IMG/VR virus record: IMGVR_UViG_2909246061_000002
Location: 1 to 44,333 of that record
Length of the DNA: 44,333 nucleotides
Reading direction: 5' to 3' (one strand)
Origin: a virus
Taxonomy: Duplodnaviria; Heunggongvirae; Uroviricota; Caudoviricetes
Positions 1 to 44,333 of this stretch are shown one piece after another. Positions within the stretch are counted from its first letter, which is position 1, and each line of letters starts with the position of its first letter. The notes beneath the pieces were generated by a model. The model did no database searches, was not told where the DNA came from, and worked only from the letters and a program-made list of their open reading frames with translations. The translations under genes and the position numbers were made by a program.

Positions 1-201
1 TTACCCATTGGCGCGGCTTAAGAGCTTATTTTTGAATTCACAATGGTCACGATATAACCATCTTGCTCGCCCGTGGATAACTTTGGCTTTTGGAAGGTCT
101 CCGGACTTAATCCGATCATAGATGAAGGTTTTACCGAAGCCAGTATCGGCCATGATGAATTTCAAATCAACCAGTGAATCAGGCTGTAGTTCGTGTTGCA
201 T
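1..201 (-). CDS. torI: AlpA/TorI-family excisionase (recombination directionality factor), 66 aa
   Basis: ATG at 201 with GGAG RBS 9 nt upstream; AlpA-like motif LVDLKFIMADTGFGKTFIYDRIKSGDLPKAKVIHGRARW; sequence matches my recollection of TorI of prophage KplE1; stop codon coincides with window start. Confidence 0.7.
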   Translation of the reverse strand: MQHELQPDSLVDLKFIMADTGFGKTFIYDRIKSGDLPKAKVIHGRARWLYRDHCEFKNKLLSRANG

Positions 202-220
202 GAGTGCTATCTCCGAATAG

Positions 221-236
221 GGAATCGAACCTGCAA
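221..236. repeat. 16-bp exact copy (GGAATCGAACCTGCAA) of the argW T-arm segment found at 43265..43280; att-core-like
   Basis: Exact 16/16 identity between 221..236 and 43265..43280; flanking bases differ on both sides. Confidence 0.5.
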
Positions 237-240
237 ATCA

Positions 241-267
241 GGTAATAAAAAACCGCCATCAGGCGGC
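241..267 (-). terminator. Rho-independent terminator closing the early-left operon
   Basis: Minus strand reads GCCGCC-TGAT-GGCGG followed by TTTTTTATT. Confidence 0.6.
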
Positions 268-426
268 TTGGTGTTCTTTCAGTTCTTCAATTCGAATATT
301 GGTTACTTCTGCATGTGCTATCTGCGCCCATATCATCCAGTGGTCATAGCAGTCATTGATGTTCTCTGCTTTGATAACTCTGTTGAATGGTTCTCCATTC
401 CATTCACCTGTGACTCGGAAGTGCAT
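259..426 (-). CDS. hypothetical small protein, 55 aa (below the ORF-track size cutoff)
   Basis: ATG at 426 with GGAG RBS 8 nt upstream; translation MHFRVTGEWNGEPFNRVIKAENINDCYDHWMIWAQIAHAEVTNIRIEELKEHQAA; stop lies inside the terminator hairpin. Confidence 0.5.
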   Translation of the reverse strand: MHFRVTGEWNGEPFNRVIKAENINDCYDHWMIWAQIAHAEVTNIRIEELKEHQAA

Positions 427-514
427 TTATCATCTCCATAAAACAAAACCCGCCGTAGCGAGTTCAGATAAAAGAAATCCCCGCGAGTGCGAGGATAGTT
501 ACTTGTTCATATTA

Positions 515-796
515 TTAATCGTCAATGTATTTTGAGCATTGTGGGCAATCATCAATCCCACAATACGATTCATATGCATCCTTTATTGCGTCGCGGGCTT
601 CAGTAAGAGTATTGAATAAGTTGCAGCTATTATCTTTTTGATATAGGTAAGTTCCTAATTTATAAGCAGAAGAAGCATCATTTCCGCTGTCTAAAATTAC
701 ATCGTTATGGATTCTGCACCTTGCAAGAACTCCTGATCCCATAAGGGTCTGCATAGCCCATTGCTCTTGATCTTCACACAAATCATGAATGCTCAT
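515..796 (-). CDS. hypothetical phage protein, 93 aa
   Basis: ORF-track frame 515..814; ATG at 796 preceded by GAGAGG RBS (the GTG at 814 would include the RBS). Confidence 0.5.
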   Translation of the reverse strand: MSIHDLCEDQEQWAMQTLMGSGVLARCRIHNDVILDSGNDASSAYKLGTYLYQKDNSCNLFNTLTEARDAIKDAYESYCGIDDCPQCSKYIDD

Positions 797-910
797 TTCA
801 ACACCTCTCTTCACGTTTCACACACGTTAAGATTAACAGTGTTTTTACATGCTTTGGAAGATTTATTTTATAAAAACTCTTTTAATACAAATAGATATAA
901 TAGTTCACTA

Positions 911-1603
911 TTATAGCTCCTTTAATCGAGGCGGTTCTGGTAGAGGCATCCAGTGGGTTACCTCTTTGAGATACAGGTCTTCGCCATCACCGTCATCCCA
1001 AGTGGGATTGCCATCATTAAACCAGTCGCCATATACGCCGACCTGAGTGTTGGGGATGTTTGGTGGGTAGTTGTTTTTAAAGTCAGCTGCTAACACATAG
1101 CATTGTCGCTCTCCCATTTCTGGCATTCGCTCACTACAGCTTATCCAACCATCCGGAGTTACCGGATAGTTGCCGGGTTCTTTAATGTGCAAGCGAGGCT
1201 CACCATCTTTTGGCTCAGGCCACTGGCGCTCCATGTTGATCTTCAATTTATCTTCCATAGCAGCGGTAATTTCAGCATCGCTGATGCCAGCACGGCGCTG
1301 TGCATCCCACAACAGAAACTGCATATCAGCCCACTCGCTAAGATCGTCTGGTTCGGCTGCGGCTTCCAGAGCCTCTTTTGAGAGGTGTTTCAGTGGACCA
1401 ATGGGGCCAACGCAGCCAAATGTGGAGTCAGACCATTTGGCATGCTCGTGGCGAACCCGCTCGCGTTCCAGTGAGGCGAGAGCGATTTTAAATGCTGTAA
1501 GCATGTGTGCTTGATCGTTATCGAGTCCGAACGGTATTTCATCCCGTGCTGACTCAATGCTGGTAATCGTGTTCTGTAACCATTCTTTGGTAAGAGTATT
1601 CAT
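911..1603 (-). CDS. phage protein with N-terminal MazG-like nucleotide pyrophosphohydrolase-like region and C-terminal DUF551-like region
   Basis: ATG at 1603 with AAGGTG RBS; N-terminal EALEAAAE and LSEWADMQFLLWDAQRRAGIS resemble MazG-type metal-binding/helical motifs; C-terminal DGWISCSERMPE resembles DUF551; assignment from recalled motifs only. Confidence 0.55.
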   Translation of the reverse strand: MNTLTKEWLQNTITSIESARDEIPFGLDNDQAHMLTAFKIALASLERERVRHEHAKWSDSTFGCVGPIGPLKHLSKEALEAAAEPDDLSEWADMQFLLWDAQRRAGISDAEITAAMEDKLKINMERQWPEPKDGEPRLHIKEPGNYPVTPDGWISCSERMPEMGERQCYVLAADFKNNYPPNIPNTQVGVYGDWFNDGNPTWDDGDGEDLYLKEVTHWMPLPEPPRLKEL

Positions 1604-1605
1604 AA

Positions 1606-1797
1606 CTATTTCACCTTAATCTCAACATTTCGCAGCTTTAGCTCTACTGGCAAGTCTGACTTTCCTGTTAATGCTAATGCGAGATTTTCAGGAGTAATGA
1701 GAGCTGTTATTGTTTTCCCCATCGCCAGACGAATAATCATTCGTATCTCGCGATCGTCACATGCTCCCGGTCGAACAATTGATATTTGTCCGTTCAT
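1606..1797 (-). CDS. hypothetical small protein, 63 aa
   Basis: Internal ATG at 1797 with strong AAGGAG RBS overlapping the stop of the upstream gene; the longer ORF-track start at 1902 would overlap that gene by about 100 nt. Confidence 0.4.
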   Translation of the reverse strand: MNGQISIVRPGACDDREIRMIIRLAMGKTITALITPENLALALTGKSDLPVELKLRNVEIKVK

Positions 1798-1798
1798 C

Positions 1799-2323
1799 TC
1801 ACTCTCCTTTGATGCGAATACCAGCGGCGGATAGCTCCTGCCCCACAAGCACGCGATAAGCATTCTGAGCGCGGACTGCTTCTGGCGACCGCCATTTCTC
1901 AACCTCTGGCAGCTTCACCTCCAGCGTCTCCATTTCAGCGATGCGCTTCTCTGTGTCATGGCACCGCTTCATCCATTCAACGCAAGATGCTGCAGCTTTA
2001 TCTGCGCCTACAGATTCAGATTCTGCCAGCTTTTCCAGTTTAAGGATTTGTTTCTCTGCGGCTTCCATCTCATCCAGCAGCGCCAAGACGGTAGCGGGGT
2101 TTGCCGTTGCGATGAATGTGGCGTCGTTATCGTTTCGCCACCGGGAGAGATTGCCGGTATCCTCATGTCGAACAGCGTCACGCTTGTTATCGGTGACAAA
2201 GACCTCAAGCACCTCATTGTCGATAAATGACACCATGGCCTGCCCATGACTATCAATCCACCAATTACCCGGCGTCGCCTTCTCCGCCGCTTCACGCAGC
2301 GCCTGATAGTCAATCTTGCTCAT
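1799..2323 (-). CDS. Ead/Ea22-like early protein
   Basis: 174-aa ORF; N-terminal region and coiled-coil C-terminus resemble Ead/Ea22 proteins of lambdoid early-left regions. Confidence 0.55.
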   Translation of the reverse strand: MSKIDYQALREAAEKATPGNWWIDSHGQAMVSFIDNEVLEVFVTDNKRDAVRHEDTGNLSRWRNDNDATFIATANPATVLALLDEMEAAEKQILKLEKLAESESVGADKAAASCVEWMKRCHDTEKRIAEMETLEVKLPEVEKWRSPEAVRAQNAYRVLVGQELSAAGIRIKGE

Positions 2324-2820
2324 TGGTTGCCTCCTTTGCGAAGCTGGTTGGCGAACAAACGTAAACTAGACGCTTCACTGCGTAGAAACTTAACGGCATA
2401 ATCAAAACCACATCGTTCTGCGTCGTCTGCTGCGTTGTCGAGGTTATCTGCGTACATCTCTACCCCCTGCGCCCGTACTTCAGCCAGGAAAGCATCGGTG
2501 GCTGGGGTGTCTGATTGCAGAGACTTTGCGCGATAGTCATTCCACCCTCTTGCATACATGGGATTAACTTGCACTCCATCTTTTACGCAATATGCCTGCC
2601 CTCCACGGTTGATAACCTTGATTTCGCCCATAGCGCCAGACTTCAGCCCCGCATTCTCCGCTGCCAGCGCCGCGCACTTGGCCTCCGCTTCAACAAATTT
2701 ACGCACCAGATATTCAGCGTTTGTTTCGTTAACCTTTAAATCACTTGGGATGCATTTACCTTTCAGAAAACCATCCATCTCAATTAGTGTCATTTGTTTC
2801 ATTTCTTCCCACTCAGCCAC
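2320..2820 (-). CDS. hypothetical early-left protein, 166 aa
   Basis: ORF with 4-nt overlap to the downstream gene (translational coupling). Confidence 0.5.
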
Positions 2821-2973
2821 ATCGCATTCAGATATTTGTTGTCATTAACAGAACCGAAACTCTTTCTCTTAAGCAATTCCTCTCTCGATGGCATTGGCTT
2901 TACGCGTTGGCGAATAATCATTTCTGCTGGAAGAATGCCGGGATTGTATGCAAGTCCTCTCATGGTAAATTCC

Positions 2974-3270
2974 TCAGTCATTACTGATAGCGCCATAGCG
3001 TGAGCGGTAATTACGCAGGCGCGGGTCGATATATTCAGGGAAGTGGGTATATGTGACTTTGCGGAATGGTCGGATTGATGTTTCGTTTATTCGGTCTTTT
3101 TCCTGTTTTTCTGCGAGTTGTATATCGCGTCGGTACTTCCGTTCTGCTTTTGTTTCTGGTGTCAGGGAAAGAAACGTGTCGAAAATGTTTTTGATATTTT
3201 CCAGCACCTCCGACTTGGAGCTACCGGAGCAGTTGTGCGGGTCATCCGCACCATACAGAGGCGCTGGCAT
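2974..3270 (-). CDS. hypothetical protein, 98 aa
   Basis: ATG at 3270 with weak AAGG RBS; sits in the operon between the recombination module and Ead-like genes. Confidence 0.4.
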
Positions 3271-3293
3271 AATGGGAGCCTTATTTTCAGTAA

Positions 3294-3881
3294 TCAGAAA
3301 GGAGGGTAATCGTTCTGGCTGTAACCATAATCATCTGTATGATTCTGGCTTACGTTTTTAGAGCGATTGTCTTTATCTTTGAGGCTGGCAACCATGTTGG
3401 CGATAGTTTCTGGTTGCTTGCCTTCCGCCTTTTCTTTAAGGGTTTGACCTGTTTGTGCAATAAACGGGATGCGTATTTCCATCTGGTAGCTGTCTGCGCC
3501 AGTCTTTTTGTTTGTGGTTAATACTTTCTGGAGCACTAACCCGATTTTCTTTCCATGAAATTCAGGTGCAACAAATTTACTGGCGGATACCATATGTTGC
3601 GTTAATTGTCCAATCCCGGCACACCCCATCATGGCGTGAACGACATTTGCGCCAAATTTGTTTTCCGTGCCGTCATTTTTCTGAACACAGACGCTAAGAT
3701 ATTGGATTTTACGTCCGTCGTCGGATTCGCCAGAAAACTCAATAAATTTGGCTCCTTTTTCTGATTGCTTTAGTTCTGCTTCAGTAATGGTAATGATATG
3801 AGCGCCAGTTTCGTTAATAAAACCACCTTGCCCTGCGGTCAGTGCTGCTTCTTCGTTATAAGTAAAAATCACGTTGCTCAT
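3294..3881 (-). CDS. SSB-like single-strand DNA-binding protein (DUF669-like) partner of Sak4
   Basis: 195-aa ORF overlapping the Sak4 gene by 4 nt; acidic aromatic C-terminal tail (DDYGYSQNDYPPF) like SSB tails. Confidence 0.6.
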   Translation of the reverse strand: MSNVIFTYNEEAALTAGQGGFINETGAHIITITEAELKQSEKGAKFIEFSGESDDGRKIQYLSVCVQKNDGTENKFGANVVHAMMGCAGIGQLTQHMVSASKFVAPEFHGKKIGLVLQKVLTTNKKTGADSYQMEIRIPFIAQTGQTLKEKAEGKQPETIANMVASLKDKDNRSKNVSQNHTDDYGYSQNDYPPF

Positions 3882-4558
3882 GCTGCGTTTTCCTTAATTT
3901 GATGAACATTATTGATGCCGTAGTAATCACAAACAGTGGCATCGACGAAAGAGAGATCGTTATCAATCTCATTGGAGTCAAACATTCCCATTGGGGATTT
4001 AACAGTGTCTGCACCGTTGTTTTTTGTGGTGAAAAAGAACTGGTCATCACGGGTAAGGGTGCGAAGAACTATAGTAAACATGCCTTCGACAGTGATTTTC
4101 TCGTCCAGCATTTTGCCGATAGTTTTCATTTTCACGCGCCCCATAGGGGTTTCTTCGGTGTGTGCAAGAAAATAGACTCTCAGGTCATCAGGTGCATCCT
4201 GTGCAGCCTTAATCACCTCCCATGCGTGGCGGCCTATCTCAGTAAATTTATCAAACGATTTTTCTTCTGAGCGGCGCATAAACTCATTGCTCATCACATA
4301 CTGGAAGTCATCAACAATAACGATTCTTTTCCCGTATTCGTGAGCACGCTTAATTACGGCAACTATTACGTCCCATTTGTCAGTGGTAACTACGGTTCCT
4401 TTTTTTGCTCTGGCATCCCATGCCAGCCATTCTTTTGATTTAAATGGTAGCGGCTTGCCTATTGGTTTTATAAGTATTGCTTCCTCTGGATTGATATTTC
4501 TCATGCTGGTTGATTTTCCGGTGCCAGATTCACCGAGTATTAATGTCGCAGTTCCCAT
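3878..4558 (-). CDS. Sak4-like RecA-fold ATPase (single-strand annealing/recombination)
   Basis: 226 aa; Walker A GESGTGKS near N-terminus; Walker B-like IVIVDD; size and context typical of phage Sak4. Confidence 0.7.
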   Translation of the reverse strand: MGTATLILGESGTGKSTSMRNINPEEAILIKPIGKPLPFKSKEWLAWDARAKKGTVVTTDKWDVIVAVIKRAHEYGKRIVIVDDFQYVMSNEFMRRSEEKSFDKFTEIGRHAWEVIKAAQDAPDDLRVYFLAHTEETPMGRVKMKTIGKMLDEKITVEGMFTIVLRTLTRDDQFFFTTKNNGADTVKSPMGMFDSNEIDNDLSFVDATVCDYYGINNVHQIKENAA

Positions 4559-4566
4559 AATTTGCC

Positions 4567-4755
4567 TCAGAATGGTAATTCGGATGGGGAGGAAAGAAAC
4601 TCGCGCTCATTCATGCGCTCTCTTTGTGCCTGCCATAAACAAAGTTGTTTCTTTGATTTATCTCCCGCTTTACGCCAGTAACGAGCCTCAGCAATGTGAT
4701 ATTCTCTTTTTAATCGACTTAATTCTGGAGTTTTCGCCAGTTCTACCGGAATCAT
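4567..4755 (-). CDS. hypothetical small protein, 62 aa
   Basis: ATG at 4755 with GGAGG RBS; ATGA overlap with the upstream ORF stop. Confidence 0.4.
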   Translation of the reverse strand: MIPVELAKTPELSRLKREYHIAEARYWRKAGDKSKKQLCLWQAQRERMNEREFLSSPSELPF

Positions 4756-4955
4756 TTTGACCTCCATTTTCTGTAGGCTTCGATGGCCTCACGAAACATC
4801 TTTTCATCGCCAATAAAAGTGGCGATAGTGAATTTAGTCTGGATAGCCATAAGTGTTTTATCCATTTTTGGGAACTCCTGGCTGATTAAGTACGTCGATG
4901 AGTCGTTTCCATCCGTCACGTAATTTACGGGTGATTCGTTCAAGTAAAGATTCAT
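4752..4955 (-). CDS. hypothetical small protein (start uncertain; alternative ATG at 4865 with AGGAG RBS)
   Basis: ORF-track frame; stop overlaps downstream start. Confidence 0.3.
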   Translation of the reverse strand: MNLYLNESPVNYVTDGNDSSTYLISQEFPKMDKTLMAIQTKFTIATFIGDEKMFREAIEAYRKWRSK

Positions 4956-5027
4956 TTAATTGGAAGGCACCCATGCGAGCGCCTCCCGCGATTGCGTAAA
5001 TCATGGGTGGTTCCTTATGTTGGTTTA

Positions 5028-5996
5028 TTAGTAGGTTATTTTTGTTGCGAATACTTCGCCTTTTACGATGGCTGTTATGATATTTTTAGCAACATCTTCT
5101 GATGCGCCAACCTTGATAAGGTCAGCAAGTATTTTGTTATTTACTTCTTTCCGGTGAGCTTTATCCTTTGCTCTACGCTCTTCTTCGTCCTTGATTCTTT
5201 TTTCTTCTGCTATTCTGGCTTGCTCTTTTGCTTCAGCCTCGCGCCGGATTCGTTCAGCCTCCTCCTGTGCTTTTCGGCGTTCTGCTTCAATTGCCGCCTG
5301 CTTTTCTCTTTCAGCTCGTTCTGCTGCCTCTTTTGCTTCGCGCAGTGCTCGTTGCTCGGCTTCAATGCGTTCACGCTCTGCACGTTCCGCTGCGGCCTTA
5401 GCTTCTGCTTCTCGCCTTGCTGCTGCTTCAATTTCGGCTTTTGCCTTTGCTTCGGCTTCTGCTCTGGCTTTCTCTTCAGCTTCTCTTTTTAAGCGTTCTT
5501 CATGCTCTCGCTTTTCCTGCTCCGCTTTGAGTCTTGCCTCTTCTCTTTGGCGGTCAAATTCGCGATCCATCAAAATCGCTATTTCATGGTCAGACTCAAT
5601 TTGCTTTGCGAGAGCTTCAGCTGCTGCCTTAGCTTCTTCTTCGGCTTTAATCCGCGCCTGTTCTTCCTCATAATCAGTAAGAGGCTGGCGCGCCTTGGCT
5701 TTCAGTTCATCAAGGCGATCACGCACTGTCTTGCGGTTGGCATCAATTAGCTTTGGAATTTCCTTCAGTTCAGCAACAAGGTCTTTGCCAAGACCATCGA
5801 GATATGTTTTCGTCTGCGCAACTTTATACGCCAGAGAAGCGATCTCCTTTCTGCCCTTTGCCGTTGTGATATCAGGCACAAATGACATAACTTCACGTTC
5901 AACCTTTTGAAGGATTTCTTCAATCTGGTCGGCAGACTGAAATACAGTCATTGCATTTGCTTTTTCAATAACAACTAAATCTGTTACTTCACTCAT
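5028..5996 (-). CDS. coiled-coil E/A/K/R-rich phage protein (DUF1351-like), 322 aa
   Basis: ATG at 5996 with GGAGG RBS (the ORF-track start at 6050 is upstream of the RBS); long charged helical repeats; sits beside the Sak4 module. Confidence 0.6.
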   Translation of the reverse strand: MSEVTDLVVIEKANAMTVFQSADQIEEILQKVEREVMSFVPDITTAKGRKEIASLAYKVAQTKTYLDGLGKDLVAELKEIPKLIDANRKTVRDRLDELKAKARQPLTDYEEEQARIKAEEEAKAAAEALAKQIESDHEIAILMDREFDRQREEARLKAEQEKREHEERLKREAEEKARAEAEAKAKAEIEAAARREAEAKAAAERAERERIEAEQRALREAKEAAERAEREKQAAIEAERRKAQEEAERIRREAEAKEQARIAEEKRIKDEEERRAKDKAHRKEVNNKILADLIKVGASEDVAKNIITAIVKGEVFATKITY

Positions 5997-6169
5997 ATAT
6001 CCTCCGTCAAAAAAATTGCCCTCACACTGGAGGGCAAAGAAGATTTCCAATAATCAGAACAAGTCGGCTCCTGTTTAGTTACGAGCGACATTGCTCCGTG
6101 TATTCACTCGTTGGAATGAATACACAGTGCTGTGTTTATTCTGTTGTTAGTGCCAAAAATAAAGGCCGA

Positions 6170-6862
6170 CTATGCGGACTCGGAAGGAAGTCCAATCATC
6201 TTATTCAAATCTTCTACCCGTAAAGCAGGAAGTGCTGTACTTGCTTTATCTGCTTCTTTTGGTAGCAATTCTTTGCTTTCAGGCCAAACTTCAATAAGTC
6301 GCTTAACTGTTGTGACTGAGTTCAAAGCAGCCCATACATTTGATTCGATATCCTTTTTCTTGGCTTCAAGTTTTTGTTGCAATGCGCAGATTTCATCAAA
6401 CCTTTTTGTTATTTCGTGTTCTGCGTCAAACATGCATTTATCTTTGGTCGGAGTAGGGAGCAATATATCTTCGCCGTTGCCGTCTTTCCCATATGAAAGC
6501 CATCCAACCCTTCTGCCAGATACAGTCAGATAAATTGAAGTAGAACGAACATCGTATGAGTAAAATGAACATCCCATCTTTCCAAGTTCTTCACTTATAG
6601 CTACCAACTTGGATGATAACTGATCCACTTCCTCAGTTTTCTTTTTACCGCCAAACGCAATAACTCTGGCGTCAAGTGCAAGCTGGTTCTTTAACTTTGT
6701 TACTTCTTCAAGTTCAGTGAAAACCCCAGACTTAATTAAAGCGTTACGAGCGATTTCCTCTTTCATTCTCGTAGTTAAGCGGATTGATGACATATTAATT
6801 CCTCTCAAATAAGTGGCTTGCTGCCAAAACAATGAACCATCCGGAAATTCCAGATAGTTCAT
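6170..6862 (-). CDS. hypothetical early-left protein, 230 aa (alternative start 6793 with GAGAGGA RBS)
   Basis: Long ORF; ATGA overlap with upstream ORF at 6859..6862. Confidence 0.5.
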   Translation of the reverse strand: MNYLEFPDGSLFWQQATYLRGINMSSIRLTTRMKEEIARNALIKSGVFTELEEVTKLKNQLALDARVIAFGGKKKTEEVDQLSSKLVAISEELGKMGCSFYSYDVRSTSIYLTVSGRRVGWLSYGKDGNGEDILLPTPTKDKCMFDAEHEITKRFDEICALQQKLEAKKKDIESNVWAALNSVTTVKRLIEVWPESKELLPKEADKASTALPALRVEDLNKMIGLPSESA

Positions 6863-7086
6863 AATTCACTCTTCAATACTTCCAACTTACTAATCGCCGA
6901 TAGATATCCGCGCTGATAGGGCATCATCATTCCTTCGAGCTTGCCACTTCTTAACTCCTTCCTGAGCAATTGTATTGCTTGATCAATAACCTCTGCCTTA
7001 GCGTCCTTTATGGCTTGCTTGCGGGGCTTTGCTTTCTGCTTTGGCAGATTTCTCAAGCATGATGGAATGTATGTCTGATTCACCAC
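6859..7086 (-). CDS. hypothetical basic small protein
   Basis: ORF begins with GTG immediately after the N-like gene stop; weak RBS. Confidence 0.35.
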   Translation of the reverse strand: MVNQTYIPSCLRNLPKQKAKPRKQAIKDAKAEVIDQAIQLLRKELRSGKLEGMMMPYQRGYLSAISKLEVLKSEL

Positions 7087-7359
7087 TTACCTGGCTGTCA
7101 GTTGTTTTGATTTCCGGTATCCTGCCGCGTAAATGGCTACGTTCGGAAGACAAGTTGAACCTTCATATTTTCTGGTCAACGTTGTCAGAGTTATCACTTC
7201 TGCTCTCATTGCTGGTTTGCGCTTGCATTGCAAGACCACTCGTGAAGGGGTTGGCCTGTGTAGCTTGTCAGAGCTGATCGCCTCCTGACTTTGCAGATTT
7301 GCACGACGAGCTCTACGGCGAGAAGCTGCGGTTCCTTTAAATTCTGTTTTTCTGGACAT
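7087..7359 (-). CDS. N-like transcription antiterminator (arginine-rich motif), 90 aa
   Basis: ATG at 7359 with GGGAGG RBS; N-terminal RRRARRA arginine-rich motif; C-terminal YAAGYRKSKQLTAR resembles what I recall of P22 gp24; directly downstream of a boxA/boxB nut site. Confidence 0.7.
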   Translation of the reverse strand: MSRKTEFKGTAASRRRARRANLQSQEAISSDKLHRPTPSRVVLQCKRKPAMRAEVITLTTLTRKYEGSTCLPNVAIYAAGYRKSKQLTAR

Positions 7360-7457
7360 AGATTCCTCCCGAATAAACTTTGGCGATGCAATCTCGAAGC
7401 CCCTCCTGAGACGGTTGCTTCGGCATTGCATCCCACAGCTTATGTGGTTGGGTGATC

Positions 7458-7503
7458 TGGCTTTTCAGCCACGTAGTCGAGTGTTCGACGTTGTTTAAAG
7501 AGC
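7458..7503 (-). promoter_or_regulatory. nutL-like site (boxA GCTCTTTAAACAA, boxB TGGCTGAAAAGCCA)
   Basis: boxA-like sequence and GAAAA-loop hairpin on the minus strand upstream of the N-like gene; boxB nearly identical to the nutR hairpin. Confidence 0.55.
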
Positions 7504-7539
7504 CTGCCAGTCTGTTCCGTTTGGCTTACAGCGTCCTGC

Positions 7540-7640
7540 TGATGAGTTAACTTTATCGAAATGATAAATTAATGGCAATAGCAAAATGATAAATTGTTTT
7601 GGTTTTCAAATATCCTGTTGATTATTATGGTTTTTTATTT
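7540..7640. promoter_or_regulatory. putative pL/OL region with repeated TGATAAAT operator half-sites
   Basis: Two copies of AATGATAAATT in an AT-rich stretch upstream of nutL; same motif recurs in the cI-cro intergenic region. Confidence 0.4.
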
Positions 7641-7814
7641 GATTGCAGGAATTTATCAGAAGGAATAAAGAGACTTGAGGGGGATCAGAATTGCGCGTTT
7701 TAGTGAGTTGTATCTGTTTATTTTTCAACAAATACAATTGGTTATGGTGTTATTAGGTGTGGGGATCGTGAGGCAAAGAAAACCCGGCACTGAGGCCGGG
7801 ATGTGAGGAATTAA

Positions 7815-8000
7815 TTACAGAGCAAAGAGATCACGCATTAGGTTGCTGTTCATCTGGTGGTTGAATTGATACGGCTCCAGTTCTTTTTTGATCTCGTTCA
7901 GGTGCTGTTCCGCTTTTCTTGCCAGATTGCGACTTTCTTGGATCTGGCTTTCCAACATTTTGTTGAGAATTTCCATCTCCGGTTGCAGATTCTTCGGCAT
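7815..8000 (-). CDS. small helical protein, 61 aa, overlapping the 3' end of the protease-like gene in another frame
   Basis: ATG at 8000 with AAGAGG RBS 9 nt upstream; protein-like helical sequence; frame opens only 42 nt upstream. Confidence 0.5.
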   Translation of the reverse strand: MPKNLQPEMEILNKMLESQIQESRNLARKAEQHLNEIKKELEPYQFNHQMNSNLMRDLFAL

Positions 8001-8835
8001 TAGTATTGTCCTCTTTATCTTGTGTAGTAAGAGGGAAATCCATCACCCTTGGTTTTCCAAACGTTGGGATTTCACCACTATGAATCTTATCACAGAAAAA
8101 ATTATCGAGTATTTCTGTTATACCTTTAGGACATTCAACACACTTGAAAAGTTCCTTGGCTTCTTTTCTGTCGATAACAAATCCATGTGAAGGATACGAA
8201 GCGATGAGTTTGCTTAACGCCCCTTCTTTTAGACTACTTGGCTTGTCTGCTAACCGTTGACCATAAGTGATAGCAATGCTCATCGCACGCTGATGCTCAC
8301 CAAGTTTTATTGGATCTATCTGAGCAGCCATGGGGGCTATCAATGCCTCTGTAAGTCTGGTTGCGATGTCAGCAGATATTTTAGTGCTTATCTGGTTTTC
8401 GTATTTTATCTGAACAAGGTATGAGTTAAACGCTGAAATAGAGCGCTCCTTCAGTGCATCGAGAGCTGTCATAATGGCTAAACCAGAACTCATCTCACCT
8501 ATTTCATCGTTTTTTTTCAGTTGGATATCTAATGGCCCGAGCTCACCCATGTCACCGATAACAAGTTTATTCGCAGCTATGGCTATTAGTGTACCAGCAC
8601 TTTTGCACGGCCCAACAACTAAAAGTGTTACCGTTTCATAATAGTGCTGGAGAGCCCTACCTATACGATAACCAGCATTAGGATCACCGCCATAAGTAGC
8701 AACACAGAAGATAACATTCTTTTTTAATTCATTTTGTGACTTACGCTTCTTGATTTTATTGGTTAGATCAAGATAACCATCACGATGAATATCGCCTATA
8801 TACACATAAACATCATTATTTTCAATAGTATTCAT
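7831..8835 (-). CDS. Clp-fold (ClpP/SppA-like, SDH-type) serine protease-like protein, 334 aa
   Basis: ClpP/SppA-like motif GDPNAGYRIGRALQ...VVGPCKSAGTLIAIAANKLVIGDMGELG with candidate nucleophile Ser; low-complexity C-terminal tail; AT-rich gene 166 bp downstream of cI on the same strand. Confidence 0.65.
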   Translation of the reverse strand: MNTIENNDVYVYIGDIHRDGYLDLTNKIKKRKSQNELKKNVIFCVATYGGDPNAGYRIGRALQHYYETVTLLVVGPCKSAGTLIAIAANKLVIGDMGELGPLDIQLKKNDEIGEMSSGLAIMTALDALKERSISAFNSYLVQIKYENQISTKISADIATRLTEALIAPMAAQIDPIKLGEHQRAMSIAITYGQRLADKPSSLKEGALSKLIASYPSHGFVIDRKEAKELFKCVECPKGITEILDNFFCDKIHSGEIPTFGKPRVMDFPLTTQDKEDNTNAEESATGDGNSQQNVGKPDPRKSQSGKKSGTAPERDQKRTGAVSIQPPDEQQPNA

Positions 8836-9001
8836 TCGTTAAACTCCCTGTTGTGGTTACGATGAATGTATTCATGTTGAGGATAAGACATAGTGGTTTG
8901 TCATCATCGCTAATCTGGCGCAATTGACTTTTCATAAATCACAATTGGAATCACCCAAACGTCTCTTCAGGCCACTGGTTACCAGCTACGTGACGATGAA
9001 G

Positions 9002-9706
9002 TCACGAATTTTTCAGCCACTCCCTTGCCTCGATGTCATCCAGATGGCGAGATTGCTTCAGAATACCAGCCACATACTCCACCTTTGCTACTTGATGATA
9101 AGGCAACGTTATTGGCCTATGGTCCTGGTTGATGCTTGTAAACTGGTATTCTCCGTCTCTGTCATAGCCAAGAACTTTGATCATGTTGTGTCCTTCAACG
9201 GTTCTGACAAACACCTCATCACCCGGGAATACTTTGGTGTTAGGCTCAATGAGTACATATTCTCCTGATTTTATTCTGGGCCACATGCTGTCTCCTTTCA
9301 CACGAAGACCAAAGGCATCTGGATCATCGCTATAAATCTTGAGCCACCCATCGCGCTCTTCGGTCATCTCGATGGCACCATCAACACCAAGAATTGCCTC
9401 ACCAACCACGCGCACTAACCCTTTTCTTACCTGACCGACAAAAGTTAAAGAATCTGAGCATGATGCAATTGGTGTTACATCATGTACCAAATCAAGCCAC
9501 CCATTAGGTAACCCAAGTGCGGCTTCGAATTTTCTTGCTAGTTTATCCCCTATGTTTCGAGTGCTTTTTTCACCGGAGACTTGCGTGAGTTGAGAAGGGC
9601 TAACTCCAAGCTTATCGGCAAAGCTTGCATTAGTGTTACCCGCGATTTTTTTATGCTCATCTAGCAAAAACGCCAGATTCGATTTGCGAATATCTTTGTT
9701 TTCCAT
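9002..9706 (-). CDS. cI: CI-like prophage repressor (HTH plus LexA-type S24 peptidase domain)
   Basis: 234 aa; N-terminal HTH region, C-terminal S24-like autocleavage domain (GDSMWPRIKSGEYVLIEP); divergent from a cro-like gene. Confidence 0.85.
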   Translation of the reverse strand: MENKDIRKSNLAFLLDEHKKIAGNTNASFADKLGVSPSQLTQVSGEKSTRNIGDKLARKFEAALGLPNGWLDLVHDVTPIASCSDSLTFVGQVRKGLVRVVGEAILGVDGAIEMTEERDGWLKIYSDDPDAFGLRVKGDSMWPRIKSGEYVLIEPNTKVFPGDEVFVRTVEGHNMIKVLGYDRDGEYQFTSINQDHRPITLPYHQVAKVEYVAGILKQSRHLDDIEAREWLKNS

Positions 9707-9819
9707 CCCACGATTCTCCCTCTATTTAGCAAATGGATAAATACGCATTTTGATAAATCTCCATTGCAGTTTATTTATCAAAATGGTAAAGTTGCTCTGT
9801 GTGATAAACGGAGGCACTA
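9707..9819. promoter_or_regulatory. OR / pRM-pR divergent promoter-operator region
   Basis: 13-bp inverted repeat CATTTTGATAAAT ... ATTTATCAAAATG plus further GATAAAT copies between the divergent cI and cro starts. Confidence 0.6.
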
Positions 9820-10053
9820 ATGAGTAATGAACTACTACGCTGGCGAAAAGAGGCTTCTAGTGAGGAATGGAAGCGACTCGCCGCATTAGCGAATACTTCA
9901 GTTGGCTATCTTGATCAGATTGCATATGGGTTTCGAAGAGCTTCCCCAGATAAAGCGAATGCAATCGAAGAAGCCACTCGTAATTTCACGGGTTATAAAC
10001 CTGTGAAAAAGGAAAATCTGGTGTTCGTATCGCGTAGAGCATCAGCAGCATAA
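9820..10053 (+). CDS. cro: Cro-like HTH regulator
   Basis: 77 aa; GGAGG RBS; position divergent from cI. Confidence 0.7.
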   Translation: MSNELLRWRKEASSEEWKRLAALANTSVGYLDQIAYGFRRASPDKANAIEEATRNFTGYKPVKKENLVFVSRRASAA

Positions 10054-10060
10054 GTAACCC

Positions 10061-10106
10061 CGCTCTTTGTAACAACGGACATTCGTCCTACGTCGCTGAA
10101 AAGCGA
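10061..10106 (+). promoter_or_regulatory. nutR-like site (boxA CGCTCTTTGTAACAA, boxB TCGCTGAAAAGCGA)
   Basis: boxA consensus-like sequence immediately after the cro stop, followed by a GAAAA-loop hairpin. Confidence 0.55.
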
Positions 10107-10190
10107 ATCCCAGAATATCTGACCAACTAAGGCCATATGCGTTTCAACGCATACCTTTCAACTAACTATTCACTATTGGAAAATTAACAA

Positions 10191-10490
10191 ATGACACAAG
10201 CAAGTTACAGCAAGCCAACACAGCGAGAAATTGATCGCGCAGAAACTGATTTACTCATCAACCTGTCAACGCTTACCCAGCGCGGTCTGGCAAAGATGAT
10301 TGGCTGTCATGAATCGAAGATAAGCAGAACGGACTGGAGATTTATTGCTTCGGTCTTGTGTGCTTTCGGAATGGCATCAGACATCAGTCCGATTAGCAGG
10401 GCTTTTAAGTATGCGCTTGATGAAATCACCAATAAAAAACGCCCGGTGTGCAAGACCGAGCGTTCTGAACAAATCCAGATGGATTTTTAA
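10191..10490 (+). CDS. cII: CII-like transcriptional activator
   Basis: 99 aa; C-terminus TNKKRPVCKTERSEQIQMDF closely matches my recollection of the lambda CII C-terminus (KKRPAATERSEQIQMEF). Confidence 0.85.
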   Translation: MTQASYSKPTQREIDRAETDLLINLSTLTQRGLAKMIGCHESKISRTDWRFIASVLCAFGMASDISPISRAFKYALDEITNKKRPVCKTERSEQIQMDF

Positions 10491-10512
10491 CAACATCCAA
10501 CGAGGTAATTAT

Positions 10513-10785
10513 ATGCGAAACAAAGGCTTTAATCCACCTGATACACACAAAGAAGCTAAGCGTTTGCGCTTCCTTCGTTCCATTGATGAAAGAACTCAAA
10601 TCTCTTTTGTGAAAGTTGCCAGAACTGAGCTTCTGAAGGCTGAGGCGAGGGCGTTGCTCCAGTCTCTACCAAAAGAGGAGGGATATACGTTAATTCCAAA
10701 CGCATTTCTGAAAAAGCTTCTCAAAGAAGACATATCCGTAAGTCAGTTTAACGATGTTCTTAAGGTCTTTCGTCAAGGCAGGTAG
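10513..10785 (+). CDS. hypothetical protein between cII and O, 90 aa
   Basis: ATG at 10513 with GAGG RBS; in-frame part of ORF-track entry 10345..10785. Confidence 0.5.
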   Translation: MRNKGFNPPDTHKEAKRLRFLRSIDERTQISFVKVARTELLKAEARALLQSLPKEEGYTLIPNAFLKKLLKEDISVSQFNDVLKVFRQGR

Positions 10786-10787
10786 TT

Positions 10788-11735
10788 ATGAGCAATACAG
10801 CAAAAATCTACGATTTCAGCGCCGCACACGAGCGCAGGAGCAACAGGATGGAGAACCAGAAAACTGGTTACATTCCGTTGTACCGGAGCATTCTGAAACA
10901 GTCATGGGCGAAAGATGTTTATCTTCGCACCCTGTGGGAAAACCTTCTCCTGAATGCCGCCAGAAAGCCATACAAAGCGAATTTCAAAGGTCATGAATGG
11001 CATCTGCAACCCGGTCAACTGGTTGTGACAGCAGCTGATTTAGGTCTTCAGTTATGCGACAGGCATGGCAAGCCGGCAAGCCGTGATCAGGTTGAGCGGA
11101 TGCTTCAGGTTTTTGTGAAAGAGGGGATGATCTCCATTGATGGAGAGAAGCAAAAAGGTCGTGTGATCACTATCGCAAATTACCATGAATATGCTCAAAA
11201 AATGGACAATTCACCCGCACATGAAGCCGCACAAACAACCGCACATGATGCCGCACATGATGAAGCCAGTAATGGCGCGGCTTCCAGCGTACATGCCGCA
11301 CATGAAAGCGCACATGAAGCCGCACAAACAACCGCACATCATGAACAAGAAGGTATTAACAAGAATATAAATAATACCCCCCTACCCCCCAATGGGGGAG
11401 GCGATGGGCAGGTTAAACCTGAACGTCGCAAGGCAGAACGAATCGACTACGAATCCTTCCTGAACGCCTACAACACCGAAGTCGGTGACAGACTGCCACA
11501 CGCTGTTGCGGTCAACGAGAAACGCAAACGCCGCCTGAAGAAAATCATCCCGCAACTGAAAACGCCAAACGTGGACGGTTTCAGAGCGTATGTCAGGGCG
11601 TTTGTACATCAGGCCAAGCCGTTTTACTTCGGAGACAACGACACTGGCTGGACGGCAGATTTTGATTACCTGCTGAGGGAAGATTCGTTAACGGGAGTAC
11701 GGGAAGGGAAGTTTGCAGACAGGGGGATTGCATGA
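10788..11735 (+). CDS. replication initiator (O-like) with internal origin repeats
   Basis: 315 aa; position upstream of the helicase; conserved C-terminus [21 protein letters not shown]; iteron-like DNA repeats inside the gene. Confidence 0.75.
11213..11342. repeat. iteron-like repeats (about six copies of CCGCACATGA, including a duplicated 21-mer) followed by an AT-rich tract: putative ori
   Basis: GCCGCACAAACAACCGCACAT occurs at 11225..11245 and 11318..11338; further CCGCACATGA copies between; AT-rich 11350..11385. Confidence 0.6.
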
Positions 11736-13108
11736 GACAGGATATCGAAGCGAGCGTTATCGGTGGCCTGCTGATTGGTGGATTAACTCCAACCGCCAGC
11801 GACGTTCTGGCAACGCTGGAGCCGGAAGCGTTTTCAATTCCGCTCTACCGGAAAGCCTTCGAGGTTATCCGCAAGCAGGCGAGAAACAGAAACCTAATCG
11901 ATGCGCTGATGGTTGCCGAGGCGTGCGGAGAGGAGCATTTCACGTCAATCCTGATGACCAGCAAAAACTGCCCGAGTGCCGCAAACCTGAAGGGATATGC
12001 CGGAATGGTCGCGGATAACTATCACCGCCGTCTGGTGCTGGAAATCATGGATGAAATGCGTGAACCAATTCAGAGCGGAACCATCGATACATCGAGTCAG
12101 GCGATGGACGAGCTTGTAAAGCGTCTCTCAGCCATCAGAAAGCCCCGTGACGAGGTTAAACCGGTACGCTTAGGGGAAATCATCACTGACTACACTGACA
12201 CGCTTGACAAGCGTCTGAGGAACGGAGAAGAGTCAGATACCCTGAAGACCGGAATCGAAGAACTTGACGCCATCACCGGAGGGATGAACGCGGAAGACCT
12301 GGTGATTATCGCTGCTCGTCCGGGTATGGGGAAAACCGAACTGGCGCTGAAGATTGCCGAAGGCGTTGCAAGCCGCGTTATTCCTGGTTCTGACGTCCGG
12401 CGCGGAGTGTTGATTTTCTCGATGGAAATGAGCGCATTGCAGATTGCAGAGCGAAGCATTGCCAACGCCGGGAGGATGTCGGTTAGCGTGCTGCGAAATC
12501 CTGCATCGATGGATGACGAAGGCTGGGCGCGTGTTGCTAACGGCATGAGTCAGCTTGCAGATTTGGATGTATGGGTAGTCGATGCCTCGCGATTATCGGT
12601 CGAAGAAATACGCTCAATCGCAGAACGGCACAAACAGGAAAATCCAAACCTCTCACTCATCATGGCGGATTATCTTGGCCTGATTGAGAAGCCGAAAGCA
12701 GACCGCAACGACCTCGCAATTGCCCACATCTCCGGAAGCCTGAAGGCGATGGCGAAAGACCTGAAAACACCGGTTATCTCCCTGAGTCAGCTTTCGCGCG
12801 ATGTTGAAAAGCGACCAAACAAACGCCCGACAAACGCAGATTTGCGTGATTCAGGAAGCATTGAACAGGACGCAGACTCAATCATCATGCTCTATCGGGA
12901 GGCGGTATATGACGAGAACAGTAGCGCCGCGCCATTTGCTGAAATCATCGTGACGAAAAACCGTTTTGGCTCGCTTGGTACGGTTTACCAGCGGTTCTGT
13001 AACGGACACTTTGTTGCATGTGACCAGGATAAAGCCAGACAGATTTGCACAGCATCAAATGCACCTGCTGCGCGTGGCAGACGATATGCACAAGGGGCTG
13101 ACGTATGA
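11732..13108 (+). CDS. DnaB-family replicative DNA helicase
   Basis: 458 aa; Walker A GMGKTE, RecA-like C-terminal domain; overlaps the O-like gene stop. Confidence 0.9.
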
Positions 13109-13180
13109 CCATCTACATCACTGAGCTAATAACAGGCCTGCTGGTAATCGCAGGCCTTTTTATTTGGGGGAGGGTAAATC

Positions 13181-13387
13181 GTGGCTGAGTTAATTTTCTC
13201 TGCATTGAGGATTCTCGGTGCTATGTGGATGGTGGCGACGTTCATTGTTGTTGCCAGCAGTTTTATCCGGTTGGTAGGTGAAGGTAAAGACCTGGTGGGT
13301 GTGCTTTTCGGTAGCATTTTCCTGTGGGTGATTATCGGTGTTGTGCCTATCGCTGTAGCAAAAATGGCGTGGCGTTTTGTTAGTTGA
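13181..13387 (+). CDS. small hydrophobic (two-TM) protein, 68 aa
   Basis: GTG start with GGAGGG RBS; strongly hydrophobic translation. Confidence 0.45.
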   Translation: MAELIFSALRILGAMWMVATFIVVASSFIRLVGEGKDLVGVLFGSIFLWVIIGVVPIAVAKMAWRFVS

Positions 13388-13394
13388 GGTGACA

Positions 13395-13841
13395 ATGAAG
13401 CAAATATACATGCTTCGCAACGAAGCAATCAGAAACAACGCCATAGACGCAATACTCTCACTTCCGATCGACGACAAGTCACCTCACGAAGTCCACGTTA
13501 AAGAACCAAAGCGGAGCAATCCTCAAAACCGCCTTATGTGGGCGTTATTGCAGGACGTATCACGTCAGGTGCTTTGGCATGGACAGAGACTTGCGCCGGA
13601 GGACTGGAAAGACCTGTTCACTGCCCTGTGGCTTAAGACCAAAAAACTGGAGCAAAGAAGTGTGCCTGGCATCGACGGTGGCGTTGTCATGCTTGGCGTG
13701 CGCACCAGCAAAATGCGAAAGGCCAGCATGACTGAGCTTATCGAAATCATGTTCTGGTTCGGATCAGAGCGAAACGTGCGGTGGAGTGATGACTCCCGGC
13801 GAGAGTATGAATGGTCACAACGAAAAGGGAGGGTTGAATGA
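13395..13841 (+). CDS. ninB: NinB-like recombination protein
   Basis: ATG at 13395 with GAGGTG RBS; similarity to lambda NinB as I recall it (SNPQNRLMWALLQDVSRQVLWHGQRL). Confidence 0.8.
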   Translation: MKQIYMLRNEAIRNNAIDAILSLPIDDKSPHEVHVKEPKRSNPQNRLMWALLQDVSRQVLWHGQRLAPEDWKDLFTALWLKTKKLEQRSVPGIDGGVVMLGVRTSKMRKASMTELIEIMFWFGSERNVRWSDDSRREYEWSQRKGRVE

Positions 13842-14371
13842 TTAAGCATAAATCAGAAACACCAAAAGAAGTTAGAGACTGCTGGCAAACGCCGCTTTGG
13901 CTTTTTGATGCACTGGATATTGAGTTTGGATTCTGGCTGGATTCGGCAGCGAGCGACAAAAATGCTCTGTGCGCTCACTGGTTAACTGAGGCCGACGACG
14001 CGCTAAATTCTGAGTGGGTAAGCCACGGTGCAATCTGGAATAACCCACCGTACAGCAATATCAGGCCGTGGGTGGAAAAAGCTGCTGAGCAGTGCATACA
14101 ACAGCGACAGACGGTAGTTATGCTTGTGCCAGAGGATATGTCAGTCGGATGGTTCAGCAAGGCTCTGGAGAGTGTCGACGAAGTTCGCATTATCACTGAT
14201 GGACGGATTAATTTTATCGAACCATCGACAGGGCTGGAGAAGAAGGGAAACAGCAAAGGCTCCATGCTGCTGATTTGGCGACCGTTCATCAGTCCTCGAC
14301 GGATGTTTACTACCGTATCCAAAGCGGCATTGATGGCGATCGGGCAGGGCGTCAGGAGGGCTGCATGGTAA
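13838..14371 (+). CDS. phage Dam-like DNA N6-adenine methyltransferase
   Basis: 177 aa; NPPY catalytic motif (WNNPPYS); ATGA overlap with the ninB stop. Confidence 0.8.
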   Translation: MIKHKSETPKEVRDCWQTPLWLFDALDIEFGFWLDSAASDKNALCAHWLTEADDALNSEWVSHGAIWNNPPYSNIRPWVEKAAEQCIQQRQTVVMLVPEDMSVGWFSKALESVDEVRIITDGRINFIEPSTGLEKKGNSKGSMLLIWRPFISPRRMFTTVSKAALMAIGQGVRRAAW

Positions 14372-15237
14372 ATGTCGTTAGTTTCTCAGGTGGCAGGACG
14401 TCAGCATATTTGCTCTGGCTAATGGAGCAAAAGCGACAGTCAGGTAAAGACGTGCATTACGTTTTCATGGATACAGGTTGTGAACATCCAATGACATATC
14501 GGTTTGTCAGGGAAGTTGTGAAGTTCTGGGATATACCGCTCACCGTATTGCAGGTTGATATCAACCCGGAGCTTGGACAGCCAAATGGTTATACGGTATG
14601 GGAACCAAAGGATATTCAGACGCGAATGCCTGTTCTGAAGCCATTTATCGATATGGTAAAGAAATATGGCACTCCATACGTCGGCGGCGCGTTCTGCACT
14701 GACAGATTAAAACTCGTTCCCTTCACCAAATACTGTGATGACCATTTCGGGCGAGGGAATTACACCACGTGGATTGGCATCAGAGCTGATGAACCGAAGC
14801 GGCTAAAGCCAAAGCCTGGAATCAGATATCTTGCTGAACTGTCAGACTTTGAGAAGGAAGATATCCTCGCATGGTGGAAGCAACAACCATTCGATTTGCA
14901 AATACCGGAACATCTCGGTAACTGCATATTCTGCATAAAAAAATCAACGCAAAAAATCGGACTTGCCTGCAAAGATGAGGAGGGATTGCAGCGTGTTTTT
15001 AATGAGGTCATCACGGGATCCCATGTGCGTGACGGACATCGGGAAACGCCAAAGGAGATTATGTACCGAGGAAGAATGTCGCTGGACGGTATCGCGAAAA
15101 TGTATTCAGAAAATGATTATCAAGCCCTGTATCAGGACATGGTACGAGCTAAAAGATTCGATACCGGCTCTTGTTCTGAGTCATGCGAAATATTTGGAGG
15201 GCAGCTTGATTTCGACTTCGGGAGGGAAGCTGCATGA
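14365..15237 (+). CDS. PAPS-reductase-family (PP-loop ATP pyrophosphatase superfamily) protein
   Basis: ATG at 14365 with AGGAGGG RBS; PP-loop motif [12 protein letters not shown]; overlaps the methyltransferase stop. Confidence 0.75.
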
Positions 15238-15407
15238 TGCGATGTTATCGGTGCGGTGAATGCAAAGAAGATAACCGCTTCCGACCAAATCAACCTTACT
15301 GGAATCGATGGTGTCTCCGGTGTGAAAGAACACCAACAGGGGTGTTACCACTACCGCAGGAAAAGGAGGACGTGTGGCGAGACAGCGACGAAGTATCACC
15401 GACATAA
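15234..15407 (+). CDS. NinD-like small Cys-rich protein, 57 aa (below ORF-track cutoff)
   Basis: ATGA overlap with the preceding stop; translation [16 protein letters not shown]... with CxxC pairs. Confidence 0.5.
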
Positions 15408-15556
15408 TCTGCGAAAACTGCAAATACCTTCCAACGAAACGCACCAGAAATAAACCCAAGCCAATCCCAAAAGAATCTGACGTAAAAACCTTCAACTACA
15501 CGGCTCACCTGTGGGATATCCGGTGGCTAAGACGTCGTGCGAGGAAAACAAGGTGA
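15374..15556 (+). CDS. ninE: NinE-like protein
   Basis: GTG start with AAGGAGG RBS; translation [21 protein letters not shown]... matches lambda NinE as I recall it. Confidence 0.75.
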
Positions 15557-15663
15557 TTGACCAAAATCGAAGTTACGAACAAGAAAGCGTCGAGCGAGCT
15601 TTAACGTGCGCTAACTGCGGTCAGAAGCTGCATGTGCTGGAAGTTCACGTGTGTGAGCGTTGT

Positions 15664-16202
15664 ATATATGAATGCTTAAATATGGTGGAACATAATGAGA
15701 AATATAAGCAACATAGACGAATTAAGAAATAAATTATCATATGATGATGTTTTAGGTGTACTTAGATGGAAAGTGTCTCCTTCTAATAATGTTAAGGTTG
15801 GCAGTGTTGCTGGTTACATTAGGAGTGATGGTTATAGGATGTTAACTATCGATGGTGTAATTACTTATGCTCACCACGTTATATGGATGATAAATAATGG
15901 TGAGATTCCATTAGGGTATAAAATTGATCATATAAATGGAGTAAGGTCAGATAATAGGCTATCTAATCTTCGATTGGTTACACACCAACAGAATGCACAG
16001 AACCAAAAGAGAAAAATAACCAATTCGTCAGGAGTGACTGGAGTATATTTCAATAAAGAGAGATGTAAGTGGATTGCGAATATATGCGTAGATGGGCGCA
16101 CCAAATATCTTGGAATATTTGCTAGCATCATTGACGCTATTGCAGAAAGGAAGAGGGCAGAAAAAGAACTGGGTTTTCATGAAAACCATGGCAGACCATA
16201 AC
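15664..16202 (+). mobile_element. free-standing HNH homing-endonuclease gene insertion
   Basis: AT-rich 539-bp segment precisely between the two Cys codons of ninF; carries one HNH-AP2 ORF. Confidence 0.7.
15695..16201 (+). CDS. HNH homing endonuclease with AP2-like DNA-binding domain
   Basis: 168 aa; HNH motif IDHINGVRSDNRLSNLRLVTHQQN; C-terminal AP2-like SGVTGVYFNKERCKWIANICVDGRTKYLGIF. Confidence 0.8.
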   Translation: MRNISNIDELRNKLSYDDVLGVLRWKVSPSNNVKVGSVAGYIRSDGYRMLTIDGVITYAHHVIWMINNGEIPLGYKIDHINGVRSDNRLSNLRLVTHQQNAQNQKRKITNSSGVTGVYFNKERCKWIANICVDGRTKYLGIFASIIDAIAERKRAEKELGFHENHGRP

Positions 16203-16254
16203 TGCGCAGAACTGATGAGCGATCCGAATAGCTCAATGTACGAGGAAGAAGACG

Positions 16255-16866
16255 ATGGCTAAACCAGCGCGAAGACGATGTAAAAACGATGAATGTCGGG
16301 AATGGTTTCACCCTGCATTCGCTAATCAGTGGTGGTGCTCTCCAGAGTGTGGAACAAAGATAGCACTGGAACGACGAAGCAAAGAACGCGAAAAAGCGGA
16401 AAAAGCAGCAGAGAAGAAACGACGACGAGAGGAGCAGAAACAGAAAGATAAACTGAAGATTCGAAAACTCGCCTTAAAGCCCCGCAGTTACTGGATTAAA
16501 CAAGCCCAACAAGCTGTAAACGCCTTCATCAGAGAAAGAGACCGCGACTTACCATGTATCTCGTGCGGAACGCTCACGTCTGCTCAGTGGGATGCCGGAC
16601 ATTACCGGACAACTGCTGCGGCACCTCAACTCCGATTTGATGAACGCAATATTCACAAGCAATGCGTGGTGTGCAACCAGCACAAAAGCGGAAATCTCGT
16701 TCCGTATCGCGTCGAACTGATTAGCCGTATCGGGCAGGAAGCAGTAGACGAAATCGAATCAAACCATAACCGCCATCGCTGGACTGTCGAAGAGTGCAGG
16801 GCCATCAAGGCGGAGTATCAGCAGAAACTCAAAGACCTGCGAAACAGCAGAAGTGAGGCCGCATGA
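16255..16866 (+). CDS. ninG: NinG (Rap)-like recombination endonuclease
   Basis: 203 aa; Cys-rich N-terminus and overall match to lambda NinG as I recall it; overlaps the ninF 3' fragment as in lambda. Confidence 0.85.
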
Positions 16867-16909
16867 CGTTCTCAGTAAAAACCATTCCAGATCACAAGGG
16901 AGAAGGCGC

Positions 16910-17428
16910 ATGGGCATAAGAGAACTAAACCTCACCAAAGAACAGCACGAGTGGCTGAATTGCTGGCTTGAACTGTGGGGCGCATGGGTTTATTCAGGTC
17001 GTCTGGAAAAGCGCATGAGCAGCGTAATAGCGAAGTTCATGGAGAGCGTAGAGCCGGGAAGAGTTATGACAAGGCCAATGTGCAATGATGATGATGGAAT
17101 GTTGATTTCTCAGGTCGTCGATTCCGTCATGTACATTGACAAGAAAGCCTTTGGCATCCTCCTCAGCTACTACGCTCATGGTTCATCTAAGCGAGCAATT
17201 GCATCCTACTATCACGCGACTGCAAAGCCACGCAAGATGTGTGGACGTGGTGGCGAGGGATGGAGAAAACCTTCACTGGCAACCTGTAGAAACGAAATTG
17301 ACGACATCCTGAAAGCGTCGTTATTTGTTTTGTACCAGCCAATGCAAAATGCTTTCAAAATGCGTAAACGTGTTGAGAAAGTTAAGCATGTTGCTGTTAA
17401 AAGCCTTGACATGCAATTATCCATTTAG
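16910..17428 (+). CDS. Q-like late antiterminator (start may instead be GTG 16853)
   Basis: Position before the lysis genes; motifs WGAWVYSG and RPMCNDDDGML resemble Q proteins of the phage 82/21 type as I recall them. Confidence 0.65.
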   Translation: MGIRELNLTKEQHEWLNCWLELWGAWVYSGRLEKRMSSVIAKFMESVEPGRVMTRPMCNDDDGMLISQVVDSVMYIDKKAFGILLSYYAHGSSKRAIASYYHATAKPRKMCGRGGEGWRKPSLATCRNEIDDILKASLFVLYQPMQNAFKMRKRVEKVKHVAVKSLDMQLSI

Positions 17429-17435
17429 CCATAAT
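17406..17435 (+). promoter_or_regulatory. candidate late promoter PR' (TTGACA, 18-bp spacer, CATAAT)
   Basis: Near-consensus sigma70 hexamers at the 3' end of the Q gene, where lambdoid late promoters lie. Confidence 0.4.
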
Positions 17436-17445
17436 TAGAAGGTAA

Positions 17446-17487
17446 GCTGCCGTTAGTGACTCTTAAGTTGCAACGGTGGCTTTTTTT
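17446..17487 (+). terminator. candidate tR'-like hairpin with T7 tract downstream of the late promoter
   Basis: Stem GCTGCCGTT/AACGGTGGC followed by TTTTTTT. Confidence 0.35.
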
Positions 17488-17937
17488 GTTTGCACAACAG
17501 GTAAGAGCATTGAACCCGCAGACCTCGCGGAATTGGTGAAAGGTGCCGCGCAGTGCTCTTATCGTTGTGGTGAAGCTCAATGGCGAGCTAGCAGATAGGC
17601 GACAGTGAAAATACTAGTCATGTAGCTGACCGCCGCGCGTACTGCAATCGGCAGCGCACCGATGGAAGCCGGTTCGATTCCGGCCGCCACAACCCAAACT
17701 GAGCCGTAGCCACTGGCTATCCTGAATTCATCAGTGATAGTTACGCTGCGGCCTTCTACACATGACCTTCGTGAAAGCGGGTGGCATGAGGTTGCGCTAA
17801 CAACCTCCTGCCGTTTTGCCCGTGCATATCGGTCACGAACAAATCTGATTACTAAACACAGTAGCCTGGATTTGTTCTATCAGTAACCGACCATATTCCT
17901 AATTAAATAGAGCAAATCCCCTTATTGGGGGTAAGAC

Positions 17938-18261
17938 ATGAAGATGCCAGAAAAAAATGACCTGTTAGCCGCCATTCTCGCGGCAAAGGAACAAGGCATC
18001 GGGGCAATCCTTGCGTTTGCAATGGCGTACCTTCGCGGCAGATATAATGGCGGTGCGTTTACAAAAACAGTAATCGACGCAACGATGTGCGCCATTATCG
18101 CCTGGTTCATTCGTGACCTTCTCGACTTCGCCGGACTAAGTAGCAATCTCGCTTATATAACGAGCGTGTTCATCGGCTACATCGGTACTGACTCGATTGG
18201 TTCGCTTATCAAACGCTTCGCTGCTAAAAAAGCCGGAGTAGAAGATGGTGGAAATCAATAA
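17938..18261 (+). CDS. S: class I holin, lambda S-like with MKM dual-start motif
   Basis: 107 aa; near-identical to lambda S as I recall it ([38 protein letters not shown]...). Confidence 0.9.
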
Positions 18262-18721
18262 TCAACGTAAGGCGTTCCTCGATATGCTGGCATGGTCAGA
18301 GGGAACTGATAACGGACGTCAGAAAACCAGAAATCATGGTTATGACGTCATTGTAGGAGGAGAGCTATTCACTGATTACTCCGATCACCCTCGCAAACTT
18401 GTCACGCTAAACCCCAAACTCAAATCAACAGCCGCCGGACGCTACCAGCTTCTTTCCCGTTGGTGGGATGCCTATCGTAAGCAGCTTGGCCTGAAAGACT
18501 TCTCTCCGAAAAGCCAGGATGCGGTGGCATTGCAGCAGATTAAAGAGCGTGGCGCTTTACCGATGATTGATCGGGGTGATATTCGTCAGGCTATTGATCG
18601 TTGCAGCAATATTTGGGCTTCATTGCCCGGTGCTGGCTACGGTCAGTATGAACACAAGATCGATAGTCTGATTGCCAAATTCAAAGAAGCTGGCGGGGTG
18701 GTTAATGAAACTTCGCTATAA
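18245..18721 (+). CDS. R: endolysin, lambda R-like lytic transglycosylase
   Basis: 158 aa; near-identical to lambda R as I recall it. Confidence 0.9.
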
Positions 18722-19166
18722 GCTGGTTATTTCTGCTTTCCTCCTGACTTTATTCGGTTCTCTCGTCTGGTCAGCTAATCATTACCACAATAAAGCCATT
18801 GAATACAAAAAACAGCGCGACGAAAACGCTATGGCATTAGATTCGGCTATGGCGACGATCTCTGATATGCAGAAGCGTCAACGTGACGTAGCAGAACTCG
18901 ATGCCAGATATACAAAGGAGCTTGCTGATGCTAACGCGACTATCGAAAGTCTCCGTGCTGATGTTTCTGCTGGTCGTAAGCGCCTGCAAGTCGCCGCCAC
19001 CTGTGCAAAGTCAACGACCGGAGCCAGCAGCATGGGCGATGGAGAAAGCCCAGGACTTACAGCAGATGCTGAACTCAATTATTACCGTCTCCGAAGTGGA
19101 ATCGACAAGATAACCGCGCAGGTTAACTACCTGCAGGAGTACATCAGGACTCAGTGCCTGAAATAA
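18705..19166 (+). CDS. Rz: Rz-like i-spanin
   Basis: ATG at 18705; N-terminal TM followed by coiled-coil; similar to lambda Rz. Confidence 0.8.
   Translation: MKLRYKLVISAFLLTLFGSLVWSANHYHNKAIEYKKQRDENAMALDSAMATISDMQKRQRDVAELDARYTKELADANATIESLRADVSAGRKRLQVAATCAKSTTGASSMGDGESPGLTADAELNYYRLRSGIDKITAQVNYLQEYIRTQCLK
18928..19113 (+). CDS. Rz1: Rz1-like o-spanin lipoprotein embedded in Rz in another frame
   Basis: ATG at 18928 with AGGAG RBS; lipobox LVVSAC; proline-rich mature region. Confidence 0.7.
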   Translation: MLTRLSKVSVLMFLLVVSACKSPPPVQSQRPEPAAWAMEKAQDLQQMLNSIITVSEVESTR

Positions 19167-19197
19167 TTTTTTTGCAAATCACAAAGTCCATTTAATG

Positions 19198-19222
19198 AGC
19201 CTCGCGATGCGGGGCTTTTTTA
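19198..19222 (+). terminator. Rho-independent terminator after the lysis cassette
   Basis: 8-bp stem AGCCTCGC/GCGGGGCT, loop GAT, then TTTTT. Confidence 0.5.
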
Positions 19223-19369
19223 TGTCCGCAGTAAACGCGCATCTCACGCGCATATTACATCACCCGAGCCTTTCAGAAAGTTGAGCCTGAGAACTGCCGT
19301 ATATGGTGGCGACCATCTCGGGGCGGCTTTTCTGTGAGACAGGCTCACTTTCTAAAAGGTAAAGACGCT

Positions 19370-19891
19370 ATGAATATCGTTCCACTGAATTACAAAGGCG
19401 AACCTATCCGCTTCAATACTGATGGCTGGATTAATGCCACTGATATTGCAAAACGTTTCGGGAAGCGTCTGGATCACTGGTTGTCCAACGCTGAAACTCT
19501 CGAATACGTTAGAGCTCTGGATGAGGTTTATTCAGGTGAACCATCGAAAATTCTACATACCCGTGATTCCGGGTATGTAAAAACAAGCAAGGCACGAAAG
19601 GACAGGGGCGGCGGAACATGGCTGCATCCAAAGTTATCAGTTGCCTTTGCAAGATGGTGCGATCCGAAATTCTCCGTATGGTGCGACCTGCACATTGATA
19701 GTCTGCTTCGCGGTGAACTGACTGAGCAGCAGAAATATGAGCAAGCATGTCGCATTCGTGATGACCGGAAATCAAAAGCCAGCAATGGGGCAAGAGAGAT
19801 GGCTCGCTGGCGATGGGATAAGCCGGTTATTGAAGCAAATGTTGAGTACTGGCGCGAGCAACTGCAGTTGACTCTCGATATCGCGTGCTGA
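19370..19891 (+). CDS. KilA-N domain protein
   Basis: N-terminal KilA-N-like region (NATDIAKRFGKRLDHWL ... GGGTWLHPKLSVAFARW). Confidence 0.6.
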   Translation: MNIVPLNYKGEPIRFNTDGWINATDIAKRFGKRLDHWLSNAETLEYVRALDEVYSGEPSKILHTRDSGYVKTSKARKDRGGGTWLHPKLSVAFARWCDPKFSVWCDLHIDSLLRGELTEQQKYEQACRIRDDRKSKASNGAREMARWRWDKPVIEANVEYWREQLQLTLDIAC

Positions 19892-20179
19892 TGGCAAACG
19901 CAAAACTGCGTTATCGGAAAAATCAAAGCATTACGAGAACTGAGCAACGGCTATCCATTACAAAGCCCATCTACGGGTGGGCTTGATAATGAAACCGGAA
20001 TTTATTCTGGGCAACCAGTTACGGCAGTACCGCGAAACAACCCAAGCCAGTAAGTGGGGAAATAACACTGGCAGCCACTGAAAGATGAACCTCCTGCCTT
20101 ATGGCAAAAAAGATTCTTTGTGGTGGCGGACTGATGGAAAGACATCCTAATCAAGCAACCACTCCACAGGGTCATAATT

Positions 20180-20560
20180 ATGAACGACCAGCAAATCGAA
20201 AAAGAAATCGTTGAGAAAGGCAAAACCGCTCCGAGAATCACTCCGCAGCACATCGAAGACGTGATTAAAAGCGAGCATTACTTTACTGCTTATGATGGAC
20301 GTAATGGTGCCATTTCCAGCAACGAATATTGTGGCAGGGAAAAACCAGAAGAAGGCGATCGTGATTTATCACCATTGAAGTTGCTCACTTTCTGCGTACT
20401 GGTGCTGAAGAATGGCTTCACCGTCACCGGAGAGAGTGCCTGTGCAAGCCAGGAAAACTTTGATGCAGAAATTGGTCGGAAGATTGCCCGGCAAAATGCT
20501 GTAAACAAAATCTGGATGCTCGAAGGTTACTTGCTGAAGCAGAAGCTAAGCGAACAGTAG
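20180..20560 (+). CDS. hypothetical phage protein (Gp49-like family by recollection)
   Basis: 126-aa ORF between lysis and packaging genes; weak RBS. Confidence 0.45.
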   Translation: MNDQQIEKEIVEKGKTAPRITPQHIEDVIKSEHYFTAYDGRNGAISSNEYCGREKPEEGDRDLSPLKLLTFCVLVLKNGFTVTGESACASQENFDAEIGRKIARQNAVNKIWMLEGYLLKQKLSEQ

Positions 20561-20663
20561 TTATTACAAAAGCCATTCCCTACAGAGTGGCTTTGATAAT
20601 GGCTTATACCCTACACGGGATAACTTAACTGATATCCCTTTTAACGGATAAACGGAGCCAACA

Positions 20664-21161
20664 ATGGCAAAGCTCACAGACAAACAAGAGCTGTTTGCCC
20701 ATCCGGATGATGTGTATGTCGGAGAGTGTGTGATTTATACCGGCTACATAAATAAGCGAGGGTATGGGCAGAAGCACATTTCACGAAAGCCGCACTACGC
20801 ACATCGAATCGCATACTGCGAAGCTAACGGAATTTCGCTAGATAGCATCAAGGACCTGGTTGTTAGGCATAAATGCGATAATCCATCATGCGTGAATCCT
20901 GACCATCTGATTATAGGTACTGTCGCTGACAATAATCGTGACAGGTCAAGGCGAGGCAGAAACTCATACCCTGACCGTTCAGGTGAAAAGAACGGAATGG
21001 CGAAATTAAAAGAGTGCGATGTCATCTGCATTCGCCGCGAGTATGTGCGCGGGAGTGTAGGTAATGGGCTTAGGTCTTTAGCAAAGAGATATGGCGTATC
21101 CACTACCATGATTGCTGACATCGTTAATCATAGAAATTGGAGCAATGTTTCGGAGGTGTGA
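20664..21161 (+). CDS. HNH endonuclease (terminase-associated type)
   Basis: 165 aa; HNH-like motif VRHKCDNPSCVNPDHLIIGTVADNNRD; immediately upstream of the terminase small subunit. Confidence 0.75.
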   Translation: MAKLTDKQELFAHPDDVYVGECVIYTGYINKRGYGQKHISRKPHYAHRIAYCEANGISLDSIKDLVVRHKCDNPSCVNPDHLIIGTVADNNRDRSRRGRNSYPDRSGEKNGMAKLKECDVICIRREYVRGSVGNGLRSLAKRYGVSTTMIADIVNHRNWSNVSEV

Positions 21162-21162
21162 T

Positions 21163-21717
21163 TTGAAACAGCTCACACCTAAGCAGGAACTGTTCTGCAG
21201 GGAATATTTAAAAGATTTAAACGCCACTCAGGCAGCTATCAGGGCGGGTTACAGCGAGAAAACTGCTCGCGCCACTGGTAGCGAGAACCTGTCAAAACCT
21301 GACATAGCAGATCGCATTGCTGAGCTAAAGGCTGAACGCAATGAAGAGGTAGGTATAGACGCTGCCTATGTATTGCGACGGCTGACTGAAATCGATCAGA
21401 TGGACGTGCTTGACATTCTGCTTGCCAATGGCGAACTGAAGCCGATTAAAGACTGGCCTAAGGTGTGGCGTACAACGCTATCAGGAATGGATGTCGTCGA
21501 GATGGCATCAGCAGATAGTGCTGCTCTCCTGAAGAAAATCAAATGGCCTGATAAGGTTAAAAACCTTGAGTTGCTCGGGCGTCATGTTTCTGTTCAGGCG
21601 TTTAAAGACAATGTCAAAAATGAAGTGACTGGTGCTGACGGAGGACCAGTCAGAACAGAAATTACCAACTTAACGCCGGAGCAGGCTGCAGAAGCGTATA
21701 AAAAAATGATGGGCTAA
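21163..21717 (+). CDS. terminase small subunit (start uncertain; TTG 21163 with GGAGG RBS, or ATG 21145)
   Basis: N-terminal [13 protein letters not shown] motif typical of Terminase_2-type small subunits. Confidence 0.7.
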
Positions 21718-21719
21718 GT

Positions 21720-23342
21720 ATGCCGTTACCATTTCCCTTCGATTTTAAACATCCTGATTACCAGATGGTTTTTGAATGGCGGATGGAACGCCTACAGCGC
21801 ATTCGCCAGAATCCTGAAATATTGCCTGCACTAAAACAGTTTTACCGAACCAATCCGGCTCAGTTCATCATCGACTGGGGCATGACAACGGACCCGCGTA
21901 ATATTGATTATGGCCTGCCGGTGACCATTCCGTTTTTACTCTTCCCTAAGCAGGAGGAGTGGATCCACTGGATTATGGAACGCTGGGGCAATCGGGAGAA
22001 TGGTATTACCGAAAAATCCCGTGAAATGGGGCTCAGTTGGACCGCGATCGGACTGGCCTGCTCGCTTTGTCTCTTCAACAAAGAAATGGTTATCGGTTTC
22101 GGCTCCCGTAAAGAGGAATACGTCGACAGCACTGGTGACCCGAAAGCATTGTTCTGGAAGGCACGCAAGTTCGTGGAAACGCTACCTGTAGAGTTTCGCG
22201 GTTCGTGGAGCGAGAAGAAGCACGCGCCATATATGCGTGTTGAGTTTCCTGAAACTGGTGCCGTTATCAAAGGCGAGGCTGGCGATAATATTGGTCGTGG
22301 TGACCGTACCACGCTTTATCTGGTTGATGAGGCTGCATTCCTTCAGCGTCCTCTGCTGATTGATGCGGCGTTGTCACAAACGACGCGTTGCCGTATCGAC
22401 CTGAGTTCAGTTAACGGCATGGCTAACCCGTTCGCTCAGAAGCGTCATGGCGGGAAGATACCGGTATTCACATTCCACTGGCGGGATGATCCTCGCAAGG
22501 ATGAAGAGTGGTATCGCAGGGAATGCGAGAAAATCGATAATCCGGTGGTGGTGGCACAGGAACTTGATCTGAACTACAGCGCATCAGCGGAAGGCGTCCT
22601 GATTCCATCCGAATGGGTACAGGCTGCCGTTGATGCACATATCAAACTGGGTATCCAGCCAACAGGCAAACGACTTGGCGCGATGGATGTCGCTGATGAA
22701 GGCAGGGACAAAAATGCCTTTTCCACCCGTCATGGCTTCCTCCTGGAAAATGTGCGGGAATGGTCTGGTGTGGGCAGCGACATTTATCAGTCCGTCGAGA
22801 AGGTCTTCGGTTTTTGCGAACAGGACAACCTCGAAGAGTTTCGCTTTGACGAGGACGGGTTGGGCGCTGGCGTTCGCGGCGATGCACGCGCTATCAACGA
22901 ACTGCGTAACGCTGCGCGCCGACCGTCAATACTCGCCACACCGTTTCGAGGTAGTGGCGCGGTATTTGATCCGGACGACGAAGCGGTGCGCGGTGACAAC
23001 GGACAGGCCGCCCGCCTGAACAAGGACTTCTTCGCTAACGCCAAAGCCCAGAGCTGGTGGCGGTTACGTAAACTTTTTCAGAATACCTGGCGCGCCGTGG
23101 TTGAAGGTATGGATTACAACCCGGACGAAATCATCTCAATCAGCAGTAGCATGGCACTCAAAGATAAACTCATCATCGAGCTTTCGCAGCCGACCTATTC
23201 CATTAATGGTGTGGGAAAAATCGTTATTGATAAACAGCCTGATGGAACCCGGTCGCCAAACCTTGCCGACTCGGTGATGATCAGCTACGCGCCAATGAAT
23301 TCAGCCCTGAACATCTGGGAGCTGCTAGGGAGACAGGCCTGA
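21720..23342 (+). CDS. terminase large subunit
   Basis: 540 aa; position between small subunit and portal; Walker B-like LYLVDEAAF. Confidence 0.7.
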
Positions 23343-24808
23343 TGGCACGAAACAAACAAGCCCTGCGGAGAACTGCGCAGGCCACCGCTGATGGCTATGA
23401 GAACTTTGTCGCCCGCGTGGGGATGCAGACGCCTAACCAGCACTCAGCATCGACCTACCGGGCGAACTTCACCAGCCGCAACCGCATGCTGGTGGAATGG
23501 TCATATCGCGGATCGTGGGTTATCGGCGAAGCGGTCGACGCTATCCCGGATGATATGACCCGCAAAGGCATTCGCATCACTTCGGAAATTGATGCAAAAG
23601 ATCGCGGCATTCTCGAATCACAACTGGATGAGTTGCAAATCTGGGATGCGCTGAACGACGTGCTGAAATGGTCGCGTCTCTACGGCGGCGCGGTGGGTTT
23701 CATCATGATTGAGGGGCAGGCACCAATGACCCCGCTGCGGCTCGAAACCATTGGAGAAGGCAAGTTTAAGGGCATTCTCCCGCTCGACCGCTGGATGATC
23801 AACCCGGTCCTGACCCGCCGCATTAAAGAGATGGGGCCAGATCTCGGCAAACCTGAGTTTTACGACGTGGTGACCACTGCAACGGGCATCCCGGCCTGGC
23901 GCATCCATCACAGCCGCCTGATTCGCTTCGATGGCGTCACGCTGCCATTCCAGCAGAAGATGACCGAGAACGAATGGGGAATGTCGGTTGTAGAGCGAAT
24001 CTGGGATCGGCTTACTGCGTTCGACAGCGCCACTGTCGGCGCGGCTCAGCTGGTCTACAAAGCGCATCTGCGCACCTACAGCGTGGAGAAGCTGCGCGAG
24101 ATTATCGCGCTTGGTGGCCCAGCTTTCGAAGCGTTGCTGAAGAACATCGACCTGATCCGCCAGTTCCAGAGCAATGAAGGCATGACGCTCATGGACTCGC
24201 GGGATAAGTTTGAAACGCATCAGTACAGCTTCAGTGGTCTGGATGACATCCTATCGCAGTTTGCAGAACAGATTAGTGGCGCTGTTGGTATTCCACTGGT
24301 GCGGTTGTTCGGACAGTCCCCGAAAGGATTTTCCACCGGTGATGCAGATCTTGCCAACTATTACGACCGGGTGAGCTCATTGCAGGAGCGCCGCTTACGG
24401 ATGCCGATGCGCCGGATACTGGACATTATGCACCGCTCGGAACTCGGTAAGCCGCTGCCGGACGATTTCACGTTTGAGTTTAACCCGCTCTGGCAAATGT
24501 CTGATGTCGATCGCTCAACGGTGGCGTTAAACACTACCAACGCAATCAGTACGGCGCTGGGTGATGGTCTGATGACACTGAAAGCCGCTATGACCGATTT
24601 GCGCGAAAATTCTGACGTAACCGGCATCGGGGCATCCATTACCGACGAGGACATAGAGAATGCCGAAGACGAAGCGCCGCCAGGCATCGGCGAACTTGGC
24701 GACAAACCGCCAGAGTCGCCAGGCGGAGATCCGATATCGAACGAGCCTACGGCAGATAGCGCGGGCGGTCGGGGATATCGTAAATGGTCGCTACGATGGT
24801 TCAAATGA
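23342..24808 (+). CDS. portal protein
   Basis: 488 aa; position after the large terminase; acidic C-terminus. Confidence 0.7.
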   Translation: MARNKQALRRTAQATADGYENFVARVGMQTPNQHSASTYRANFTSRNRMLVEWSYRGSWVIGEAVDAIPDDMTRKGIRITSEIDAKDRGILESQLDELQIWDALNDVLKWSRLYGGAVGFIMIEGQAPMTPLRLETIGEGKFKGILPLDRWMINPVLTRRIKEMGPDLGKPEFYDVVTTATGIPAWRIHHSRLIRFDGVTLPFQQKMTENEWGMSVVERIWDRLTAFDSATVGAAQLVYKAHLRTYSVEKLREIIALGGPAFEALLKNIDLIRQFQSNEGMTLMDSRDKFETHQYSFSGLDDILSQFAEQISGAVGIPLVRLFGQSPKGFSTGDADLANYYDRVSSLQERRLRMPMRRILDIMHRSELGKPLPDDFTFEFNPLWQMSDVDRSTVALNTTNAISTALGDGLMTLKAAMTDLRENSDVTGIGASITDEDIENAEDEAPPGIGELGDKPPESPGGDPISNEPTADSAGGRGYRKWSLRWFK

Positions 24809-25433
24809 CAGTGTCACCGAAATAATGGATGCGCTGGAGCGCTACAGCGAAATCATCACCCCCTGGGCGACGAAGGTTGCTGAGAACTTTACCGCCGACA
24901 TTGCGCGCCAGAATGAAAAGCAGTGGCGTCAGCACAGCAGGAACATCAGCGCAGAGCTGCGCAACATGGTCGACCGCGCCCCGGTAGGCCAGGTGATGAA
25001 ATCCATCGTCGCCGAGCAAATTAAGTACATCAAGTCACTGCCTCTTGAGGCCGCCGATCGGGTATATGACATTCAGAACAAAGCCATCGAGGCTGTTGTG
25101 ACTGGTGGCCGCGCTGAGCCATTCGCGAAAGAGATAGCTGCGTCCGGTGACGTGTCACGCTCACGAGCGAACCTTATCGCCCGTACTGAACTTGGACGTG
25201 CAACCGGCGCGCTCGATCAGGCGCGTGCGCTGTCAATCGGTTCGAATGGTTATATCTGGCGTACAGCCGAAGATGGCGACGTCCGGCATTCTCATCGGGA
25301 GATGGAAGGTAAGTTTGTCGAATGGGGCAAACCTCCAACGCTTGATGGCATGACCGGTCACGCTGGCGAGCTCCCGAATTGTCGCTGTTATAAAGAAATC
25401 GTTTTTCCCAACCCTCATTCTTATCTCGCCTGA
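24660..25433 (+). CDS. head morphogenesis protein (Mu F / SPP1 gp7-like); start uncertain
   Basis: C-terminal motif RTAEDGDVRHSHREMEGKFVEWG...CRCY typical of F-like minor head proteins; overlaps the portal 3' end. Confidence 0.65.
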   Translation: MPKTKRRQASANLATNRQSRQAEIRYRTSLRQIARAVGDIVNGRYDGSNDSVTEIMDALERYSEIITPWATKVAENFTADIARQNEKQWRQHSRNISAELRNMVDRAPVGQVMKSIVAEQIKYIKSLPLEAADRVYDIQNKAIEAVVTGGRAEPFAKEIAASGDVSRSRANLIARTELGRATGALDQARALSIGSNGYIWRTAEDGDVRHSHREMEGKFVEWGKPPTLDGMTGHAGELPNCRCYKEIVFPNPHSYLA

Positions 25434-25447
25434 ATCGCAGGTAAACC

Positions 25448-26668
25448 ATGAAATATTTTTTCAATACCAGGCTGGGGGAAACCCGCTATCAGCTGGCTGA
25501 CGGCTCGCTGCTGTGTAAAGACGTGCCGATAGGTCGAACGGGTAAGCAGCTCTATGGTGCTGATGACCTGCCAAAACTGAAACCCGATAAGTTCGGTGAA
25601 ATAGTCGTCACGCGTTCTCCTGAGCAGGTATTCCATCCCGCCACGCTTGCCTCATTCGAAGGAATGAGTATCACGATCCTGCATCCTGAAGATGAAAACG
25701 GGAATGTGCGGCTGGTAAATCCCGAGAACTGGAAAGAGCTTGCTGTCGGGCACCTCCAGAATGTCCGGCGCGGGACGGGTGAGCAGTCTGATTTGATGCT
25801 GGCTGACCTTATCGTCAAAGACGAAAACGCCATTCAGCTTATCGAAGATGGCCTGCGCGAAGTGTCGTGCGGCTATGACGCGGAGTATGAGCAGACCGAG
25901 CCAGGTAAAGCCGGGCAGGTCGATATTACCGGAAACCATGTGGCTCTTGTCCCTAAAGGCAGAGCCGGAAATCGTTGTGCAATTGGAGACAGAGACACAA
26001 TGGCAAATCAAAAGAAAAGCTGGTGGACCCGCATGCGCACGGCCATCAAAACGGGTGACGCTGACACCATGAACGAACTGGTGGAGTCGGCTCCCGCATC
26101 GGTTACAGGAGATGAGGGGGATTTGCCGCAGGGCGTTAATCTCAACATCAACCTGTCCCCGCAGCAACCGCTACCGGACAAAGCACCAGAGATGGGCGGA
26201 GGTCCAACCGGCGACAGTGGTGATGACCTCAAAACATTACTGAAAGCCCTGCTGGCTAAGCTGGAAGGAAATGCCACGGGCGATAACGATAATAAGCCTG
26301 ACGATAATCCGACCGGTGACGGCGAGGACGATGAAGAGGAAACCACGATTACTGGTGACTCAGCCTGGCGTGCCGAAGTTATCGTTCCGGGTATTGATCT
26401 GAGCCGTAAGATGAAACCGACCGCGTTCAAACGTGAGGTTCTGGCTTCTGCTGACAAAACGCTGGTTCGCCAGATAGTCGGTGATGCGGATATCCGCAAA
26501 TTGCCGAAACAATCGGTCGACATGGCGTTTAATGCCGTGTCTGAGATTGCCAAAGGGCGAAACACCCGCGCCACCACCGGCGATGCACAGCGCCCAAATA
26601 TGGGCATGACCAGTATCGCTTTCCTGAACAAACAAAACGCTGAATTCTGGGCAAACCGTAAAGGGTAA
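25448..26668 (+). CDS. prohead scaffold/core protein
   Basis: 406 aa with acidic low-complexity C-terminal half; position before the capsid genes. Confidence 0.5.
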   Translation: MKYFFNTRLGETRYQLADGSLLCKDVPIGRTGKQLYGADDLPKLKPDKFGEIVVTRSPEQVFHPATLASFEGMSITILHPEDENGNVRLVNPENWKELAVGHLQNVRRGTGEQSDLMLADLIVKDENAIQLIEDGLREVSCGYDAEYEQTEPGKAGQVDITGNHVALVPKGRAGNRCAIGDRDTMANQKKSWWTRMRTAIKTGDADTMNELVESAPASVTGDEGDLPQGVNLNINLSPQQPLPDKAPEMGGGPTGDSGDDLKTLLKALLAKLEGNATGDNDNKPDDNPTGDGEDDEEETTITGDSAWRAEVIVPGIDLSRKMKPTAFKREVLASADKTLVRQIVGDADIRKLPKQSVDMAFNAVSEIAKGRNTRATTGDAQRPNMGMTSIAFLNKQNAEFWANRKG

Positions 26669-26671
26669 AAA

Positions 26672-27178
26672 ATGAATAATGTATTTCTGTACCGGATGCC
26701 TGTTGGCATTGCCGGGGCTGTCTCTCGCCCGCAGGACTTAACCGTCGAACCGGTGGTCCTTAAATCCGATAACGCCTTTGCTGCCTATGGGCTGGCTGGT
26801 AAATACGATGATGACGGTTTTTTCGTGCCGCTGGCAGATGGTGATACCGCAGACAAGGTGAAGGGGATCTATGTGCGCCCTTATCCGACCACGTCGCAGC
26901 CGGACATGGTTCGCCAGGTGGGGAGTGGCAAGAACTTCCCGGGCGACGCAATGAAGCGTGGCTACGTGACCGTTAATCTCGGTTCTGATTTTGATGCCAG
27001 CACCATCAAAAAAGGCGACCCGGTATACGTTGTCGTCTCCACTGATGAATCCATCAAAGTGCCGCTGGGTGGATTCATGTCCACGTCAGTCAGTGGCAAA
27101 AATGTGGTGCTGACCAACGCTGAATTCACAGGTGCCGGTGATGCTGACGGCAATGCAGAAATTTCCTGGAAGATTTAA
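26672..27178 (+). CDS. head structural/decoration-like protein
   Basis: 168 aa immediately upstream of the major capsid gene. Confidence 0.45.
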   Translation: MNNVFLYRMPVGIAGAVSRPQDLTVEPVVLKSDNAFAAYGLAGKYDDDGFFVPLADGDTADKVKGIYVRPYPTTSQPDMVRQVGSGKNFPGDAMKRGYVTVNLGSDFDASTIKKGDPVYVVVSTDESIKVPLGGFMSTSVSGKNVVLTNAEFTGAGDADGNAEISWKI

Positions 27179-27189
27179 GGAACAGACGA

Positions 27190-37721: not shown

Positions 37722-38474
37722 ATGGCAGTATCTGACCAGACCCGCAGCGGCGACCTTGCTGAAACATTCAAATCTGAACGGGAAACAACAAAGAACCAGA
37801 TCCGAGTCGCCTTGCCTGGCATTATTCAGTCATTCGATCCTGATGCGGTGACGGCGGTTGTGCAGCCTGCTATCCGTTCGGTTGAAAAGGATAATGACGG
37901 CAACCGCATTACCAAAAATTACCCATTGCTGGTGGATGTTCCAGTGATATTCCCACGTGGCGGAGGATGTACGCTAACGTTTCCGATTAAAGCCGGGGAT
38001 GAGTGTCTTGTCGTTTTTGCCGATCGTTGTATTGATTTCTGGTGGCAGAGCGGCGGAATACAGGAACCGGTTGATGACAGAATGCATGATTTATCGGATG
38101 CGTTTTGTATTGTCGGTCCCCAGTCGCAGGCGAGGAAGATTAGCGGTATTAATACCAGTGCCACACAGTTGCGTAGTGACGACGGCAGCACCTATTTTGA
38201 GCTTAATCCTGATACCAGGAAAATTAAAATTGTCGCTCCGGGGGGGCTTGATGTGGTTGCCCCTCTGGCTGATTTTTCTGAGAAAGTAACCATTCATGGC
38301 CTGTTAACCTGGATGGGTGGCATGGTAGGGTCTGTTGTTTCTGGTGTGGCTTCAAAAATCACTGGTGCTGTTGAGTTTTTGGGTAGCGTGAAAGCTAACG
38401 GCAAGCCAATCGATGATACGCACACTCATGGCGGTGTTCAGCGCGGTGGAAGCAATACCGATGGGGTAAACTGA
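37722..38474 (+). CDS. baseplate central spike/hub protein (gp138 N-terminal-domain-like)
   Basis: 250 aa; position before W-like and J-like baseplate genes. Confidence 0.55.
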   Translation: MAVSDQTRSGDLAETFKSERETTKNQIRVALPGIIQSFDPDAVTAVVQPAIRSVEKDNDGNRITKNYPLLVDVPVIFPRGGGCTLTFPIKAGDECLVVFADRCIDFWWQSGGIQEPVDDRMHDLSDAFCIVGPQSQARKISGINTSATQLRSDDGSTYFELNPDTRKIKIVAPGGLDVVAPLADFSEKVTIHGLLTWMGGMVGSVVSGVASKITGAVEFLGSVKANGKPIDDTHTHGGVQRGGSNTDGVN

Positions 38475-38827
38475 TGCGATACAGACGTGAAGACGCCGAT
38501 GGCGATTATACCTTTGGCAGCGGTGATGACACCTGGCTGATTAACTCACCGGAGGCCGTGGCGCAGGCGGTAAAAACGCGATTCGAATTGTGGTATGGGC
38601 AATGGTTTCTCGATACCACCGAAGGGACTCCGTGGATCCAGTCTGTGCTCGGTAAGCAGAAGCCGGAAACCTACAACCTGGCGATCCGTAAGCGCATCCT
38701 CGAAACGCGGGGCGTTAAATCAATCCTCTCTTTCAATACGACGGTGGATACCACGACCCGACGTGTCATGTTTTCCGCTGAAATCGACACTCTTTATGGA
38801 ATAACGACTGTTACATCGGAGGCGTAA
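38474..38827 (+). CDS. baseplate wedge (W/gp25-like) protein
   Basis: 117 aa; position. Confidence 0.45.
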   Translation: MRYRREDADGDYTFGSGDDTWLINSPEAVAQAVKTRFELWYGQWFLDTTEGTPWIQSVLGKQKPETYNLAIRKRILETRGVKSILSFNTTVDTTTRRVMFSAEIDTLYGITTVTSEA

Positions 38828-40026
38828 TGGCTCTGAACCTTGATTCTCTCGGTTTATCTGCAAAGGTAACCGCGGAGGGGATCAGTGCGCCTGATTATCA
38901 GACGATACTCAGCACCCTGATTAGCTATTTTCAGCAGATTTATGGCAGTGATGCCTACCTCGAACCGGACAGCAAAGACGGCCAGATGGTGGCTCTGATG
39001 GCGCTGGCGATTCATGATGCCAATAATACGGCGATAACTGTCTACAACTGTTTTTCACCGGCAACCGGCTATGGGGCTGCACTGACCAGTAACGTGAAAA
39101 TAAATGGTATTTCACGTAAAGGCGCGACGAACTCTACGGTTGATTTGCTTCTTACAGGAACTGCCGGAACAACCATCATTAATGGCAGCGTGAAAGACAG
39201 TAATAATGTGATATGGCGTTTGCCTGCTTCAGTGGTGGTCGGCGTGGATGGTACAGTGATGGTGACCGCAACATGTTCCGTCAGTGGTGCAGTGGCGGCG
39301 CTGGCTGGAACTATCACTGAAATTAATACGCCAACCCGTGGCTGGGTTTCGGTAACCAATCCTGCTGCAGCTACTGTAGGCACTCCAGAAGAAACTGATG
39401 CGGAGTTACGTATCCGCCAGTCGCAAAGTGTTGCGTTGCCATCAATAACCCCATTTGAAGCACTGGATGGTGCCGTTTCTAATGTTACCGGTGTAACCCG
39501 CCACAAACTCTATGAAAACGATACTGGTTCGGAGGACGGTAACGGGTTACCGCCACACTCTGTTGCTGTAATTGTGGATGGCGGTGATGTGACGGATATT
39601 GCTCAGGCTATCAGAGGGAATAAAGGCCAGGGGACAGCCACTCACGGTACAACATCCGTTACGGTTCCGGATAAATACGGCAATCCCCATGTAATCAAAT
39701 TCTCGCGTTCCAGTGATGTACCTGTTTATGCCCGGATTAAATTAAAAGTTTTTACGGGTTATACCTCACAGATAGGGCAACAGATCCAGCAGGCTATTTC
39801 CGACTATATCAATAGTCTGATGATTGGTGATTCGGTCCTTTTAAGTCGCATTTACTCACCGGCGAATCTTGGCGTGGTGAGTGGCGGGAATGCACGCTAT
39901 TACGATATTCAGGAACTGACGATTGGGAAATCCCCGGGGGCTTTGTCGTCATCAAACATTGATATCAGATACAACGAATCTGCGTCCTGTACCCCGGAAA
40001 ATATCGTTATAACGGTGGAGTCATGA
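38827..40026 (+). CDS. baseplate J-like protein
   Basis: 399 aa; position and size. Confidence 0.6.
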   Translation: MALNLDSLGLSAKVTAEGISAPDYQTILSTLISYFQQIYGSDAYLEPDSKDGQMVALMALAIHDANNTAITVYNCFSPATGYGAALTSNVKINGISRKGATNSTVDLLLTGTAGTTIINGSVKDSNNVIWRLPASVVVGVDGTVMVTATCSVSGAVAALAGTITEINTPTRGWVSVTNPAAATVGTPEETDAELRIRQSQSVALPSITPFEALDGAVSNVTGVTRHKLYENDTGSEDGNGLPPHSVAVIVDGGDVTDIAQAIRGNKGQGTATHGTTSVTVPDKYGNPHVIKFSRSSDVPVYARIKLKVFTGYTSQIGQQIQQAISDYINSLMIGDSVLLSRIYSPANLGVVSGGNARYYDIQELTIGKSPGALSSSNIDIRYNESASCTPENIVITVES

Positions 40027-40703
40027 GCAAATACACCGAACTAATCACGAACTACCACGCCACCAAACCTAAATTTCTTGCGCATGTTGATCTGATGACC
40101 CGGCCACTTATTGATGTTGCGGCTGCCACCAGAGGGCTGATTACTGCATTTGATATTGACTCTGCGGTTGGTGTGCAACTTGACATTCTTGGATTGTGGA
40201 TCGGACGTAGCCGTGTTGTCAGCCAGCCTATCTCAGGTGTCTATTTCAGCTGGGATACCGACGGGCTTGGATATGATCAGGGTGTATGGCAGGGGCCATA
40301 CGATCCTGATTCCGGATACATGTACCTCAGCGATGAAACTTATCGTGTCATCCTTAAAGCGAAGATTGCGATTAATAACTGGGACGGACTGAATGATTCG
40401 CTTCCGGCAATTCTTGACGCGGCAACAGCAGGATCCGGGCTGCGAATGCAGATTGTCGATAACCAGGACATGACGATATCGGTCTGGGTCTTTCCTGATA
40501 CTGATATTTCAGATGTATCGCGTGAGTTAATTGCTGCAATTAAACAGGGATATCTCACAGTAAAAGCCGCCGGGGTGTGGGCGGGTGGCATTGAAACACC
40601 TTCGGTGGAAACCCCATCGGAAGGTTCAAAATTTTTTGGTTTTGATATGGATAACGAATTCATCAGTGGTTTTGATGTAGGGGCATGGGGAGTATTACTC
40701 TGA
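40023..40703 (+). CDS. baseplate/tail protein (I-like)
   Basis: 226 aa; overlapping stop-start. Confidence 0.45.
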   Translation: MSKYTELITNYHATKPKFLAHVDLMTRPLIDVAAATRGLITAFDIDSAVGVQLDILGLWIGRSRVVSQPISGVYFSWDTDGLGYDQGVWQGPYDPDSGYMYLSDETYRVILKAKIAINNWDGLNDSLPAILDAATAGSGLRMQIVDNQDMTISVWVFPDTDISDVSRELIAAIKQGYLTVKAAGVWAGGIETPSVETPSEGSKFFGFDMDNEFISGFDVGAWGVLL

Positions 40704-41407
40704 TGGCAAAAAATGACTTTAAAGCGTTTGCAACGGATCGAAATGCCAATGTTATATCGCAGGAGGAATGGGAAGCGTTGCCTGCGCTTTTATCCGGATT
40801 TACAGCAGGGAAAGCATCCAGTGCGCAAGTCAATAAGGTTATTCGGCAGGCCAGCTTTATTGCTGCAGCTCTGGCCCAGTTTGTAAGTGACAAAACGCAA
40901 CGGGATGTGCTTGATAATGGTGATCTGCCCGGTTTTGTTGAATTGCTGGGATCGGGGTTTGCTGTTGAATACCTGAGCCGCAAGAATCCGTTTGGCGATA
41001 TCAAATCGGATGGTACTGTGCAAACGGCTCTCGAAAACCTTGGTTTGAAAGAAGCCGCAAAACGAGAGGTCGGAACAGAACCAGGCCAAATTCCTGATAT
41101 GTCGGCTTTCACTTCTGGTCCTGGATGGGTTCGTTTTCCTAATGGCACAACAATTCAGTATGGTTCCACAGGCTTTGCTCCCGGTGTGAATAATCAGTAC
41201 GTCACATTACCTCGCGCATTTTCCTCTAATAATTTCAGGGTCGCTACTGTCTGGAATGACATTGGGCCTTCTGATGGAGGCGCTACAGCTCAGGCGGCTG
41301 CCGATATTGCTCTTGGCACTGGGTCAAAAGCCACAACACGGTTTGGATTATGGCAGGGTGGACCTGGTGGGTTTAACGTTGATTGGATAGCAGTTGGGGA
41401 GTCTTGA
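40685..41407 (+). CDS. tail fibre protein (short)
   Basis: 240 aa; Gly-rich C-terminus; followed by a fibre assembly gene. Confidence 0.5.
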   Translation: MGSITLMAKNDFKAFATDRNANVISQEEWEALPALLSGFTAGKASSAQVNKVIRQASFIAAALAQFVSDKTQRDVLDNGDLPGFVELLGSGFAVEYLSRKNPFGDIKSDGTVQTALENLGLKEAAKREVGTEPGQIPDMSAFTSGPGWVRFPNGTTIQYGSTGFAPGVNNQYVTLPRAFSSNNFRVATVWNDIGPSDGGATAQAAADIALGTGSKATTRFGLWQGGPGGFNVDWIAVGES

Positions 41408-41409
41408 TT

Positions 41410-41844
41410 ATGACAGCAGAATACGTATGGAGTCCGTCCAGTGCTGGGTTCTACCCATTGATTGAAAAAGAACGGCTCAAGGCGGCAGGGGGATGGCCGG
41501 AGGACGGTGTTGATGTATCGTCGGAAGAATATGCAGCGTTATTCCCGGCTCCATCGGGCAAATACATTGGAAATGTGGATGGGCGTCCAGGATGGGTTGA
41601 CATGCCCCCTCCCACTCCTGAGCAGCTTCAGGAAGCGGCACAATCAAAGAAGGCAGCTCTCAGGGCAAAGGCTGATTCTGAAATCAACTGGCGTCAGGAT
41701 GCTGTTGATGCTGGTATCGCAACTGATGAAGAAACTTCAACTCTCACCGAATGGAAGAAATACCGTGTGCTGCTGATGCGTGTTGATACTTCAACAGCAC
41801 CCGATATTGAATGGCCTACGCCTCCGGAAGTTCAGGCCAGATGA
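41410..41844 (+). CDS. tail fibre assembly protein
   Basis: ATG at 41410; N-terminal YVWSPSSAGFYP motif typical of Tfa chaperones. Confidence 0.6.
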   Translation: MTAEYVWSPSSAGFYPLIEKERLKAAGGWPEDGVDVSSEEYAALFPAPSGKYIGNVDGRPGWVDMPPPTPEQLQEAAQSKKAALRAKADSEINWRQDAVDAGIATDEETSTLTEWKKYRVLLMRVDTSTAPDIEWPTPPEVQAR

Positions 41845-41931
41845 CATCCGGCGCACAGGACAAAACTGAGACAAACAAAGCTTTGTACTGGATTGCAAGG
41901 CTTTGTGCACTTCGATAGTGGTTAAGGCGGA

Positions 41932-43086
41932 TCACTCCACCTTTTCATCAAGCCAGTCCGCCCACCATTGCATCATTTCTCTGCGCTTATCGAGATACTG
42001 AGCATGGTTGTAAATCCCGCGCACAGATCCGCCGTTGGCATGTGCCAGTTGCACTTCAATAGCGTCAGCAGGCCATTCGTGCTCGTTCATAATCGTGCTG
42101 AATTCATGCCTGAATCCGTGACCGCTTTCCAGACCTTCATAGCCGATTTGTTTGATCACAAGCAGTACCGCATTCTCGCAGATTGGCTTCTTCTTATCGT
42201 TGCGCCCGGCAAAAACAAACTCTGATACTGGTTTGGTGATGGAGCTTAACGTAGTGAGAAGTTCAACCACCTGGTCTGACATCGGGGCCACATGAATTTT
42301 GCGTCCTTTCATCACACTGGCGTCGATGGTGATAATCCTGTTTTCAAAATCGACGTTCTTCCATAGCATGGAACGAAGCTCTTTCGTTCTTAGGGCAGTG
42401 TAGCGTAAAACCTTGGTGGCAATGAGCGATACGATACTTCCTGAAAATGTTGCCAGTGCTTTATTGAATGCCGGGATCTGGTCTGCAGGAAGAAACGGGA
42501 AGTTCTTCTTGCGGTACCCCTTCATGGCGTCAGCAAGGTCAGGTGCCGGGTTATATTTAGCCCTGCCGGTGACAATAGCGTAACGGAAAACCTCGCCGCA
42601 TCTTCTGCGGGCTTTGTTGGCTCGCTCCATTGCACCGCGATCTTCAAATCTGCGGATTACTTCCAGCAGTTGCATCGGCTCAATATCCTGAATCTCAAGA
42701 CCGCCGATGATGGGTAAAATGTCGTCATCAAACATTTTGGCAAGTTCAGTTGCATAGCCTACTGACCAGACTTGCTTCTTGTGCTCGTACCATTCCTTGT
42801 AAATGGCACTAAAGGAATTGTTGTTAGACGAAGCCTTTTTCGCTTTTACCGGATCGATGCCAACCGAGATGTCTTTCCTCGCGGTCCATGCTTTATCTCT
42901 TGCCTCCTGCAAAGTCATTAGCGGATATTTTCCGACGGTCAGGATTTTCTCCTTACCGTCAATCTTGTAGCGAAGCTGCCATACCTTTTTCCCTGACACA
43001 GGGACATAAAGGTACAGGCCATTACCATCGAGTAGGCGGTATGGTTTTTCTTTCGGCTTTGCTGCTTCAATCTGCTTAACGGTGAG
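41932..43086 (-). CDS. intS: tyrosine integrase, 385 aa
   Basis: ATG at 43086 (the ORF-track GTG at 43125 is upstream); N-terminal arm-binding domain and C-terminal catalytic domain with HxxR; adjacent to argW; sequence and length match my recollection of K-12 IntS. Confidence 0.8.
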   Translation of the reverse strand, partial: LTVKQIEAAKPKEKPYRLLDGNGLYLYVPVSGKKVWQLRYKIDGKEKILTVGKYPLMTLQEARDKAWTARKDISVGIDPVKAKKASSNNNSFSAIYKEWYEHKKQVWSVGYATELAKMFDDDILPIIGGLEIQDIEPMQLLEVIRRFEDRGAMERANKARRRCGEVFRYAIVTGRAKYNPAPDLADAMKGYRKKNFPFLPADQIPAFNKALATFSGSIVSLIATKVLRYTALRTKELRSMLWKNVDFENRIITIDASVMKGRKIHVAPMSDQVVELLTTLSSITKPVSEFVFAGRNDKKKPICENAVLLVIKQIGYEGLESGHGFRHEFSTIMNEHEWPADAIEVQLAHANGGSVRGIYNHAQYLDKRREMMQWWADWLDEKVE

Positions 43087-43250
43087 CATGGGTAAAAATC
43101 CGGTGGGTAAAATTATTTTATCCACTTTTTACCCGTCATGGAGTGCGGCTGTCAACGATCTGAAGCGGACCATGACGAACTGTGAATCTACGGAAGGCTT
43201 GATATTCAGGGGATTTTGCGGACTGGTACGGATGGGAGCGAACTGATAAA

Positions 43251-43325
43251 TGGTGTCCCCTGCAGGAATCGAACCTGCAATTAGCCCTTAGGAGGGGCTC
43301 GTTATATCCATTTAACTAAGAGGAC
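43251..43325 (-). tRNA. argW: tRNA-Arg (anticodon CCU)
   Basis: Minus strand reads GTCCTCTTAGTTAAATGGATATAACGAGCCCCTCCTAAGGGCTAATTGCAGGTTCGATTCCTGCAGGGGACACCA; cloverleaf with CCT anticodon and encoded CCA. Confidence 0.9.
43265..43280. repeat. 16-bp att core within the argW T-arm (copy of 221..236)
   Basis: Exact repeat of 221..236; lies between the tRNA 5' part and the integrase-proximal tRNA 3' end. Confidence 0.5.
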
Positions 43326-43400
43326 AATGCGGCATGAGTATACCCGCTAATGGAGTGCGGGGTAAGTACGCTGCCGCTCGATTGCTTAAACCCTCGCCAT

Positions 43401-44333
43401 TTATGCCGGGTTTTTATAATTTTTCTTAATGTTTTCCGCACGTTCTGCTTTTTGGCGTGCTTCTGCTTTACGCTTATTGCTCATGTCGTTACGAATCTGT
43501 GCATGACTCATTAACGCGAAGATAAAGGTGCCGCCGCAGATGTTCCCCGCTAAAGTAGGTAGTGCGAAGGGCCAGATGAAATCGCTCCAGTGCAGCGTAC
43601 CGTTAAACACCAGATAGAGGATTTCAACAGAACCGACCACGATATGGGTGGTGTCACCCAGGGCAATAAGCCAGGTCATCAATATAATCACCACAATCTT
43701 TGCCGCACCCGCTGCAGGAAACATCCAAACCATAGTGGCGATCAGCCAGCCGGAAATGATCGCGTTGGCAAACATCTCGCTGGGGGTGTTCTTCATCACA
43801 TCCATGCCGATTTTGACAAATGCATCGCGAGTTTCTTCATTGAAGATAGGCATATATTCAAATGCCCACGCCGCAATACCTGTCCCGAGAATATTACCCA
43901 GCAGCACGACGCCCCATAACCGTATAAGTAAGCCGAAGTTGCTCATTGTCGGTTTTTGCATGACGGGTAGTACCGCAGTCACGGTATTTTCGGTAAATAA
44001 TTGCTGGCGGGCCATAATGACGATAATAAAACCAAAGGTATAACCGAGATTCTCCAGCAAGAAGCTGCCCGGCACACCTTCCAGTTCGACATGAAATATC
44101 CCTTTTGCCAGTAACGAAGCGCCCATCGACAGACCCGCCGCAATGGCTGACCACAGTAGCGCCATTGCGTCGCGTTCCAGCTCTTTTTCACCATCCTGGC
44201 GGATATGCTCATGAATTGCCATCGCCCGGGAGGGGAGTCGGTCTTCATCTATTTCTATTTTTTTGCCGCGCTCTTTTTCTTCGCTCTCAACTTCAATTTC
44301 GTCGCTGTGTTGATCAATTTTGTCGTTGTCCAT
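43401..44333 (-). CDS. yfdC: formate/nitrite transporter (FNT) family inner membrane protein
   Basis: 310 aa; multiple TM segments; chromosomal neighbour of argW in E. coli K-12 as I recall; start codon at the window end. Confidence 0.75.
   Translation of the reverse strand: MDNDKIDQHSDEIEVESEEKERGKKIEIDEDRLPSRAMAIHEHIRQDGEKELERDAMALLWSAIAAGLSMGASLLAKGIFHVELEGVPGSFLLENLGYTFGFIIVIMARQQLFTENTVTAVLPVMQKPTMSNFGLLIRLWGVVLLGNILGTGIAAWAFEYMPIFNEETRDAFVKIGMDVMKNTPSEMFANAIISGWLIATMVWMFPAAGAAKIVVIILMTWLIALGDTTHIVVGSVEILYLVFNGTLHWSDFIWPFALPTLAGNICGGTFIFALMSHAQIRNDMSNKRKAEARQKAERAENIKKNYKNPA

Follow-up and report, generated by a model that had tools for sequence, protein, structure and literature searches.

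Where does this prophage end, and by which sequence was it joined to the chromosome? The window, by which we mean the whole stretch of 44,333 nucleotides that was analysed, holds a 16-nt sequence, GGAATCGAACCTGCAA (in the following T16), in two exact copies, one at 221..236 and the other at 43265..43280, both on the plus strand. An exact search and ARAGORN agree with the initial annotation that the second copy lies in the T-arm of a tRNA gene, argW (tRNA-Arg(CCT), 43251..43325, minus strand). In the ARAGORN frame this copy, which is the genuine argW T-arm read on the minus strand, spans the 5' strand of the T-stem, the T-loop and 2 nt of the 3' strand of the T-stem. The first copy is located upstream of the gene for an excisionase, torI. 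The identity covers exactly 16 nt, with unlike bases on either side of both copies, and shuffled sequences gave a mean of 0.07 matches when up to 2 mismatches were allowed. That 16 bp are repeated exactly and in direct orientation, once within a tRNA gene, speaks for an attachment core. Were the T16 pair the true core, the prophage would extend from 221..236 to 43265..43280 and torI would lie outside it, for instance in a remnant of KplE1. The initial annotation weighed this against a layout of the KplE1 type, in which torI belongs to the prophage and T16 is a pseudo-core, and called the boundary ambiguous.

The leader copy of T16 (221..236, minus strand; TTGCAGGTTCGATTCC in tRNA sense) stands, as had been described, between a terminator and the Shine-Dalgarno sequence of torI. 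The intrinsic terminator (240..269, minus strand) closes the early-left (ea) genes. It consists of a stem-loop at 269..250, with 8 pairs of which 5 are G-C, and a T-tract at 249..240; the hairpin carries a 'terminator' annotation in HK140. The Shine-Dalgarno sequence, GGAG at 214..211 (211..214, minus strand), was recognized from the sequence and from its fixed spacing to GTTCG across related leaders. The torI gene itself, also on the minus strand, occupies 1..201 and not 1..203 as given before; its ATG is at 201..199 and its stop codon at 1..3, and the left edge of the window coincides exactly with this stop codon. The product is a recombination directionality factor (RDF) of 66 aa, identical to K-12 TorI at 66/66 positions, which matches PDB entry 1Z4H, 'Tor inhibition protein', with E=6.6e-43. 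The gene is annotated as torI in the genomes which match the left end of the window, and it is the final gene of the leftward early operon. To the left of 221 there is thus the Shine-Dalgarno sequence and start of torI and not an argW acceptor stem or a displaced tRNA 3' end; the initial annotation had seen this correctly, and it argues against T16 as the core. ARAGORN finds no tRNA in the window other than argW, and no cloverleaf at 1..600; a search of Rfam with the region 1..600 gave no match near threshold.

At the other end argW is adjoined by intS (41932..43089, minus strand, ATG at 43089), which reads away from the tRNA and has its promoter within attL. It encodes a P4-type tyrosine recombinase integrase of 385 aa, 384 of which are identical to K-12 IntS (99.7%), with the Pfam domains Arm-DNA-bind_3, Phage_int_M and Phage_integrase, that is, the arm-binding, the central and the catalytic domain. 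The intergenic DNA between intS and argW agrees with K-12 attL at nearly every base. The -35 sequence of PintS, TTGACA (43150..43155, minus strand), is part of this match, and alignment with K-12 attL and HK620 attP gives the P' arm of attL as 43090..43249 (minus strand). Three GGGTAAAA-type repeats within this arm (43090..43097, 43105..43112 and 43126..43134, minus strand) are probably the arm-type sites of IntS. Five TorI-site pentamers (43239..43243, 43219..43223, 43176..43180, 43166..43170 and 43156..43160, minus strand) are found with the published two-block spacing; such sites, GTTCG, GATCG or GTCCG in two blocks on attL, were mapped and mutated by the KplE1 group (PMC2951348). On the far side of argW the host flank begins with yfdC (43401..44333, minus strand), an ORF which is annotated beside tRNA-Arg in genomes with an empty site. 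The remaining prophage is lambda-like, with N, CI, Cro, CII, O, an annealing pair of SSB and Sak4 type, and tail genes. The N-like antiterminator (7087..7431, minus strand; phrog_271, E=9.7e-26) is located upstream of torI in the same operon direction; the CI-like repressor is encoded at 9002..9706 and the CII-like protein at 10191..10490.

KplE1 has a copy of the 16-nt core CTGCAGGGGACACCAT at either border (PMC2951348). The reverse complement of this core, ATGGTGTCCCCTGCAG, is present as a single copy within the window, at 43250..43265 (minus strand), and this is the true attachment core in its attL copy. It takes in the argW 3' end and one further base; T16 adjoins it on the 5' side in the tRNA, with one G in common. 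The same module is found in Kapi1, both junctions of which have been sequenced and show a 17-bp duplication, AATGGTGTCCCCTGCAG; deletion of attB was tested there as well (PMC8787464). The initial annotation had overlooked this core, and to call the boundary ambiguous was an overstatement, because experiments had already fixed the boundary of this module (PMC2951348, PMC8787464).

Genomes with the same junction place a second copy of this core to the left of the window. The first 1200 bp of the window are matched over 80% of their length or more by about 20 complete E. coli genomes, the best of them with 99% identity. In two of these genomes the next gene after torI, which reads towards attR, is dsdC, 183 bp away, and a second copy of the core is present in the matching genome L001 at 5912..5927, which corresponds to a distance of 74-89 bp to the left of the window's first position. 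From the genomes with a 99% identical junction we infer that the attR core of the window's own strain would lie 74-89 bp beyond the left edge. The window thus ended at the torI stop codon, since both dsdC and the second core were found just beyond it in the matching genomes. Under the KplE1 paradigm the initial annotation expected a true core left of the window and proposed to look there for a second copy; the position was right and the matching genomes did reveal a core there, but this core is the adjoining 16-mer ATGGTGTCCCCTGCAG and not T16. It had also proposed a comparison with the torI-attR-dsdC region of K-12, and the same layout is found there: argW, intS ... torI, pawZ, dsdC, where pawZ, between torI and dsdC, is a displaced 3' fragment of argW.

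Two rival empty sites were assembled in silico and searched for in 5,426 complete E. coli genomes. The site built on the true core is 443 nt long and consists of the dsdC flank, the core, the rest of argW, and yfdC. It was found complete and with 100% identity, and 912 of the 5,426 genomes contain it with at least 80% coverage. The T16-joined site (torI, T16 and the rest of argW) was contiguous in 0 of the 5,426 genomes. Fifteen phage genome records (HK620, Sf6, HF4s, N7, IME10 and others) contain the circle (attP) junction of the true core without interruption, whereas the T16-based circle junction is contiguous in no phage genome: its two parts match there solely at a distance of about 295 bp, separated by torI. 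An excision at T16 would also join argW to the leader of torI, and the tRNA would be destroyed. That T16 and torI are parts of a phage genome is shown directly by the records of HK620 and Sf6, in which int, the attP core, hkaB, hkaC (= TorI), T16 and the terminator are found in one stretch.

Because the empty site and the attP formed by the true core exist in nature and those based on T16 were found in none of the genomes searched, torI must on these comparisons be placed inside the prophage with T16 internal to it, and the boundary is not ambiguous. The existing empty site and attP junction may be taken as positive in silico proxies for an IntS- and TorI-dependent excision that yields attP and attB. 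T16 fails each test of a crossover core save that of being a repeat with one copy in a tRNA. The layout of the KplE1 type, with torI inside the prophage and T16 as a pseudo-core, is accordingly the one upheld by the empty sites, by attP and by HK620 and Sf6, and the initial annotation, which had inclined to it, was in this respect right.

As judged from its sequence the module of the window is one of the known KplE1/HK620/Sf6 type, and all the defining features that could be checked are present. KplE1 (CPS-53) of K-12 (Panis, Mejean and Ansaldi; PMC2951348, PMC3509656) resembles the window in TorI (100%), in IntS (99.7%), in the attL arm, the pentamers and the 16-nt core, and in the order argW-intS ... 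torI-core-dsdC; T16 is present upstream of torI there too. The difference is that KplE1 is a 10-kb defective remnant without a repressor, whereas the window holds a lambda-like prophage of about 43 kb. In the P22-like phages HK620, Sf6, Kapi1 and HK633, which have an xis-attP-int module, the stretch int-core-hkaB-hkaC-T16-terminator is 97-99% identical to that of the window, but these phages are podoviruses with other early and structural genes. For the annotators of HK620 and Sf6 the T16 region was either a putative pI promoter or the boundary sequence bsq2. CUS-3 has the same integrase, the same argW site, T16 and the terminator. In lambda the control of int and xis involves a promoter pI inside xis, sib retroregulation and N read-through from pL. 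The window is like lambda in that the RDF gene would be the distal gene of an N-antiterminated pL operon and in that the expression of RDF and integrase is separable. It is unlike lambda in that attP is located between xis and int, so that the two genes are apart in the prophage, and in that Int is expressed from an autoregulated promoter of its own within attL, with no pI or sib demonstrable.

The boundary, the core and the identity of the module are established by the present analysis together with the literature. For the reading as a whole, a lambda-like prophage in argW with a module of the KplE1/HK620/Sf6 type, crossover in CTGCAGGGGACACCAT, and an internal T16 which probably limits the synthesis of TorI, we would give a probability of about 0.9.

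What then is a copy of the argW T-arm doing in the leader of torI? T16 is invariant in K-12 KplE1, HK620, Sf6, CUS-3 and P470 together with about 14 nt beyond it, and it is about 14 nt past T16 that the homology between K-12 and the window upstream of torI ends. In prophages with ea genes which share the terminator but have int-xis of the lambda type, the homology stops at ~244-247; T16 is therefore part of the recombination module and not of the early genes.

Scans of genomes and viral sequences for diverged relatives gave 78 distinct RDF leaders. The sequence GTTCGATT(T)C[CT] was found in 55 of these, and in 45 of the 55 the motif (GTTCG) begins 16 nt before GGAG. The carriers belong to Escherichia, Serratia, Citrobacter, Pantoea, Edwardsiella and Erwinia. 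The motif occurs with two types of RDF; modules with the second, distantly related type (MRELRDDSL...) have the arm repeats GGGCATA rather than GGGTAAAA, yet they have the same argW core. All motif-bearing modules target argW and have homologous integrases. In the alignment of the leaders the conserved part of T16 is the 10-mer GTTCGATTCC (222..231, minus strand in the window), which is invariant amid leader positions that have diverged to ~50-70% identity and is conserved about as well as the Shine-Dalgarno sequence; this suggests a purifying selection on the 10-mer about as strong as that on the Shine-Dalgarno sequence itself. Variation is found at the edges and within: the tRNA-like GGTTCG has often lost its first G, and an insertion of one U (GATTTCC) is common. 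Erwinia phages have two tandem copies of the motif, and degenerate copies are rare (leaders L263 and L319). About 30% of the RDF leaders are without the motif, Dryocola showing an apparently clean absence of 23 nt, and the motif is therefore dispensable.

The leader T16 derives most probably from a longer stretch of tRNA sequence within an ancestral attP. We conclude this because the T-arm copy, torI and the core are arranged colinearly with the tRNA, because lineages differ in the further tRNA-identical bases that they have kept (E. coli TTGCA 5' of the motif, Serratia and Pantoea TG 3' of it), and because the attP arm beside the true core in diverged relatives still reads TTCGAT and is T-loop-like. 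String searches of the literature for T16 returned papers on tRNA probes alone, and a T-loop-derived element in RDF leaders was not found described in them. Such an element in the RDF leaders of argW modules is a modest undescribed detail; the rest was already known.

The initial annotation stated that torI has no promoter of its own after the terminator, in keeping with expression by N-antiterminated read-through alone. A scan ahead of torI found indeed no sigma-70-like promoter, but the annotators of HK620 and Sf6 predicted a cII-dependent pI exactly over T16, and the statement should be read as plausible but tentative. Expression by N-antiterminated read-through is plausible, since the terminator is directly upstream, a sigma-70-like promoter was not seen in the scan, and the N-like gene is located upstream in the same direction. 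Menouni et al. reportedly found in 2013 that inhibition of Rho leads to read-through transcripts from which torI is expressed, and that KplE1 is then excised. The DNA copy number of CPS-53 (KplE1) goes up markedly under bicyclomycin, by which the finding of an earlier report was reproduced (PMC11551753).

We propose that in read-through transcripts the UUCC of the motif would pair with the GGAG of the Shine-Dalgarno sequence. In the lysogen the weak read-through past the terminator would then give too little TorI to trigger excision, and after induction the strong N-antiterminated transcription would give enough. In its general form the hypothesis is that the argW T-loop copy GTTCGATTCC is a dedicated cis-regulatory element, derived from the target tRNA, which sets the threshold for RDF synthesis and hence for excision; we would rate this at somewhat below an even chance. 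Such an element would act by sequestration of the Shine-Dalgarno sequence, by a factor which recognizes the T-loop sequence, or by both. The more specific proposal, that the motif serves as a translational damper of TorI synthesis from weak read-through transcripts, is its most likely role but should be read as tentative, perhaps one chance in three.

The predicted probability that the Shine-Dalgarno sequence is paired is 0.83 in 53 leaders with the motif and 0.53 in 22 leaders without it, the leaders being phylogenetically related so that this is no clean contrast. When UUCC was replaced by AAGG in silico in the motif leaders the predicted probability went down to 0.63, and the common U insertion (GAUUUCC) completes a helix of 6 bp, AUUUCC:GGAGAU. 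On the other side, in about 1/3 of the motif-bearing leaders the Shine-Dalgarno sequence is predicted to pair elsewhere, and the predicted leader hairpins are weak and non-significant when compared to shuffles (z -2 to +0.8). It should be noted that the pairing requires UUCC alone and thus leaves the invariance of GTTCGATT unexplained. Sequestration of the Shine-Dalgarno sequence would still be the best supported of five ideas, though modestly.

T16 might have no function at all and be a neutral scar of an ancestral attP, in which the identity to the tRNA was 31 nt long, from the T-arm to the 3' end, and was later interrupted when the torI segment was inserted or duplicated. The colinearity of T-arm copy, torI and core with the tRNA agrees with such a history, as do the TTCGAT retained in the attP arm beside the core and the leaders which have lost the motif, and the lineage-specific tRNA flanks are what would be expected from decay of a block. 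A scar does not, however, explain a 10-mer that stays invariant while its neighbours diverge, nor the tandem copies that have been kept or the rarity of degenerate ones, and no phage with a contiguous 31-nt ancestral attP was found. We regard a function-less T16 as unlikely, at about one chance in five.

Equally doubtful is the idea that the motif acts as a site in the DNA, either as a TorI operator or as a core-type half-site for IntS which mimics the B arm of attB, and that the bound protein would block transcription into torI in the lysogen. IntS and TorI are known repressors of PintS, and the motif contains GTTCG (227..231, minus strand), one of the mapped TorI-site pentamers (PMC2951348); some leaders read CAGTTCGAT, which is near site I1 and has a PWM score of 8.1. 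The same PWM, made from 19 RDF sites, gives the motif of the window a score of -0.7 compared to 7.9-17.5 for true sites, however, and among random GTTCG-like pentamers 77% reach or exceed the score of the window motif. The leader motif also departs from the flanking consensus of TorI sites, (C/T)A-GTTCG-C, and modules with the arm repeats RTTACC instead of GTTCG still have the motif (L259 and L250). The TorI operator was rejected as main model on account of the PWM test and of these RTTACC modules.

The half-site version has in its favour that the motif is the attB arm beside the overlap, that TTCGAT is found in register in attP arms, and that the motif keeps company with argW as target and with homologous integrases. 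A lone core-type half-site is bound weakly by integrases of the lambda type. The C arms of attP vary (TTCGAT, GTAGAT, TTAGGT, TGTGAT), so that contacts with Int cannot explain an invariant 10-mer, and the 1-nt insertion which is common falls inside the motif. The reading as an IntS core-type half-site is possible but weak.

Much less probable than these, and in our view a very long shot, is a cII-activated promoter pI which would include T16 and from which torI, attP and intS would be transcribed on infection. In HK620 a 'phage integration' promoter is annotated at 1664..1702, which is 208..246 in the window, with a cII site at 1689..1701; Sf6 is annotated likewise, and the prophage of the window encodes a CII-like protein. 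By analogy with lambda pI, a start near or after the Shine-Dalgarno sequence would yield Int without TorI. But the half-sites are N5 apart and do not have the canonical form TTGC-N6-TTGC, the first one in the window being TTAC, and the promoter scan shows no promoter-like hexamers and no recognisable -10. The leaders of Erwinia, Edwardsiella and Pantoea have the motif without TTGC repeats, while TTGCCTG persists in leaders without the motif. The motif would furthermore fall in the spacer, where the sequence need not be conserved.

Some further candidates were tried and rejected. A conserved RNA fold or a mimic of the T-arm was dismissed on the grounds that there is no covariation in the stem, that only 1-2 closing pairs are formed, that the folding energy is not significant and that Rfam gives no match. 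For a covariation between motif and host T-loop a tRNA with a variant core (L411) was looked at, and it has the same T-arm. Matching of the leader motif by eye to the consensus sequences of IHF sites, sigma-54 promoters and the TorR box gave poor matches. An origin from tandem prophages, with a KplE1-type element beside a phage integrating in the T-arm, would put intS and not torI next to T16. Strain F404, where T16 follows dsdC without torI, was considered as an ancestral tRNA block, but the sequence, ATGGTGTCC joined to GAATAGGGAATCG, shows instead a deletion in which torI and most of the attR core were lost between TCC microhomologies.

The T16 pair as the true core can hardly be right, since HK620 and Sf6 carry torI and T16 internally and since the point in its favour from the CUS-3 record (CP000711), the ends of which are both annotated as att core ('attL core' and 'attR core'), consists of a mere feature annotation in a record that was cut at the repeat. 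This record starts with TTGCAGGTTCGATTCCTGCAGGGGACACCAT..., 15 nt inside argW, and ends at T16; it is without torI and the P arm. On the present evidence it is bounded by a decoy repeat and its boundary is wrong. The T16 repeat is thus a trap, into which at least this one GenBank phage record has fallen: it offers a plausible but wrong boundary by which the excisionase is dropped and argW is cut into. Gene-based prophage callers stop at the stop codon of torI and lose attR, as seen in the window and in about 1/3 of the retrieved IMG/VR contigs.

For many phages of Enterobacterales the analysis leaves a 10-nt element directly in front of torI, conserved like the Shine-Dalgarno sequence, as a cheap and concrete target for mutagenesis, from which the gain would be incremental and not conceptual. 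The motif is worth attention because, by the conclusion of the KplE1 group, it is expression of the RDF that governs the switch to excision, and the same group called PtorI 'non-characterized' (PMC2951348).

The stop codon of torI, which encodes the RDF (excisionase), is the exact end of the window (position 1) and of about 29 of the 80 IMG/VR contigs retrieved with TorI, the contigs counted here being the loci with a length of 3201. Gene-based prophage calling systematically loses the attR arm and core, which are found 74-89 bp beyond this stop codon. The GenBank record of phage CUS-3 (CP000711) has at both of its limits the decoy 16-mer, the argW T-arm sequence which is not the crossover site. 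The two copies, CP000711 40192..40207 (L006 1..16) and 1..16 (L007 1..16), match window positions 221..236 and 43265..43280 and are labelled attL core and attR core. Being bounded by the decoy, the record starts 15 nt inside argW and leaves out torI and the attR arm.

In diverged relatives (L017-L021, L010, L312 and others) the phage arm adjoining the true core reads TTCGATGTa/TGCAGGGG, and the tRNA counterpart of this joint reads TTCGATTCC/TGCAGGGG. TTCGAT is probably part of the core-type arm of the integrase, and TGCAGGG is probably the 7-bp overlap.

A related prophage in E. coli F404 (NZ_OY754364; L003 3990..4030) is without torI and without most of the attR core. The loss is a deletion between TCC microhomologies, and the joint reads ATGGTGTCC/GAATAGGGAATCG. 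With the RDF absent and attR not intact this prophage should be locked in the chromosome. By chance, the stretch that the deletion recreates is 31 nt long and so equals the 3' half of the tRNA in length.

Two further terminator-like hairpins (496..477 and 465..446, minus strand) lie between small early-left (ea-type) ORFs, which brings the terminator-like sites within approximately 250 bp upstream of torI to three. The early-left region also carries two large ORFs of unknown function, one of 334 aa (7831..8835, phrog_21683) and one of 340 aa (5028..6050, phrog_1376/21365), one of which has the N-like gene on one side and the CI-like repressor on the other; they may be accessory or moron genes. 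For recombination functions the window has an SSB and Sak4-like annealing protein pair (3294..4558), whereas the otherwise similar L001-L004 prophages have exo/bet/gam, which makes the early-left operon a mosaic.

In Erwinia phage Midgardsormr38 (L010 2304..2336) the T-loop motif, the conserved core of the decoy, is found twice in tandem with a period of 16 nt directly upstream of the excisionase Shine-Dalgarno sequence. Such pairs are also present in L331, L332, L328 and L336, in the last with a slightly degenerate second copy, GGTTCGGTTCC. The argW core is also the target of a second recombination module (IMG/VR contigs L234/L131, L235-L313), whose RDF, beginning MRELRDDSL, is a distant relative of TorI. 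Its arm-type repeats are GGGCATA, and the RDF-site repeats in its int-proximal arm vary (RTTACC, CGACCAGAAC or GTTCG). The leader of the torI modules, with terminator, TTGCCTG and T-loop motif, is often present here as well, and this sharing suggests that the RDF leader is swapped between modules as one unit.

Follow-up and report, generated by a model that had tools for sequence, protein, structure and literature searches.

A MazZ-like DUF550 domain in an EaA-family mosaic protein encoded in the P_L operon of an argW prophage

The gene and its place in the P_L operon

The window analysed here comprises positions 1 to 44,333 of the IMG/VR virus record IMGVR_UViG_2909246061_000002, and the gene under study lies close to its left end. 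It is a complete coding sequence on the minus strand (911..1603), taken from the list of ORFs, with an ATG start and a stop codon at 911-913, and it encodes a protein of 230 aa. A preliminary description of this DNA had given the same ORF, which is indeed present with its ATG; the strand has been corrected to minus. Pfam assignments together with an identical database protein identify the product of the entire gene as an EaA-family mosaic, in which an N-terminal leader is followed by a DUF550/MazZ-like cassette and a DUF551 module.

The surrounding genes were assigned by applying Pfam to the translated ORFs, and those of the operon are all encoded on the minus strand. Downstream from a cI-like S24 repressor (9002-9706) they comprise N (7087-7431), a protein with the nucleotide modification associated domain 5 (Nmad5, 6170-6862; E=5e-72), a 340-aa ORF without assignment, Kil, a Sak4-like ATPase, an SSB-like protein, the anti-RecBCD protein Abc2, DUF2737, a 166-aa ORF without assignment, an Ead/Ea22-like gene, a 63-aa ORF, the DUF550-DUF551 gene itself, an ea8.5-like gene, an EaG-like ORF and TorI (1-201), which is 100% identical to TorI of E. 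coli K-12. The right end of the window carries an integrase gene (41932-43125), a gene for tRNA-Arg(CCT) (43251-43325) and, according to Pfam, a formate/nitrite-transporter gene. The complete identity of TorI, together with the integrase, the tRNA and the transporter gene, points to a prophage of the KplE1/CPS-53 type at argW; the element is an HK620/CPS-53-like lambdoid prophage inserted at this site. Its left 6 kb are ~96% identical, in pieces, to HK620, to other P22-like phages and to many Stx phages.

By synteny, the DUF550-DUF551 gene occupies the same slot as HK620 hkaE and P22 eaA, which places it in the accessory 'ea' region towards the distal end of the P_L operon. The genes of the EaA proteins (P22 eaA, HK620 hkaE, Min27 ORF05) are found between an Ead/Ea22-like gene and xis/torI, and the same arrangement was observed here, with the recombination and Ead/Ea22-like genes on one side and torI on the other; the common N-terminal leader and the C-terminal DUF551 are the further features shared with this family. 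The preliminary description had placed the gene in the early-left operon, which fits the common orientation of N, kil, abc2, the Ead/Ea22-like gene, the gene itself and torI, all of them downstream of the cI-like repressor gene. Its statement that the protein would be expressed immediately after induction is slightly too strong, since the gene is situated ~5.5 kb downstream of N and close to the distal end of the operon. Genes this far along P_L are N-dependent and delayed-early in lambda and P22, and by analogy expression of the DUF550-DUF551 gene would be N-dependent and delayed-early as well.

A Shine-Dalgarno-like AAGGTG is read 8 nt upstream of the ATG (1612..1617, minus strand). Only 2 nt separate the ATG from the stop codon (1606-1608) of the 63-codon ORF upstream, so that the two may be translationally coupled. 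A crude consensus scan of the minus strand near the gene revealed no sigma-70-like promoter of its own that could serve expression in the lysogen.

The DUF550 domain and its characterised relatives

The central part of the protein (residues 51-145; 1169..1453, minus strand) was assigned by Pfam to PF04447, the dATP/dGTP pyrophosphohydrolase or MazZ family formerly named DUF550, with 141.9 bits (E=7.7e-42; gathering cut-off 23 bits) over profile positions 2-96 of 97. A scan of the 230-aa protein against NCBIfam matched no family. The domain is an all-alpha helical bundle of the MazG-HisE type, and two methods identified S-2L MazZ (PDB 7ODY) as its best structural match. The superfamily motif, an ExxE followed by an ExxD with 12-28 residues between the motif starts, is read directly from the sequence as E77-A-L-E80 and E90-W-A-D93. 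The MazG/MazZ-type all-alpha NTP pyrophosphohydrolase domain proposed in the preliminary description, which had made the proposal depend on a MazG-like fold, is therefore substantiated by the Pfam score, by the MazG-HisE fold that was found and by the residues that map on S-2L MazZ. The motif strings quoted in support of it are likewise present ('...SKEALEAAAEPDDLSEWADMQFLLWDAQRRAGISD...', residues 75-109), but their position is central and not N-terminal, because residues 1-~45 form a separate leader module.

Alignment to 7ODY places the predicted metal-binding motif E77-x-x-E80 ...(9)... E90-x-x-D93 at 1325..1375 on the minus strand. In the HMMER alignment, E77, E80, E90 and D93 coincide with E35, E38, E50 and D53, the Mn2+ ligands of S-2L MazZ (PMC8342488). 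R126 aligns with R83, the transition-state residue, and D100 with D60, which reads the 2-amino group of guanine (PMC8342488), while K119, N123 and W128 correspond to the pocket residues K76, N80 and W85. R137 and H139 align with R94 and H95 of the MazZ-specific C-terminal beta-hairpin, by which S-2L MazZ completes the pocket of the neighbouring subunit (PMC8342488). These two residues are part of 'QWPEPKDGEPRLHI' (residues 127-140; 1184..1225, minus strand), a conserved extension at the C-terminal end of the enzyme domain that aligns with the hairpin. The AF2 monomer does not model two strands in this segment (pLDDT 64-85), so a hairpin is presumed here from R126, W128, R137 and H139, which align and are conserved.

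Similarity to S-2L MazZ was weak in HMMER (E=0.2-0.7, 20-28% identity) and was recovered by hhalign with E=1.7e-5. The gap between the two halves of the motif was placed differently by phmmer and hhalign; nevertheless, the register is fixed by the pattern [K/E/H]-E-x-x-E, which is common to all three proteins. The mapped metal and pocket residues are conserved to at least 90% among 150 representatives of 50%-identity clusters and are invariant in 81 of 81 related loci. Moreover, a dN/dS of ~0.10 was obtained for the core, and none of the 38 distinct nucleotide versions was disrupted, demonstrating strong purifying selection on these enzymes. As catalytic residues, conservation and selection agree, the domain call stands.

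Both proteins share the MazG-HisE fold of an NTP-PPase, which in S-2L MazZ is (d)GTP-specific, and the metal ligands, R83, K76, N80, W85 and the Asp that reads the guanine 2-amino group all have conserved equivalents; at the level of sequence, the MazZ-specific R-x-H segment is present in the 230-aa protein. They differ in that S-2L MazZ is a single domain of 105 aa, to which the 230-aa protein adds a helical N-terminal leader of ~45 aa and the C-terminal DUF551, and in that there is no conservation of N20 and the other base contacts peculiar to S-2L MazZ. In addition, S-2L MazZ acts upstream of PurZ, unlike the prophage enzyme.

The Pfam name of PF04447 derives from the DUF5664-DUF550 enzyme of the Acinetobacter phage SH-Ab 15497, which is reported to convert dGTP and dATP to dGMP and dAMP and to supply PurZ in the synthesis of genomes with 2-aminoadenine (Z) (cited in PMC12884076 and PMC8342488). 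The supply of dGMP for PurZ is the only proven role of the DUF550 family, and the DUF550 proteins of Z-phages are described as a separate monophyletic group (PMC12884076). When the SH-Ab 15497 genome was fetched, its MazZ scored only 33 bits against PF04447 and showed 40% identity to the 230-aa protein over 42 residues; a profile-profile comparison of the two with hhalign gave E=3e-6. The lambdoid proteins are the core of PF04447 and the characterised enzyme is a peripheral member, for which reason catalysis by the prophage protein is a strong inference and its substrate a weaker one. The two proteins have the Pfam family, the ExxE...ExxD tetrad, the 'INxxRxW' helix and an Asp at the D60-equivalent position in common, whereas in SH-Ab 15497 MazZ the EaA leader is replaced by an N-terminal DUF5664 and DUF551 is absent. 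Its gene sits between those of PurZ and DatZ in the Z-genome cluster, unlike the prophage gene, which is found without these partners. The equivalent of D100 thus also occurs in an enzyme reported to accept dATP besides dGTP, and therefore substrate specificity cannot be read from the sequence. A literature search revealed no enzymology, genetics or other functional work on lambdoid DUF550 proteins or on EaA proteins, including that of P22.

Mosaic architecture, DUF551 and distribution

The N-terminal leader module comprises residues 1-~39 (1487..1603, minus strand), or up to ~45. It is helical, with one helix at residues 6-22 and the start of a second at 29-62, and was modelled by AF2 with pLDDT values of 89-96. 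The PHROG families 660, 5117, 3323 and 60 match residues 1-56 of the 230-aa protein and also the N-termini of HK620 hkaE, Min27 ORF05 and Salmonella phage EaA, and BLASTP to Salmonella phage EaA aligns both the leader and DUF551. A mosaic breakpoint is found close to residue 39. At the other end of the enzyme domain, the conserved linker 'KEPGNYPVTPD' (1151..1183, minus strand) connects the central cassette with DUF551. The linker 'KEPGNSPVTPDGW' is also found ahead of DUF551 where the domains upstream are unrelated, and is probably the recombination joint of the mosaic.

P22 eaA, HK620 hkaE, Min27 ORF05 and Salmonella phage EaA resemble the 230-aa protein in leader, linker and C-terminal DUF551, but DUF550 is absent from them and the middle of each is taken up by a different segment without annotation. 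The DUF550 cassette is therefore an optional insert in the EaA scaffold. Exchange was likewise apparent at the leader: in 105 of the 120 closest homologues the DUF550 and DUF551 parts were at least 90% identical and the leader was a different one. Among 150 distant representatives the three modules were found in most combinations; Pfam detected DUF550 in 138 of them and DUF551 in 50, with Ead_Ea22 or Lar as occasional partners, and ~100 of the 138 with DUF550 were devoid of DUF551. From these comparisons, 'EaA' is best described as a scaffold of leader and DUF551 with a swappable central cassette, DUF550 being one such cassette.

DUF551 (PF04448) covers residues 152-225 (929..1150, minus strand; 73.3 bits, E=2.9e-20, gathering cut-off 22 bits). 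The DUF551-like C-terminus noticed in the preliminary description, 'WISCSERMP...VTHWMPLPEPP', was thereby verified. Its anchors W-I-x-C-S-E-R-M-P and V-T-H-W-M-P-L-P flank an acidic hypervariable core of 55 aa, and W153, P161, W218 and P222 represent invariant columns of the DUF551 alignment. In an enterobacterial sample, the ends of the domain were invariant or nearly so, while the middle of 33-65 aa fell into at least 18 mutually unalignable types, mostly acidic with a median pI of 4.3. DUF551 is also encoded on its own in many prophage proteins of 76-170 aa. The full-length AF2 model shows few beta-strands in this region (pLDDT 50-76), and modelling of DUF551 alone from a 102-sequence alignment yielded a pLDDT of 50.7, too poor for a fold search; the domain is predicted to be beta-rich. 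A profile search for a solved relative among PDB sequences returned chance matches only (E~0.2), such as 'HWQPLP' in glyoxylate reductase. Because it is portable and has an acidic, variable core, DUF551 is most plausibly a protein-binding or targeting domain.

A comparable neighbourhood exists in CPS-53 (KplE1) of E. coli K-12, which shares TorI and the integration at argW with the present element and encodes the DUF551 protein YfdS a few genes upstream of torI, in a gene overlapping yfdR. YfdR, however, is a separate protein, an HD-domain 5'-deoxynucleotidase with an HD and not a MazG fold, and the DUF551 of YfdS has diverged greatly, with an hhalign probability of 73% and no similarity in BLASTP. 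Overexpression of yfdQRS/T inhibits the initiation of replication (PMC4776307). YfdR and YfdS as an analogous split system may serve as a weak lead.

Pfam, RefSeq and UniProt already list the protein, both of its domains and the fusion of the two, an architecture that ranks with the commonest in enterobacterial prophages. NCBI and UniRef each contain an identical protein under the name 'DUF550 / dATP/dGTP pyrophosphohydrolase domain-containing protein', which RefSeq also gives to the copies in E. coli. At E<=1e-3, an exhaustive search retrieved 4,392 clusters (50% identity). Partial matches to the gene at the DNA level were detected in 2,559 of 5,426 complete E. coli genomes (47%), at up to 9 places per genome; the exact mosaic, over 80% or more of its length, is present in only 47 of these 5,426 genomes. 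Stand-alone DUF550 proteins are common in virulent Klebsiella phages of the genus Webervirus and are present in mycobacteriophages. The neighbours of DUF550 in Webervirus and in mycobacteriophage Kostya were uninformative, with small hypothetical genes in the one and replication genes in the other.

Partner genes, substrate and role

In order to be assigned to a Z pathway the enzyme would need its partners, PurZ with DatZ and usually DpoZ, and a tblastn search of the whole window with PurZ, DatZ and DpoZ of SH-Ab 15497 gave chance matches only, the best with E=0.15. As the window lacks these three genes, the enzyme is considered an orphan and is not filed as a Z-pathway MazZ. Linkage to other genes was evaluated in 80 related viral loci, 55 of which include at least 6 kb of upstream sequence. 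The commonest companions of DUF550 in these 55 loci were DUF551 (30) and an Ead/Ea22-like gene (24), and no tightly linked partner, defence or anti-defence gene was found among them. PADLOC models gave no matches to the 230-aa protein and four of its neighbours.

The Nmad5 gene lies 4.6 kb upstream of the DUF550 gene in the same operon. A base-substitution or DNA-modification pathway, in which the enzyme would supply dNMP to a modifying enzyme with Nmad5 as the candidate partner, would have precedents: MazZ supplies PurZ, and the T4 dCTPase likewise supplies the hydroxymethylase. The proven dGMP supply for PurZ and the presence of Nmad5 in the operon speak for such a pathway. The Z-pathway partners are missing from the window, however, the DUF550 proteins of Z-phages are reported to form a clade of their own, and Nmad5, the function of which is only predicted (PMC11846954), accompanies DUF550 in just 2 of the 55 loci. 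This co-occurrence rules out Nmad5 as a functional partner and, together with the partner search, essentially refutes a role in base substitution or modification.

We conclude that the gene encodes an EaA-family accessory protein whose central cassette is probably a functional MazZ-type NTP pyrophosphohydrolase; judged from sequence comparison, we assign this reading a probability of roughly 0.7. By homology to S-2L MazZ and the SH-Ab 15497 enzyme, the helical domains would assemble as dimers or tetramers, with E77, E80, E90 and D93 binding two or three Mg2+/Mn2+ ions. The pocket would be closed by K119, N123, R126 and W128 and, from the partner subunit, by the C-terminal segment with R137 and H139, with D100 at the position where D60 of MazZ reads the guanine 2-amino group. 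A purine (d)NTP, most likely dGTP or GTP and possibly dATP, would be hydrolysed to the monophosphate and pyrophosphate. Transcribed from P_L after induction or infection as a distal, non-essential gene, the enzyme would alter the purine nucleotide pool on its own, feeding no Z-base pathway. DUF551 is a module apart, portable and predicted to be beta-rich, around a core that is acidic and hypervariable. It is not obvious what a phage that must replicate canonical DNA would gain from a dGTP-depleting enzyme, which speaks against this explanation. As to the role, the candidates in the order of our belief would be trimming or rebalancing of the canonical purine (d)NTP pool, sanitising of damaged purine dNTPs, hydrolysis of (p)ppGpp and destruction of triphosphate-type immune nucleotides.

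That the MazG-like bundle serves as an inert scaffold, which only oligomerises to present DUF551, might be deduced from the unrelated sequences that replace the central cassette in other EaA proteins. With four acidic ligands and pocket residues that are invariant or nearly so, and a dN/dS of ~0.1, this idea is essentially excluded and has next to no probability; DUF550 is, furthermore, common without DUF551, as in the ~100 of 138 representatives mentioned above. More thought is deserved by a house-cleaning enzyme that prefers damaged or non-canonical purine nucleotides such as 8-oxo-dGTP, 2-OH-dATP, dITP and dXTP, which, if real, would provide for faithful replication of phage DNA in a host in which the SOS response or oxidative stress had triggered induction. 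We consider it unlikely, as canonical dGTP and dATP are the substrates of the closest characterised relatives, the MazZ proteins of S-2L and SH-Ab 15497, and the gene is dispensable and patchily distributed, with unrelated cassettes taking the place of DUF550 in HK620, Min27 and others.

Hydrolysis of the alarmone (p)ppGpp has a precedent in Atd1 of Pectobacterium phage PcCB7V, a phage-encoded all-alpha enzyme of the NTP-PPase superfamily that hydrolyses ppGpp and protects against TIR-STING toxicity (bioRxiv 10.1101/2022.06.09.495361). A guanine nucleotide is suggested as substrate here as well by the conservation of D100, the counterpart of the D60 with which MazZ reads guanine, and an activity of this kind would dampen both the stringent response and abortive infection mediated by toxins, to the advantage of lytic growth once the prophage is induced. 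Atd1, however, is described as a canonical MazG catalytic domain and was aligned with bacterial MazG and not with DUF550 (bioRxiv 10.1101/2022.06.09.495361); S-2L MazZ buries the nucleoside in a tight pocket (PMC8342488), which may or may not admit a 3'-diphosphate; and neither the 55 related loci nor PADLOC on the neighbours revealed genetic linkage to defence or anti-defence genes. Taking both sides into account, an alarmone hydrolase seems distinctly improbable. Even lower is the probability that the enzyme destroys immune nucleotides bearing a triphosphate, for instance ddhGTP produced by viperins or the dITP with which base-modification signalling systems operate. The argument is one of logic, as the family cleaves purine (d)NTPs; dITP-based immune signalling has been described (bioRxiv 10.1101/2024.12.20.629578), and the ea region near int/xis is a hotspot of accessory genes in an operon that also carries the anti-RecBCD gene abc2. 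Against this, PADLOC found no matches nearby, no conserved neighbours hint at an anti-defence island, and a gene found in 47% of E. coli genomes, often more than once, is more widespread than a counter to a single system would be expected to be. The preliminary description had put the protein forward as a candidate anti-defence or host-takeover factor; the PADLOC scan and the linkage analysis yielded nothing that would support or refute this role. A broader reading, in which the orphan MazZ-like enzymes of about half of the E. coli genomes are host-takeover or anti-defence effectors acting on a guanine-based signal or an antiviral nucleotide such as (p)ppGpp, ddhGTP or dITP, with DUF551 docking swappable cassettes onto a host or phage target, is a speculative proposal that we consider unlikely.

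The enzymatic name carried by thousands of lambdoid proteins has been borrowed from a distant enzyme of a Z-genome phage. The orphan enzymes themselves are under strong purifying selection and yet have no PurZ partner. DUF551, for its part, is a portable module of very wide occurrence, and its hypervariable core is cassette-like.

Prophage type and ends

The window represents an integrated prophage of the KplE1/CPS-53 type. Its left end is occupied by the TorI gene (1-201, minus strand), the product of which is 100% identical to TorI of E. coli K-12, and the right end carries the integrase gene (41932-43125, minus strand) followed by the tRNA-Arg(CCT) gene argW (43251-43325, minus strand) and a yfdC-like host gene for a formate/nitrite transporter (43401-44333, minus strand). 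The integrase and RDF genes are located at opposite ends of the prophage, an arrangement shared with HK620. Three terminator-like hairpins with T-runs were detected at 446-496 and 250-269 (minus strand), 3′ of the ea8.5-like ORF and 3′ of the EaG-like ORF. Scanning 3.4 kb revealed 8 terminator-like sites compared to 2.7 expected from shuffled sequences.

Accessory genes of the early-left operon and the immunity region

Downstream of N and ahead of kil, the P_L operon includes a gene (6170-6862, minus strand) encoding a 230-aa protein that matches PF18757, the "nucleotide modification associated domain 5" (Nmad5; E = 5e-72). Dhillonvirus can escape the defence system Tmn by point mutations in nmad5 (PMC11846954). 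Nmad5 is seldom found among viral DUF550 loci with at least 6 kb of upstream sequence (2 of 55) and showed no linkage to DUF550. The adjoining ORF of approximately 320-340 aa (5028-6050, minus strand) corresponds to phrog_1376/21365 and yielded no match in Pfam. Since it was found in only three of the 55 related loci, it may travel together with Nmad5, and the two genes may constitute an accessory module.

A further gene (7831-8835, minus strand), with N on one side and the gene for the cI-like repressor on the other, encodes a 334-aa protein assigned to phrog_21683 (E = 4e-172) with weak similarity to serine proteases of the ClpP/SDH type. It was detected in none of the 55 related loci examined and could represent a moron or an exclusion gene of the immunity region.

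Naming of PF04447

The functional name of PF04447 (DUF550) originates from the enzyme of Acinetobacter phage SH-Ab 15497 (L002:32865-34022), which reaches only 33 bits against the PF04447 model, whereas the lambdoid proteins score approximately 140 bits. For the core members of the family this function is putative, the name having been passed on from a peripheral member. Database entries under evidently spurious legacy names ("dTDP-6-deoxy-L-hexose 3-O-methyltransferase", "valyl-tRNA synthetase") also persist in the family, among them the homologues P0053, P0114, P0298 and P0348.

Module shuffling among EaA proteins and ea-region genes

The DUF551 segments of the EaA protein under study (929-1150, minus strand) and of the homologues P0121-P0386 share invariant anchors at both ends, W...P and HWMPLP, which enclose a cassette-like hypervariable core. 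In an enterobacterial sample this core comprises at least 18 unalignable types of 33-65 aa with a median pI of 4.3. No structure of DUF551 exists, and AF2 modelled it with low confidence.

Comparing the complete protein (911-1603, minus strand) with the EaA proteins of three further loci (L001:2065-2598, L003:1414-2037 and L004:1501-2169) demonstrated that N-leader, linker and DUF551 are common to all, with unrelated central segments in between. DUF550 is therefore one among several interchangeable central cassettes, the others being without annotation. Likewise, the first ~45 residues of K-12 YfdS (L006:4512-4874) recur almost unchanged at the N-terminus of a 166-aa ORF of the window (2320-2820, minus strand), which represents a further case of module shuffling among genes of the ea region.

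Follow-up and report, generated by a model that had tools for sequence, protein, structure and literature searches.

The window analysed here is a 44,333-nucleotide stretch of DNA from a tailed virus (Caudoviricetes). Its repressor gene cI (9002..9706, minus strand) encodes an HTH and an S24 autopeptidase domain (Pfam Peptidase_S24, 3.8e-16), and the product matches phrog_4, a model of transcriptional repressors, at 5.6e-38 in a profile search. The protein is nearly identical to the cI of ST2-8624/H-19B-type phages, and the gene would be the first, upstream gene of a proposed cI-cargo operon. Directly 3' of the cI stop codon lies a conserved flank (8950..9001, minus strand) that is common to phages with other cargo. 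The flank forms a small hairpin without a U-run, which is thus not a terminator, and no minus-strand terminator is called there. Next comes a variable, AT-rich cargo cassette of 1137 bp (about 7813..8949, minus strand; GC content 0.36-0.43). It is followed by an intrinsic-terminator-like hairpin (CCCGGC-CTCAGT-GCCGGG, then TTTTCTTT; about 7773..7800, minus strand) with six G-C pairs and a T-run. The oL operators and a pL-like promoter reading towards N (approximately 7550..7625, minus strand) are placed by a promoter-like match, TTGCCA-17-TAAAGT at 7578..7550, and by 88% identity to a stretch of ST2-8624 annotated as OL1-OL3. The antiterminator gene N (7087..7431 as the longest ORF, minus strand; PF25694 N_peptide, 5.8e-32), with which the pL operon begins, marks the boundary of the slot. 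The PGAP call for N in the RefSeq annotation of an identical prophage is 7087-7359. E. coli E308 and 5CRE51 are lysogens that have the identical sequence. An Rfam scan of 6800-10300 gives no match.

The cassette is bounded by sharp breaks in homology. In blastn comparisons with phages that carry the same cI, homology ends at 8950 and restarts at 7803/7812. Positions 8950-10199 are 95.8% identical to AU5Stx1 and 97.7% identical to ST2-8624, and 7531-7803/7812, which holds the terminator-like hairpin, is common to both phages. A survey of the slot in same-cI phages finds either a higB-type toxin-antitoxin cassette or no cargo. Positions 7813..8949 are swappable cargo between a conserved flank on the cI side and a conserved flank with the terminator and oL/pL on the other. 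Because the hairpin lies within the conserved flank, it is probably where the cI-cargo transcription unit has its shared end. In E. coli BUCT2930 the same protease, at 90% identity, follows an unrelated cI at a distance of 115 nt. A functional tie to one repressor is rejected, since unrelated cI proteins precede the cassette, and the cI of the window also occurs without it.

The cI-to-N region is a mosaic hotspot, and the rexAB and bstA genes located there share the repressor promoter (PMC8585504). The cassette resembles such cargo in its location between cI and oL/pL, its position on the cI strand and its terminator after the cargo: no terminator-like site is found between cI and the protease ORF, and a strong one follows directly after the ORF. 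This architecture would fit the co-transcription with cI that a preliminary description of the sequence had proposed. The same description had seen an accessory cassette downstream of cI, on the cI strand and equivalent to the rexAB slot; the cassette is confirmed, and the slot reading is strengthened by the clean exchange of cargo between conserved flanks.

The main gene of the cassette (7831..8835, minus strand) encodes a 334-residue SDH-type Clp-fold serine protease with a core (residues 1-265) and a tail (residues 266-334) that is predicted to be disordered. A Shine-Dalgarno-like GGGAG (8844..8848, minus strand) is positioned 8 nt before the ATG. The preliminary description had suggested a ClpP/SppA-like fold and a candidate nucleophile in GPCKSAGT, and both proposals hold. 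The core is assigned to the Clp/crotonase alpha/beta fold at the level of the clan, and Ser79 of GPCKSAGT occupies the conserved nucleophile elbow, where hhalign aligns it with the catalytic serine of ClpP (GQAASMGA). Ser79 is invariant across 73 diverse sequences. The predicted triad consists of Ser79 (8599-8601), Asp103 (8527-8529) and His217 (8185-8187), all on the minus strand; in the alignment the three residues are invariant and follow one another in the order of the SDH family, and the loop that carries His217 (residues 214-217) has a model pLDDT below 50. A C2H2-like CxxC...H pattern at residues 231-252, which gives a weak zinc-finger chain match, is discarded, as its cysteines are not conserved. 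An ORF of 37 residues (8822..8935) shares 14 nt with the start of the protease gene; it is rejected, as an ORF of the same geometry in a Klebsiella phage is non-homologous in both peptide and DNA.

The protease shares its fold and its Ser-Asp-His order with the SDH family PF01972/NF047768. However, the two profiles match only over about residues 40-111, with scores of 26.6 bits for PF01972 (curated cut-off 31.3) and 34.1 bits for NF047768 (curated cut-off 250), and neither model extends to the helical half, to the disordered tail or to the overlapping gene described below. Since both scores lie below the cut-offs, the protease is probably a divergent relative or a sister subfamily (phrog_21683). 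In RefSeq/PGAP the identical protein is called 'SDH family Clp fold serine proteinase', a name that the best viral structural neighbours carry too. For the SDH-type Clp-fold family, a literature search turned up no function defined by experiment.

ClpP (S14), SppA (S49) and NfeD/1510-N have in common with the protease the Clp/crotonase fold and the serine of a G-x-x-x-S-x-G elbow. In contrast to them, the protease has no evidence for a Ser-Lys dyad, no membrane anchor, no partner AAA+ ATPase and no S49 profile match. ClpP proper is rejected on the order Ser79-Asp103-His217, which is not that of ClpP, and on the lack of a neighbouring ATPase; the CLP_protease profile reaches 20.3 bits only, over residues 34-90. 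From the motifs, Asp103 appears to stand at the position of the ClpP histidine and His217 near that of the ClpP aspartate. SppA is rejected as well, as neither a Peptidase_S49 match nor a hydrophobic segment outside the fold core is found. The name 'SppA protein', given in some sources, is unsupported. The protein has a weak profile likeness to head maturation proteases related to ClpP (NF045542, 7.1e-8; phrog_1684, 6.4e-7). An origin from the phage's own head protease is unsupported, as the head module of the window (portal, Mu-F-like, DUF2213 and capsid families) is without a Clp-type protease. No ATPase is found among the upstream neighbours at 63 homologue loci or the downstream neighbours at 58, which are heterogeneous; the statement of the preliminary description that the protease is without a partner ATPase is thus borne out for adjacent genes. 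This screen covered non-overlapping ORFs of at least 90 residues, and so the small gene was initially missed.

The small gene (61 aa, MPKNLQPEMEILNKMLESQIQESRNLARKAEQHLNEIKKELEPYQFNHQMNSNLMRDLFAL; 7815..8000, minus strand) is read in the +1 frame with respect to the protease gene. It overlaps the tail-coding region by 170 nt and stops 16 nt past the protease stop codon. A Shine-Dalgarno sequence, GAGGA (8009..8013, minus strand), precedes its ATG by 8 nt. In the protease frame GAGGA is part of K-E-D, and in homologues it corresponds to 'EE', the sole conserved feature of the tail in the alignment consensus. The predicted product includes the peptides AEQHLNEIK and ELEPYQFNHQMNSNLMR. AlphaFold2 predicts residues 3-60 as a single long helix (pLDDT 86.6).

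The openness of the +1 frame alone is no evidence for a gene, as 1,651 of 2,000 synonymous shuffles that preserve the tail leave it open. Selection on the same bases is informative: dN/dS is 0.11-0.26 in the +1 frame versus 0.9-1.7 in the frame of the protease tail, and substitutions peak at the wobble position of the +1 frame. An open stretch of 50 codons or more occurs in the +1 frame at 72 of 81 loci and in the +2 frame at 10 of 81. An ATG with an upstream Shine-Dalgarno-like motif is present at nearly all loci, and at some the ORF extends up to 199 nt past the protease stop codon. The +1 translations are far better conserved than those of frame 0, with z-scores of 10.9 against 3.1, 12.9 against 1.3 and 7.6 against -1.3. 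Significant peptide pairs among +1 ORFs number 75 versus one decoy pair, and an HMM of the core motif matches 30 real +1 peptides, none of 730 decoys and no translation of frame 0 or the +2 frame. In Alishewanella, the small gene is separate, downstream and non-overlapping; the protease tail is lost, and both genes persist. Programmed frameshifting is rejected on the small ORF's own Shine-Dalgarno sequence and ATG nearly everywhere and on its existence as a separate gene in some lineages.

Frame 0 of the overlap is under a different kind of constraint. Its overlap has a median length of 134 nt, compared with 35 nt in shuffles, and the overlap of the window itself is reached by none of 500 shuffles. 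Judged from these shuffles, the openness of frame 0 is itself selected, and the in silico comparison shows purifying selection on both the protease and the small gene. The pair thus displays the selection, the conservation across taxa and the separate start signals of an overlapping dual-coding gene pair. The +1 ORF is present at most homologue loci across phyla and is almost never annotated; the small protein is represented by eight unnamed clusters among 5.8 billion proteins. The preliminary description had treated the protease as a near-lone effector with a long C-terminal extension. The protease gene is real, but on the sequence evidence it is not solitary: the extension is dual-coding, and the second gene within it is a new result. 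With a conserved second gene hidden in the tail region, the unit becomes a two-gene module, which alters the likely mechanism.

The protease family is widespread and the cassette rare. Searches at E<=1e-30 recover 1,343 clusters (50% identity) from many bacterial phyla. Part of 7437-9001 is matched by 983 E. coli records, only 28 of which hold at least 80% of it; the cassette occurs in 28 of 5,426 E. coli genomes and 2 of 50,697 phage records. At 7 of 63 species-level loci the neighbouring gene upstream is of the S24/HTH type. The remaining 56 have no adjacent repressor and many are set amid housekeeping genes, so that the function need not be phage-specific. The protease follows CI-type repressors in Klebsiella Rac-like prophages, where the repressors are HTH-only without an S24 domain, and in Bartonella and Gilliamella prophages. 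A P2-like Burkholderia phage and a MAG each carry it beside an integrase, and the gene is associated with accessory slots of prophages, with integrases and with IS elements. In Neisseria, a family gene lies between fimbrial and catabolic operons; elsewhere the gene adjoins tRNA synthetases and transporters. Immediate neighbours include BstA, capP, PD-Lambda-2_B, SoFic, MADS, BrxF and restriction enzymes, in a tally that covers the two adjacent genes, has no formal background and concerns a minority of loci. The BstA neighbour in Gilliamella (6.7e-117) is on the same strand in an operon-like arrangement, which places the module and a BstA homologue in one string downstream of the repressor.

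Several known systems share features with the module. RexAB and BstA (Salmonella BTP1) have the same slot, strand and operon logic, with the sharing of the repressor promoter presumed for the module. RexA, RexB and BstA, for which defence is demonstrated, show no sequence or fold kinship to the protease in profile searches. In phage lambda, C and Nu3 are nested head protease and scaffold genes, and an internal start within the 3' part of C gives a small helical protein. The likeness lies in a ClpP/S49-fold protease gene with a small helical protein within its 3' part. In contrast, Nu3 shares the reading frame of C and the small protein of the window is in the +1 frame, and the gene of the window is in the immunity region rather than in a head module. 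Lit of e14 is a zinc metalloprotease that causes protease-based abortive infection and has no co-encoded partner; the protease here is likewise prophage-borne and is a candidate suicide effector. With type II toxin-antitoxin systems the module shares a tight two-gene arrangement, and a higB cassette is alternative cargo of the same slot, but profile searches find no homology of either protein to known toxins or antitoxins. The protease and both small ORFs match no model in PADLOC-DB v2.0.0 at E<=1, and the literature, searched by family name, by S49/SppA/ClpP-like terms and for defence, yielded neither a paper on the family nor one that ties it to a defensive role.

Our preferred reading, to which we assign a probability of roughly 0.45, is a mobile two-gene module in the lambdoid lysogeny operon with a candidate role in exclusion or abortive infection. 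It builds on the gene structure, fold, conservation of catalytic residues, selection, cassette boundaries and mobility established in silico. The first gene would encode a soluble, ATPase-independent ClpP/SppA-fold serine protease with a Ser79-Asp103-His217 triad of SDH type, and the second a 61-residue single-helix protein started from its own Shine-Dalgarno sequence and ATG inside the tail-coding region. Both genes would be transcribed with cI from pRM/pRE, with termination at the shared hairpin (7783-7800), and both proteins would be made in the lysogen. More speculatively, the helix protein might gate the protease, whether by inhibiting it or by serving as adaptor or bait, a role that we can only infer, and the extensive overlap might couple the synthesis of the two proteins. 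A superinfecting phage might then upset the balance, so that the protease cleaves a phage or host target with superinfection exclusion or abortive infection as the outcome. The position, the patchy mobile distribution and the defence-gene neighbours (BstA among them) favour such a putative lysogen-expressed anti-phage protease module. The broader proposal, a new and widespread two-protein conflict system in which an ATPase-independent SDH-type Clp-fold protease and an out-of-frame helix micro-protein, expressed from the repressor operon in lambdoid prophages, form a protease-based switch for exclusion or abortive infection, is possible but tentative.

A function in lysogenic conversion or host physiology is somewhat unlikely. 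The proteins, made in the lysogen, would then act on host proteins, in quality control, stress tolerance, the envelope or regulatory proteolysis, for a fitness benefit unrelated to exclusion. The breadth of the family, its frequent occurrence outside recognisable prophages, as in the Neisseria operons or beside tRNA synthetases and transporters, and the absence of a PADLOC v2 defence match are consistent with this function. However, the patchiness within a species, the links with prophage slots, integrases and IS elements, the operon-like co-occurrence with BstA and the toxin-antitoxin cassette as alternative cargo are more typical of conflict systems.

It is unlikely that addiction, that is, stabilisation of the prophage or island, is the main effect, with or without a defence side-effect, and with the protease in the role of toxin and the small helix protein in that of a labile antidote, or with the roles exchanged. 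Such a module would account for the tight two-gene architecture with its 170-nt overlap, the small helical partner, the higB-type cassette in the same slot of same-immunity phages and the mobile contexts. The lack of homology to a known toxin or antitoxin argues against it, and the lineage that lost the protease tail and keeps both genes is uninformative on toxicity.

A prophage-intrinsic regulator, in which the protease would steer the lysis-lysogeny switch by cleaving, for example, the repressor, CII or an antirepressor, is very unlikely. In ImmA/ImmR pairs a protease gene follows its repressor gene, and the gene studied here recurs directly behind both HTH-only and S24 repressors. However, it follows unrelated cI proteins and is without an adjacent repressor at most loci, and phages with an identical cI either have no such gene or bear other cargo, which indicates that the switch works without the protease.

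Highly improbable is that the small ORF is not a gene but a by-product of a polar low-complexity tail, with a solitary protease whose disordered tail is functional: the compositionally expected open frame and the near silence of gene callers agree with it, but the dN/dS values, wobble peak, z-scores, peptide pairs, HMM matches, start signals, extension beyond the protease stop codon, separate gene in Alishewanella and confident helix opposite a disordered tail contradict it.

As the site of rexAB, bstA and similar exclusion genes, the cI-to-N slot makes its new and enzymatically distinct cargo a candidate for a novel anti-phage mechanism. At most of the sampled loci the +1 frame of an annotated gene conceals a conserved gene that genome annotation misses; any expression construct, knockout or structure of the 'protease' therefore also adds or removes a second protein. 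The region is a clean natural case of dual coding: constraint falls on the sequence of one frame and only on the openness of the other.

An almost complete lambdoid prophage of E. coli makes up the window. It is integrated at tRNA-Arg(CCT), flanked by dsdC on one side and a formate/nitrite-transporter gene on the other, and its segment 7437-9001 is 100% identical to several RefSeq chromosomes, e.g. strain E308. On the minus strand, cI (HTH and S24 domains, 9002..9706) comes first, followed after a 166-nt gap by a 334-aa ORF (7831..8835), a G+C-rich hairpin with a T-run (7800..7773), the oL/pL region, and N (7087..7431). The GC content over the ORF is as low as 0.36-0.43. The preliminary description of the ORF, its strand, its spacing from cI, and its AT-richness is correct in these respects.

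At one window end, tRNA-Arg(CCT) (43251-43325, minus strand) adjoins a tyrosine integrase gene (41932-43125, minus strand), and in the identical prophage of E308, RefSeq places the excisionase-like torI at the other end, beside dsdC. Therefore, the prophage occupies the chromosomal site of the K-12 cryptic prophage KplE1/CPS-53. Two minus-strand genes in the pL operon downstream of N are accessory. One (6170-6862) encodes an Nmad5-family protein (PF18757, 5.1e-72) with a putative role in nucleotide modification, and the other (5028-6050) a 340-aa protein that matches no family and has an extended coiled-coil-like region rich in Glu/Ala/Lys/Arg. In the identical prophage, RefSeq has a pseudogene, 'frameshifted hypothetical protein' (7337-7556, minus strand), across the 5' region of N and the pL leader; this is probably an artefact of annotating the nutL/leader stretch.

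The cI-N region is a mosaic hotspot with rexAB and bstA, presumably on the repressor promoter (Owen et al., PMC8585504). The cargo of the window shares this slot, but its proteins are unrelated to those of rexAB and bstA. In blastn comparisons with two phages carrying the same cI, homology extends from cI to 8950, breaks, and resumes at 7803/7812, taking in the terminator hairpin and oL/pL. Therefore, the cargo spans about 7813-8949, with the 334-aa ORF as its only ORF. ST2-8624 (H-19B type) has three ORFs in the corresponding interval, encoding a HigB-family toxin (95 aa; PF09907, 4.5e-30), an HTH protein (218 aa), and a protein of unknown family (134 aa, no Pfam match). The AU5Stx1 interval is about 337 bp long and holds no substantial gene. 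E. coli BUCT2930 also carries the protease (90% identity), 115 nt behind a sequence-unrelated cI, and its cro and N are different too. The ST2-8624 cassette (GQ499358.1, locus L017, 415-1756, equivalent to 7813-8949 of the window) accompanies a near-identical cI, is unannotated in its record, and could represent a toxin-antitoxin system plus a third component. Since no terminator-like site is seen between cI and the 334-aa ORF, and no convincing promoter in the ORF leader, co-transcription with cI would be the simplest reading.

The 334-aa product had been described as a ClpP/SppA-like serine protease, and the Clp side of this claim is supported by profiles, an AlphaFold2 model, and structural neighbours. 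The Clp-type profile matches are weak and partial (PF01972, 3.7e-6, below cut-off; CLP_protease, 5.5e-4; NF047768, 1.9e-8, far under cut-off); phrog_21683, a PHROG of unknown function, matches full-length. The model, built with 32 homologues, has pLDDT >90 for residues 1-105, is helical with moderate confidence to about residue 265, and is disordered for residues 270-334. The nearest viral structure models are named 'serine dehydrogenase proteinase', i.e. the PF01972 family. The proposed nucleophile in GPCKSAGT, Ser79, is aligned by hhalign to the ClpP nucleophile and, like Asp103 (GELGPLDIQ) and His217 (YPSHGFVIDRKEA), is invariant in 73 relatives (30-44% identity). The Ser-Asp-His order is the origin of the SDH family name. 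We place the protein as a divergent relative of the SDH-type Clp-fold proteinases: it shares their fold and triad order but scores below the curated threshold of either profile. ClpP and SppA are ruled out as its identity. Residues 1-265 have a dN/dS of about 0.07. The protein has no signal peptide or membrane segment, and no ATPase partner is found for it, as previously noted. The protein belongs to a large, coherent family, with 1,343 clusters from many phyla (E<=1e-30; 1.84 billion representatives searched), and we found no paper on the function of this family.

The protease tail (residues 266-334) overlaps a predicted second gene. Synonymous divergence is 0.07 in the tail versus 0.45 in the core. 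Between the window and a Klebsiella phage homologue, substitutions at protease codon positions 1/2/3 number 37/14/140 in the core versus 15/9/6 in the last 167 nt, the latter being the pattern of a coding sequence in the +1 frame. This frame holds a 61-codon small ORF (7815..8000, minus strand), with GAGGA 8 nt upstream of its ATG and its stop 16 nt past the protease stop, ahead of the terminator. Its dN/dS is 0.11-0.26, whereas that of the same nucleotides in the protease frame (frame 0) is 0.9-1.7.

At 72 of 81 homologue loci from many phyla, at least 50 codons of open +1 frame span the protease 3' end; the +2 frame reaches this at 10 of the 81. Openness of the +1 frame is no evidence by itself, as it survives in 83% of the shuffles that preserve the tail. 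The +1 frame mostly extends 4-199 nt past the protease stop, and at nearly every locus an ATG with a Shine-Dalgarno-like motif gives a peptide of about 46-90 residues. The only conserved tail feature in the protein alignment, 'EE', is the small-ORF Shine-Dalgarno translated in frame 0. The +1 peptides resemble one another much more than do the frame-0 tails from the same bases, with similarity z-scores of 10.9 versus 3.1, 12.9 versus 1.3, and 7.6 versus -1.3. An all-against-all search of the +1 peptides gives 75 real pairs at E<=1e-3 and one pair in a 20-fold larger decoy set. The peptides have a common helix-core motif (hydrophobic-x-x-hydrophobic-hydrophobic-x-x-Q ... hydrophobic-[S/A]-[R/K]), whose HMM matches 30 of 73 real peptides (mostly training sequences), 0 of 730 decoys, and none of the frame-0 and +2-frame translations. 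Openness of frame 0 is maintained as well: when the small ORF is shuffled synonymously, a frame-0 stop arises at a median of 35 nt, and the observed median is 134 nt. For the window, 0 of 500 shuffles attain the observed openness, and p<=0.05 at 27 of 67 loci.

AlphaFold2 predicts the small protein as a single long helix (residues 3-60, pLDDT 86.6), compared with a pLDDT of about 30 for the same DNA read as the protease tail. In Alishewanella (a MAG, locus L014, 6780-7082), the protease has lost its tail. A frameshift or stop cuts it short at 282 aa, with the former tail frame surviving as an open relic, and the helix gene lies separately downstream, complete and preceded by an AGGAG of its own. 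This suggests that the small gene, unlike the tail, cannot be dispensed with. Annotation almost entirely misses the small protein: among 5.8 billion proteins, it accounts for 8 unnamed clusters. It has no relatives in Pfam, PHROG, PADLOC, or PDB, and in the single cluster followed back to its contigs, it is called only where a contig end cuts off the protease gene. A comparable nesting is found in lambda, where the scaffold gene Nu3 lies inside C, the gene of a Clp-fold head protease; however, C and Nu3 share a frame, whereas the small ORF of the window is in +1.

In Klebsiella Rac-like prophages, Bartonella, and Gilliamella, more distant protease homologues lie behind a CI-type repressor and on its strand. 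An S24 protein is the upstream neighbour at 7 of 63 species-level protease loci, and an N protein is the downstream neighbour twice in other genera. Other homologues lie by an integrase at a prophage end, beside IS elements, or alone between unrelated operons. The cassette is rare, occurring in 28 of 5,426 complete E. coli genomes and 2 of 50,697 phage records. In Klebsiella phage ST13-OXA48phi12.4 (MK422450.1, locus L098, 3302-4499), a protease copy with 78% identity and an intact +1 small ORF is a lone opposite-strand islet among early genes, by an XRE/ImmA-IrrE pair. This site differs from that in the window; therefore, the module moves between different accessory sites. Defence genes immediately adjoining protease homologues include BstA, capP, PD-Lambda-2_B, SoFic, MADS, BrxF, and restriction enzymes. 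In Gilliamella sp. Pas-s25 (locus L022, 2660-6732), several cargo genes are stacked on one strand after a single cI-like repressor, in the order DUF4177 protein, YidD-like protein, protease module, and BstA homologue (PADLOC BstA, 6.7e-117).

Taken together, these results suggest a cargo module of two genes that would be made in the lysogen, comprising a predicted active, self-contained serine protease and a single-helix partner whose synthesis would be physically tied to that of the protease. The helix protein may gate the protease, leading to exclusion or abortive infection. The slot, its alternative cargoes, the rarity and mobility of the cassette, the defence-gene neighbours, and the one-strand Gilliamella string of cI, protease module, and BstA speak for a conflict or defence role, and we therefore favour such an exclusion or abortive-infection module, with a probability of roughly 0.45. 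A host-physiology conversion function is a rival reading, as is a toxin-antitoxin-like stabilisation module. A role as regulator of the lysis-lysogeny switch is weakened, since the cassette is independent of any particular cI. That the lysogeny slot of prophages carries cargo is already known; what is unusual here is the unannotated dual-coding architecture.

Follow-up and report, generated by a model that had tools for sequence, protein, structure and literature searches.

A probable small helical-protein gene overprinted on the disordered tail of a predicted prophage serine protease

Overlapping genes are a known feature of phages, and the lambda pair Rz/Rz1 is the classic case. Lambda rexAB and bstA of the Salmonella phage BTP1 are abortive-infection genes that lie downstream of the prophage repressor. 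Signal peptide peptidase A (SppA; MEROPS S49) and ClpP are self-compartmentalising serine proteases. The interval between cI and N is a mosaic hotspot that holds both rexAB and bstA, and its cargo is presumably expressed from the repressor promoter (PMC8585504).

Here, we analysed a window of 44,333 nucleotides, i.e. the whole stretch of DNA under study, which corresponds to positions 1 to 44,333 of the IMG/VR record IMGVR_UViG_2909246061_000002 and derives from a virus of the Caudoviricetes. It contains a lambdoid immunity region on its minus strand, in which cI, a predicted protease gene, a small open reading frame (ORF), a terminator, OL/PL and N follow each other in this order. The small ORF overlaps the 3' end of the protease gene.

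The arrangement resembles Rz/Rz1 in that two same-strand genes overlap, the smaller of which has a Shine-Dalgarno (SD) sequence and an ATG of its own and is read in the +1 frame across the 3' portion of the larger one. Moreover, both are presumably translated from one mRNA, and their products plausibly act together. However, the small ORF is unrelated to the spanins in sequence or function and lacks a lipoprotein signal. It is also not fully embedded, reaching 16 nt past the stop codon of the host gene, and the overlapped part is a predicted disordered tail rather than a functional domain. Furthermore, the extent of the overlap varies across the present family, from ~4 to ~190 nt.

With SppA and ClpP, the larger protein shares the predicted core fold, and a serine within its motif G-x-C-K-S-A-G is invariant among homologues. 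Unlike these proteases, it has no membrane anchor, has ~170 additional helical residues, ends in a disordered tail of 60 aa, and is paired with the gene of a small helical protein. The slot and orientation of the two genes (after cI and before the terminator, OL/PL and N) are those of rexAB and of bstA in BTP1, whereas their biochemistry, a predicted protease and a coiled-coil peptide, is different and bears no similarity to the defence models of PADLOC.

Layout of the locus and identity of the protease

The unit starts with a cI-like prophage repressor (9002..9706, minus strand) that combines an HTH with a Peptidase_S24 domain (Pfam Peptidase_S24, E 3.8e-16) and is named a LexA family regulator by PGAP in an identical E. 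coli record. It is probably the first gene of the lysogenic transcription unit. The 166 nt between the repressor and the protease gene contain an SD-like GGGAG (8844..8848, minus strand), recognised by direct reading of the sequence 8 nt 5' of the protease ATG, and a terminator scan of this interval returned no terminator-like site on that strand. The protease gene (7831..8835, minus strand) encodes 334 aa, and its product was assigned to the ClpP/SppA-fold ('SDH family') serine proteases from weak HMM matches and an AF2 model. It ends with a TGA at 7833-7831.

Within the protease coding sequence, an AAGAGG (8010..8015, minus strand), read as K-E-D codons in the protease frame, precedes by 9 nt the ATG (8000-7998) of the small ORF. 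This ORF (7815..8000, minus strand) is read in the +1 frame of the protease, ends with a TAA at 7817-7815 and encodes a 61-aa protein, MPKNLQPEMEILNKMLESQIQESRNLARKAEQHLNEIKKELEPYQFNHQMNSNLMRDLFAL. The stretch shared by both frames comprises 170 nt (7831..8000, minus strand), i.e. protease codons 278-334 with the stop (56 codons and stop) and codons 1-56 of the small ORF. Thus, the ORF, its AAGAGG site and the 56-codon overlap that had been described from the sequence alone are correct in coordinates and sequence.

A rho-independent terminator (7773..7800, minus strand; CCCGGCCTCAGTGCCGGG followed by TTTTCTTTGC) was identified by the terminator scan and by folding (-11.8 kcal/mol). Its stem-loop (7800-7783) and T-tract lie 14 nt past the stop codon of the small ORF and probably close the unit of repressor, protease and small ORF ahead of OL/PL and N. 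An operator/promoter region resembling that of H-19B-type phages is located between the terminator and the gene of the N antiterminator (7431-7087).

Over this region, a prophage of E. coli 5CRE51 is 100% identical. For this genome, as for three further ones of E. coli, PGAP called an 'SDH family Clp fold serine proteinase' but not the small ORF. Taken together with two GenBank records of phages, this makes six inspected records (four of them RefSeq E. coli loci) in which the protease alone is annotated.

The protease scores below the curated cut-offs of the relevant models (26.6 versus 31.3 bits for Pfam PF01972, SDH_protease, and 34.1 versus 250 for NCBIfam NF047768), and ClpP models also match below their cut-off. 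PGAP and precomputed Pfam labels still apply the SDH name. The protein is a member of PHROG 21683 (E 3.8e-172), to which no function is assigned, and a sequence-profile search of the PDB with the protease gave no match. A Foldseek search with the AF2 model retrieved SppA of B. subtilis (4kwb, 3rst) and many ClpP chains with a probability of 1.0 and E ~1e-4, at modest TM-scores of 0.37 and 0.51. Judging from these models, the core is predicted to adopt a ClpP/crotonase-type fold. Ser79 within CKSAGT, part of the G-x-C-K-S-A-G motif, is invariant among 28 homologues, as are several His, Lys and Asp residues.

The AF2 model is confident up to approximately residue 270. Residues 271-334 have a pLDDT of 31-41, show no secondary structure and are predicted to be disordered, in line with the low-complexity tail that had been noted at the outset. 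According to the deposited title of 4kwb, the highest-ranking structural match, the C-termini of SppA are self-processed and bound in its own active sites. This may offer a precedent for a function of the protease tail, which we mention as a lead only.

Conservation of the small ORF and substitution patterns in the overlap

For comparison, we assembled loci with a protease identity of 58-100%, namely 27 from IMG/VR prophages, all with the protease gene complete, and four from E. coli, to which an Aeromonadaceae locus was added. The set amounts to 17 distinct sequences, whose proteases are 58-90% identical to that of the window. A +1 ORF of 60-61 aa is kept in every complete locus (27 from IMG/VR and four from E. 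coli). E8, Q19, L26, L41 and Y44 of the small protein are invariant and an LEPYQ motif is nearly so, whereas the tail residues encoded opposite LEPYQ vary (e.g. TGAVSIQPP, VGAIPIQQP, TGTIPSEQP and AGTLPTDES).

The initiation signals are retained as well. In addition to the AAGAGG-N9-ATG of the window, most of the distinct relatives carry a GAGG, GGAG or GGGG 7-10 nt 5' of the aligned ATG, also when the protease residues encoded at this place are different. In a sister clade (see below) the SD sites are weaker. At the first protease residue of the overlap, Asn278 in the window, Asp or His occurs in relatives. At its other end, the small ORF terminates 7-28 nt past the protease stop with a conserved C-terminus of the pattern acidic-x-aromatic-x-hydrophobic, and a hairpin with a T-tract follows its stop in most of the listed relatives.

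AF2 predicts the small protein to form one long helix spanning residues 3-60 (mean pLDDT 86), which agrees with the initial impression of a helical protein. Inspection by eye reveals a 3-4 spacing of hydrophobic residues, reminiscent of coiled-coil heptads. Searches of Pfam, NCBIfam, PHROGs and PADLOC assigned the small protein to no family and yielded sub-threshold noise only (MSP7_C, Smac, Sec2p, PqiB). Database searching returned nine matching proteins, eight of which were called at the full length of 61 aa, and a profile built from the alignment of the small ORFs found only four matches among 1.84 billion representative proteins, all of them the same gene.

We then compared the variation at the three codon positions, as had been proposed along with the sequence-only reading, using mean pairwise nucleotide divergence on a MAFFT codon alignment. 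This alignment replaced an ungapped per-codon-position comparison because one locus (L104) contains indels. In the core of the protease (residues 1-250) of clade g1, positions 1/2/3 diverge by 0.089/0.033/0.412, and in residues 251-277, just before the overlap, by 0.208/0.154/0.439. Within the overlap the values are 0.236/0.105/0.105. Hence, three quarters of the variation at synonymous sites of the protease is gone (from 0.41-0.44 to 0.105), and the most variable site is protease position 1, which is the third position of the small ORF. The three-base periodicity thus switches to the frame of the small ORF at the overlap. Two other subclades show this switch as well, and the chi-square p against the core is ~1e-16 in each of the three.

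The individual substitutions tell the same story. Of the 54 in g1, 30 alter the tail without altering the small protein, where 15-21% would be expected (~3-fold excess), and eight belong to the reverse class, silent in the tail and changing the small ORF (23-27% expected). For 30 versus 8, where the ratio should be about 0.43 to 0.57, the binomial p is 8.7e-6. The corresponding numbers in clade g2 are 17 and 7 (p = 0.0067). The chi-square and binomial p-values overstate independence because the sequences share ancestry; the pattern agrees across the three subclades and the sister clade.

This sister clade (Morganella, Proteus, Rahnella; protease ~50% identical) carries a different +1 ORF of 56-58 aa, MTIEIMELSRNL..., with a codon-position signature like that of the window's clade (p = 1.5e-7). 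Between its members L006 and L007, the small ORFs are 44% identical and the tails 27%. Likewise, the mean pairwise identity among the window's relatives is 0.50 for the tail and 0.62 for the small ORF (ungapped comparison). Instead of a conserved long tail accompanied by a drifting small ORF, the opposite was found among the relatives. We regard the evolutionary signature as a whole as decisive, and it argues that the small ORF is under purifying selection.

Probable reading of both frames and competing explanations

We consider it probable that positions 7815-8000 constitute a real protein-coding gene overprinted on the disordered tail of the protease and that both frames are translated, forming a self-contained cassette. 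Ribosomes would initiate separately at the internal AAGAGG-N9-ATG to produce a 61-aa single-helix protein of the coiled-coil type, and those coming from the protease ATG would translate the shared 170 nt into a tail that is hydrophilic and lacks structure. Selection would act chiefly on the sequence of the small protein and, for the tail, chiefly on openness and hydrophilicity. We infer the translation of small ORF and tail from sequence comparison. A two-component module translated in both frames had been one of two options in the sequence-only reading, and it fits the purifying selection on the small ORF, the conservation of its SD and ATG and the protease frame that is kept open.

Among the competing explanations, the one that survives best, while unlikely, holds that only the small ORF matters and that the protease tail is functionless read-through after a lost stop, tolerated because it is disordered. 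The low pLDDT of the tail and its weaker conservation compared with the small ORF, both within the relatives and in the sister clade, are compatible with this explanation, as is the position of the protease stop in 25 of 64 distant homologues, which end close to where the small gene begins and have no tail. However, when the small protein was held fixed and its codons were resampled, the protease frame was free of stops across the whole overlap in no more than 0-1.3% of trials (P(open) 0.000-0.013), yet all 17 distinct relatives have it open, and so has the sister clade. Moreover, simple arithmetic from the expected fractions predicts that, next to the 30 tail-changing substitutions in g1, ~5 should place a stop in the tail while leaving the small protein unaltered, and none was seen. 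Long hydrophilic tails also recur in most members of the family. The improbable openness (P <= 0.013) and the missing stop-creating changes suggest that the tail is really read and its continuity selected, so that the stretch is probably dual-coding. Continuity could be selected because the disordered extension has a function or because of an effect on translation. The second option of the sequence-only reading, a protease C-terminus that results from a lost stop, is thus not borne out as an artefact, since the frame is open and maintained; the check proposed along with it does show, however, that many distant homologues stop near the equivalent of position 8000, with the small gene following as a separate or barely overlapping gene.

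Conversely, the small ORF might be an untranslated by-product of a hydrophilic tail with hardly any T at codon position 2, which we judge to be quite improbable. Its length is no argument in its favour as a gene: when the tail protein was fixed and its codons were resampled, the +1 frame stayed open in 43-100% of trials (P(open) 0.43-1.0), and an ATG arose at the start site in ~63%. The +1 frame is open by construction, since any stop in it requires a T at position 2 of a protease codon, which the hydrophilic tail almost never has. We therefore rejected ORF length as evidence, and because openness is expected from the composition of the tail, the case for the small gene rests on the substitution patterns. 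A by-product would also agree with the missing PGAP call in the four E. coli genomes and with the missing family match. It leaves unexplained, however, the 4-fold drop in third-position variation of the protease and the periodicity in small-ORF phase in three subclades and the sister clade, as well as the excess of changes silent only in the small ORF. Nor does it account for an SD site conserved at the right spacing, the jump in +1-frame identity at the ATG (see below) or the conserved C-terminus beyond the protease stop.

Alternatively, the +1 frame could be reached by programmed ribosomal frameshifting as in dnaX or lambda G/GT, yielding a fusion of core and helix. This explanation is very unlikely. 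The helix frame does follow the protease core on the same strand, and in some relatives (e.g. L003) more than 30 codons ahead of the ATG are free of stops in the +1 frame. Nevertheless, 7 of the 17 sequences contain a +1 stop within 15 codons upstream, and amino-acid identity in this frame rises from 0.38 in the 15 codons before the ATG to 0.87 in the 15 codons after it. A slippery heptamer is not conserved, with isolated matches in 2 of 17 sequences only. The identity jump, the upstream stops and the lack of a conserved heptamer argue for independent initiation instead of a frameshift fusion, and the conserved SD site and ATG also speak against it. Furthermore, the second ORFs of distant loci lie in the +1 or +2 frame with a start of their own, sometimes in a 4-nt ATGA overlap.

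Finally, the suppressed variation might stem from an element of the RNA or DNA itself, such as a structured 3' end, an extension of the terminator or a regulatory sequence close to OL. The position just upstream of the terminator and the operator region might point to such an element, but it is the least credible cause, since RNA structure would not produce a strict three-base periodicity in small-ORF phase over ~170 nt, the constraint tracks amino acids while synonymous variation persists, and the fold of 7755-7830 contains the terminator hairpin only and is overall non-significant (z = -1.06).

Family-wide arrangement and possible role of the cassette

Returning to the probable gene pair, we asked how the two genes are arranged across the family. 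The protease has ~1,570 homologues, most of them 320-340 aa in length with a non-conserved hydrophilic tail. Positions in distant loci were counted in nt after the conserved ...VID motif of the protease. A second ORF on the same strand (median 65 aa) is present in 52 of 64 distant loci from many phyla, starting at +145 to +168 and ending at +334 to +372 (interquartile ranges), and the protease stop falls anywhere between +150 and +405. In 19 of the 25 short-tail loci, the small gene lies largely downstream of the protease stop, with an overlap of 4 to ~70 nt or none, and one such small gene is called in L120.

A subfamily of small proteins with the signature QMDKAxxFARM occurs both without overlap (L052, L039) and overlapped (L027, L036, L050, L071, L030), and a profile built from six of its members recovers the seventh at the expected place (E = 5.6e-6). 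When 89 distant loci, translated in six frames, were searched with the HMM of the enterobacterial small ORF, the relatives in Aeromonadaceae and Klebsiella were the only matches, and hhalign detected no homology between the small ORFs of the window's clade and the sister clade (probability 2.5%). Because the profile of the window's clade misses the ORF of the sister clade and the small proteins diverge fast, the family-wide ancestry of the second gene is judged by position and not by sequence. The most economical history would be that the cassette originally consisted of a shorter protease gene and a separate small gene downstream, which was gradually covered in many lineages as the protease stop moved 3'-ward.

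The cassette lies directly 3' of the repressor and co-oriented with it in lambdoid prophages, in Rac-like Klebsiella prophages and in Bartonella prophages. In other E. coli prophages, the same slot beside an identical cI allele is filled by HigB/HTH or DUF3024 cargo. Distant cassettes occur in varied contexts, e.g. next to a P2-like phage integrase or an XRE/ImmA pair. The repressor slot, the alternative cargo and these varied contexts suggest a mobile, lysogen-expressed accessory cassette. Among the distant relatives, the upstream neighbour is an S24 repressor in only 10 of 71 cases; the link to the repressor is thus confined to the closer clades, and an action of the protease on the repressor was therefore abandoned as a trait of the whole family.

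As for function, a search of PADLOC-DB v2 returned no match at E <= 1 for either protein, and we found no published account of this module in the literature on SDH, SppA or ClpP-like proteases in connection with phages or defence. In lysogens, the cassette would be co-transcribed with the repressor, like lambda rexAB, and the small helix may be the partner of the protease, acting as its regulator, adaptor or inhibitor. By analogy with the occupants known from this slot, we tentatively propose a lysogen-expressed accessory module in which the helix regulates the protease and whose most plausible role would be phage exclusion or abortive infection. A broader reading, which we put forward as a possibility, sees a widespread two-gene cassette of an SppA/ClpP-fold protease and a fast-evolving coiled-coil partner of ~60 aa, in which the protease frame has repeatedly slid over the partner. 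The cassette would then be a lysogen-expressed anti-phage system (abortive infection or exclusion) with the helix as sensor, inhibitor or adaptor, occupying the rexAB/bstA slot in lambdoid, Rac-like and alphaproteobacterial prophages.

Our analysis points to a conserved gene that is absent from every annotated record inspected and represented by a handful of calls among billions of predicted proteins. Because the small gene is unannotated, analyses of prophage cargo treat a two-gene cassette as one gene. Knock-outs or truncations of the tail would be misread, since any change in the last 170 nt of the protease gene hits two proteins. The family also provides a natural series for the origin of an overlap, from separate genes via overlaps of 4-14 nt to ~190 nt, in which a disordered hydrophilic extension appears to be laid over a pre-existing helical gene. 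The value of the finding would rise if this history of a sliding stop holds or if the cassette turns out to act in defence. Its location in the repressor operon, within a hotspot of abortive-infection genes, makes it a testable candidate for a protease-based prophage defence or lysogeny function.

Relatives of the cassette in phages and in a sister clade

Among deposited phage genomes, only two were found to carry a homologue, namely Burkholderia phage vB_HM387 (L133, 2408-3478) and Klebsiella phage ST13-OXA48phi12.4 (L132, 2504-3499). In the P2-like phage of the two, the homologue adjoins an integrase, and in ST13-OXA48phi12.4 it adjoins a divergent XRE/ImmA pair. In these phage records no annotation covers the small ORF (61 aa, 7815-8000, minus strand in the window), yet it was recovered by tblastn at 75% identity.

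A sister clade is formed by Morganella, Proteus and Rahnella prophages (loci L006, L007 and L123-L131). Its members possess a +1 ORF of their own over the protease tail, which measures 56-58 aa, shows the same selection signature and is preceded by weaker SD sites. No similarity was detectable between this ORF and the small protein of the window. The dissimilar sister-clade ORF could reflect either very fast divergence or independent overprinting.

Interrupted and chimeric copies

The cassette, i.e., the protease gene (7831-8835, minus strand) together with the small ORF, was also encountered in altered form. In locus L099 (IMG/VR UViG_2907888185_000007) the protease ORF is interrupted, leaving a reading frame of 175 aa, and this copy is likely pseudogenised. 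Furthermore, the 55-aa ENA metagenome protein P0129 is chimeric, as its residues 1-28 correspond to the small ORF and the remainder to the protease-tail frame. This switch of frame implies a 1-nt indel or a sequencing error within the overlap in the underlying sample.

N and nearby ORFs

The N antiterminator ORF lies at 7087-7431 on the minus strand (Pfam N_peptide, E 5.8e-32). The E. coli 5CRE51 locus (L001) is identical to the window over 7760-8900. At the position matching N (L001 2328-2797), PGAP assigns the labels 'hypothetical protein' and 'frameshifted' pseudogene, and both the start and the annotation of N look unreliable in this locus. Directly downstream of N, the early-left operon of the window includes a 230-aa ORF (6170-6862, minus strand) that is a strong member of the Nmad5 family (nucleotide modification associated domain 5; Pfam E 5.1e-72). 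A 340-aa ORF at 5028-6050, also on the minus strand, has an extremely high content of E, A, K and R with long EAKAKAEAEA-type runs, and is shadowed by several long ORFs in other frames. Locus L003 contains a 322-aa ORF at a similar position, annotated as 'cell envelope biogenesis protein TolA'.

The cI stop codon and the adjoining slot

An 18-nt hairpin (CGTGAC-N6-GTCACG, 8989-9006) overlaps the stop codon of cI. Because a T-run follows it on the plus strand only, the hairpin could act as a terminator for any convergent transcription on the plus strand, but not for the transcript of cI.

In other E. coli prophages, different cargo (L121 3551-4892 and L122 3550-5013) is enclosed by the same cI allele, WP_000428098.1, and by the same terminator/OL flank downstream. 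One such prophage carries the toxin HigB, an HTH protein and a hypothetical protein of 134 aa, and another encodes DUF3024 and two hypothetical proteins. The slot downstream of cI behaves as a cargo hotspot.

Follow-up and report, generated by a model that had tools for sequence, protein, structure and literature searches.

Dam beside lambda NinC in a phage nin region: most likely an anti-restriction DNA-modification module

A described counterpart of the locus presented here is a segment of Vibrio phage 44E38.1. When p0018 and p0019 were moved into a sensitive phage, that phage plated fully on a Dnd+ host, whereas a Dam-only sister phage lacked the anti-Dnd phenotype of the fusion region (Piel et al., 10.1101/2021.05.05.442762). 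The phenotype is that of p0018 and p0019 moved together (10.1101/2021.05.05.442762), and the Dnd-escape result is also cited in PMC13551039. A literature search found no mechanism for this PAPS/Dam anti-Dnd module.

The second point of comparison is phage lambda, for which the nin region is dispensable for growth in laboratory hosts (PMC10695390). In published work, no interaction partners were obtained for lambda NinC, and our literature search on its role yielded non-essentiality, the absence of found interactions, and nothing further. In E. coli DH10B, three Dnd systems still restrict lambda by a factor of 3 to 60 (EOP 0.016–0.3), values that were obtained with no ninC-minus control alongside and with a stock of unstated nin genotype (PMC10470545). 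T1 Dam makes G6mATC, and DndFGH is not blocked by Dam methylation alone (PMC10470545); therefore, a second activity would be needed. In addition, a PAPS-reductase-type domain is required in all known phosphorothioation systems (PMC12914056).

We analyzed a stretch of 44,333 nucleotides from a Caudoviricetes virus, referred to as the window. The gene order is NinB, Dam, NinC, NinD, NinE, NinF, HNH, NinG, and Q, which agrees with the nin-region placement proposed in an earlier sequence-only reading of this DNA. The features used below are as follows.

13377..13841, + strand: NinB/Orf recombination mediator (Pfam NinB, 1.1e-48); likely true start ATG 13395
13838..14371, + strand: Dam-family N6-adenine DNA methyltransferase, 177 aa (PF05869, 8.4e-66; TIGR01712, 4e-79; phrog_111)
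14042..14053, + strand: catalytic motif IV of Dam, N-P-P-Y, residues 69-72 (direct sequence reading)
14354..14359, + strand: AGGAGG, Shine-Dalgarno of ninC, within the dam 3' end (sequence)
14365..14371, + strand: ATGGTAA, 7-nt overlap of the ninC start and the dam stop (junction alignment)
14365..15237, + strand: NinC (lambda Nin290), PP-loop protein of the PAPS-reductase superfamily, ATG to TGA, 290 aa (PF01507, 7.7e-9)
14386..14403, + strand: PP-loop SGGRTS, NinC residues 8-13, ATP pyrophosphatase signature (sequence, alignment)
14695..14697, + strand: NinC Cys111, invariant, in GGAFCTDR; candidate metal or Fe-S ligand (homologue alignment)
14734-14736, + strand: NinC C124, invariant (homologue alignment)
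14923..14934, + strand: NinC C187-x-F-C190, in GNCxFCxKK, invariant (alignment; the motif is present in all fusions)
15172..15186, + strand: NinC C270-SES-C274, invariant (alignment); the C-terminal segment is of low confidence (pLDDT) and probably mobile
15234..15407, + strand: NinD (Pfam NinD, 1.8e-41); ATGA overlap between its start codon and the stop of ninC
15374..15556, + strand: NinE (Pfam NinE, 7.2e-45)

The region is 96% identical in nucleotide sequence to Salmonella phage vB_SosS_Oslo over 99% of a 2.2-kb query, and lambda shares 99.6% identity with the part from NinC to NinE. These close matches in Oslo and lambda indicate that the dam and ninC ORFs are real genes rather than chance ORFs. 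NinB shares 90% amino acid identity with Oslo NinB and 44% with lambda NinB. As in lambda, NinC has NinD and NinE downstream and an ATGA-type overlap at its start, whereas lambda NinC directly follows NinB and in the window the Dam gene lies in between. The order NinB-Dam-NinC-NinD-NinE is the same in Oslo (gp64-gp65, DNA methyltransferase and NinC) and in 17 E. coli prophages.

For the methyltransferase, the earlier call of an N6-adenine enzyme is upheld by the PF05869 and TIGR01712 matches and by NPPY at residues 69-72; the TIGR01712 model (phage_N6A_met; NCBIfam, equivalog level) scored 263.9 bits, where the cut-off is 97. The protein is 96% identical to Oslo gp64 and 97% identical to its counterpart in Stx phages and Sf101, and Dam of the T1-like phages Tls and JMPW2 is 33-35% identical to it. 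In the Stx phages and mEp213 among the matches listed, the gene after dam is ninE, and ninC does not adjoin dam. By analogy with T1 Dam, the window enzyme would be expected to methylate GATC.

For the second gene, the coordinates, the length of 290 aa, the SGGRTS PP-loop, and the PF01507 match all agree with the earlier assignment to the PAPS-reductase superfamily. The protein had been left without a name, and it is lambda NinC (lambdap64): 287 of 290 residues (98.97%) are identical, the differences being I2V, R25Q, and A26S. The similarity to the lambda NinC family (PHROG 424/33262; lambda Nin290) extends over the full length, and the family motifs SGGRx[12 protein letters not shown] and GNCxFCx[10 protein letters not shown], which are invariant or nearly so across 28 homologues, are all present. 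The program-made ORF list had placed the start at TTG 14275; since all 27 aligned homologues open with M-x-x-VVSFSGG, ATG 14365 is the real start.

The PF01507 match lies above the curated cut-off, and the AF2 model of NinC has a Rossmann-like PP-loop fold, with block-mean pLDDT values of 71 for residues 261-270 and 53 for residues 271-280. In the alignment of 28 homologues, S8, G9, G10, R11, and S13 of the loop are invariant, T12 is kept in at least 90%, and six cysteines are invariant. The loop sequence is compatible with hydrolysis of ATP to AMP and PPi, and the conserved cysteines, together with the fold neighbours, make NinC a candidate for carrying an Fe-S centre.

Comparison with 44E38.1 connects this protein to an anti-Dnd phenotype. 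The N-terminal domain of p0018 (P0071, PHROG 33262) is 59% identical to the window protein over 97% of NinC, with matching PP-loop and Cys motifs, and its C-terminal Dam domain (PF05869) is 37% identical to the window Dam. The p0018 gene lies near DUF1367 and NinG genes, and NinG is present in the window too. As in the Vibrio module, the two domains are encoded together in the window, on the same strand and overlapping; however, they form no single polypeptide here but two ORFs in different frames. Whereas p0018 is one NinC-Dam polypeptide with NCPY as motif IV, the window has two genes in the Dam-NinC order, as in the fusions P0121 and P0125. The anti-Dnd phenotype is that of the Vibrio segment, to which the window locus is likened by sequence.

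Fusions of this kind recur within the NinC family. The NinC-Dam order was found in P0071, P0084, P0122, P0127, P0130, and P0149, the Dam-NinC order in P0121 and P0125, and a fusion with a D12-class methyltransferase (PF02086) in P0128. Among 120 near-full-length representatives at 50% identity, seven are methyltransferase fusions, and no other extension of at least 100 residues was seen. All nine fusions examined retain SGGR[TS]S and both Cys motifs, and eight of the nine have NPPY, NPPF, or DPPY as motif IV, P0071 having NCPY. P0125 joins the end of Dam to the beginning of NinC without any linker, as would be expected if an overlapping Dam>NinC pair of the kind present in the window were read through. 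The fusions in both orders and with two methyltransferase families, together with the anti-Dnd homologue, make a functional link between NinC and adenine methyltransferases well supported.

Taken together, these findings make anti-restriction by DNA modification the most likely role of the dam-ninC pair, rather than sulfur metabolism. The best overall explanation, to which we assign a probability of roughly 0.5, is that Dam was recombined beside ninC and that the pair is a split fusion module which modifies DNA and serves Dnd escape. In this explanation, the delayed-early nin region of a lambdoid phage or prophage would have gained a phage Dam gene by recombination exactly at the ninB|ninC gene boundary. 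Within the PAPS-reductase clade, NinC would be a PP-loop ATP pyrophosphatase rich in cysteine, and Dam and NinC would be the split, two-gene form of the PAPS-reductase/Dam fusions of other phages. The anti-restriction or DNA-modification role suggested by the sequence-only reading thus remains the best-supported one, given the fusions and the anti-Dnd homologue, whereas nothing here shows the two steps that it had proposed.

The module would work as follows. The nin genes would be transcribed from pR after N antitermination, as the lambda nin genes are, and every gene is preceded by a Shine-Dalgarno of its own, its start overlapping the stop of the gene before. Dam would then bind replicating phage DNA and methylate GATC adenines, as judged from its homologues. 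NinC may work on this DNA together with an adenine methyltransferase, which would be the phage's own where present and possibly host Dam in lambda. Using ATP (adenylation with PPi release) and its cysteines or a metal or Fe-S centre, NinC would introduce a second protective change. Phage DNA may then escape Dnd-type modification-dependent restriction (DndFGH), as the 59%-identical homologue suggests.

The distribution of the two genes bears on the explanation that competes best with this one. The contiguous dam-ninC pair was found in 17 of 5426 complete E. coli genomes (at least 80% of the 1400-nt query covered; 98.9-99.4% nucleotide identity in the 12 rows listed), whereas 1774 carry one or the other gene. 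Among isolated phages, the full arrangement occurs only in Oslo, out of 462 matching records. A neighbourhood survey comprised 168 distinct viral loci, representing 33 NinC lineages. A Dam or D12 methyltransferase is immediately adjacent on either side, or fused, in 10 of the 33 lineages, and lies 1.4-2 kb away in two further lineages. A C5 methyltransferase upstream in one lineage and an MT-A70 methyltransferase downstream in another fall outside the lineage mapping. When counted by loci, 29 have a Dam or D12 methyltransferase within 4 kb, and it is adjacent or fused in 27 of these. The adjacency occurs both upstream and downstream of NinC (L109 and L110, respectively) and also outside lambda-type contexts. 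Counting against the link, no phage methyltransferase lies near NinC in lambda or in 28 of 30 lambda-type loci, and a 60-locus NinC lineage has none within 4 kb. The Dam-NinC pairing is not obligate. In lambdoid phages, moreover, NinC and Dam share the slot after ninB, and adjacency there is therefore partly expected.

Two further phages stand as single cases. Vibrio phage K97 has both NinC and Dam genes, far apart from each other, and in Stx2a phage phi349 an MT-A70 methyltransferase lies 8 kb from a NinC-like gene.

The junction itself does not distinguish a functional pair. The 7-nt overlap ATGGTAA at 14365-14371 is present as first described, in place of the 4-nt ATGA overlap of Oslo and other relatives. 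It derives from ATGA by a single A>G at 14368, which changes TGA to TGG, so that Dam gains one Trp, and puts V in place of I2 in NinC; dam consequently ends at TAA 14369-14371, in a different frame from ninC. All compared relatives (lambda, Oslo, L015, L083, and L037) have GCATGA at this junction. The NinB/Dam and NinC/NinD overlaps are likewise ATGA, as are those joining all neighbouring nin genes, and GGAGGG elements similar to the Shine-Dalgarno of ninC precede dam and ninD. Translational coupling, which the earlier reading had taken as a sign of shared function, is therefore unspecific, and we rejected it as functional evidence. The proposed link rests instead on the recurrent fusions and on the published anti-Dnd phenotype of a fusion homologue.

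These observations leave a doubtful but real chance that the two are independent accessory genes sharing a nin slot, Dam methylating GATC in the ordinary way, to the benefit of anti-restriction or regulation, NinC being unrelated to it, and their adjacency arising from mosaic recombination. Such an origin fits the homology to lambda, which begins only 8 nt upstream of the ninC ATG, the junction motif GGGC[A/T]GCATGA common to the 3' ends of lambda ninB and dam, the ATGA overlaps throughout the neighbouring nin genes, and the rarity of the pair in E. coli genomes and isolated phages. However, independence fits poorly with fusions in both orders, with a second methyltransferase family of unrelated sequence, and with the retention of both catalytic motif sets. 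It is also at odds with an adjacency that recurs across NinC lineages, on both sides and outside lambda-type contexts, and with an anti-Dnd phenotype that the fusion region has and the Dam-only sister phage lacks.

The relation of NinC to known phosphorothioation enzymes bears on how the module may act. As to the nearest characterized PP-loop family, which the sequence-only reading had left to profile searches, SspD gave the best match among defence-system profiles (PADLOC; 1.3e-14, compared with 1.8e-5 for BrxP and 3e-3 for DndC), but this match covers only the N-terminal PP-loop half of NinC (residues 4-147; profile positions 3-122 of 277). The NCBIfam DndC model TIGR03183 scored 12.7 bits against a cut-off of 290. 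NinC shares the PP-loop PAPS-reductase core with SspD, DndC, and BrxP, and all are cysteine-rich. In contrast, the phosphorothioation systems contain a DndD/SspC/BrxC NTPase and a DNA-binding or nicking partner, neither of which adjoins ninC, and unlike those systems ninC has an adenine methyltransferase as its partner. The window neighbours of ninC (NinB, Dam, NinD, and NinE) include no DndE or SspB and no desulfurase. Across the 33 lineages, ninC is surrounded by nin genes, recombination genes, and methyltransferase genes, among which there is no DndD/SspC/BrxC-type NTPase.

The partial likeness and the missing partners would also suit a NinC that counters defence at the level of proteins or metabolites rather than by modifying phage DNA, the methyltransferase only tethering it to DNA. 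Examples would be a DndC/SspD decoy that poisons or sequesters Dnd/Ssp components or IscS persulfide, or adenylation of a host factor. The likeness to SspD, DndC, and BrxP is confined to the PP-loop half, NinC lacks the NTPase and nickase partners of every known phosphorothioation system, and other anti-Dnd proteins act on host proteins, such as the JSS1_004 kinase (PMC12345140). Strict conservation of the PP-loop and the six cysteines in at least 28 homologues, on the other hand, favors catalysis over mimicry, and the fact that NinC is fused to DNA methyltransferases that look active suggests that it acts on DNA. We consider action at the protein level improbable.

A role in modifying RNA or the nucleotide pool, such as tRNA thiolation, a lysidine-like reaction (TtuA, NcsA, TilS), or a QueC-like step, is very unlikely. 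The motif DTG..E.P.TY and the G-x-R-x-D-E Arg loop place NinC in the PAPS-reductase clade, no 7-deazaguanine or tRNA-modification genes lie nearby, and a DNA adenine methyltransferase is the only large fusion partner found. A BFVD fold search with NinC gave no hint of its function: one viral homologue matched strongly, and the remaining matches, to PAPS reductases and QueC, were weak.

NinC aligns with sulfate-assimilation enzymes only in its N-terminal part. The CysH models TIGR00434 and PRK02090 scored 13 bits (cut-off 165) and 16.6 (cut-off 154), respectively. A sequence search of solved structures found just weak N-terminal matches to CysH and APS reductase, with no close NinC relative and no DndC or SspD structure. 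NinC is 18-21% identical to these reductases (PDB 1sur, 6vpu, and 2goy), with a TM of about 0.4-0.5; the alignable part comprises residues ~4-80, up to 145 by profile, and the C-terminal 130 residues have no counterpart in them. Although the Pfam PAPS_reduct match, the nearest solved structures, and many annotations and some papers on phage homologues would make NinC a true PAPS or APS reductase, an auxiliary gene boosting host sulfate assimilation, this is scarcely credible and was rejected on the motifs and the alignment extent, since NinC has the canonical SGGRTS where CysH has a degenerate SSSFG loop without GG, lacks the catalytic Cys motif ECG[LI]H (ECGLH) of CysH, aligns with it only in part, is fused to DNA methyltransferases, and is surrounded by DNA recombination and methyltransferase genes with no sulfur-assimilation genes. 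The earlier suggestion that the pair does not serve sulfur metabolism is therefore supported.

For the preferred explanation, that of a split module modifying DNA, the chemistry can be proposed with low confidence as a DndC/SspD-like insertion of sulfur into the backbone (phosphorothioation) at or near the methyltransferase target sites. More tentatively than the module itself, NinC may be the catalytic half of a minimal phage DNA modification system in which the methyltransferase, phage or host Dam, is the targeting subunit; the chance of this is rather small. At or next to the sites that the methyltransferase targets, NinC would then make a second modification that depends on ATP and on cysteine/Fe-S, either phosphorothioation that needs no DndD/SspC-type NTPase or a thiolation or amination of bases not described so far. 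If this is true, temperate phages would have a means of passing PT-sensing or modification-dependent defences.

Phage "PAPS reductases" are routinely misread as sulfur-metabolism auxiliary genes, and few lambda genes besides ninC still lack a function. The locus described here ties lambda NinC, by 59% identity, to a PAPS/Dam fusion that aids Dnd escape of a Vibrio phage, and adenine methyltransferases are the only large fusion partner found here for the NinC family. Together, these two ties give the orphan ninC a simple hypothesis that can be tested in the phage system with the best-developed genetics. If the hypothesis is wrong, the dam-ninC pair is an ordinary mosaic junction; if NinC does modify DNA with a methyltransferase, it would represent a new and very compact way of protecting DNA by modification, and temperate enterobacterial phages, Stx phages included, would have a counter-defence of a new class.

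The pair lies in the gene order CI-type repressor, O-like protein, DnaB-like helicase, NinB, Dam, NinC, NinD, NinE, NinF, HNH endonuclease, NinG and Q. The locus belongs to a lambdoid (pro)phage and is its nin region, the placement already given from the sequence alone. The features discussed here are as follows, in window coordinates.

7831-8835, - strand: 334-aa ORF with weak ClpP/SDH-protease-like matches, adjoining the CI-type (Peptidase_S24) repressor
13181-13387: hydrophobic 68-aa ORF between the DnaB-like helicase and NinB
13838-14371, + strand: Dam, 177 aa
14042-14053, + strand: NPPY motif (Dam residues 69-72), read from the sequence
14354-14359: AGGAGG Shine-Dalgarno upstream of the ninC ATG
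14365-14371: 7-nt overlap ATGGTAA (ninC ATG, 14365-14367; dam TAA, 14369-14371)
14365-15237, + strand: NinC, 290 aa
15695-16201: HNH_3 endonuclease ORF between NinF and NinG (Pfam, 1.2e-19)

The Dam ORF was recognised both by Pfam Dam (PF05869; 8.4e-66) and by an NCBIfam equivalog, TIGR01712 ("phage N-6-adenine-methyltransferase"; 4e-79, 264 bits, cut-off 97). Together with NPPY at residues 69-72, these matches confirm the N6-adenine methyltransferase proposed in the sequence-only reading. The protein is 33-35% identical to T1-like Dams (Tls, JMPW2); T1 Dam makes G6mATC (PMC10470545). The whole window contains 133 GATC sites versus ~173 expected from base composition, at face value a mild under-representation.

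For the second protein, the proposed PAPS-reductase family was likewise found (PAPS_reduct PF01507, 7.7e-9; SGGRTS loop in 290 aa), and the protein, left without a known role in that reading, can be named. Beginning 8 nt 5' of the ninC start codon, the sequence matches phage lambda 41073-42276 at 99.6% nt identity, and the protein is lambda NinC (Nin290; 287/290 identical, with the changes I2V, R25Q and A26S), although lambda NinC is itself a functional orphan. The nin region is not needed for plaque formation (PMC10695390), and a lambda interaction map shows zero partners for NinC (PMC3224144). A longer ORF of the mechanical list, starting at TTG 14275, was rejected as the gene because M-x-x-VVSFSGG is the start in every homologue.

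The 7-nt overlap was read directly in the window, but the translational coupling that had been taken to argue for a joint function is, by itself, of little meaning. ATGA overlaps occur at the NinB/Dam (13838-13841) and NinC/NinD (15234-15237) joints and are usual along this nin region. The joint is GCATGA in every relative examined (lambda NinB/NinC, Oslo and the viral loci L015, L083 and L037), and the window differs by a single A>G at 14368, through which the TGA stop becomes TGG, Dam gains a Trp and ends at the following in-frame TAA, and NinC acquires the I2V substitution.

The arrangement is mosaic. In lambda, NinB is directly followed by NinC, and in the listed Stx phages and mEp213 the same Dam is followed by NinE, without NinC beside Dam. 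Among 462 matching phage records, the order NinB-Dam-NinC was found only in Salmonella phage vB_SosS_Oslo. At least one of the genes was present in 1774 of the 5426 complete E. coli genomes, but the contiguous pair in only 17. A second NinC allele (P0096-type, gene ~4001-4846, 56% identical overall) occurs in viral contigs L083, L085, L088, L090-L092, L094 and L098. Its first 38 residues match lambda-type NinC at 35/38 positions and are identical to those of a 98%-identical homologue (P0001); the same Dam 3' end lies upstream, and the sequences diverge after this stretch, which indicates a recombination breakpoint within ninC with the Dam/NinC joint kept. Dam is directly upstream of this allele in 8 of 19 distinct loci.

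Other genes of the window were also inspected. The HNH_3 ORF looks like a mobile homing-type insertion; it overlaps the 3' end of the NinF ORF (region 15511-16201), whose 73-aa product has the NinF domain at residues 32-56 only. The HNH and NinG pair recurs in L015 at 100% aa identity, and L248, a related E. coli prophage, has its annotated HNH endonuclease gene between NinB and Dam instead. The strongly hydrophobic 13181-13387 ORF had no Pfam match and could encode a small membrane protein. The 7831-8835 ORF, in whose position L248 has a gene annotated "Clp protease/crotonase-like domain-containing protein", is a possible accessory or defence gene of the immunity region.

In the homologue search, some single polypeptides contained both NinC and methyltransferase domains. 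A profile search over 1.84 billion representatives gave 2989 members of the family (E<=1e-3). Of the best 150 of these, 120 were near full length, and seven of the 120 were fused to adenine methyltransferases: six to Dam-family PF05869 domains, in the order Dam-NinC (P0121, P0125) or NinC-Dam (P0122, P0127, P0130, P0149), and one to a D12-class PF02086 domain (P0128). No other extension of >=100 residues was present in these 120. SGGR[TS]S, CxFC and CxxxC (CSESC in most) are kept in all fusions, and motif IV is NPPY, NPPF or DPPY in 8/9. In P0125, the Dam C-terminus joins the NinC N-terminus directly (...KRKELAVI|HVISLSGGRSS), which would be the expected product of read-through across an overlapping pair like that of the window.

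The 247 fetched viral loci were reduced to 168 distinct ones, which represent 33 NinC lineages (~90% identity). A Dam or D12 methyltransferase was directly upstream, directly downstream or fused in 10/33 lineages, and 1.4-2 kb away in two more (raw counts, kinship ignored). Scans of one representative per lineage added an upstream C5 methyltransferase and a downstream MT-A70 adenine methyltransferase, the lineage of each not being assigned. Where a Dam or D12 gene lay <4 kb from ninC, it was adjacent or fused in 27/29 distinct loci. With the methyltransferase upstream (L110) or downstream (L109), both fusion orders and two methyltransferase families, there are several independent arrangements, even on counts that ignore shared ancestry.

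The link is not obligate: no methyltransferase was found within 4 kb in 28/30 lambda-type loci or in a 60-locus lineage of other context (DUF968, DUF2303 or YfbR-like neighbours), of which at least one Stx2a phage has an MT-A70-type enzyme 8 kb away. In Stx2a phages, as seen in vB_EcoP_phi349 (PV189405.1), the 79%-identical NinC-like gene (25706-26584) lies outside the nin region. It follows exo, RecT and SSB in the leftward early operon, and 8 kb further in the same operon comes a 208-aa methyltransferase with DPPW (17234-17860), MT-A70-like by motif alone; a type II R-M pair adjoins cI. That independent genes share one slot is the strongest alternative, possible although hardly favoured.

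One fusion, P0071, is p0018 of Vibrio phage 44E38.1; its NinC domain shares 59% identity with the NinC of the window, 97% of which is covered, and its Dam domain 37% with the Dam of the window. Whereas the window has the split form in the order Dam-NinC, p0018 is one polypeptide, and its motif IV is NCPY (residues 370-373), unlike the other fusions examined. According to Piel et al. (bioRxiv 10.1101/2021.05.05.442762), what sets phages that infect Dnd-carrying Vibrio crassostreae apart from their sister phages is the PAPS/Dam fusion and a small gene, p0019; the sister phage has a 96%-identical Dam alone. Once p0018 and p0019 had been transferred to it together, the sister phage plated fully (10^11 PFU/ml) on a retron-lacking Dnd+ host. 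The result has since been cited as Dnd evasion promoted by a phage PAPS reductase (PMC13551039); our literature search found no published mechanism for the module. In the region 4414-7167 of Vibrio phage 44E38.1, the fusion gene has a DUF6475 gene on one side, with an overlap between the stop of that gene and the start of the fusion, and on the other side DUF1367 and then NinG. The DUF1367 gene might be p0019; a gene of this family is found after NinC in one enterobacterial lineage, too. Interference with defence at the protein or metabolite level is an improbable explanation.

The AF2 model of NinC from 28 homologues was confident (pLDDT 87.9, pTM 0.86). Of the defence-system models, SspD gave the best match to NinC (1.3e-14, confined to the N-terminal half), followed by BrxP (1.8e-5) and DndC (3e-3); NinC scores far under the cysH and DndC family cut-offs. 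Six Cys are invariant among aligned homologues (C111, C124, C187, C190, C270 and C274). PAPS reductases have a mobile C-terminal Cys tail, and by analogy the low-confidence segment holding C270/C274 could form a mobile tail that takes part in catalysis or carries a persulfide. We conclude that NinC, which looks competent for catalysis, is a PP-loop ATP pyrophosphatase of a separate family within the PAPS-reductase clade, and not an enzyme of sulfate assimilation. An RNA or nucleotide substrate is very unlikely. True sulfur metabolism, already disfavoured in the sequence-only reading, is the least credible alternative, since only about the first 80 residues align with CysH, the loop is SGGRTS rather than SSSFG, ECGLH is absent and the cysH score is far below cut-off.

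Four things are established: the identity of both genes, the conservation of their catalytic motifs, repeated fusion or adjacency with adenine methyltransferases, and the anti-Dnd phenotype of a homologous segment. We estimate a probability of about 0.5 that Dam and NinC form a functional anti-restriction module. NinC would act on phage DNA together with the adenine methyltransferase and install or support a second, ATP-dependent protective change, with phosphorothioation as the leading candidate, so that the phage would escape Dnd-type restriction. GATC methylation alone gives no protection from GATC-specific DndFGH (PMC10470545), and thus something besides methylation is needed. All four established phosphorothioation systems require a PAPS-reductase-domain protein and an NTPase (PMC12914056). 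Counting against the proposed mechanism are the lack of a DndD, SspC or BrxC-like partner for NinC, the restriction of the SspD/DndC likeness to the PP-loop half, and the Vibrio experiment being a plating test of p0018 and p0019 as one transferred segment. Lambda also counts against it: despite its NinC, three Dnd systems restrict it 3- to 60-fold, in an experiment with no ninC-minus control and the nin genotype of the stock unstated (PMC10470545). Within the module, a truly novel chemistry of DNA modification, directed to its sites by the methyltransferase, is a rather doubtful prospect.

Both genes were in the GenBank annotation, the arrangement is present in phage Oslo, the anti-Dnd role of the fusion is published, and NCBI already has a name for it ("Dam methyltransferase with PAPS reductase domain"; PHROG 33262). 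New here are the recognition of the "unknown" protein as lambda NinC, of the pair in the window as a split fusion form in the order Dam-NinC, and of adenine methyltransferases as the sole large fusion partner found for the NinC family. The orphan lambda ninC thereby gains a concrete, readily tested hypothesis.

Follow-up and report, generated by a model that had tools for sequence, protein, structure and literature searches.

The ninF gene of an Escherichia coli prophage is interrupted by a 539-bp insert that carries a single intact open reading frame (ORF), and comparison with other carriers makes it probable that this segment is a free-standing HNH-AP2 homing endonuclease gene (HEG) spreading by gene conversion among lambdoid prophages. 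A first-pass annotation, made from the letters of the sequence, had already read it as an endonuclease gene standing free within the ninF coding sequence, and its suggestion of homing is supported by the population data presented here. The element belongs to a known kind of mobile element and reveals no new mechanism.

The interrupted ninF gene

The window, that is, the whole stretch of 44,333 nucleotides that was analyzed, corresponds to positions 1422034-1466366 of NZ_CP030281.1 (E. coli strain E308). It contains a prophage with a lambda-like early region, the integration site of which adjoins tRNA-Arg and yfdC. The nin operon of this prophage is composed, in order, of ninB, dam, a ninC-like gene (PAPS reductase family), ninD, ninE, ninF, ninG, and Q. 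The small ninF gene, of unknown function, lies in the nin region, which established lambda genetics has shown to be dispensable, as the nin5 deletion removing it is viable. A disruptive insertion into ninF can therefore be tolerated.

When positions 15300-16500 were compared with lambda by megablast, the match fell into two pieces covering 662 of the 1201 bases at 98.8% identity, which corresponds to a net insertion of exactly 539 bp. The 5' part of ninF (15553..15663, plus strand) starts with a GTG at 15553, is base-for-base identical to lambda ninF up to 15658, and runs for 37 codons to ...VHVCERC, with both CxxC knuckles (CANC and CERC). This 5' ORF is a member of the NinF family according to Pfam (PF05810, E = 6e-12). 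The lambda match resumes at 16203 with TGCGCAGAACTGATG... (CAELM...) and continues to the stop codon at 16260-16262. The resulting 3' remnant (16203..16262, plus strand) encodes 19 residues that align to the 3' end of lambda ninF, is in a different frame from the 5' part, and contains an internal ATG at 16215. The break after ...VHVCERC and the resumption 539 bp further on were thus confirmed. In silico deletion of 15664-16202 also restored, as had been claimed, a lambda-like NinF of 56 aa, but with two differences from the lambda protein, H36R and H49Y.

The insert itself (15664..16202, plus strand; 539 bp) is found neither in lambda nor in about 1,700 E. coli genomes with ninF, and it is indeed AT-rich, with a GC content of 35.1% as compared with 47.8% and 49.4% in the flanking kilobases. 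Alignment against uninterrupted ninF alleles, the check that had been proposed, defined the insertion site with a boundary that can be shifted by 1 nt to the left, as the T/C at the left edge and the C at the right edge are interchangeable. The insert can equally well be placed at 15663-16201, in which case it ends with the TAA stop codon of its ORF. The junctions, GAGCGTTGT|ATATATG ... CCATAAC|TGCGCAG, were the same in all 27 full carriers (the window and 26 IMG/VR loci) and in 3 metagenome contigs, for a total of 30 carriers examined.

Only 31 nt before the ORF and 1 nt after it are non-coding, as the first-pass annotation had counted. This figure bears on whether the insert could be a self-splicing element (a group I or group II intron, or an intein) that restores an intact NinF by RNA or protein splicing, an idea to which its position in a coding sequence and its HNH ORF lend some appeal, since both recall intron-encoded enzymes such as I-HmuI. 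We consider this to be extremely improbable. Indeed, the 32 non-coding bases leave little room for an intron, and no Rfam family was matched at E <= 1 on either strand of 15300-16500. For a group I intron, a U should precede the 5' junction and the last base should be G, and no parse of the junctions satisfies the two together, the last base being C (or A). The 5' end of the insert is ATATAT and not GUGYG. An intein is impossible because 539 nt is not a multiple of three (remainder of 2) and a stop codon is present in the ninF frame at 15730-15732. The earlier conclusion that the insert is neither an intron nor an intein therefore stands, owing to the few non-coding bases, the lack of an Rfam match, and the bases at the junctions. 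One of the arguments given for it, that the two ninF parts are in different frames, is not valid against a group I intron, since the length of an intron need not be a multiple of three.

The open frame from the ninF start (15553..15732, plus strand; stop codon at 15730-15732) encodes a product of 59 aa, made of 37 NinF residues and an insert-encoded tail of 22 residues (IYECLNMVEHNEKYKQHRRIKK). This product is found in RefSeq as 'protein NinF' (WP_000567004.1). The zinc-knuckle part of NinF would still be produced with its new tail, and the cost to the carrier phage would be the loss of the acidic C-terminal tail of NinF, unless translation restarts at the ATG at 16215. The downstream neighbor is ninG, also known as rap (16255..16866, plus strand; Pfam NinG, E = 1.5e-91). 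The end of the ninF remnant (stop codon at 16260-16262) overlaps the start of ninG (start codon at 16255-16257), and any translational coupling to ninG is therefore probably disturbed by the insertion. The pieces are labeled in RefSeq as 'protein NinF (x2)' and 'HNH endonuclease signature motif containing protein'. Our analysis corrects a fault in the RefSeq record of this genome, in which ninF is annotated twice and the intact 168-aa gene is cut down to an 18-codon pseudogene fragment.

The encoded HNH-AP2 protein and its relatives

The sole intact ORF of the insert (15695..16201, plus strand), on the same strand as the nin operon, encodes a protein of 168 aa. Its ATG is preceded, at a distance of 5 nt, by a GGTGGA (15684..15689, plus strand) that is likely, judging by its sequence, to act as the ribosome-binding site. 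The protein matched HNH_3 (PF13392) in Pfam over residues 58-102, scoring 70.1 bits (E = 1.2e-19; cut-off of 24.8), as well as PHROG 99, 'HNH endonuclease' (E = 3.4e-70). Residues D78, H79, N91, and N100 align with D74, H75, N87, and N96 of I-HmuI, which are active-site residues of that enzyme. Across 42 homologues, D78, N91, and N103 were invariant, and H79, N87, and N100 were nearly so. According to these alignments, the beta-beta-alpha-metal catalytic and metal-binding residues are present.

The first-pass annotation had also proposed an AP2-like domain. The protein itself did not reach the Pfam gathering score for AP2 (PF00847), with 15.4-17.0 bits against 33.3 over residues 112-143 (E = 0.008-0.024), while 17 of the 42 full-length homologues matched AP2 at E <= 1e-3, the best of them at 3.2e-8. 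In an AlphaFold (AF2) model based on the homologue alignment (mean pLDDT of 89), the C-terminus is predicted to form a three-stranded sheet (residues 117-120, 125-132, and 135-142) and a helix (residues 145-158). This predicted domain superposes on the AP2/ERF structures 1gcc (AtERF1), 7et5 (TEM1), and 7et4 at 1.6-1.8 Å over 49 residues (prob 0.99-1.00). Taken together, the matches indicate that the identification as an HNH-AP2 endonuclease was correct, its AP2 part resting on the homologues and the predicted fold.

The top whole-chain match of the model in the PDB was I-HmuI (1u3e; prob 1.00), a nicking enzyme of Bacillus phage SPO1. The likeness holds over the full length of the two proteins (174 aa for I-HmuI and 168 aa here), with the D-H...N...N residues aligned, and in both, an extended N-terminal part that binds DNA precedes the HNH motif. 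However, their sequence identity is about 23%, and I-HmuI lies in a self-splicing group I intron, which is not the case for the insert gene. The C-terminal DNA-binding module of I-HmuI is a helix-turn-helix and not an AP2 domain. The layout of the insert protein, HNH followed by an AP2 fold with a three-stranded sheet and a helix, is the same as that of the HNH-AP2 endonucleases of phages and cyanobacteria, although its own AP2 score is below the Pfam threshold. In 2004, Magnani et al. reportedly proposed that these phage and cyanobacterial enzymes were the source of the AP2/ERF domains of plants.

In terms of gene arrangement, the closest parallels are free-standing HNH HEGs that split phage genes, such as mobE in nrdA of Aeromonas phage Aeh1 and mobA in the topoisomerase gene 39/60 of T4 (PMC2988022). 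As in these cases, a free-standing HNH gene lies within a phage coding sequence without an intron or intein, on the strand of the host gene, and two ORFs result. In contrast, the host genes of mobE and mobA are essential and their halves reassemble into a working enzyme (PMC2988022), whereas ninF is small and dispensable, and its 3' remnant has no obvious start. The enzymes differ as well, those encoded by mobE and mobA being of the Mob type and that of the insert being of the HNH_3 and AP2 type, in a temperate lambdoid prophage.

Two other E. coli prophages (L153 and L154) carry different HNH genes between ninF and the next gene. In these prophages, ninF is intact and the HNH gene lies outside of it, unlike the insert gene, which lies within the ninF reading frame. 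The HNH protein of L154 also belongs to PHROG 99 and is 36% identical to the insert protein. As other HNH genes are found directly after ninF, this neighborhood appears to be a recurrent landing place. The insert, the HNH genes of L153 and L154, and a HEG that splits nrdD in Felix O1-like phages (PMC4837284) all occupy fixed positions in otherwise collinear phage genomes. Among the papers searched, none linked ninF with an HNH or homing endonuclease.

A scan of the insert for a promoter or terminator of its own gave results at chance level. With no promoter of its own detected, the gene would be transcribed with the delayed-early nin operon, and the enzyme would consequently be made only in lytic growth.

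Distribution and movement between ninF alleles

The insert was found in 45 of 5,426 complete E. coli genomes, including that of the reference EPEC strain E2348/69, at 98.3-100% identity and, in all listed cases, between NinF fragments. Since ninF is present in 1,712 of these 5,426 genomes, at roughly 2,400 places in all, carriers represent about 2.6% of the ninF-bearing genomes. The gene is uninterrupted in about 97% of the ninF-bearing E. coli genomes, and also in lambda, P22, 21, 434, and others. Further copies were detected in 28 IMG/VR contigs and in 3 JGI metagenome contigs, the latter searched with a 24-mer shared by both lineages of the insert (see below) and yielding only these 3 E. 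coli-type copies. A blastn search (word 11) of 50,697 deposited phage genomes with the insert DNA gave no match, and the junction was not found in the genomes representing 100,044 species. At the protein level, the nearest phage relatives (about 50% identity) are HNH/homing endonucleases from lytic phages of Klebsiella and E. coli, with 3,805 phage genome records holding a relative at about 50% identity or less. Thus, at one fixed site, 45 carrier genomes are found alongside about 1,700 with an uninterrupted ninF, a presence/absence polymorphism of the kind expected of a HEG.

The distribution also bears on the direction of the event. If ninF had first been two genes around an HNH gene, with the uninterrupted form arising by deletion, related phages should hold the same segment in an ancestral, naturally split ninF, a possibility that the first-pass annotation had raised against its own reading. 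This objection did not hold, the gene being uninterrupted in nearly all of the ninF-bearing genomes and in lambda, P22, 21, and 434. Moreover, the GC content of the insert is 13 points under that of its flanks, and the two halves join into one conserved, Pfam-recognized protein of 56 aa. What speaks for a deletion is solely the existence of a second, 80%-identical lineage at the same site, and we give this history almost no credence.

This second lineage (L152, a contig from a sequencing run) contains a relative of the insert with 85% identity to it at the protein level and 80% at the DNA level. This copy is located after ...IHVCEKC of a diverged ninF-like gene with a Lys at codon 36, and its left junction, TGT|ATATATG, is the same. 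Its 3' end is rearranged: the endonuclease ORF runs into the ninF tail, and the next gene is of the YbcO family instead of ninG. Two matches initially considered as an empty-site allele of this lineage were rejected, both being chance similarities in unrelated DNA. The presence of an 80%-identical copy at the same site means that the association between insert and site is old, despite the near identity of the E. coli copies to each other. The description of the event as recent was therefore not upheld, as the same insert with the same junctions was found in 45 complete E. coli genomes, 28 IMG/VR contigs, and 3 metagenome contigs, and in many prophage backgrounds. As for the E308 prophage, recency is not demonstrable, since the closest empty-site relative of its ninC-ninG stretch is lambda itself (98.7%) and none is near-isogenic.

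The sequences surrounding the insert are diverse. Homology to the window ends, depending on the carrier, about 70, 272, or 419 nt to the left of the insert and about 40, 653-676, or 1,010 nt to its right. The carriers include both types of ninF 5' module (one of them with SPSQSLQYQK...) and both ninG and non-ninG downstream genes. We then compared the ninF core (-83 to +55) of the 27 carriers with that of 119 empty alleles. The pi of the core was 0.023 in carriers and 0.024 in empty alleles, while that of the insert was four times lower (0.0054). The 27 carriers had 14 ninF core haplotypes; polymorphisms common in empty alleles, at -80, -76, -67, +33, and +37, were also present among them, and the rarer ones at -16, -13, and +3 were each found in one carrier. 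The same variant of the insert, with a change at insert position 529, was observed on different flank types (L007, L014, L015, and L019). The insert, spread over unrelated ninF haplotypes, is therefore younger than the ninF alleles that hold it.

These comparisons indicate that the insert was transferred many times, with exchanges starting within tens of bases of it, possibly as close as 13 bases on the left and 3 on the right. Exchanges so near to the insert favor the view that any break would be made at the insertion site rather than at a distance. Such a pattern is the footprint expected of homing with short co-conversion tracts, and activity of the endonuclease is inferred from these population data, although transfer by ordinary recombination could also produce the pattern. 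Within the ORF, 13 variable sites were synonymous and 8 were non-synonymous, and 26 of 27 ORFs were intact, which points to purifying selection. Three copies were broken, by a frameshift (L029), an IS1 insertion (L027), or an IS3 insertion (Eco_70239, L155), and these correspond to the decay that is expected late in the life cycle of a HEG.

Several observations do not sit easily with homing. The frequency of the insert among ninF-bearing genomes is low for a driving element, and its DNA is absent from the deposited phage genomes and the species representatives searched. Uninvaded nin regions also occur beside the insert in the same genomes: some carriers hold several other nin regions without it, and Z1323CEC0006 has six places that match a nin query but one copy of the insert. 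In addition, the free recombination among lambdoid phages could be enough to produce the haplotype pattern, with no need for conversion driven by an endonuclease. The segment might instead be a passive passenger, brought into ninF by one illegitimate recombination and then spread through ordinary exchanges between homologous sequences in the conserved core of ninF, its enzyme being inactive or serving the phage in another way. The high mosaicism of nin regions, in which the conserved ninF core lies between variable modules, is compatible with this scenario, as are the low frequency and the uninvaded regions. We nevertheless regard it as rather unlikely. The insert is four times less diverse than its flanks, yet the 27 carriers represent 14 core haplotypes. 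Such a distribution requires repeated transfer with exchanges within tens of bases at either end, which a break at the site would make easier. Furthermore, the ORF appears to be under purifying selection with its catalytic residues kept, and its family is the standard phage HEG family.

Purifying selection would also be expected if the nuclease had been domesticated, that is, kept for a benefit to the phage, such as the exclusion of competing lambdoid genomes or recombination together with NinB and NinG, its position in ninF being incidental. The neighborhood of recombination genes (NinB, NinG, Rap) and the other HNH genes at the ninF/ninG boundary of other prophages could be seen in the same light. 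However, a gene present in such a small fraction of ninF-bearing genomes, with copies inactivated by IS elements or a frameshift, fits better with a selfish element, and excluding competitors is not mechanistically distinct from homing. Domestication thus seems to us quite improbable.

Junction substitutions and a candidate target

The left junction of the insert has a particular feature. The five bases preceding it (15659..15663, plus strand) are GTTGT in carriers, while empty alleles usually have ACTGC, as does lambda; the changes are A>G at -5, C>T at -4, and C>T at -1. They convert CAC TGC to CGT TGT at codons 36-37 and replace His36 with Arg. The G at -5, the T at -4, and the T at -1 were present in 27 of 27 carriers; among 118 empty alleles, they were found in 0, 0, and 6 alleles, respectively. 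In 120 uninterrupted alleles, codon 36 was CAC (113), TAC (5), or CTC (2), and never CGT, and codon 37 was TGC (114) or TGT (6). These three positions are the sole flank positions in complete linkage with the insert. The insertion had been called base-precise, but this needs qualifying, as three substitutions travel with the insert: with the five bases before it differing from those of lambda, more has changed than the gain of 539 bp by a lambda-type allele. The substitutions could be left over from the original insertion event, or they could shield the carrier allele from its own enzyme.

If the insert is a HEG, as we think probable, a carrier phage and a lambdoid genome with an uninterrupted ninF would have to replicate in the same cell. 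The enzyme would then nick or cut the empty allele at or within a few bases of ...GTGTGTGAGCACTGC|TGCGCAGAACTG..., a stretch that is the most conserved part of ninF. In lambda ninF, the candidate target region is ...GAGCACTGC|TGCGCAG.... The break would be repaired by homologous recombination from the carrier allele, and the endonuclease gene would be copied in. The carrier allele would be protected, its site being interrupted by the insert and carrying the changes at -5, -4, and -1; these three changes are compatible with such a putative immunity.

A more specific proposal, which we put forward tentatively and hold to be rather doubtful, is that of a naked HEG whose recognition site spans its own insertion point in a coding sequence and which lacks a splicing element that could rescue the host gene. 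In this view, the three junction substitutions would serve as an immunity patch and might also contribute to a hairpin limiting translation. Such a gene would resemble those of intron- and intein-encoded enzymes. If this were true, it would represent a working gene drive among co-resident lambdoid prophages and a natural example of the stage that precedes association with an intron or intein. To our knowledge, HEGs have been worked out almost wholly in lytic phages (T4, SPO1, and T7-like phages), although no temperate phages have been studied more closely than lambda and its relatives. Since lambda itself carries the empty site, the insert offers a compact homing system that is testable by standard lambda crosses. 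For such crosses, the population data narrow the likely target to a few bases and flag three candidate immunity substitutions.

The junction lies within a predicted hairpin at the 5' end of the endonuclease gene (15659-15712; -10.1 kcal/mol), with a z-score of -2.8 in its 81-nt context. No comparable signal was seen in the L152 lineage (z = -0.15). The GGTGGA is predicted to be in the loop, and part of the start codon is predicted to be paired, which raises the idea, and not a finding, of a hairpin controlling translation of the endonuclease gene. In this predicted structure, GCAAC at 15708-15712 is the pairing partner of the insert-linked GUUGU. The junction substitutions are calculated to add 1-2.4 kcal/mol and may contribute two base pairs.

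Mosaic structure of ninF and neighboring endonuclease genes

Comparison of ninF alleles revealed two sharply different 5' modules (the protein encoded by one of them reads SPSQSLQYQK...) that share a single conserved core. Counted from the insertion site, the variable 5' module spans -111 to -84, corresponding to 15553-15580 of the window, and the switch to the conserved core occurs approximately 84 nt before the insertion site. Therefore, ninF itself represents a mosaic junction of nin modules.

Different HNH genes were found directly after an intact ninF in two other E. coli prophages. A NUMOD4-HNH gene directly follows ninF in NZ_AP022003.1 (positions 1636-2145 of locus L153), and a PHROG 99 HNH gene lies between ninF and ninG in NZ_CP076272.1 (positions 1636-2202 of locus L154). 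The latter encodes a protein that is 36% identical to the endonuclease of the ninF insert. The ninF/ninG boundary appears to be a hotspot where endonuclease genes occur.

Diverged and inactivated copies of the insert element

A second lineage of the element was found in a 909-bp Logan contig (L152, from SRR25288770), with 85% protein identity and 80% DNA identity to the ninF insert element. Its insertion site is the same as in the window, but the host gene is a diverged ninF-like gene. At its 3' end, the endonuclease ORF of this lineage is fused with the tail region of ninF, and the next gene downstream belongs to the YbcO family. A search for an empty-site allele of this lineage yielded none, as both matches were chance similarities to unrelated DNA.

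Three copies of the ninF-insert endonuclease gene were found to be broken: one IMG/VR copy (L027) was inactivated by an IS1 end, another (L029) by a 1-nt frameshift, and that of NZ_CM160040.1 (positions 1263-2491 of locus L155) by insertion of an IS3-family transposase.

Predicted RNA hairpin and annotation of the split gene

An RNA hairpin was predicted at the 5' end of the endonuclease gene (15659-15712), with a folding energy of -10.1 kcal/mol and a z-score of -2.8 for an 81-nt context. In this predicted structure, GCAAC (codons 5-6 of the gene) pairs with GUUGU, transcribed from the insert-linked bases just before the insert, and the start codon is partly paired. The predicted hairpin recalls the RBS-sequestering hairpins of the T4 and Aeh1 endonuclease genes. 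Examination of the second lineage (L152) for a corresponding hairpin gave no support.

In the RefSeq (PGAP) annotation, all that remains of the intact 168-aa ORF (15695-16201) is an 18-codon "incomplete" pseudogene (15887-15940). A second "protein NinF" (16110-16262) is called from an internal TTG at 16110 and overlaps the endonuclease gene in a different frame. Both calls are probably annotation artefacts arising from the split gene.

Second HNH gene and a possible tRNA-like gene

Packaging-associated HNH proteins are usually encoded upstream of the terminase small-subunit gene. Directly upstream of that gene, the window carries a second HNH endonuclease gene (20664-21161; 165 aa; PHROG 59). 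BLASTP similarity between its product and the ninF insert protein is marginal (26% identity over 91 aa, E = 0.006), and the two genes are unrelated.

Between the Q antiterminator and holin genes lies a stretch of 127 nt (17566-17692) with an acceptor-like stem of 7 bp, a stem resembling a D-arm, and a T-arm that is perfect (GCCGGTTCGATTCCGGC). It was not recognized as a tRNA by ARAGORN, also when introns were allowed, or by Rfam, and the annotation of the window's own genome has no tRNA there; the identical sequence in NZ_CM160040.1 is annotated as "tRNA-Arg" (127 nt). The stretch may represent a tRNA-like gene that contains a long insertion; alternatively, it may be a remnant.

Follow-up and report, generated by a model that had tools for sequence, protein, structure and literature searches.

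Lambdoid phages often carry tRNA genes in the late leader between the Q antiterminator gene and the holin gene, and a tRNA-like sequence in this place raises the question of what it encodes when no anticodon can be recognized in it. We studied such a case in a lambdoid, P22/HK75-like prophage (IMG/VR record IMGVR_UViG_2909246061_000002), of which the whole analyzed stretch of 44,333 nt is called the window in the following. The original prediction had described a tRNA-like 3' fragment at 17621-17695 and read it as a decayed tRNA gene, a tRNA-like structured RNA on the late leader, or a remnant attachment target. This interval holds just the 3' half of a complete element of ~130 nt at 17564-17693 (+), twice the reported size. 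The finding is real and larger than had been proposed, and the description that fits it best is a new family of tRNA-mimicking phage RNA.

The late-leader locus and the anatomy of the element

The Q ORF (16853-17428; Pfam PF06530) is preceded by NinG and an HNH endonuclease, and PR', tR', and ~450 nt of noncoding DNA lie between Q and the lambda-type holin gene S, which begins at 17938 and thus 245 nt from the element (Table 1). Besides PR', a promoter scan found no consensus promoter upstream of the element. Since the terminator tR' is upstream, transcription is expected from Q-modified or read-through polymerase only. The region shares 99% identity with phage HK75, whose record leaves the stretch from tR' to the holin unannotated. 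The equivalent boundaries enclose tRNA-Asn plus tRNA-Thr or tRNA-Leu in Sf6, phage 21, L, and BTP1. These are true tRNA genes (PMC8022706).

Table 1. Features of the late leader and of the tRNA-like element in the window.
Feature	Position	Strand	Basis or conservation
PR' late promoter, TTGACA-18-CATAAT	17406..17435	+	promoter scan, 11/12 matches; pR' annotated at equivalent position of HK75 and Sf6
tR' intrinsic terminator of the late leader	~17445..17486	+	HK75 annotation transferred by alignment; hairpin and U-run visible
Companion hairpin H1, 64 nt, abutting the terminal stem	17500..17563	+	predicted folds
Terminal (acceptor-like) stem, 5' strand GUUGUGGUG, pairing with 17685-17693	17564..17572	+	all 9 pairs kept
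D-arm: A:U plus GCUC/GAGC stem, loop AAUGGC with elbow GG	17574..17589	+	99.4% paired, almost invariant
Long arm X, at anticodon-arm position	17591..17645	+	double changes in 2/3 pairs of the basal and 6/9 of the upper stem
Long arm X, basal stem	17591-94/17642-45	+	
Long arm X, upper stem	17598-17605/17626-17634	+	
Long arm X, apical loop, 20 nt, UGAAAAUACUAGUCAUGUAG	17606-17625	+	
Hexamer ACUAGU of the apical loop, self-complementary; candidate kissing-loop site	17613..17618	+	self-complementary in 36/36 aligned sequences
5-bp/7-nt hairpin AUCGG-CAGCGCA-CCGAU, at variable-arm position	17647..17663	+	stem near-invariant; loop consensus NNNCGCA
T-arm GCCGG-UUCGAUU-CCGGC	17668..17684	+	double changes in 2/5 pairs
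Terminal stem, 3' strand CGCCACAAC, pairing with 17564..17572	17685..17693	+	

The minimum free energy fold of 17490-17705 or 17567-17696 is a five-way junction of tRNA-like layout, with the terminal stem followed by the D-arm, a long arm X, an extra hairpin, and the T-arm. The sequence features on which the original prediction was built are all in place: the T-arm at 17668-17684, the acceptor-like 3' strand (CGCCACA at 17685-17691, then ACCC at 17692-17695), and TGTGGTG at 17566-17572 as the only 7-bp acceptor partner, which gives a molecule of 127 nt (17566-17692). A normal D-arm follows the 5' strand of the terminal stem, from which it is separated by an AA linker, and the internal loop AUA/GCGCGUA of the long arm is conserved. 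Four unpaired bases (GGAA) link the extra hairpin to the T-arm. The statement that no canonical anticodon stem-loop can be folded holds insofar as no loop has U33 and a purine at position 37, but it overlooked the 5-bp/7-nt hairpin 17647-17663, which lies 4 nt upstream of the T-arm at canonical spacing and counts as anticodon-arm position if measured from the T-arm. Just 3' of the terminal stem, the window has a CCA (17694-17696) that is not conserved in the family.

The T-loop sequence GGTTCGANTCC occurs in 3 copies in the window compared to 0.11 expected, which places the T-loop of the element beyond chance; of the remaining two, one is part of the tRNA-Arg(CCU) gene (43251-43325) and one of the att duplicate of that gene near 221. 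Taken as an RNA, the element keeps both the tRNA elbow, formed by the GG of the D-loop and the T-loop UUCGAUU, and the coaxial stack of terminal stem and T-stem. A further tertiary pairing between the GCGC of the hairpin loop and the GCGCG bulge of the long arm was considered and rejected, given that the variants CAUCGCA versus ACGCGUA and GCGCGCA do not covary. A protein-coding reading was likewise dismissed: the short overlapping ORFs are not preserved, and members of the family differ by 1-nt indels and paired substitutions.

Upstream of the element, H1 can be extended in the predicted fold to 17493-17569 via CACAAC/GUUGUG pairing, and its 3' strand contains a boxA-like TGCTCTTA at 17554-17561. 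The same frame of CACAACAGGTAAGAGCA...GTGCTCTT..GTTGTG is also found 5' of the element in phage Akira, and in CUS-3. CACAAC direct repeats stand on both flanks of the module.

Covariation and tests against tRNAs and known RNA families

In an alignment of 36 non-redundant sequences (A5), 95.6% of cells are paired under the proposed structure, with which RNAalifold agrees, and 16 pairs are changed on both sides. The covariation score of 0.310 compares with 0.131 for shuffled alignments (0/500 reach 0.310) and 0.03-0.10 for slid controls. The pair -1:73 is GC in 15, UA in 11, and AU in 7 sequences, and its covariation means that the terminal stem has at least 9 bp; the adjacent pair -2:74 is GC in 31 and AU in 4. 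The hairpin 17647-17663 is invariant in A5, and its stem is varied in metagenomic members as AUCAG/CUGAU, AUAGG/CCUAU, and ACCGG/CCGGU. Frequent G.U pairs point to an RNA made from the + strand. All helices are maintained by compensatory substitution on this strand, and the structural support for an RNA family is strong. Among the original readings it is the structured RNA on the late leader that is supported, with compensatory changes keeping its fold across unrelated phages. Covariance model R1 finds a single match in the window (17561-17697, 151 bits) and gives no significant scores on real tRNAs, the best T4 match being tRNA-Ser with 16.6 bits.

Dedicated searches place the element in no known class. 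ARAGORN calls tRNA-Arg at 43251-43325 as the only hit of the window and no tRNA or tmRNA at the element, and Rfam in gathering mode finds no family there, including the tRNA family RF00005 (threshold 29 bits). Runs of ARAGORN and of Rfam, in gathering and E-value modes, across the window and eight homologous loci assigned no family either. The best permissive Rfam match, and the sole model with a low E-value, is tmRNA (RF00023; 20.2 bits compared to a gathering threshold of 47, E 3e-6), which aligns the T-arm and 3' strand with a 316-position core deleted in the alignment, while the tRNA model matches more weakly than this in E-value mode. The GOLLD and ROOL models do not match, and no Y RNA or YrlA-like family of Rfam appears at E<=10. 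Literature on tRNA-like RNAs in lambdoid phages and prophages, on decoys, on kissing loops, and on the conserved sequence itself yielded no description of the element. The Pas sRNAs encoded near holin genes are different, Hfq-type sRNAs (bioRxiv 10.64898/2026.05.13.724894).

Could the element nevertheless be a functional decoding or aminoacylated tRNA, either of class II with an expanded or intron-bearing anticodon arm or tmRNA-like? Several features lean this way: a class II-like layout in which an additional arm precedes the T-arm, the fact that R1 scores best in T4 on a tRNA-Ser (16.6 bits), the sub-threshold tmRNA match, an ACCA after the 9-bp stem of members located in N leaders, and one deposited record that labels 58 nt of the element as tRNA-Ser. 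The elbow of canonical tRNAs (a UUCRANY T-loop with a GG in the D-arm) is conserved in all members. The arm at the anticodon position is 55 nt long and ends in a 20-nt loop that bears the palindrome, and the sole 5-bp/7-nt hairpin has a loop, CAGCGCA, with A33 and C37, so that no loop of the molecule combines U33 with a purine 37. Instead of a 7-bp acceptor stem with an unpaired discriminator and CCA, positions 73 and 74 are paired with -1 and -2 and covary, and a CCA 3' of the stem is found in some subtypes only and missing in about half. Position 3:70 is U:A and not the G3.U70 that is required for alanine charging of tmRNA, for which the score of 20.2 bits also stays far from the threshold of 47. 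We therefore regard a decoding role as highly unlikely.

Even slimmer is the chance that we are looking at a decayed tRNA gene or at a recombination scar of a disrupted late-leader tRNA cassette. In Sf6, phage 21, L, and BTP1, the slot does contain genuine tRNA genes, and neither ARAGORN nor the Rfam tRNA model accepts the sequence; both facts would fit a relic. However, every helix, including the arms that have no tRNA counterpart, shows compensatory changes, these non-tRNA parts are the most conserved ones, and the element is intact in four genomic settings and 73-97% identical between unrelated phage groups and hosts.

Spread among phages and genomic settings

Searches with blastn recovered the 130-nt element from unrelated phages, with identities of 73-97%: Skatevirus (Skate, Seszw, vB_CECAV_048, INT55/59, PSH-1), Akiravirus, gmqsjt-1, Pantoea phage PdC23, the P22-like BIS08P22, and HK75-like lambdoids. 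No T-even phage was among these matches. Of 5,426 complete E. coli genomes, 344 carry the element and 163 the whole module. Pattern scanning of IMG/VR gave >119 loci, and a D-arm pattern scan of metagenomes gave 58, 57 of which match the covariance model. Among species-representative genomes of GTDB, Enterobacteriaceae are the only real carriers, 17 of the 21 matches of that pattern scan being chance occurrences inside unrelated sequence. A "Cellvibrionaceae" metagenome-assembled contig was discarded as a carrier, as its sequence is identical to that of an E. coli phage. The family to which the element belongs is undescribed and absent from Rfam; its carriers are phages and prophages of Enterobacteriaceae and Pantoea. 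Few genomes have been studied as thoroughly as those of lambdoid and P22-like phages, yet the element is unannotated or misannotated in every record examined: nothing is placed over it in HK75 or in 17 of 20 matching annotated E. coli genomes, and the labels of other records are "hypothetical protein", "polyubiquitin-A", and a 58-nt "tRNA-Ser".

The carriers fall into four settings. In the window and HK75, the element lies in the late leader just 3' of tR' (setting A). In setting B, it is found upstream of a holin and 3' of a terminator, with a second intrinsic terminator 9 nt after its end. P22-like and lambdoid members of setting C carry it in the PL leader, where a boxB-like hairpin (AGGCUGAAAAGCCU) lies on one side of it and the ribosome-binding site of N on the other; in these, the 9-bp terminal stem is followed by ACCA and extended, beyond a bulged A, by 7-11 further covarying bp. 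In phage Akira (setting D), the order is promoter, H1, element, tRNA-Met, and terminator, on the strand opposite to the flanking genes. Together with H1, the element forms a cassette that moves from phage to phage. Clustering of 3,329 ORFs from 132 loci revealed no conserved neighbor protein common to the settings. An HNH endonuclease is encoded within 3 kb of the element in 25 of these loci, which looks incidental.

The occurrence in four independent settings favors a self-contained, trans-acting product, and so do two further properties: the element forms an insulated unit in settings B and D, and its single-stranded motifs are invariant in sequence regardless of what follows downstream. The main competitor is a module that acts in cis on its own transcript, either as a processing site, cut by RNase P at the elbow and stem or by RNase III in the long closing helix, or as a switch between H1 and the terminal stem, which could uncouple the 5' leader (with its qut or nutL complex) from downstream translation or set mRNA stability. 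In the phages of setting C, the element sits exactly between the boxB-like nutL hairpin and the ribosome-binding site of N, and in lambda this nutL-N position is occupied by an RNase III-sensitive leader hairpin. The covarying closing helix of the same members (9 bp, a bulged A, and 7-11 bp) would suit such a role, and so would the predicted choice of GUUGUG at 17564-69 between CACAAC at 17493-98 and at 17688-93, with fold energies of -79.5 versus -80.1 kcal/mol. An equivalent three-part repeat recurs in the N-leader members as CCAAAG/CUUUGG/CCAAAG. On the other hand, a terminator separates the element from the next gene in setting B, the element of Akira and a tRNA form a unit of their own that runs opposite to the flanking genes, and in the window 245 nt lie between the element and the start of the holin gene. 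Moreover, the loops and the internal loop are invariant in sequence across the settings, which argues for a common partner in trans. On balance, we consider action in cis possible but rather unlikely.

The apical loop, a putative tRNA mimic, and its relatives

The hexamer at the center of the apical loop differs between lineages but retains its self-complementarity. It is present in 91 of the 94 distinct complete members in seven variants (ACUAGU in the window, UCUAGA, UCGCGA, ACCGGU, GCUAGC, UCCGGA, and UCUGGA), which comprise at least five double substitutions with self-complementarity maintained. The abundant UCUGGA is self-complementary via G.U only, which argues for RNA rather than DNA. 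Because the hexamer cannot pair with itself within one molecule, a kissing-loop contact of two copies is the simplest reading, and the pattern of substitutions suggests that the element dimerizes in this way. Thermodynamics gives no significant support compared to shuffled loops: the ACUAGU self-duplex is predicted at -5.8 kcal/mol, and 272 of 500 shuffled loops are equal or better. Since this energy is modest and unexceptional, it is solely the covariation that points to dimerization. In three short members, the whole apical part of the arm is replaced by a 7-nt loop, UGAAGAG, which contains no palindrome.

The G.U-only variant also bears on the view that selection acts at the DNA level, on an attachment or recombination target or on a palindromic protein-binding site. 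A tRNA-like 3' end is the kind of sequence often targeted by integrases, six of the seven hexamer variants are palindromic in DNA also, and the module is flanked by the CACAAC direct repeats. The real att duplicate of the prophage lies elsewhere, however, at ~205-235, where it matches the tRNA-Arg gene at 43251-43325, so that the proposed remnant attachment target is not supported. The many G.U pairs on the + strand only, the abundance of a hexamer that is self-complementary as RNA only, and helices that covary without conservation of the sequence as such make a DNA site scarcely credible. Even taken together, a decayed tRNA, a decoding or tmRNA-like molecule, and a DNA site have little probability.

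We thus favor, at a probability of roughly 50%, a trans-acting phage RNA that mimics tRNA without being a decoder, is released by nucleases, and dimerizes. In this model, the element would be made only by Q-modified polymerase from PR' during late lytic growth, and host tRNA-processing nucleases (RNase P and 3' trimming) would release it as a stable small RNA. Two copies would then pair via the self-complementary loop hexamer, and the RNA would act in trans by mimicking tRNA, so as to occupy or divert a host factor that recognizes the elbow and acceptor stack. Our leading guess is that it serves as a decoy for a tRNA-targeting defense or enzyme. With regard to release, the paired positions -1:73 and -2:74 and the closing helix of setting C are unlike an RNase P substrate whose 5' leader is free and fit an embedded domain. 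Several observations speak against a trans-acting mimic, i.e., the lack of CCA conservation, the three short members without a palindromic loop, and the location of the element directly in an mRNA leader in two settings.

An element that keeps the tRNA slot and elbow and discards the anticodon would be a natural mimic of tRNA with a role other than decoding. If it neutralized a tRNA-directed host factor as a decoy, classical lambdoid phages would possess an RNA-based device for counter-defense or host takeover. The phage-host conflict around tRNAs is a very active field, and a decoy or regulator of this kind would add an RNA layer to it. The covarying palindromic loop makes RNA dimerization a directly testable prediction.

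Among known RNAs, class II tRNAs share the arm order of the element as well as the elbow formed by the GG of the D-loop and the UUCGAYU of the T-loop. Unlike them, the element has no anticodon loop, a stem of at least 9 bp with 73 and 74 paired, A8 in place of U8, a 6-nt D-loop, and four unpaired bases before the T-stem. Similarly, tmRNA (RF00023) is a tRNA-like shell with a large insertion at the anticodon position, but the element is only about one third of its size, has U3:A70, and lacks a tag reading frame and pseudoknots. Like YrlA and other Y RNAs, it is noncoding and has a tRNA-like elbow without being a decoder. YrlA consists of a permuted tRNA-like domain in an RNA ending in a Ro-binding stem and is encoded beside rsr, the gene of a Ro60 orthologue; some YrlA-type RNAs, which are bound by Rsr, are phage-encoded. 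The element differs from these RNAs by its canonical order and by having neither rsr nor any conserved neighbor at 132 loci.

GOLLD and ROOL are phage RNAs encoded near tRNA islands that form homo-oligomers via covarying kissing loops (PMC12286853). The element resembles them as a noncoding phage or prophage RNA of unknown function that is often found beside tRNA islands. In contrast, GOLLD and ROOL are 500-800+ nt long, are not tRNA-shaped, and assemble into cages of 8 to 14 copies, whereas the single self-complementary loop of the element predicts at most a dimer.

A sister RNA occupies the same late-leader slot next to the same H1 in CUS-3 and many K1/UPEC prophages. It shares the terminal stem (UGUGGUG-AA ... 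CRCCACA), a D-like hairpin, and a T-like arm with the element, but it measures ~230 nt, has a different branched interior of ~215 nt, and carries a 9-nt T-like loop (AGUUCAGCA). Neither model R1 nor any Rfam family matches the CUS-3-type RNA, for which three sequences show 14 doubly changed pairs, and its homologues in a Hafnia phage and an Aeromonas phage lie beside tRNA genes. These parallels hint at a wider superfamily of RNAs built on a tRNA scaffold that includes the CUS-3 type. That the element is the founding member of such a superfamily, whose RNAs would be cassettes in tRNA slots, be processed by the host, dimerize through a covarying kissing loop, and act as decoys to neutralize a tRNA-directed host factor, e.g., an anticodon nuclease, another defense aimed at tRNAs, or an enzyme that binds tRNA, is a tentative and rather doubtful extrapolation.

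The nearest analogue of the element is species 1 RNA of phage T4 (rnaC, 139 nt), whose function is, to our knowledge, still unknown. Both are phage-encoded and of similar size (~130-140 nt), and both are found among or next to tRNA genes: rnaC sits in the T4 tRNA cluster, the Akira unit places the element beside a tRNA between one promoter and one terminator, and the slot of the window is a tRNA slot in Sf6. In its predicted fold, rnaC likewise stacks a terminal stem on a canonical T-arm (CCGGGUUCGAAUCCCGG), replaces the anticodon arm by a long arm, and has a second hairpin just 5' of the T-arm. It differs by having no D-arm and no palindromic apical hexamer, and it comes from another group of phages, the Tevenvirinae. 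Sequence similarity between the element and rnaC is not detectable, model R1 matches neither rnaC nor rnaD, and Rfam has no family for rnaC. The element may also shed light on the small stable RNAs of T4, a 50-year-old puzzle.

Non-coding RNAs of the late-leader interval

The slot of the late leader that holds the tRNA-shaped element in the window is taken by a second, previously undescribed structured RNA of ca. 230 nt in CUS-3, IME10, Huey, and many UPEC/K1 prophages (see the table below). Both RNAs share the terminal stem and the companion hairpin H1 that abuts its 5' side, but the second one has a different, branched interior. The CUS-3-type RNA had no match in Rfam, and its homologues in Aeromonas and Hafnia phages adjoin tRNA genes. 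Several non-coding RNA genes seem to gather in the Q-holin interval, since in one prophage contig a match to the STnc100 sRNA directly follows the terminator of the element; the Pas sRNAs (bioRxiv 10.64898/2026.05.13.724894) provide a further case. An HNH endonuclease gene lies upstream of the element in the window, and 25 of 132 loci have a related HNH gene no more than 3 kb from the element. In Akira, PdC23, and BIS08P22, the element is flanked by homing endonucleases. This proximity may be incidental or tied to mobility of the cassette.

Coordinates of features in the window and in homologous loci (L-numbers)
Feature	Locus	Position	Strand	Remark
att-like repeat pair	window	205-235 and 43251-43325	(-)	T-loop-bearing repeat of tRNA-Arg(CCU) 3' part
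HNH (PF13392) homing-type endonuclease gene	window	15695-16201	(+)	1.4 kb upstream of element
Alternative-pairing segments	window	17493-17569 and 17688-17693
boxA-like TGCTCTTA	window	17554-17561		3' strand of H1, directly 5' of element
Second structured RNA	L003 (CUS-3); L210; L211	766-993; 800-1040; 800-1030
N-leader elements	L009 (BIS08P22)	1465-1653		similar: L006, L021, L046, L060
Short members (121 nt)	L203; L198; L156; L200	364-484; 11792-11912; 867-987; 975-1095
STnc100 match (Rfam, 49.6 bits)	L057	1160-1362

Putative prophage ends and public records

The third T-loop of the window (221-231) lies inside an 18-nt repeat (TTGCAGGTTCGATTCC region) whose other copy is in the 3' part of tRNA-Arg(CCU) (43251-43325). 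The repeat pair resembles an attL/attR core, as if a prophage had inserted into this tRNA gene; if so, the window would cover essentially the whole prophage. In public records, the element is mislabelled as a "polyubiquitin-A" CDS in two phages (ON470589 and ON470594) and as a 58-nt "tRNA-Ser" in PQ186186 (L004, 1587-1644). A MAG contig assigned to Cellvibrionaceae (L135) carries a sequence identical to the E. coli phage sequence, pointing to contamination or an error in binning.

Predicted alternative folds and family variants

GUUGUG at 17564-69 has two predicted partners: pairing with the CACAAC copy at 17493-98 lengthens H1, and pairing with the copy at 17688-93 builds the terminal stem. 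The predicted energies of the two states differ by at most 0.6 kcal/mol. This alternative pairing might serve as a switch between folds, or it might have arisen as a side effect when the cassette was inserted. Related members carry TGCTCTTTCC or TACTCTTTCC in place of the boxA-like TGCTCTTA of the window. The feature proposed for dimerization is not universal in the family, because the 121-nt members lack the 20-nt palindromic loop suggested as a kissing-loop site. Their long arm ends in a 7-nt loop instead (UGAAGAG, or CGAAGAG in L156 and L200), and the stem of their hairpin at the variable-arm position is ACCGG/CCGGU.

In P22-like and lambdoid phages, a boxB-like nutL hairpin is followed by the element and then by the N start codon. 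These N-leader members have a closing helix of ca. 16 to 20 bp with one bulged A and a triple, CCAAAG/CUUUGG/CCAAAG, analogous to the alternative-pairing segments of the window. In lambda, the position that they occupy is that of the RNase III-sensitive structure of the N leader.
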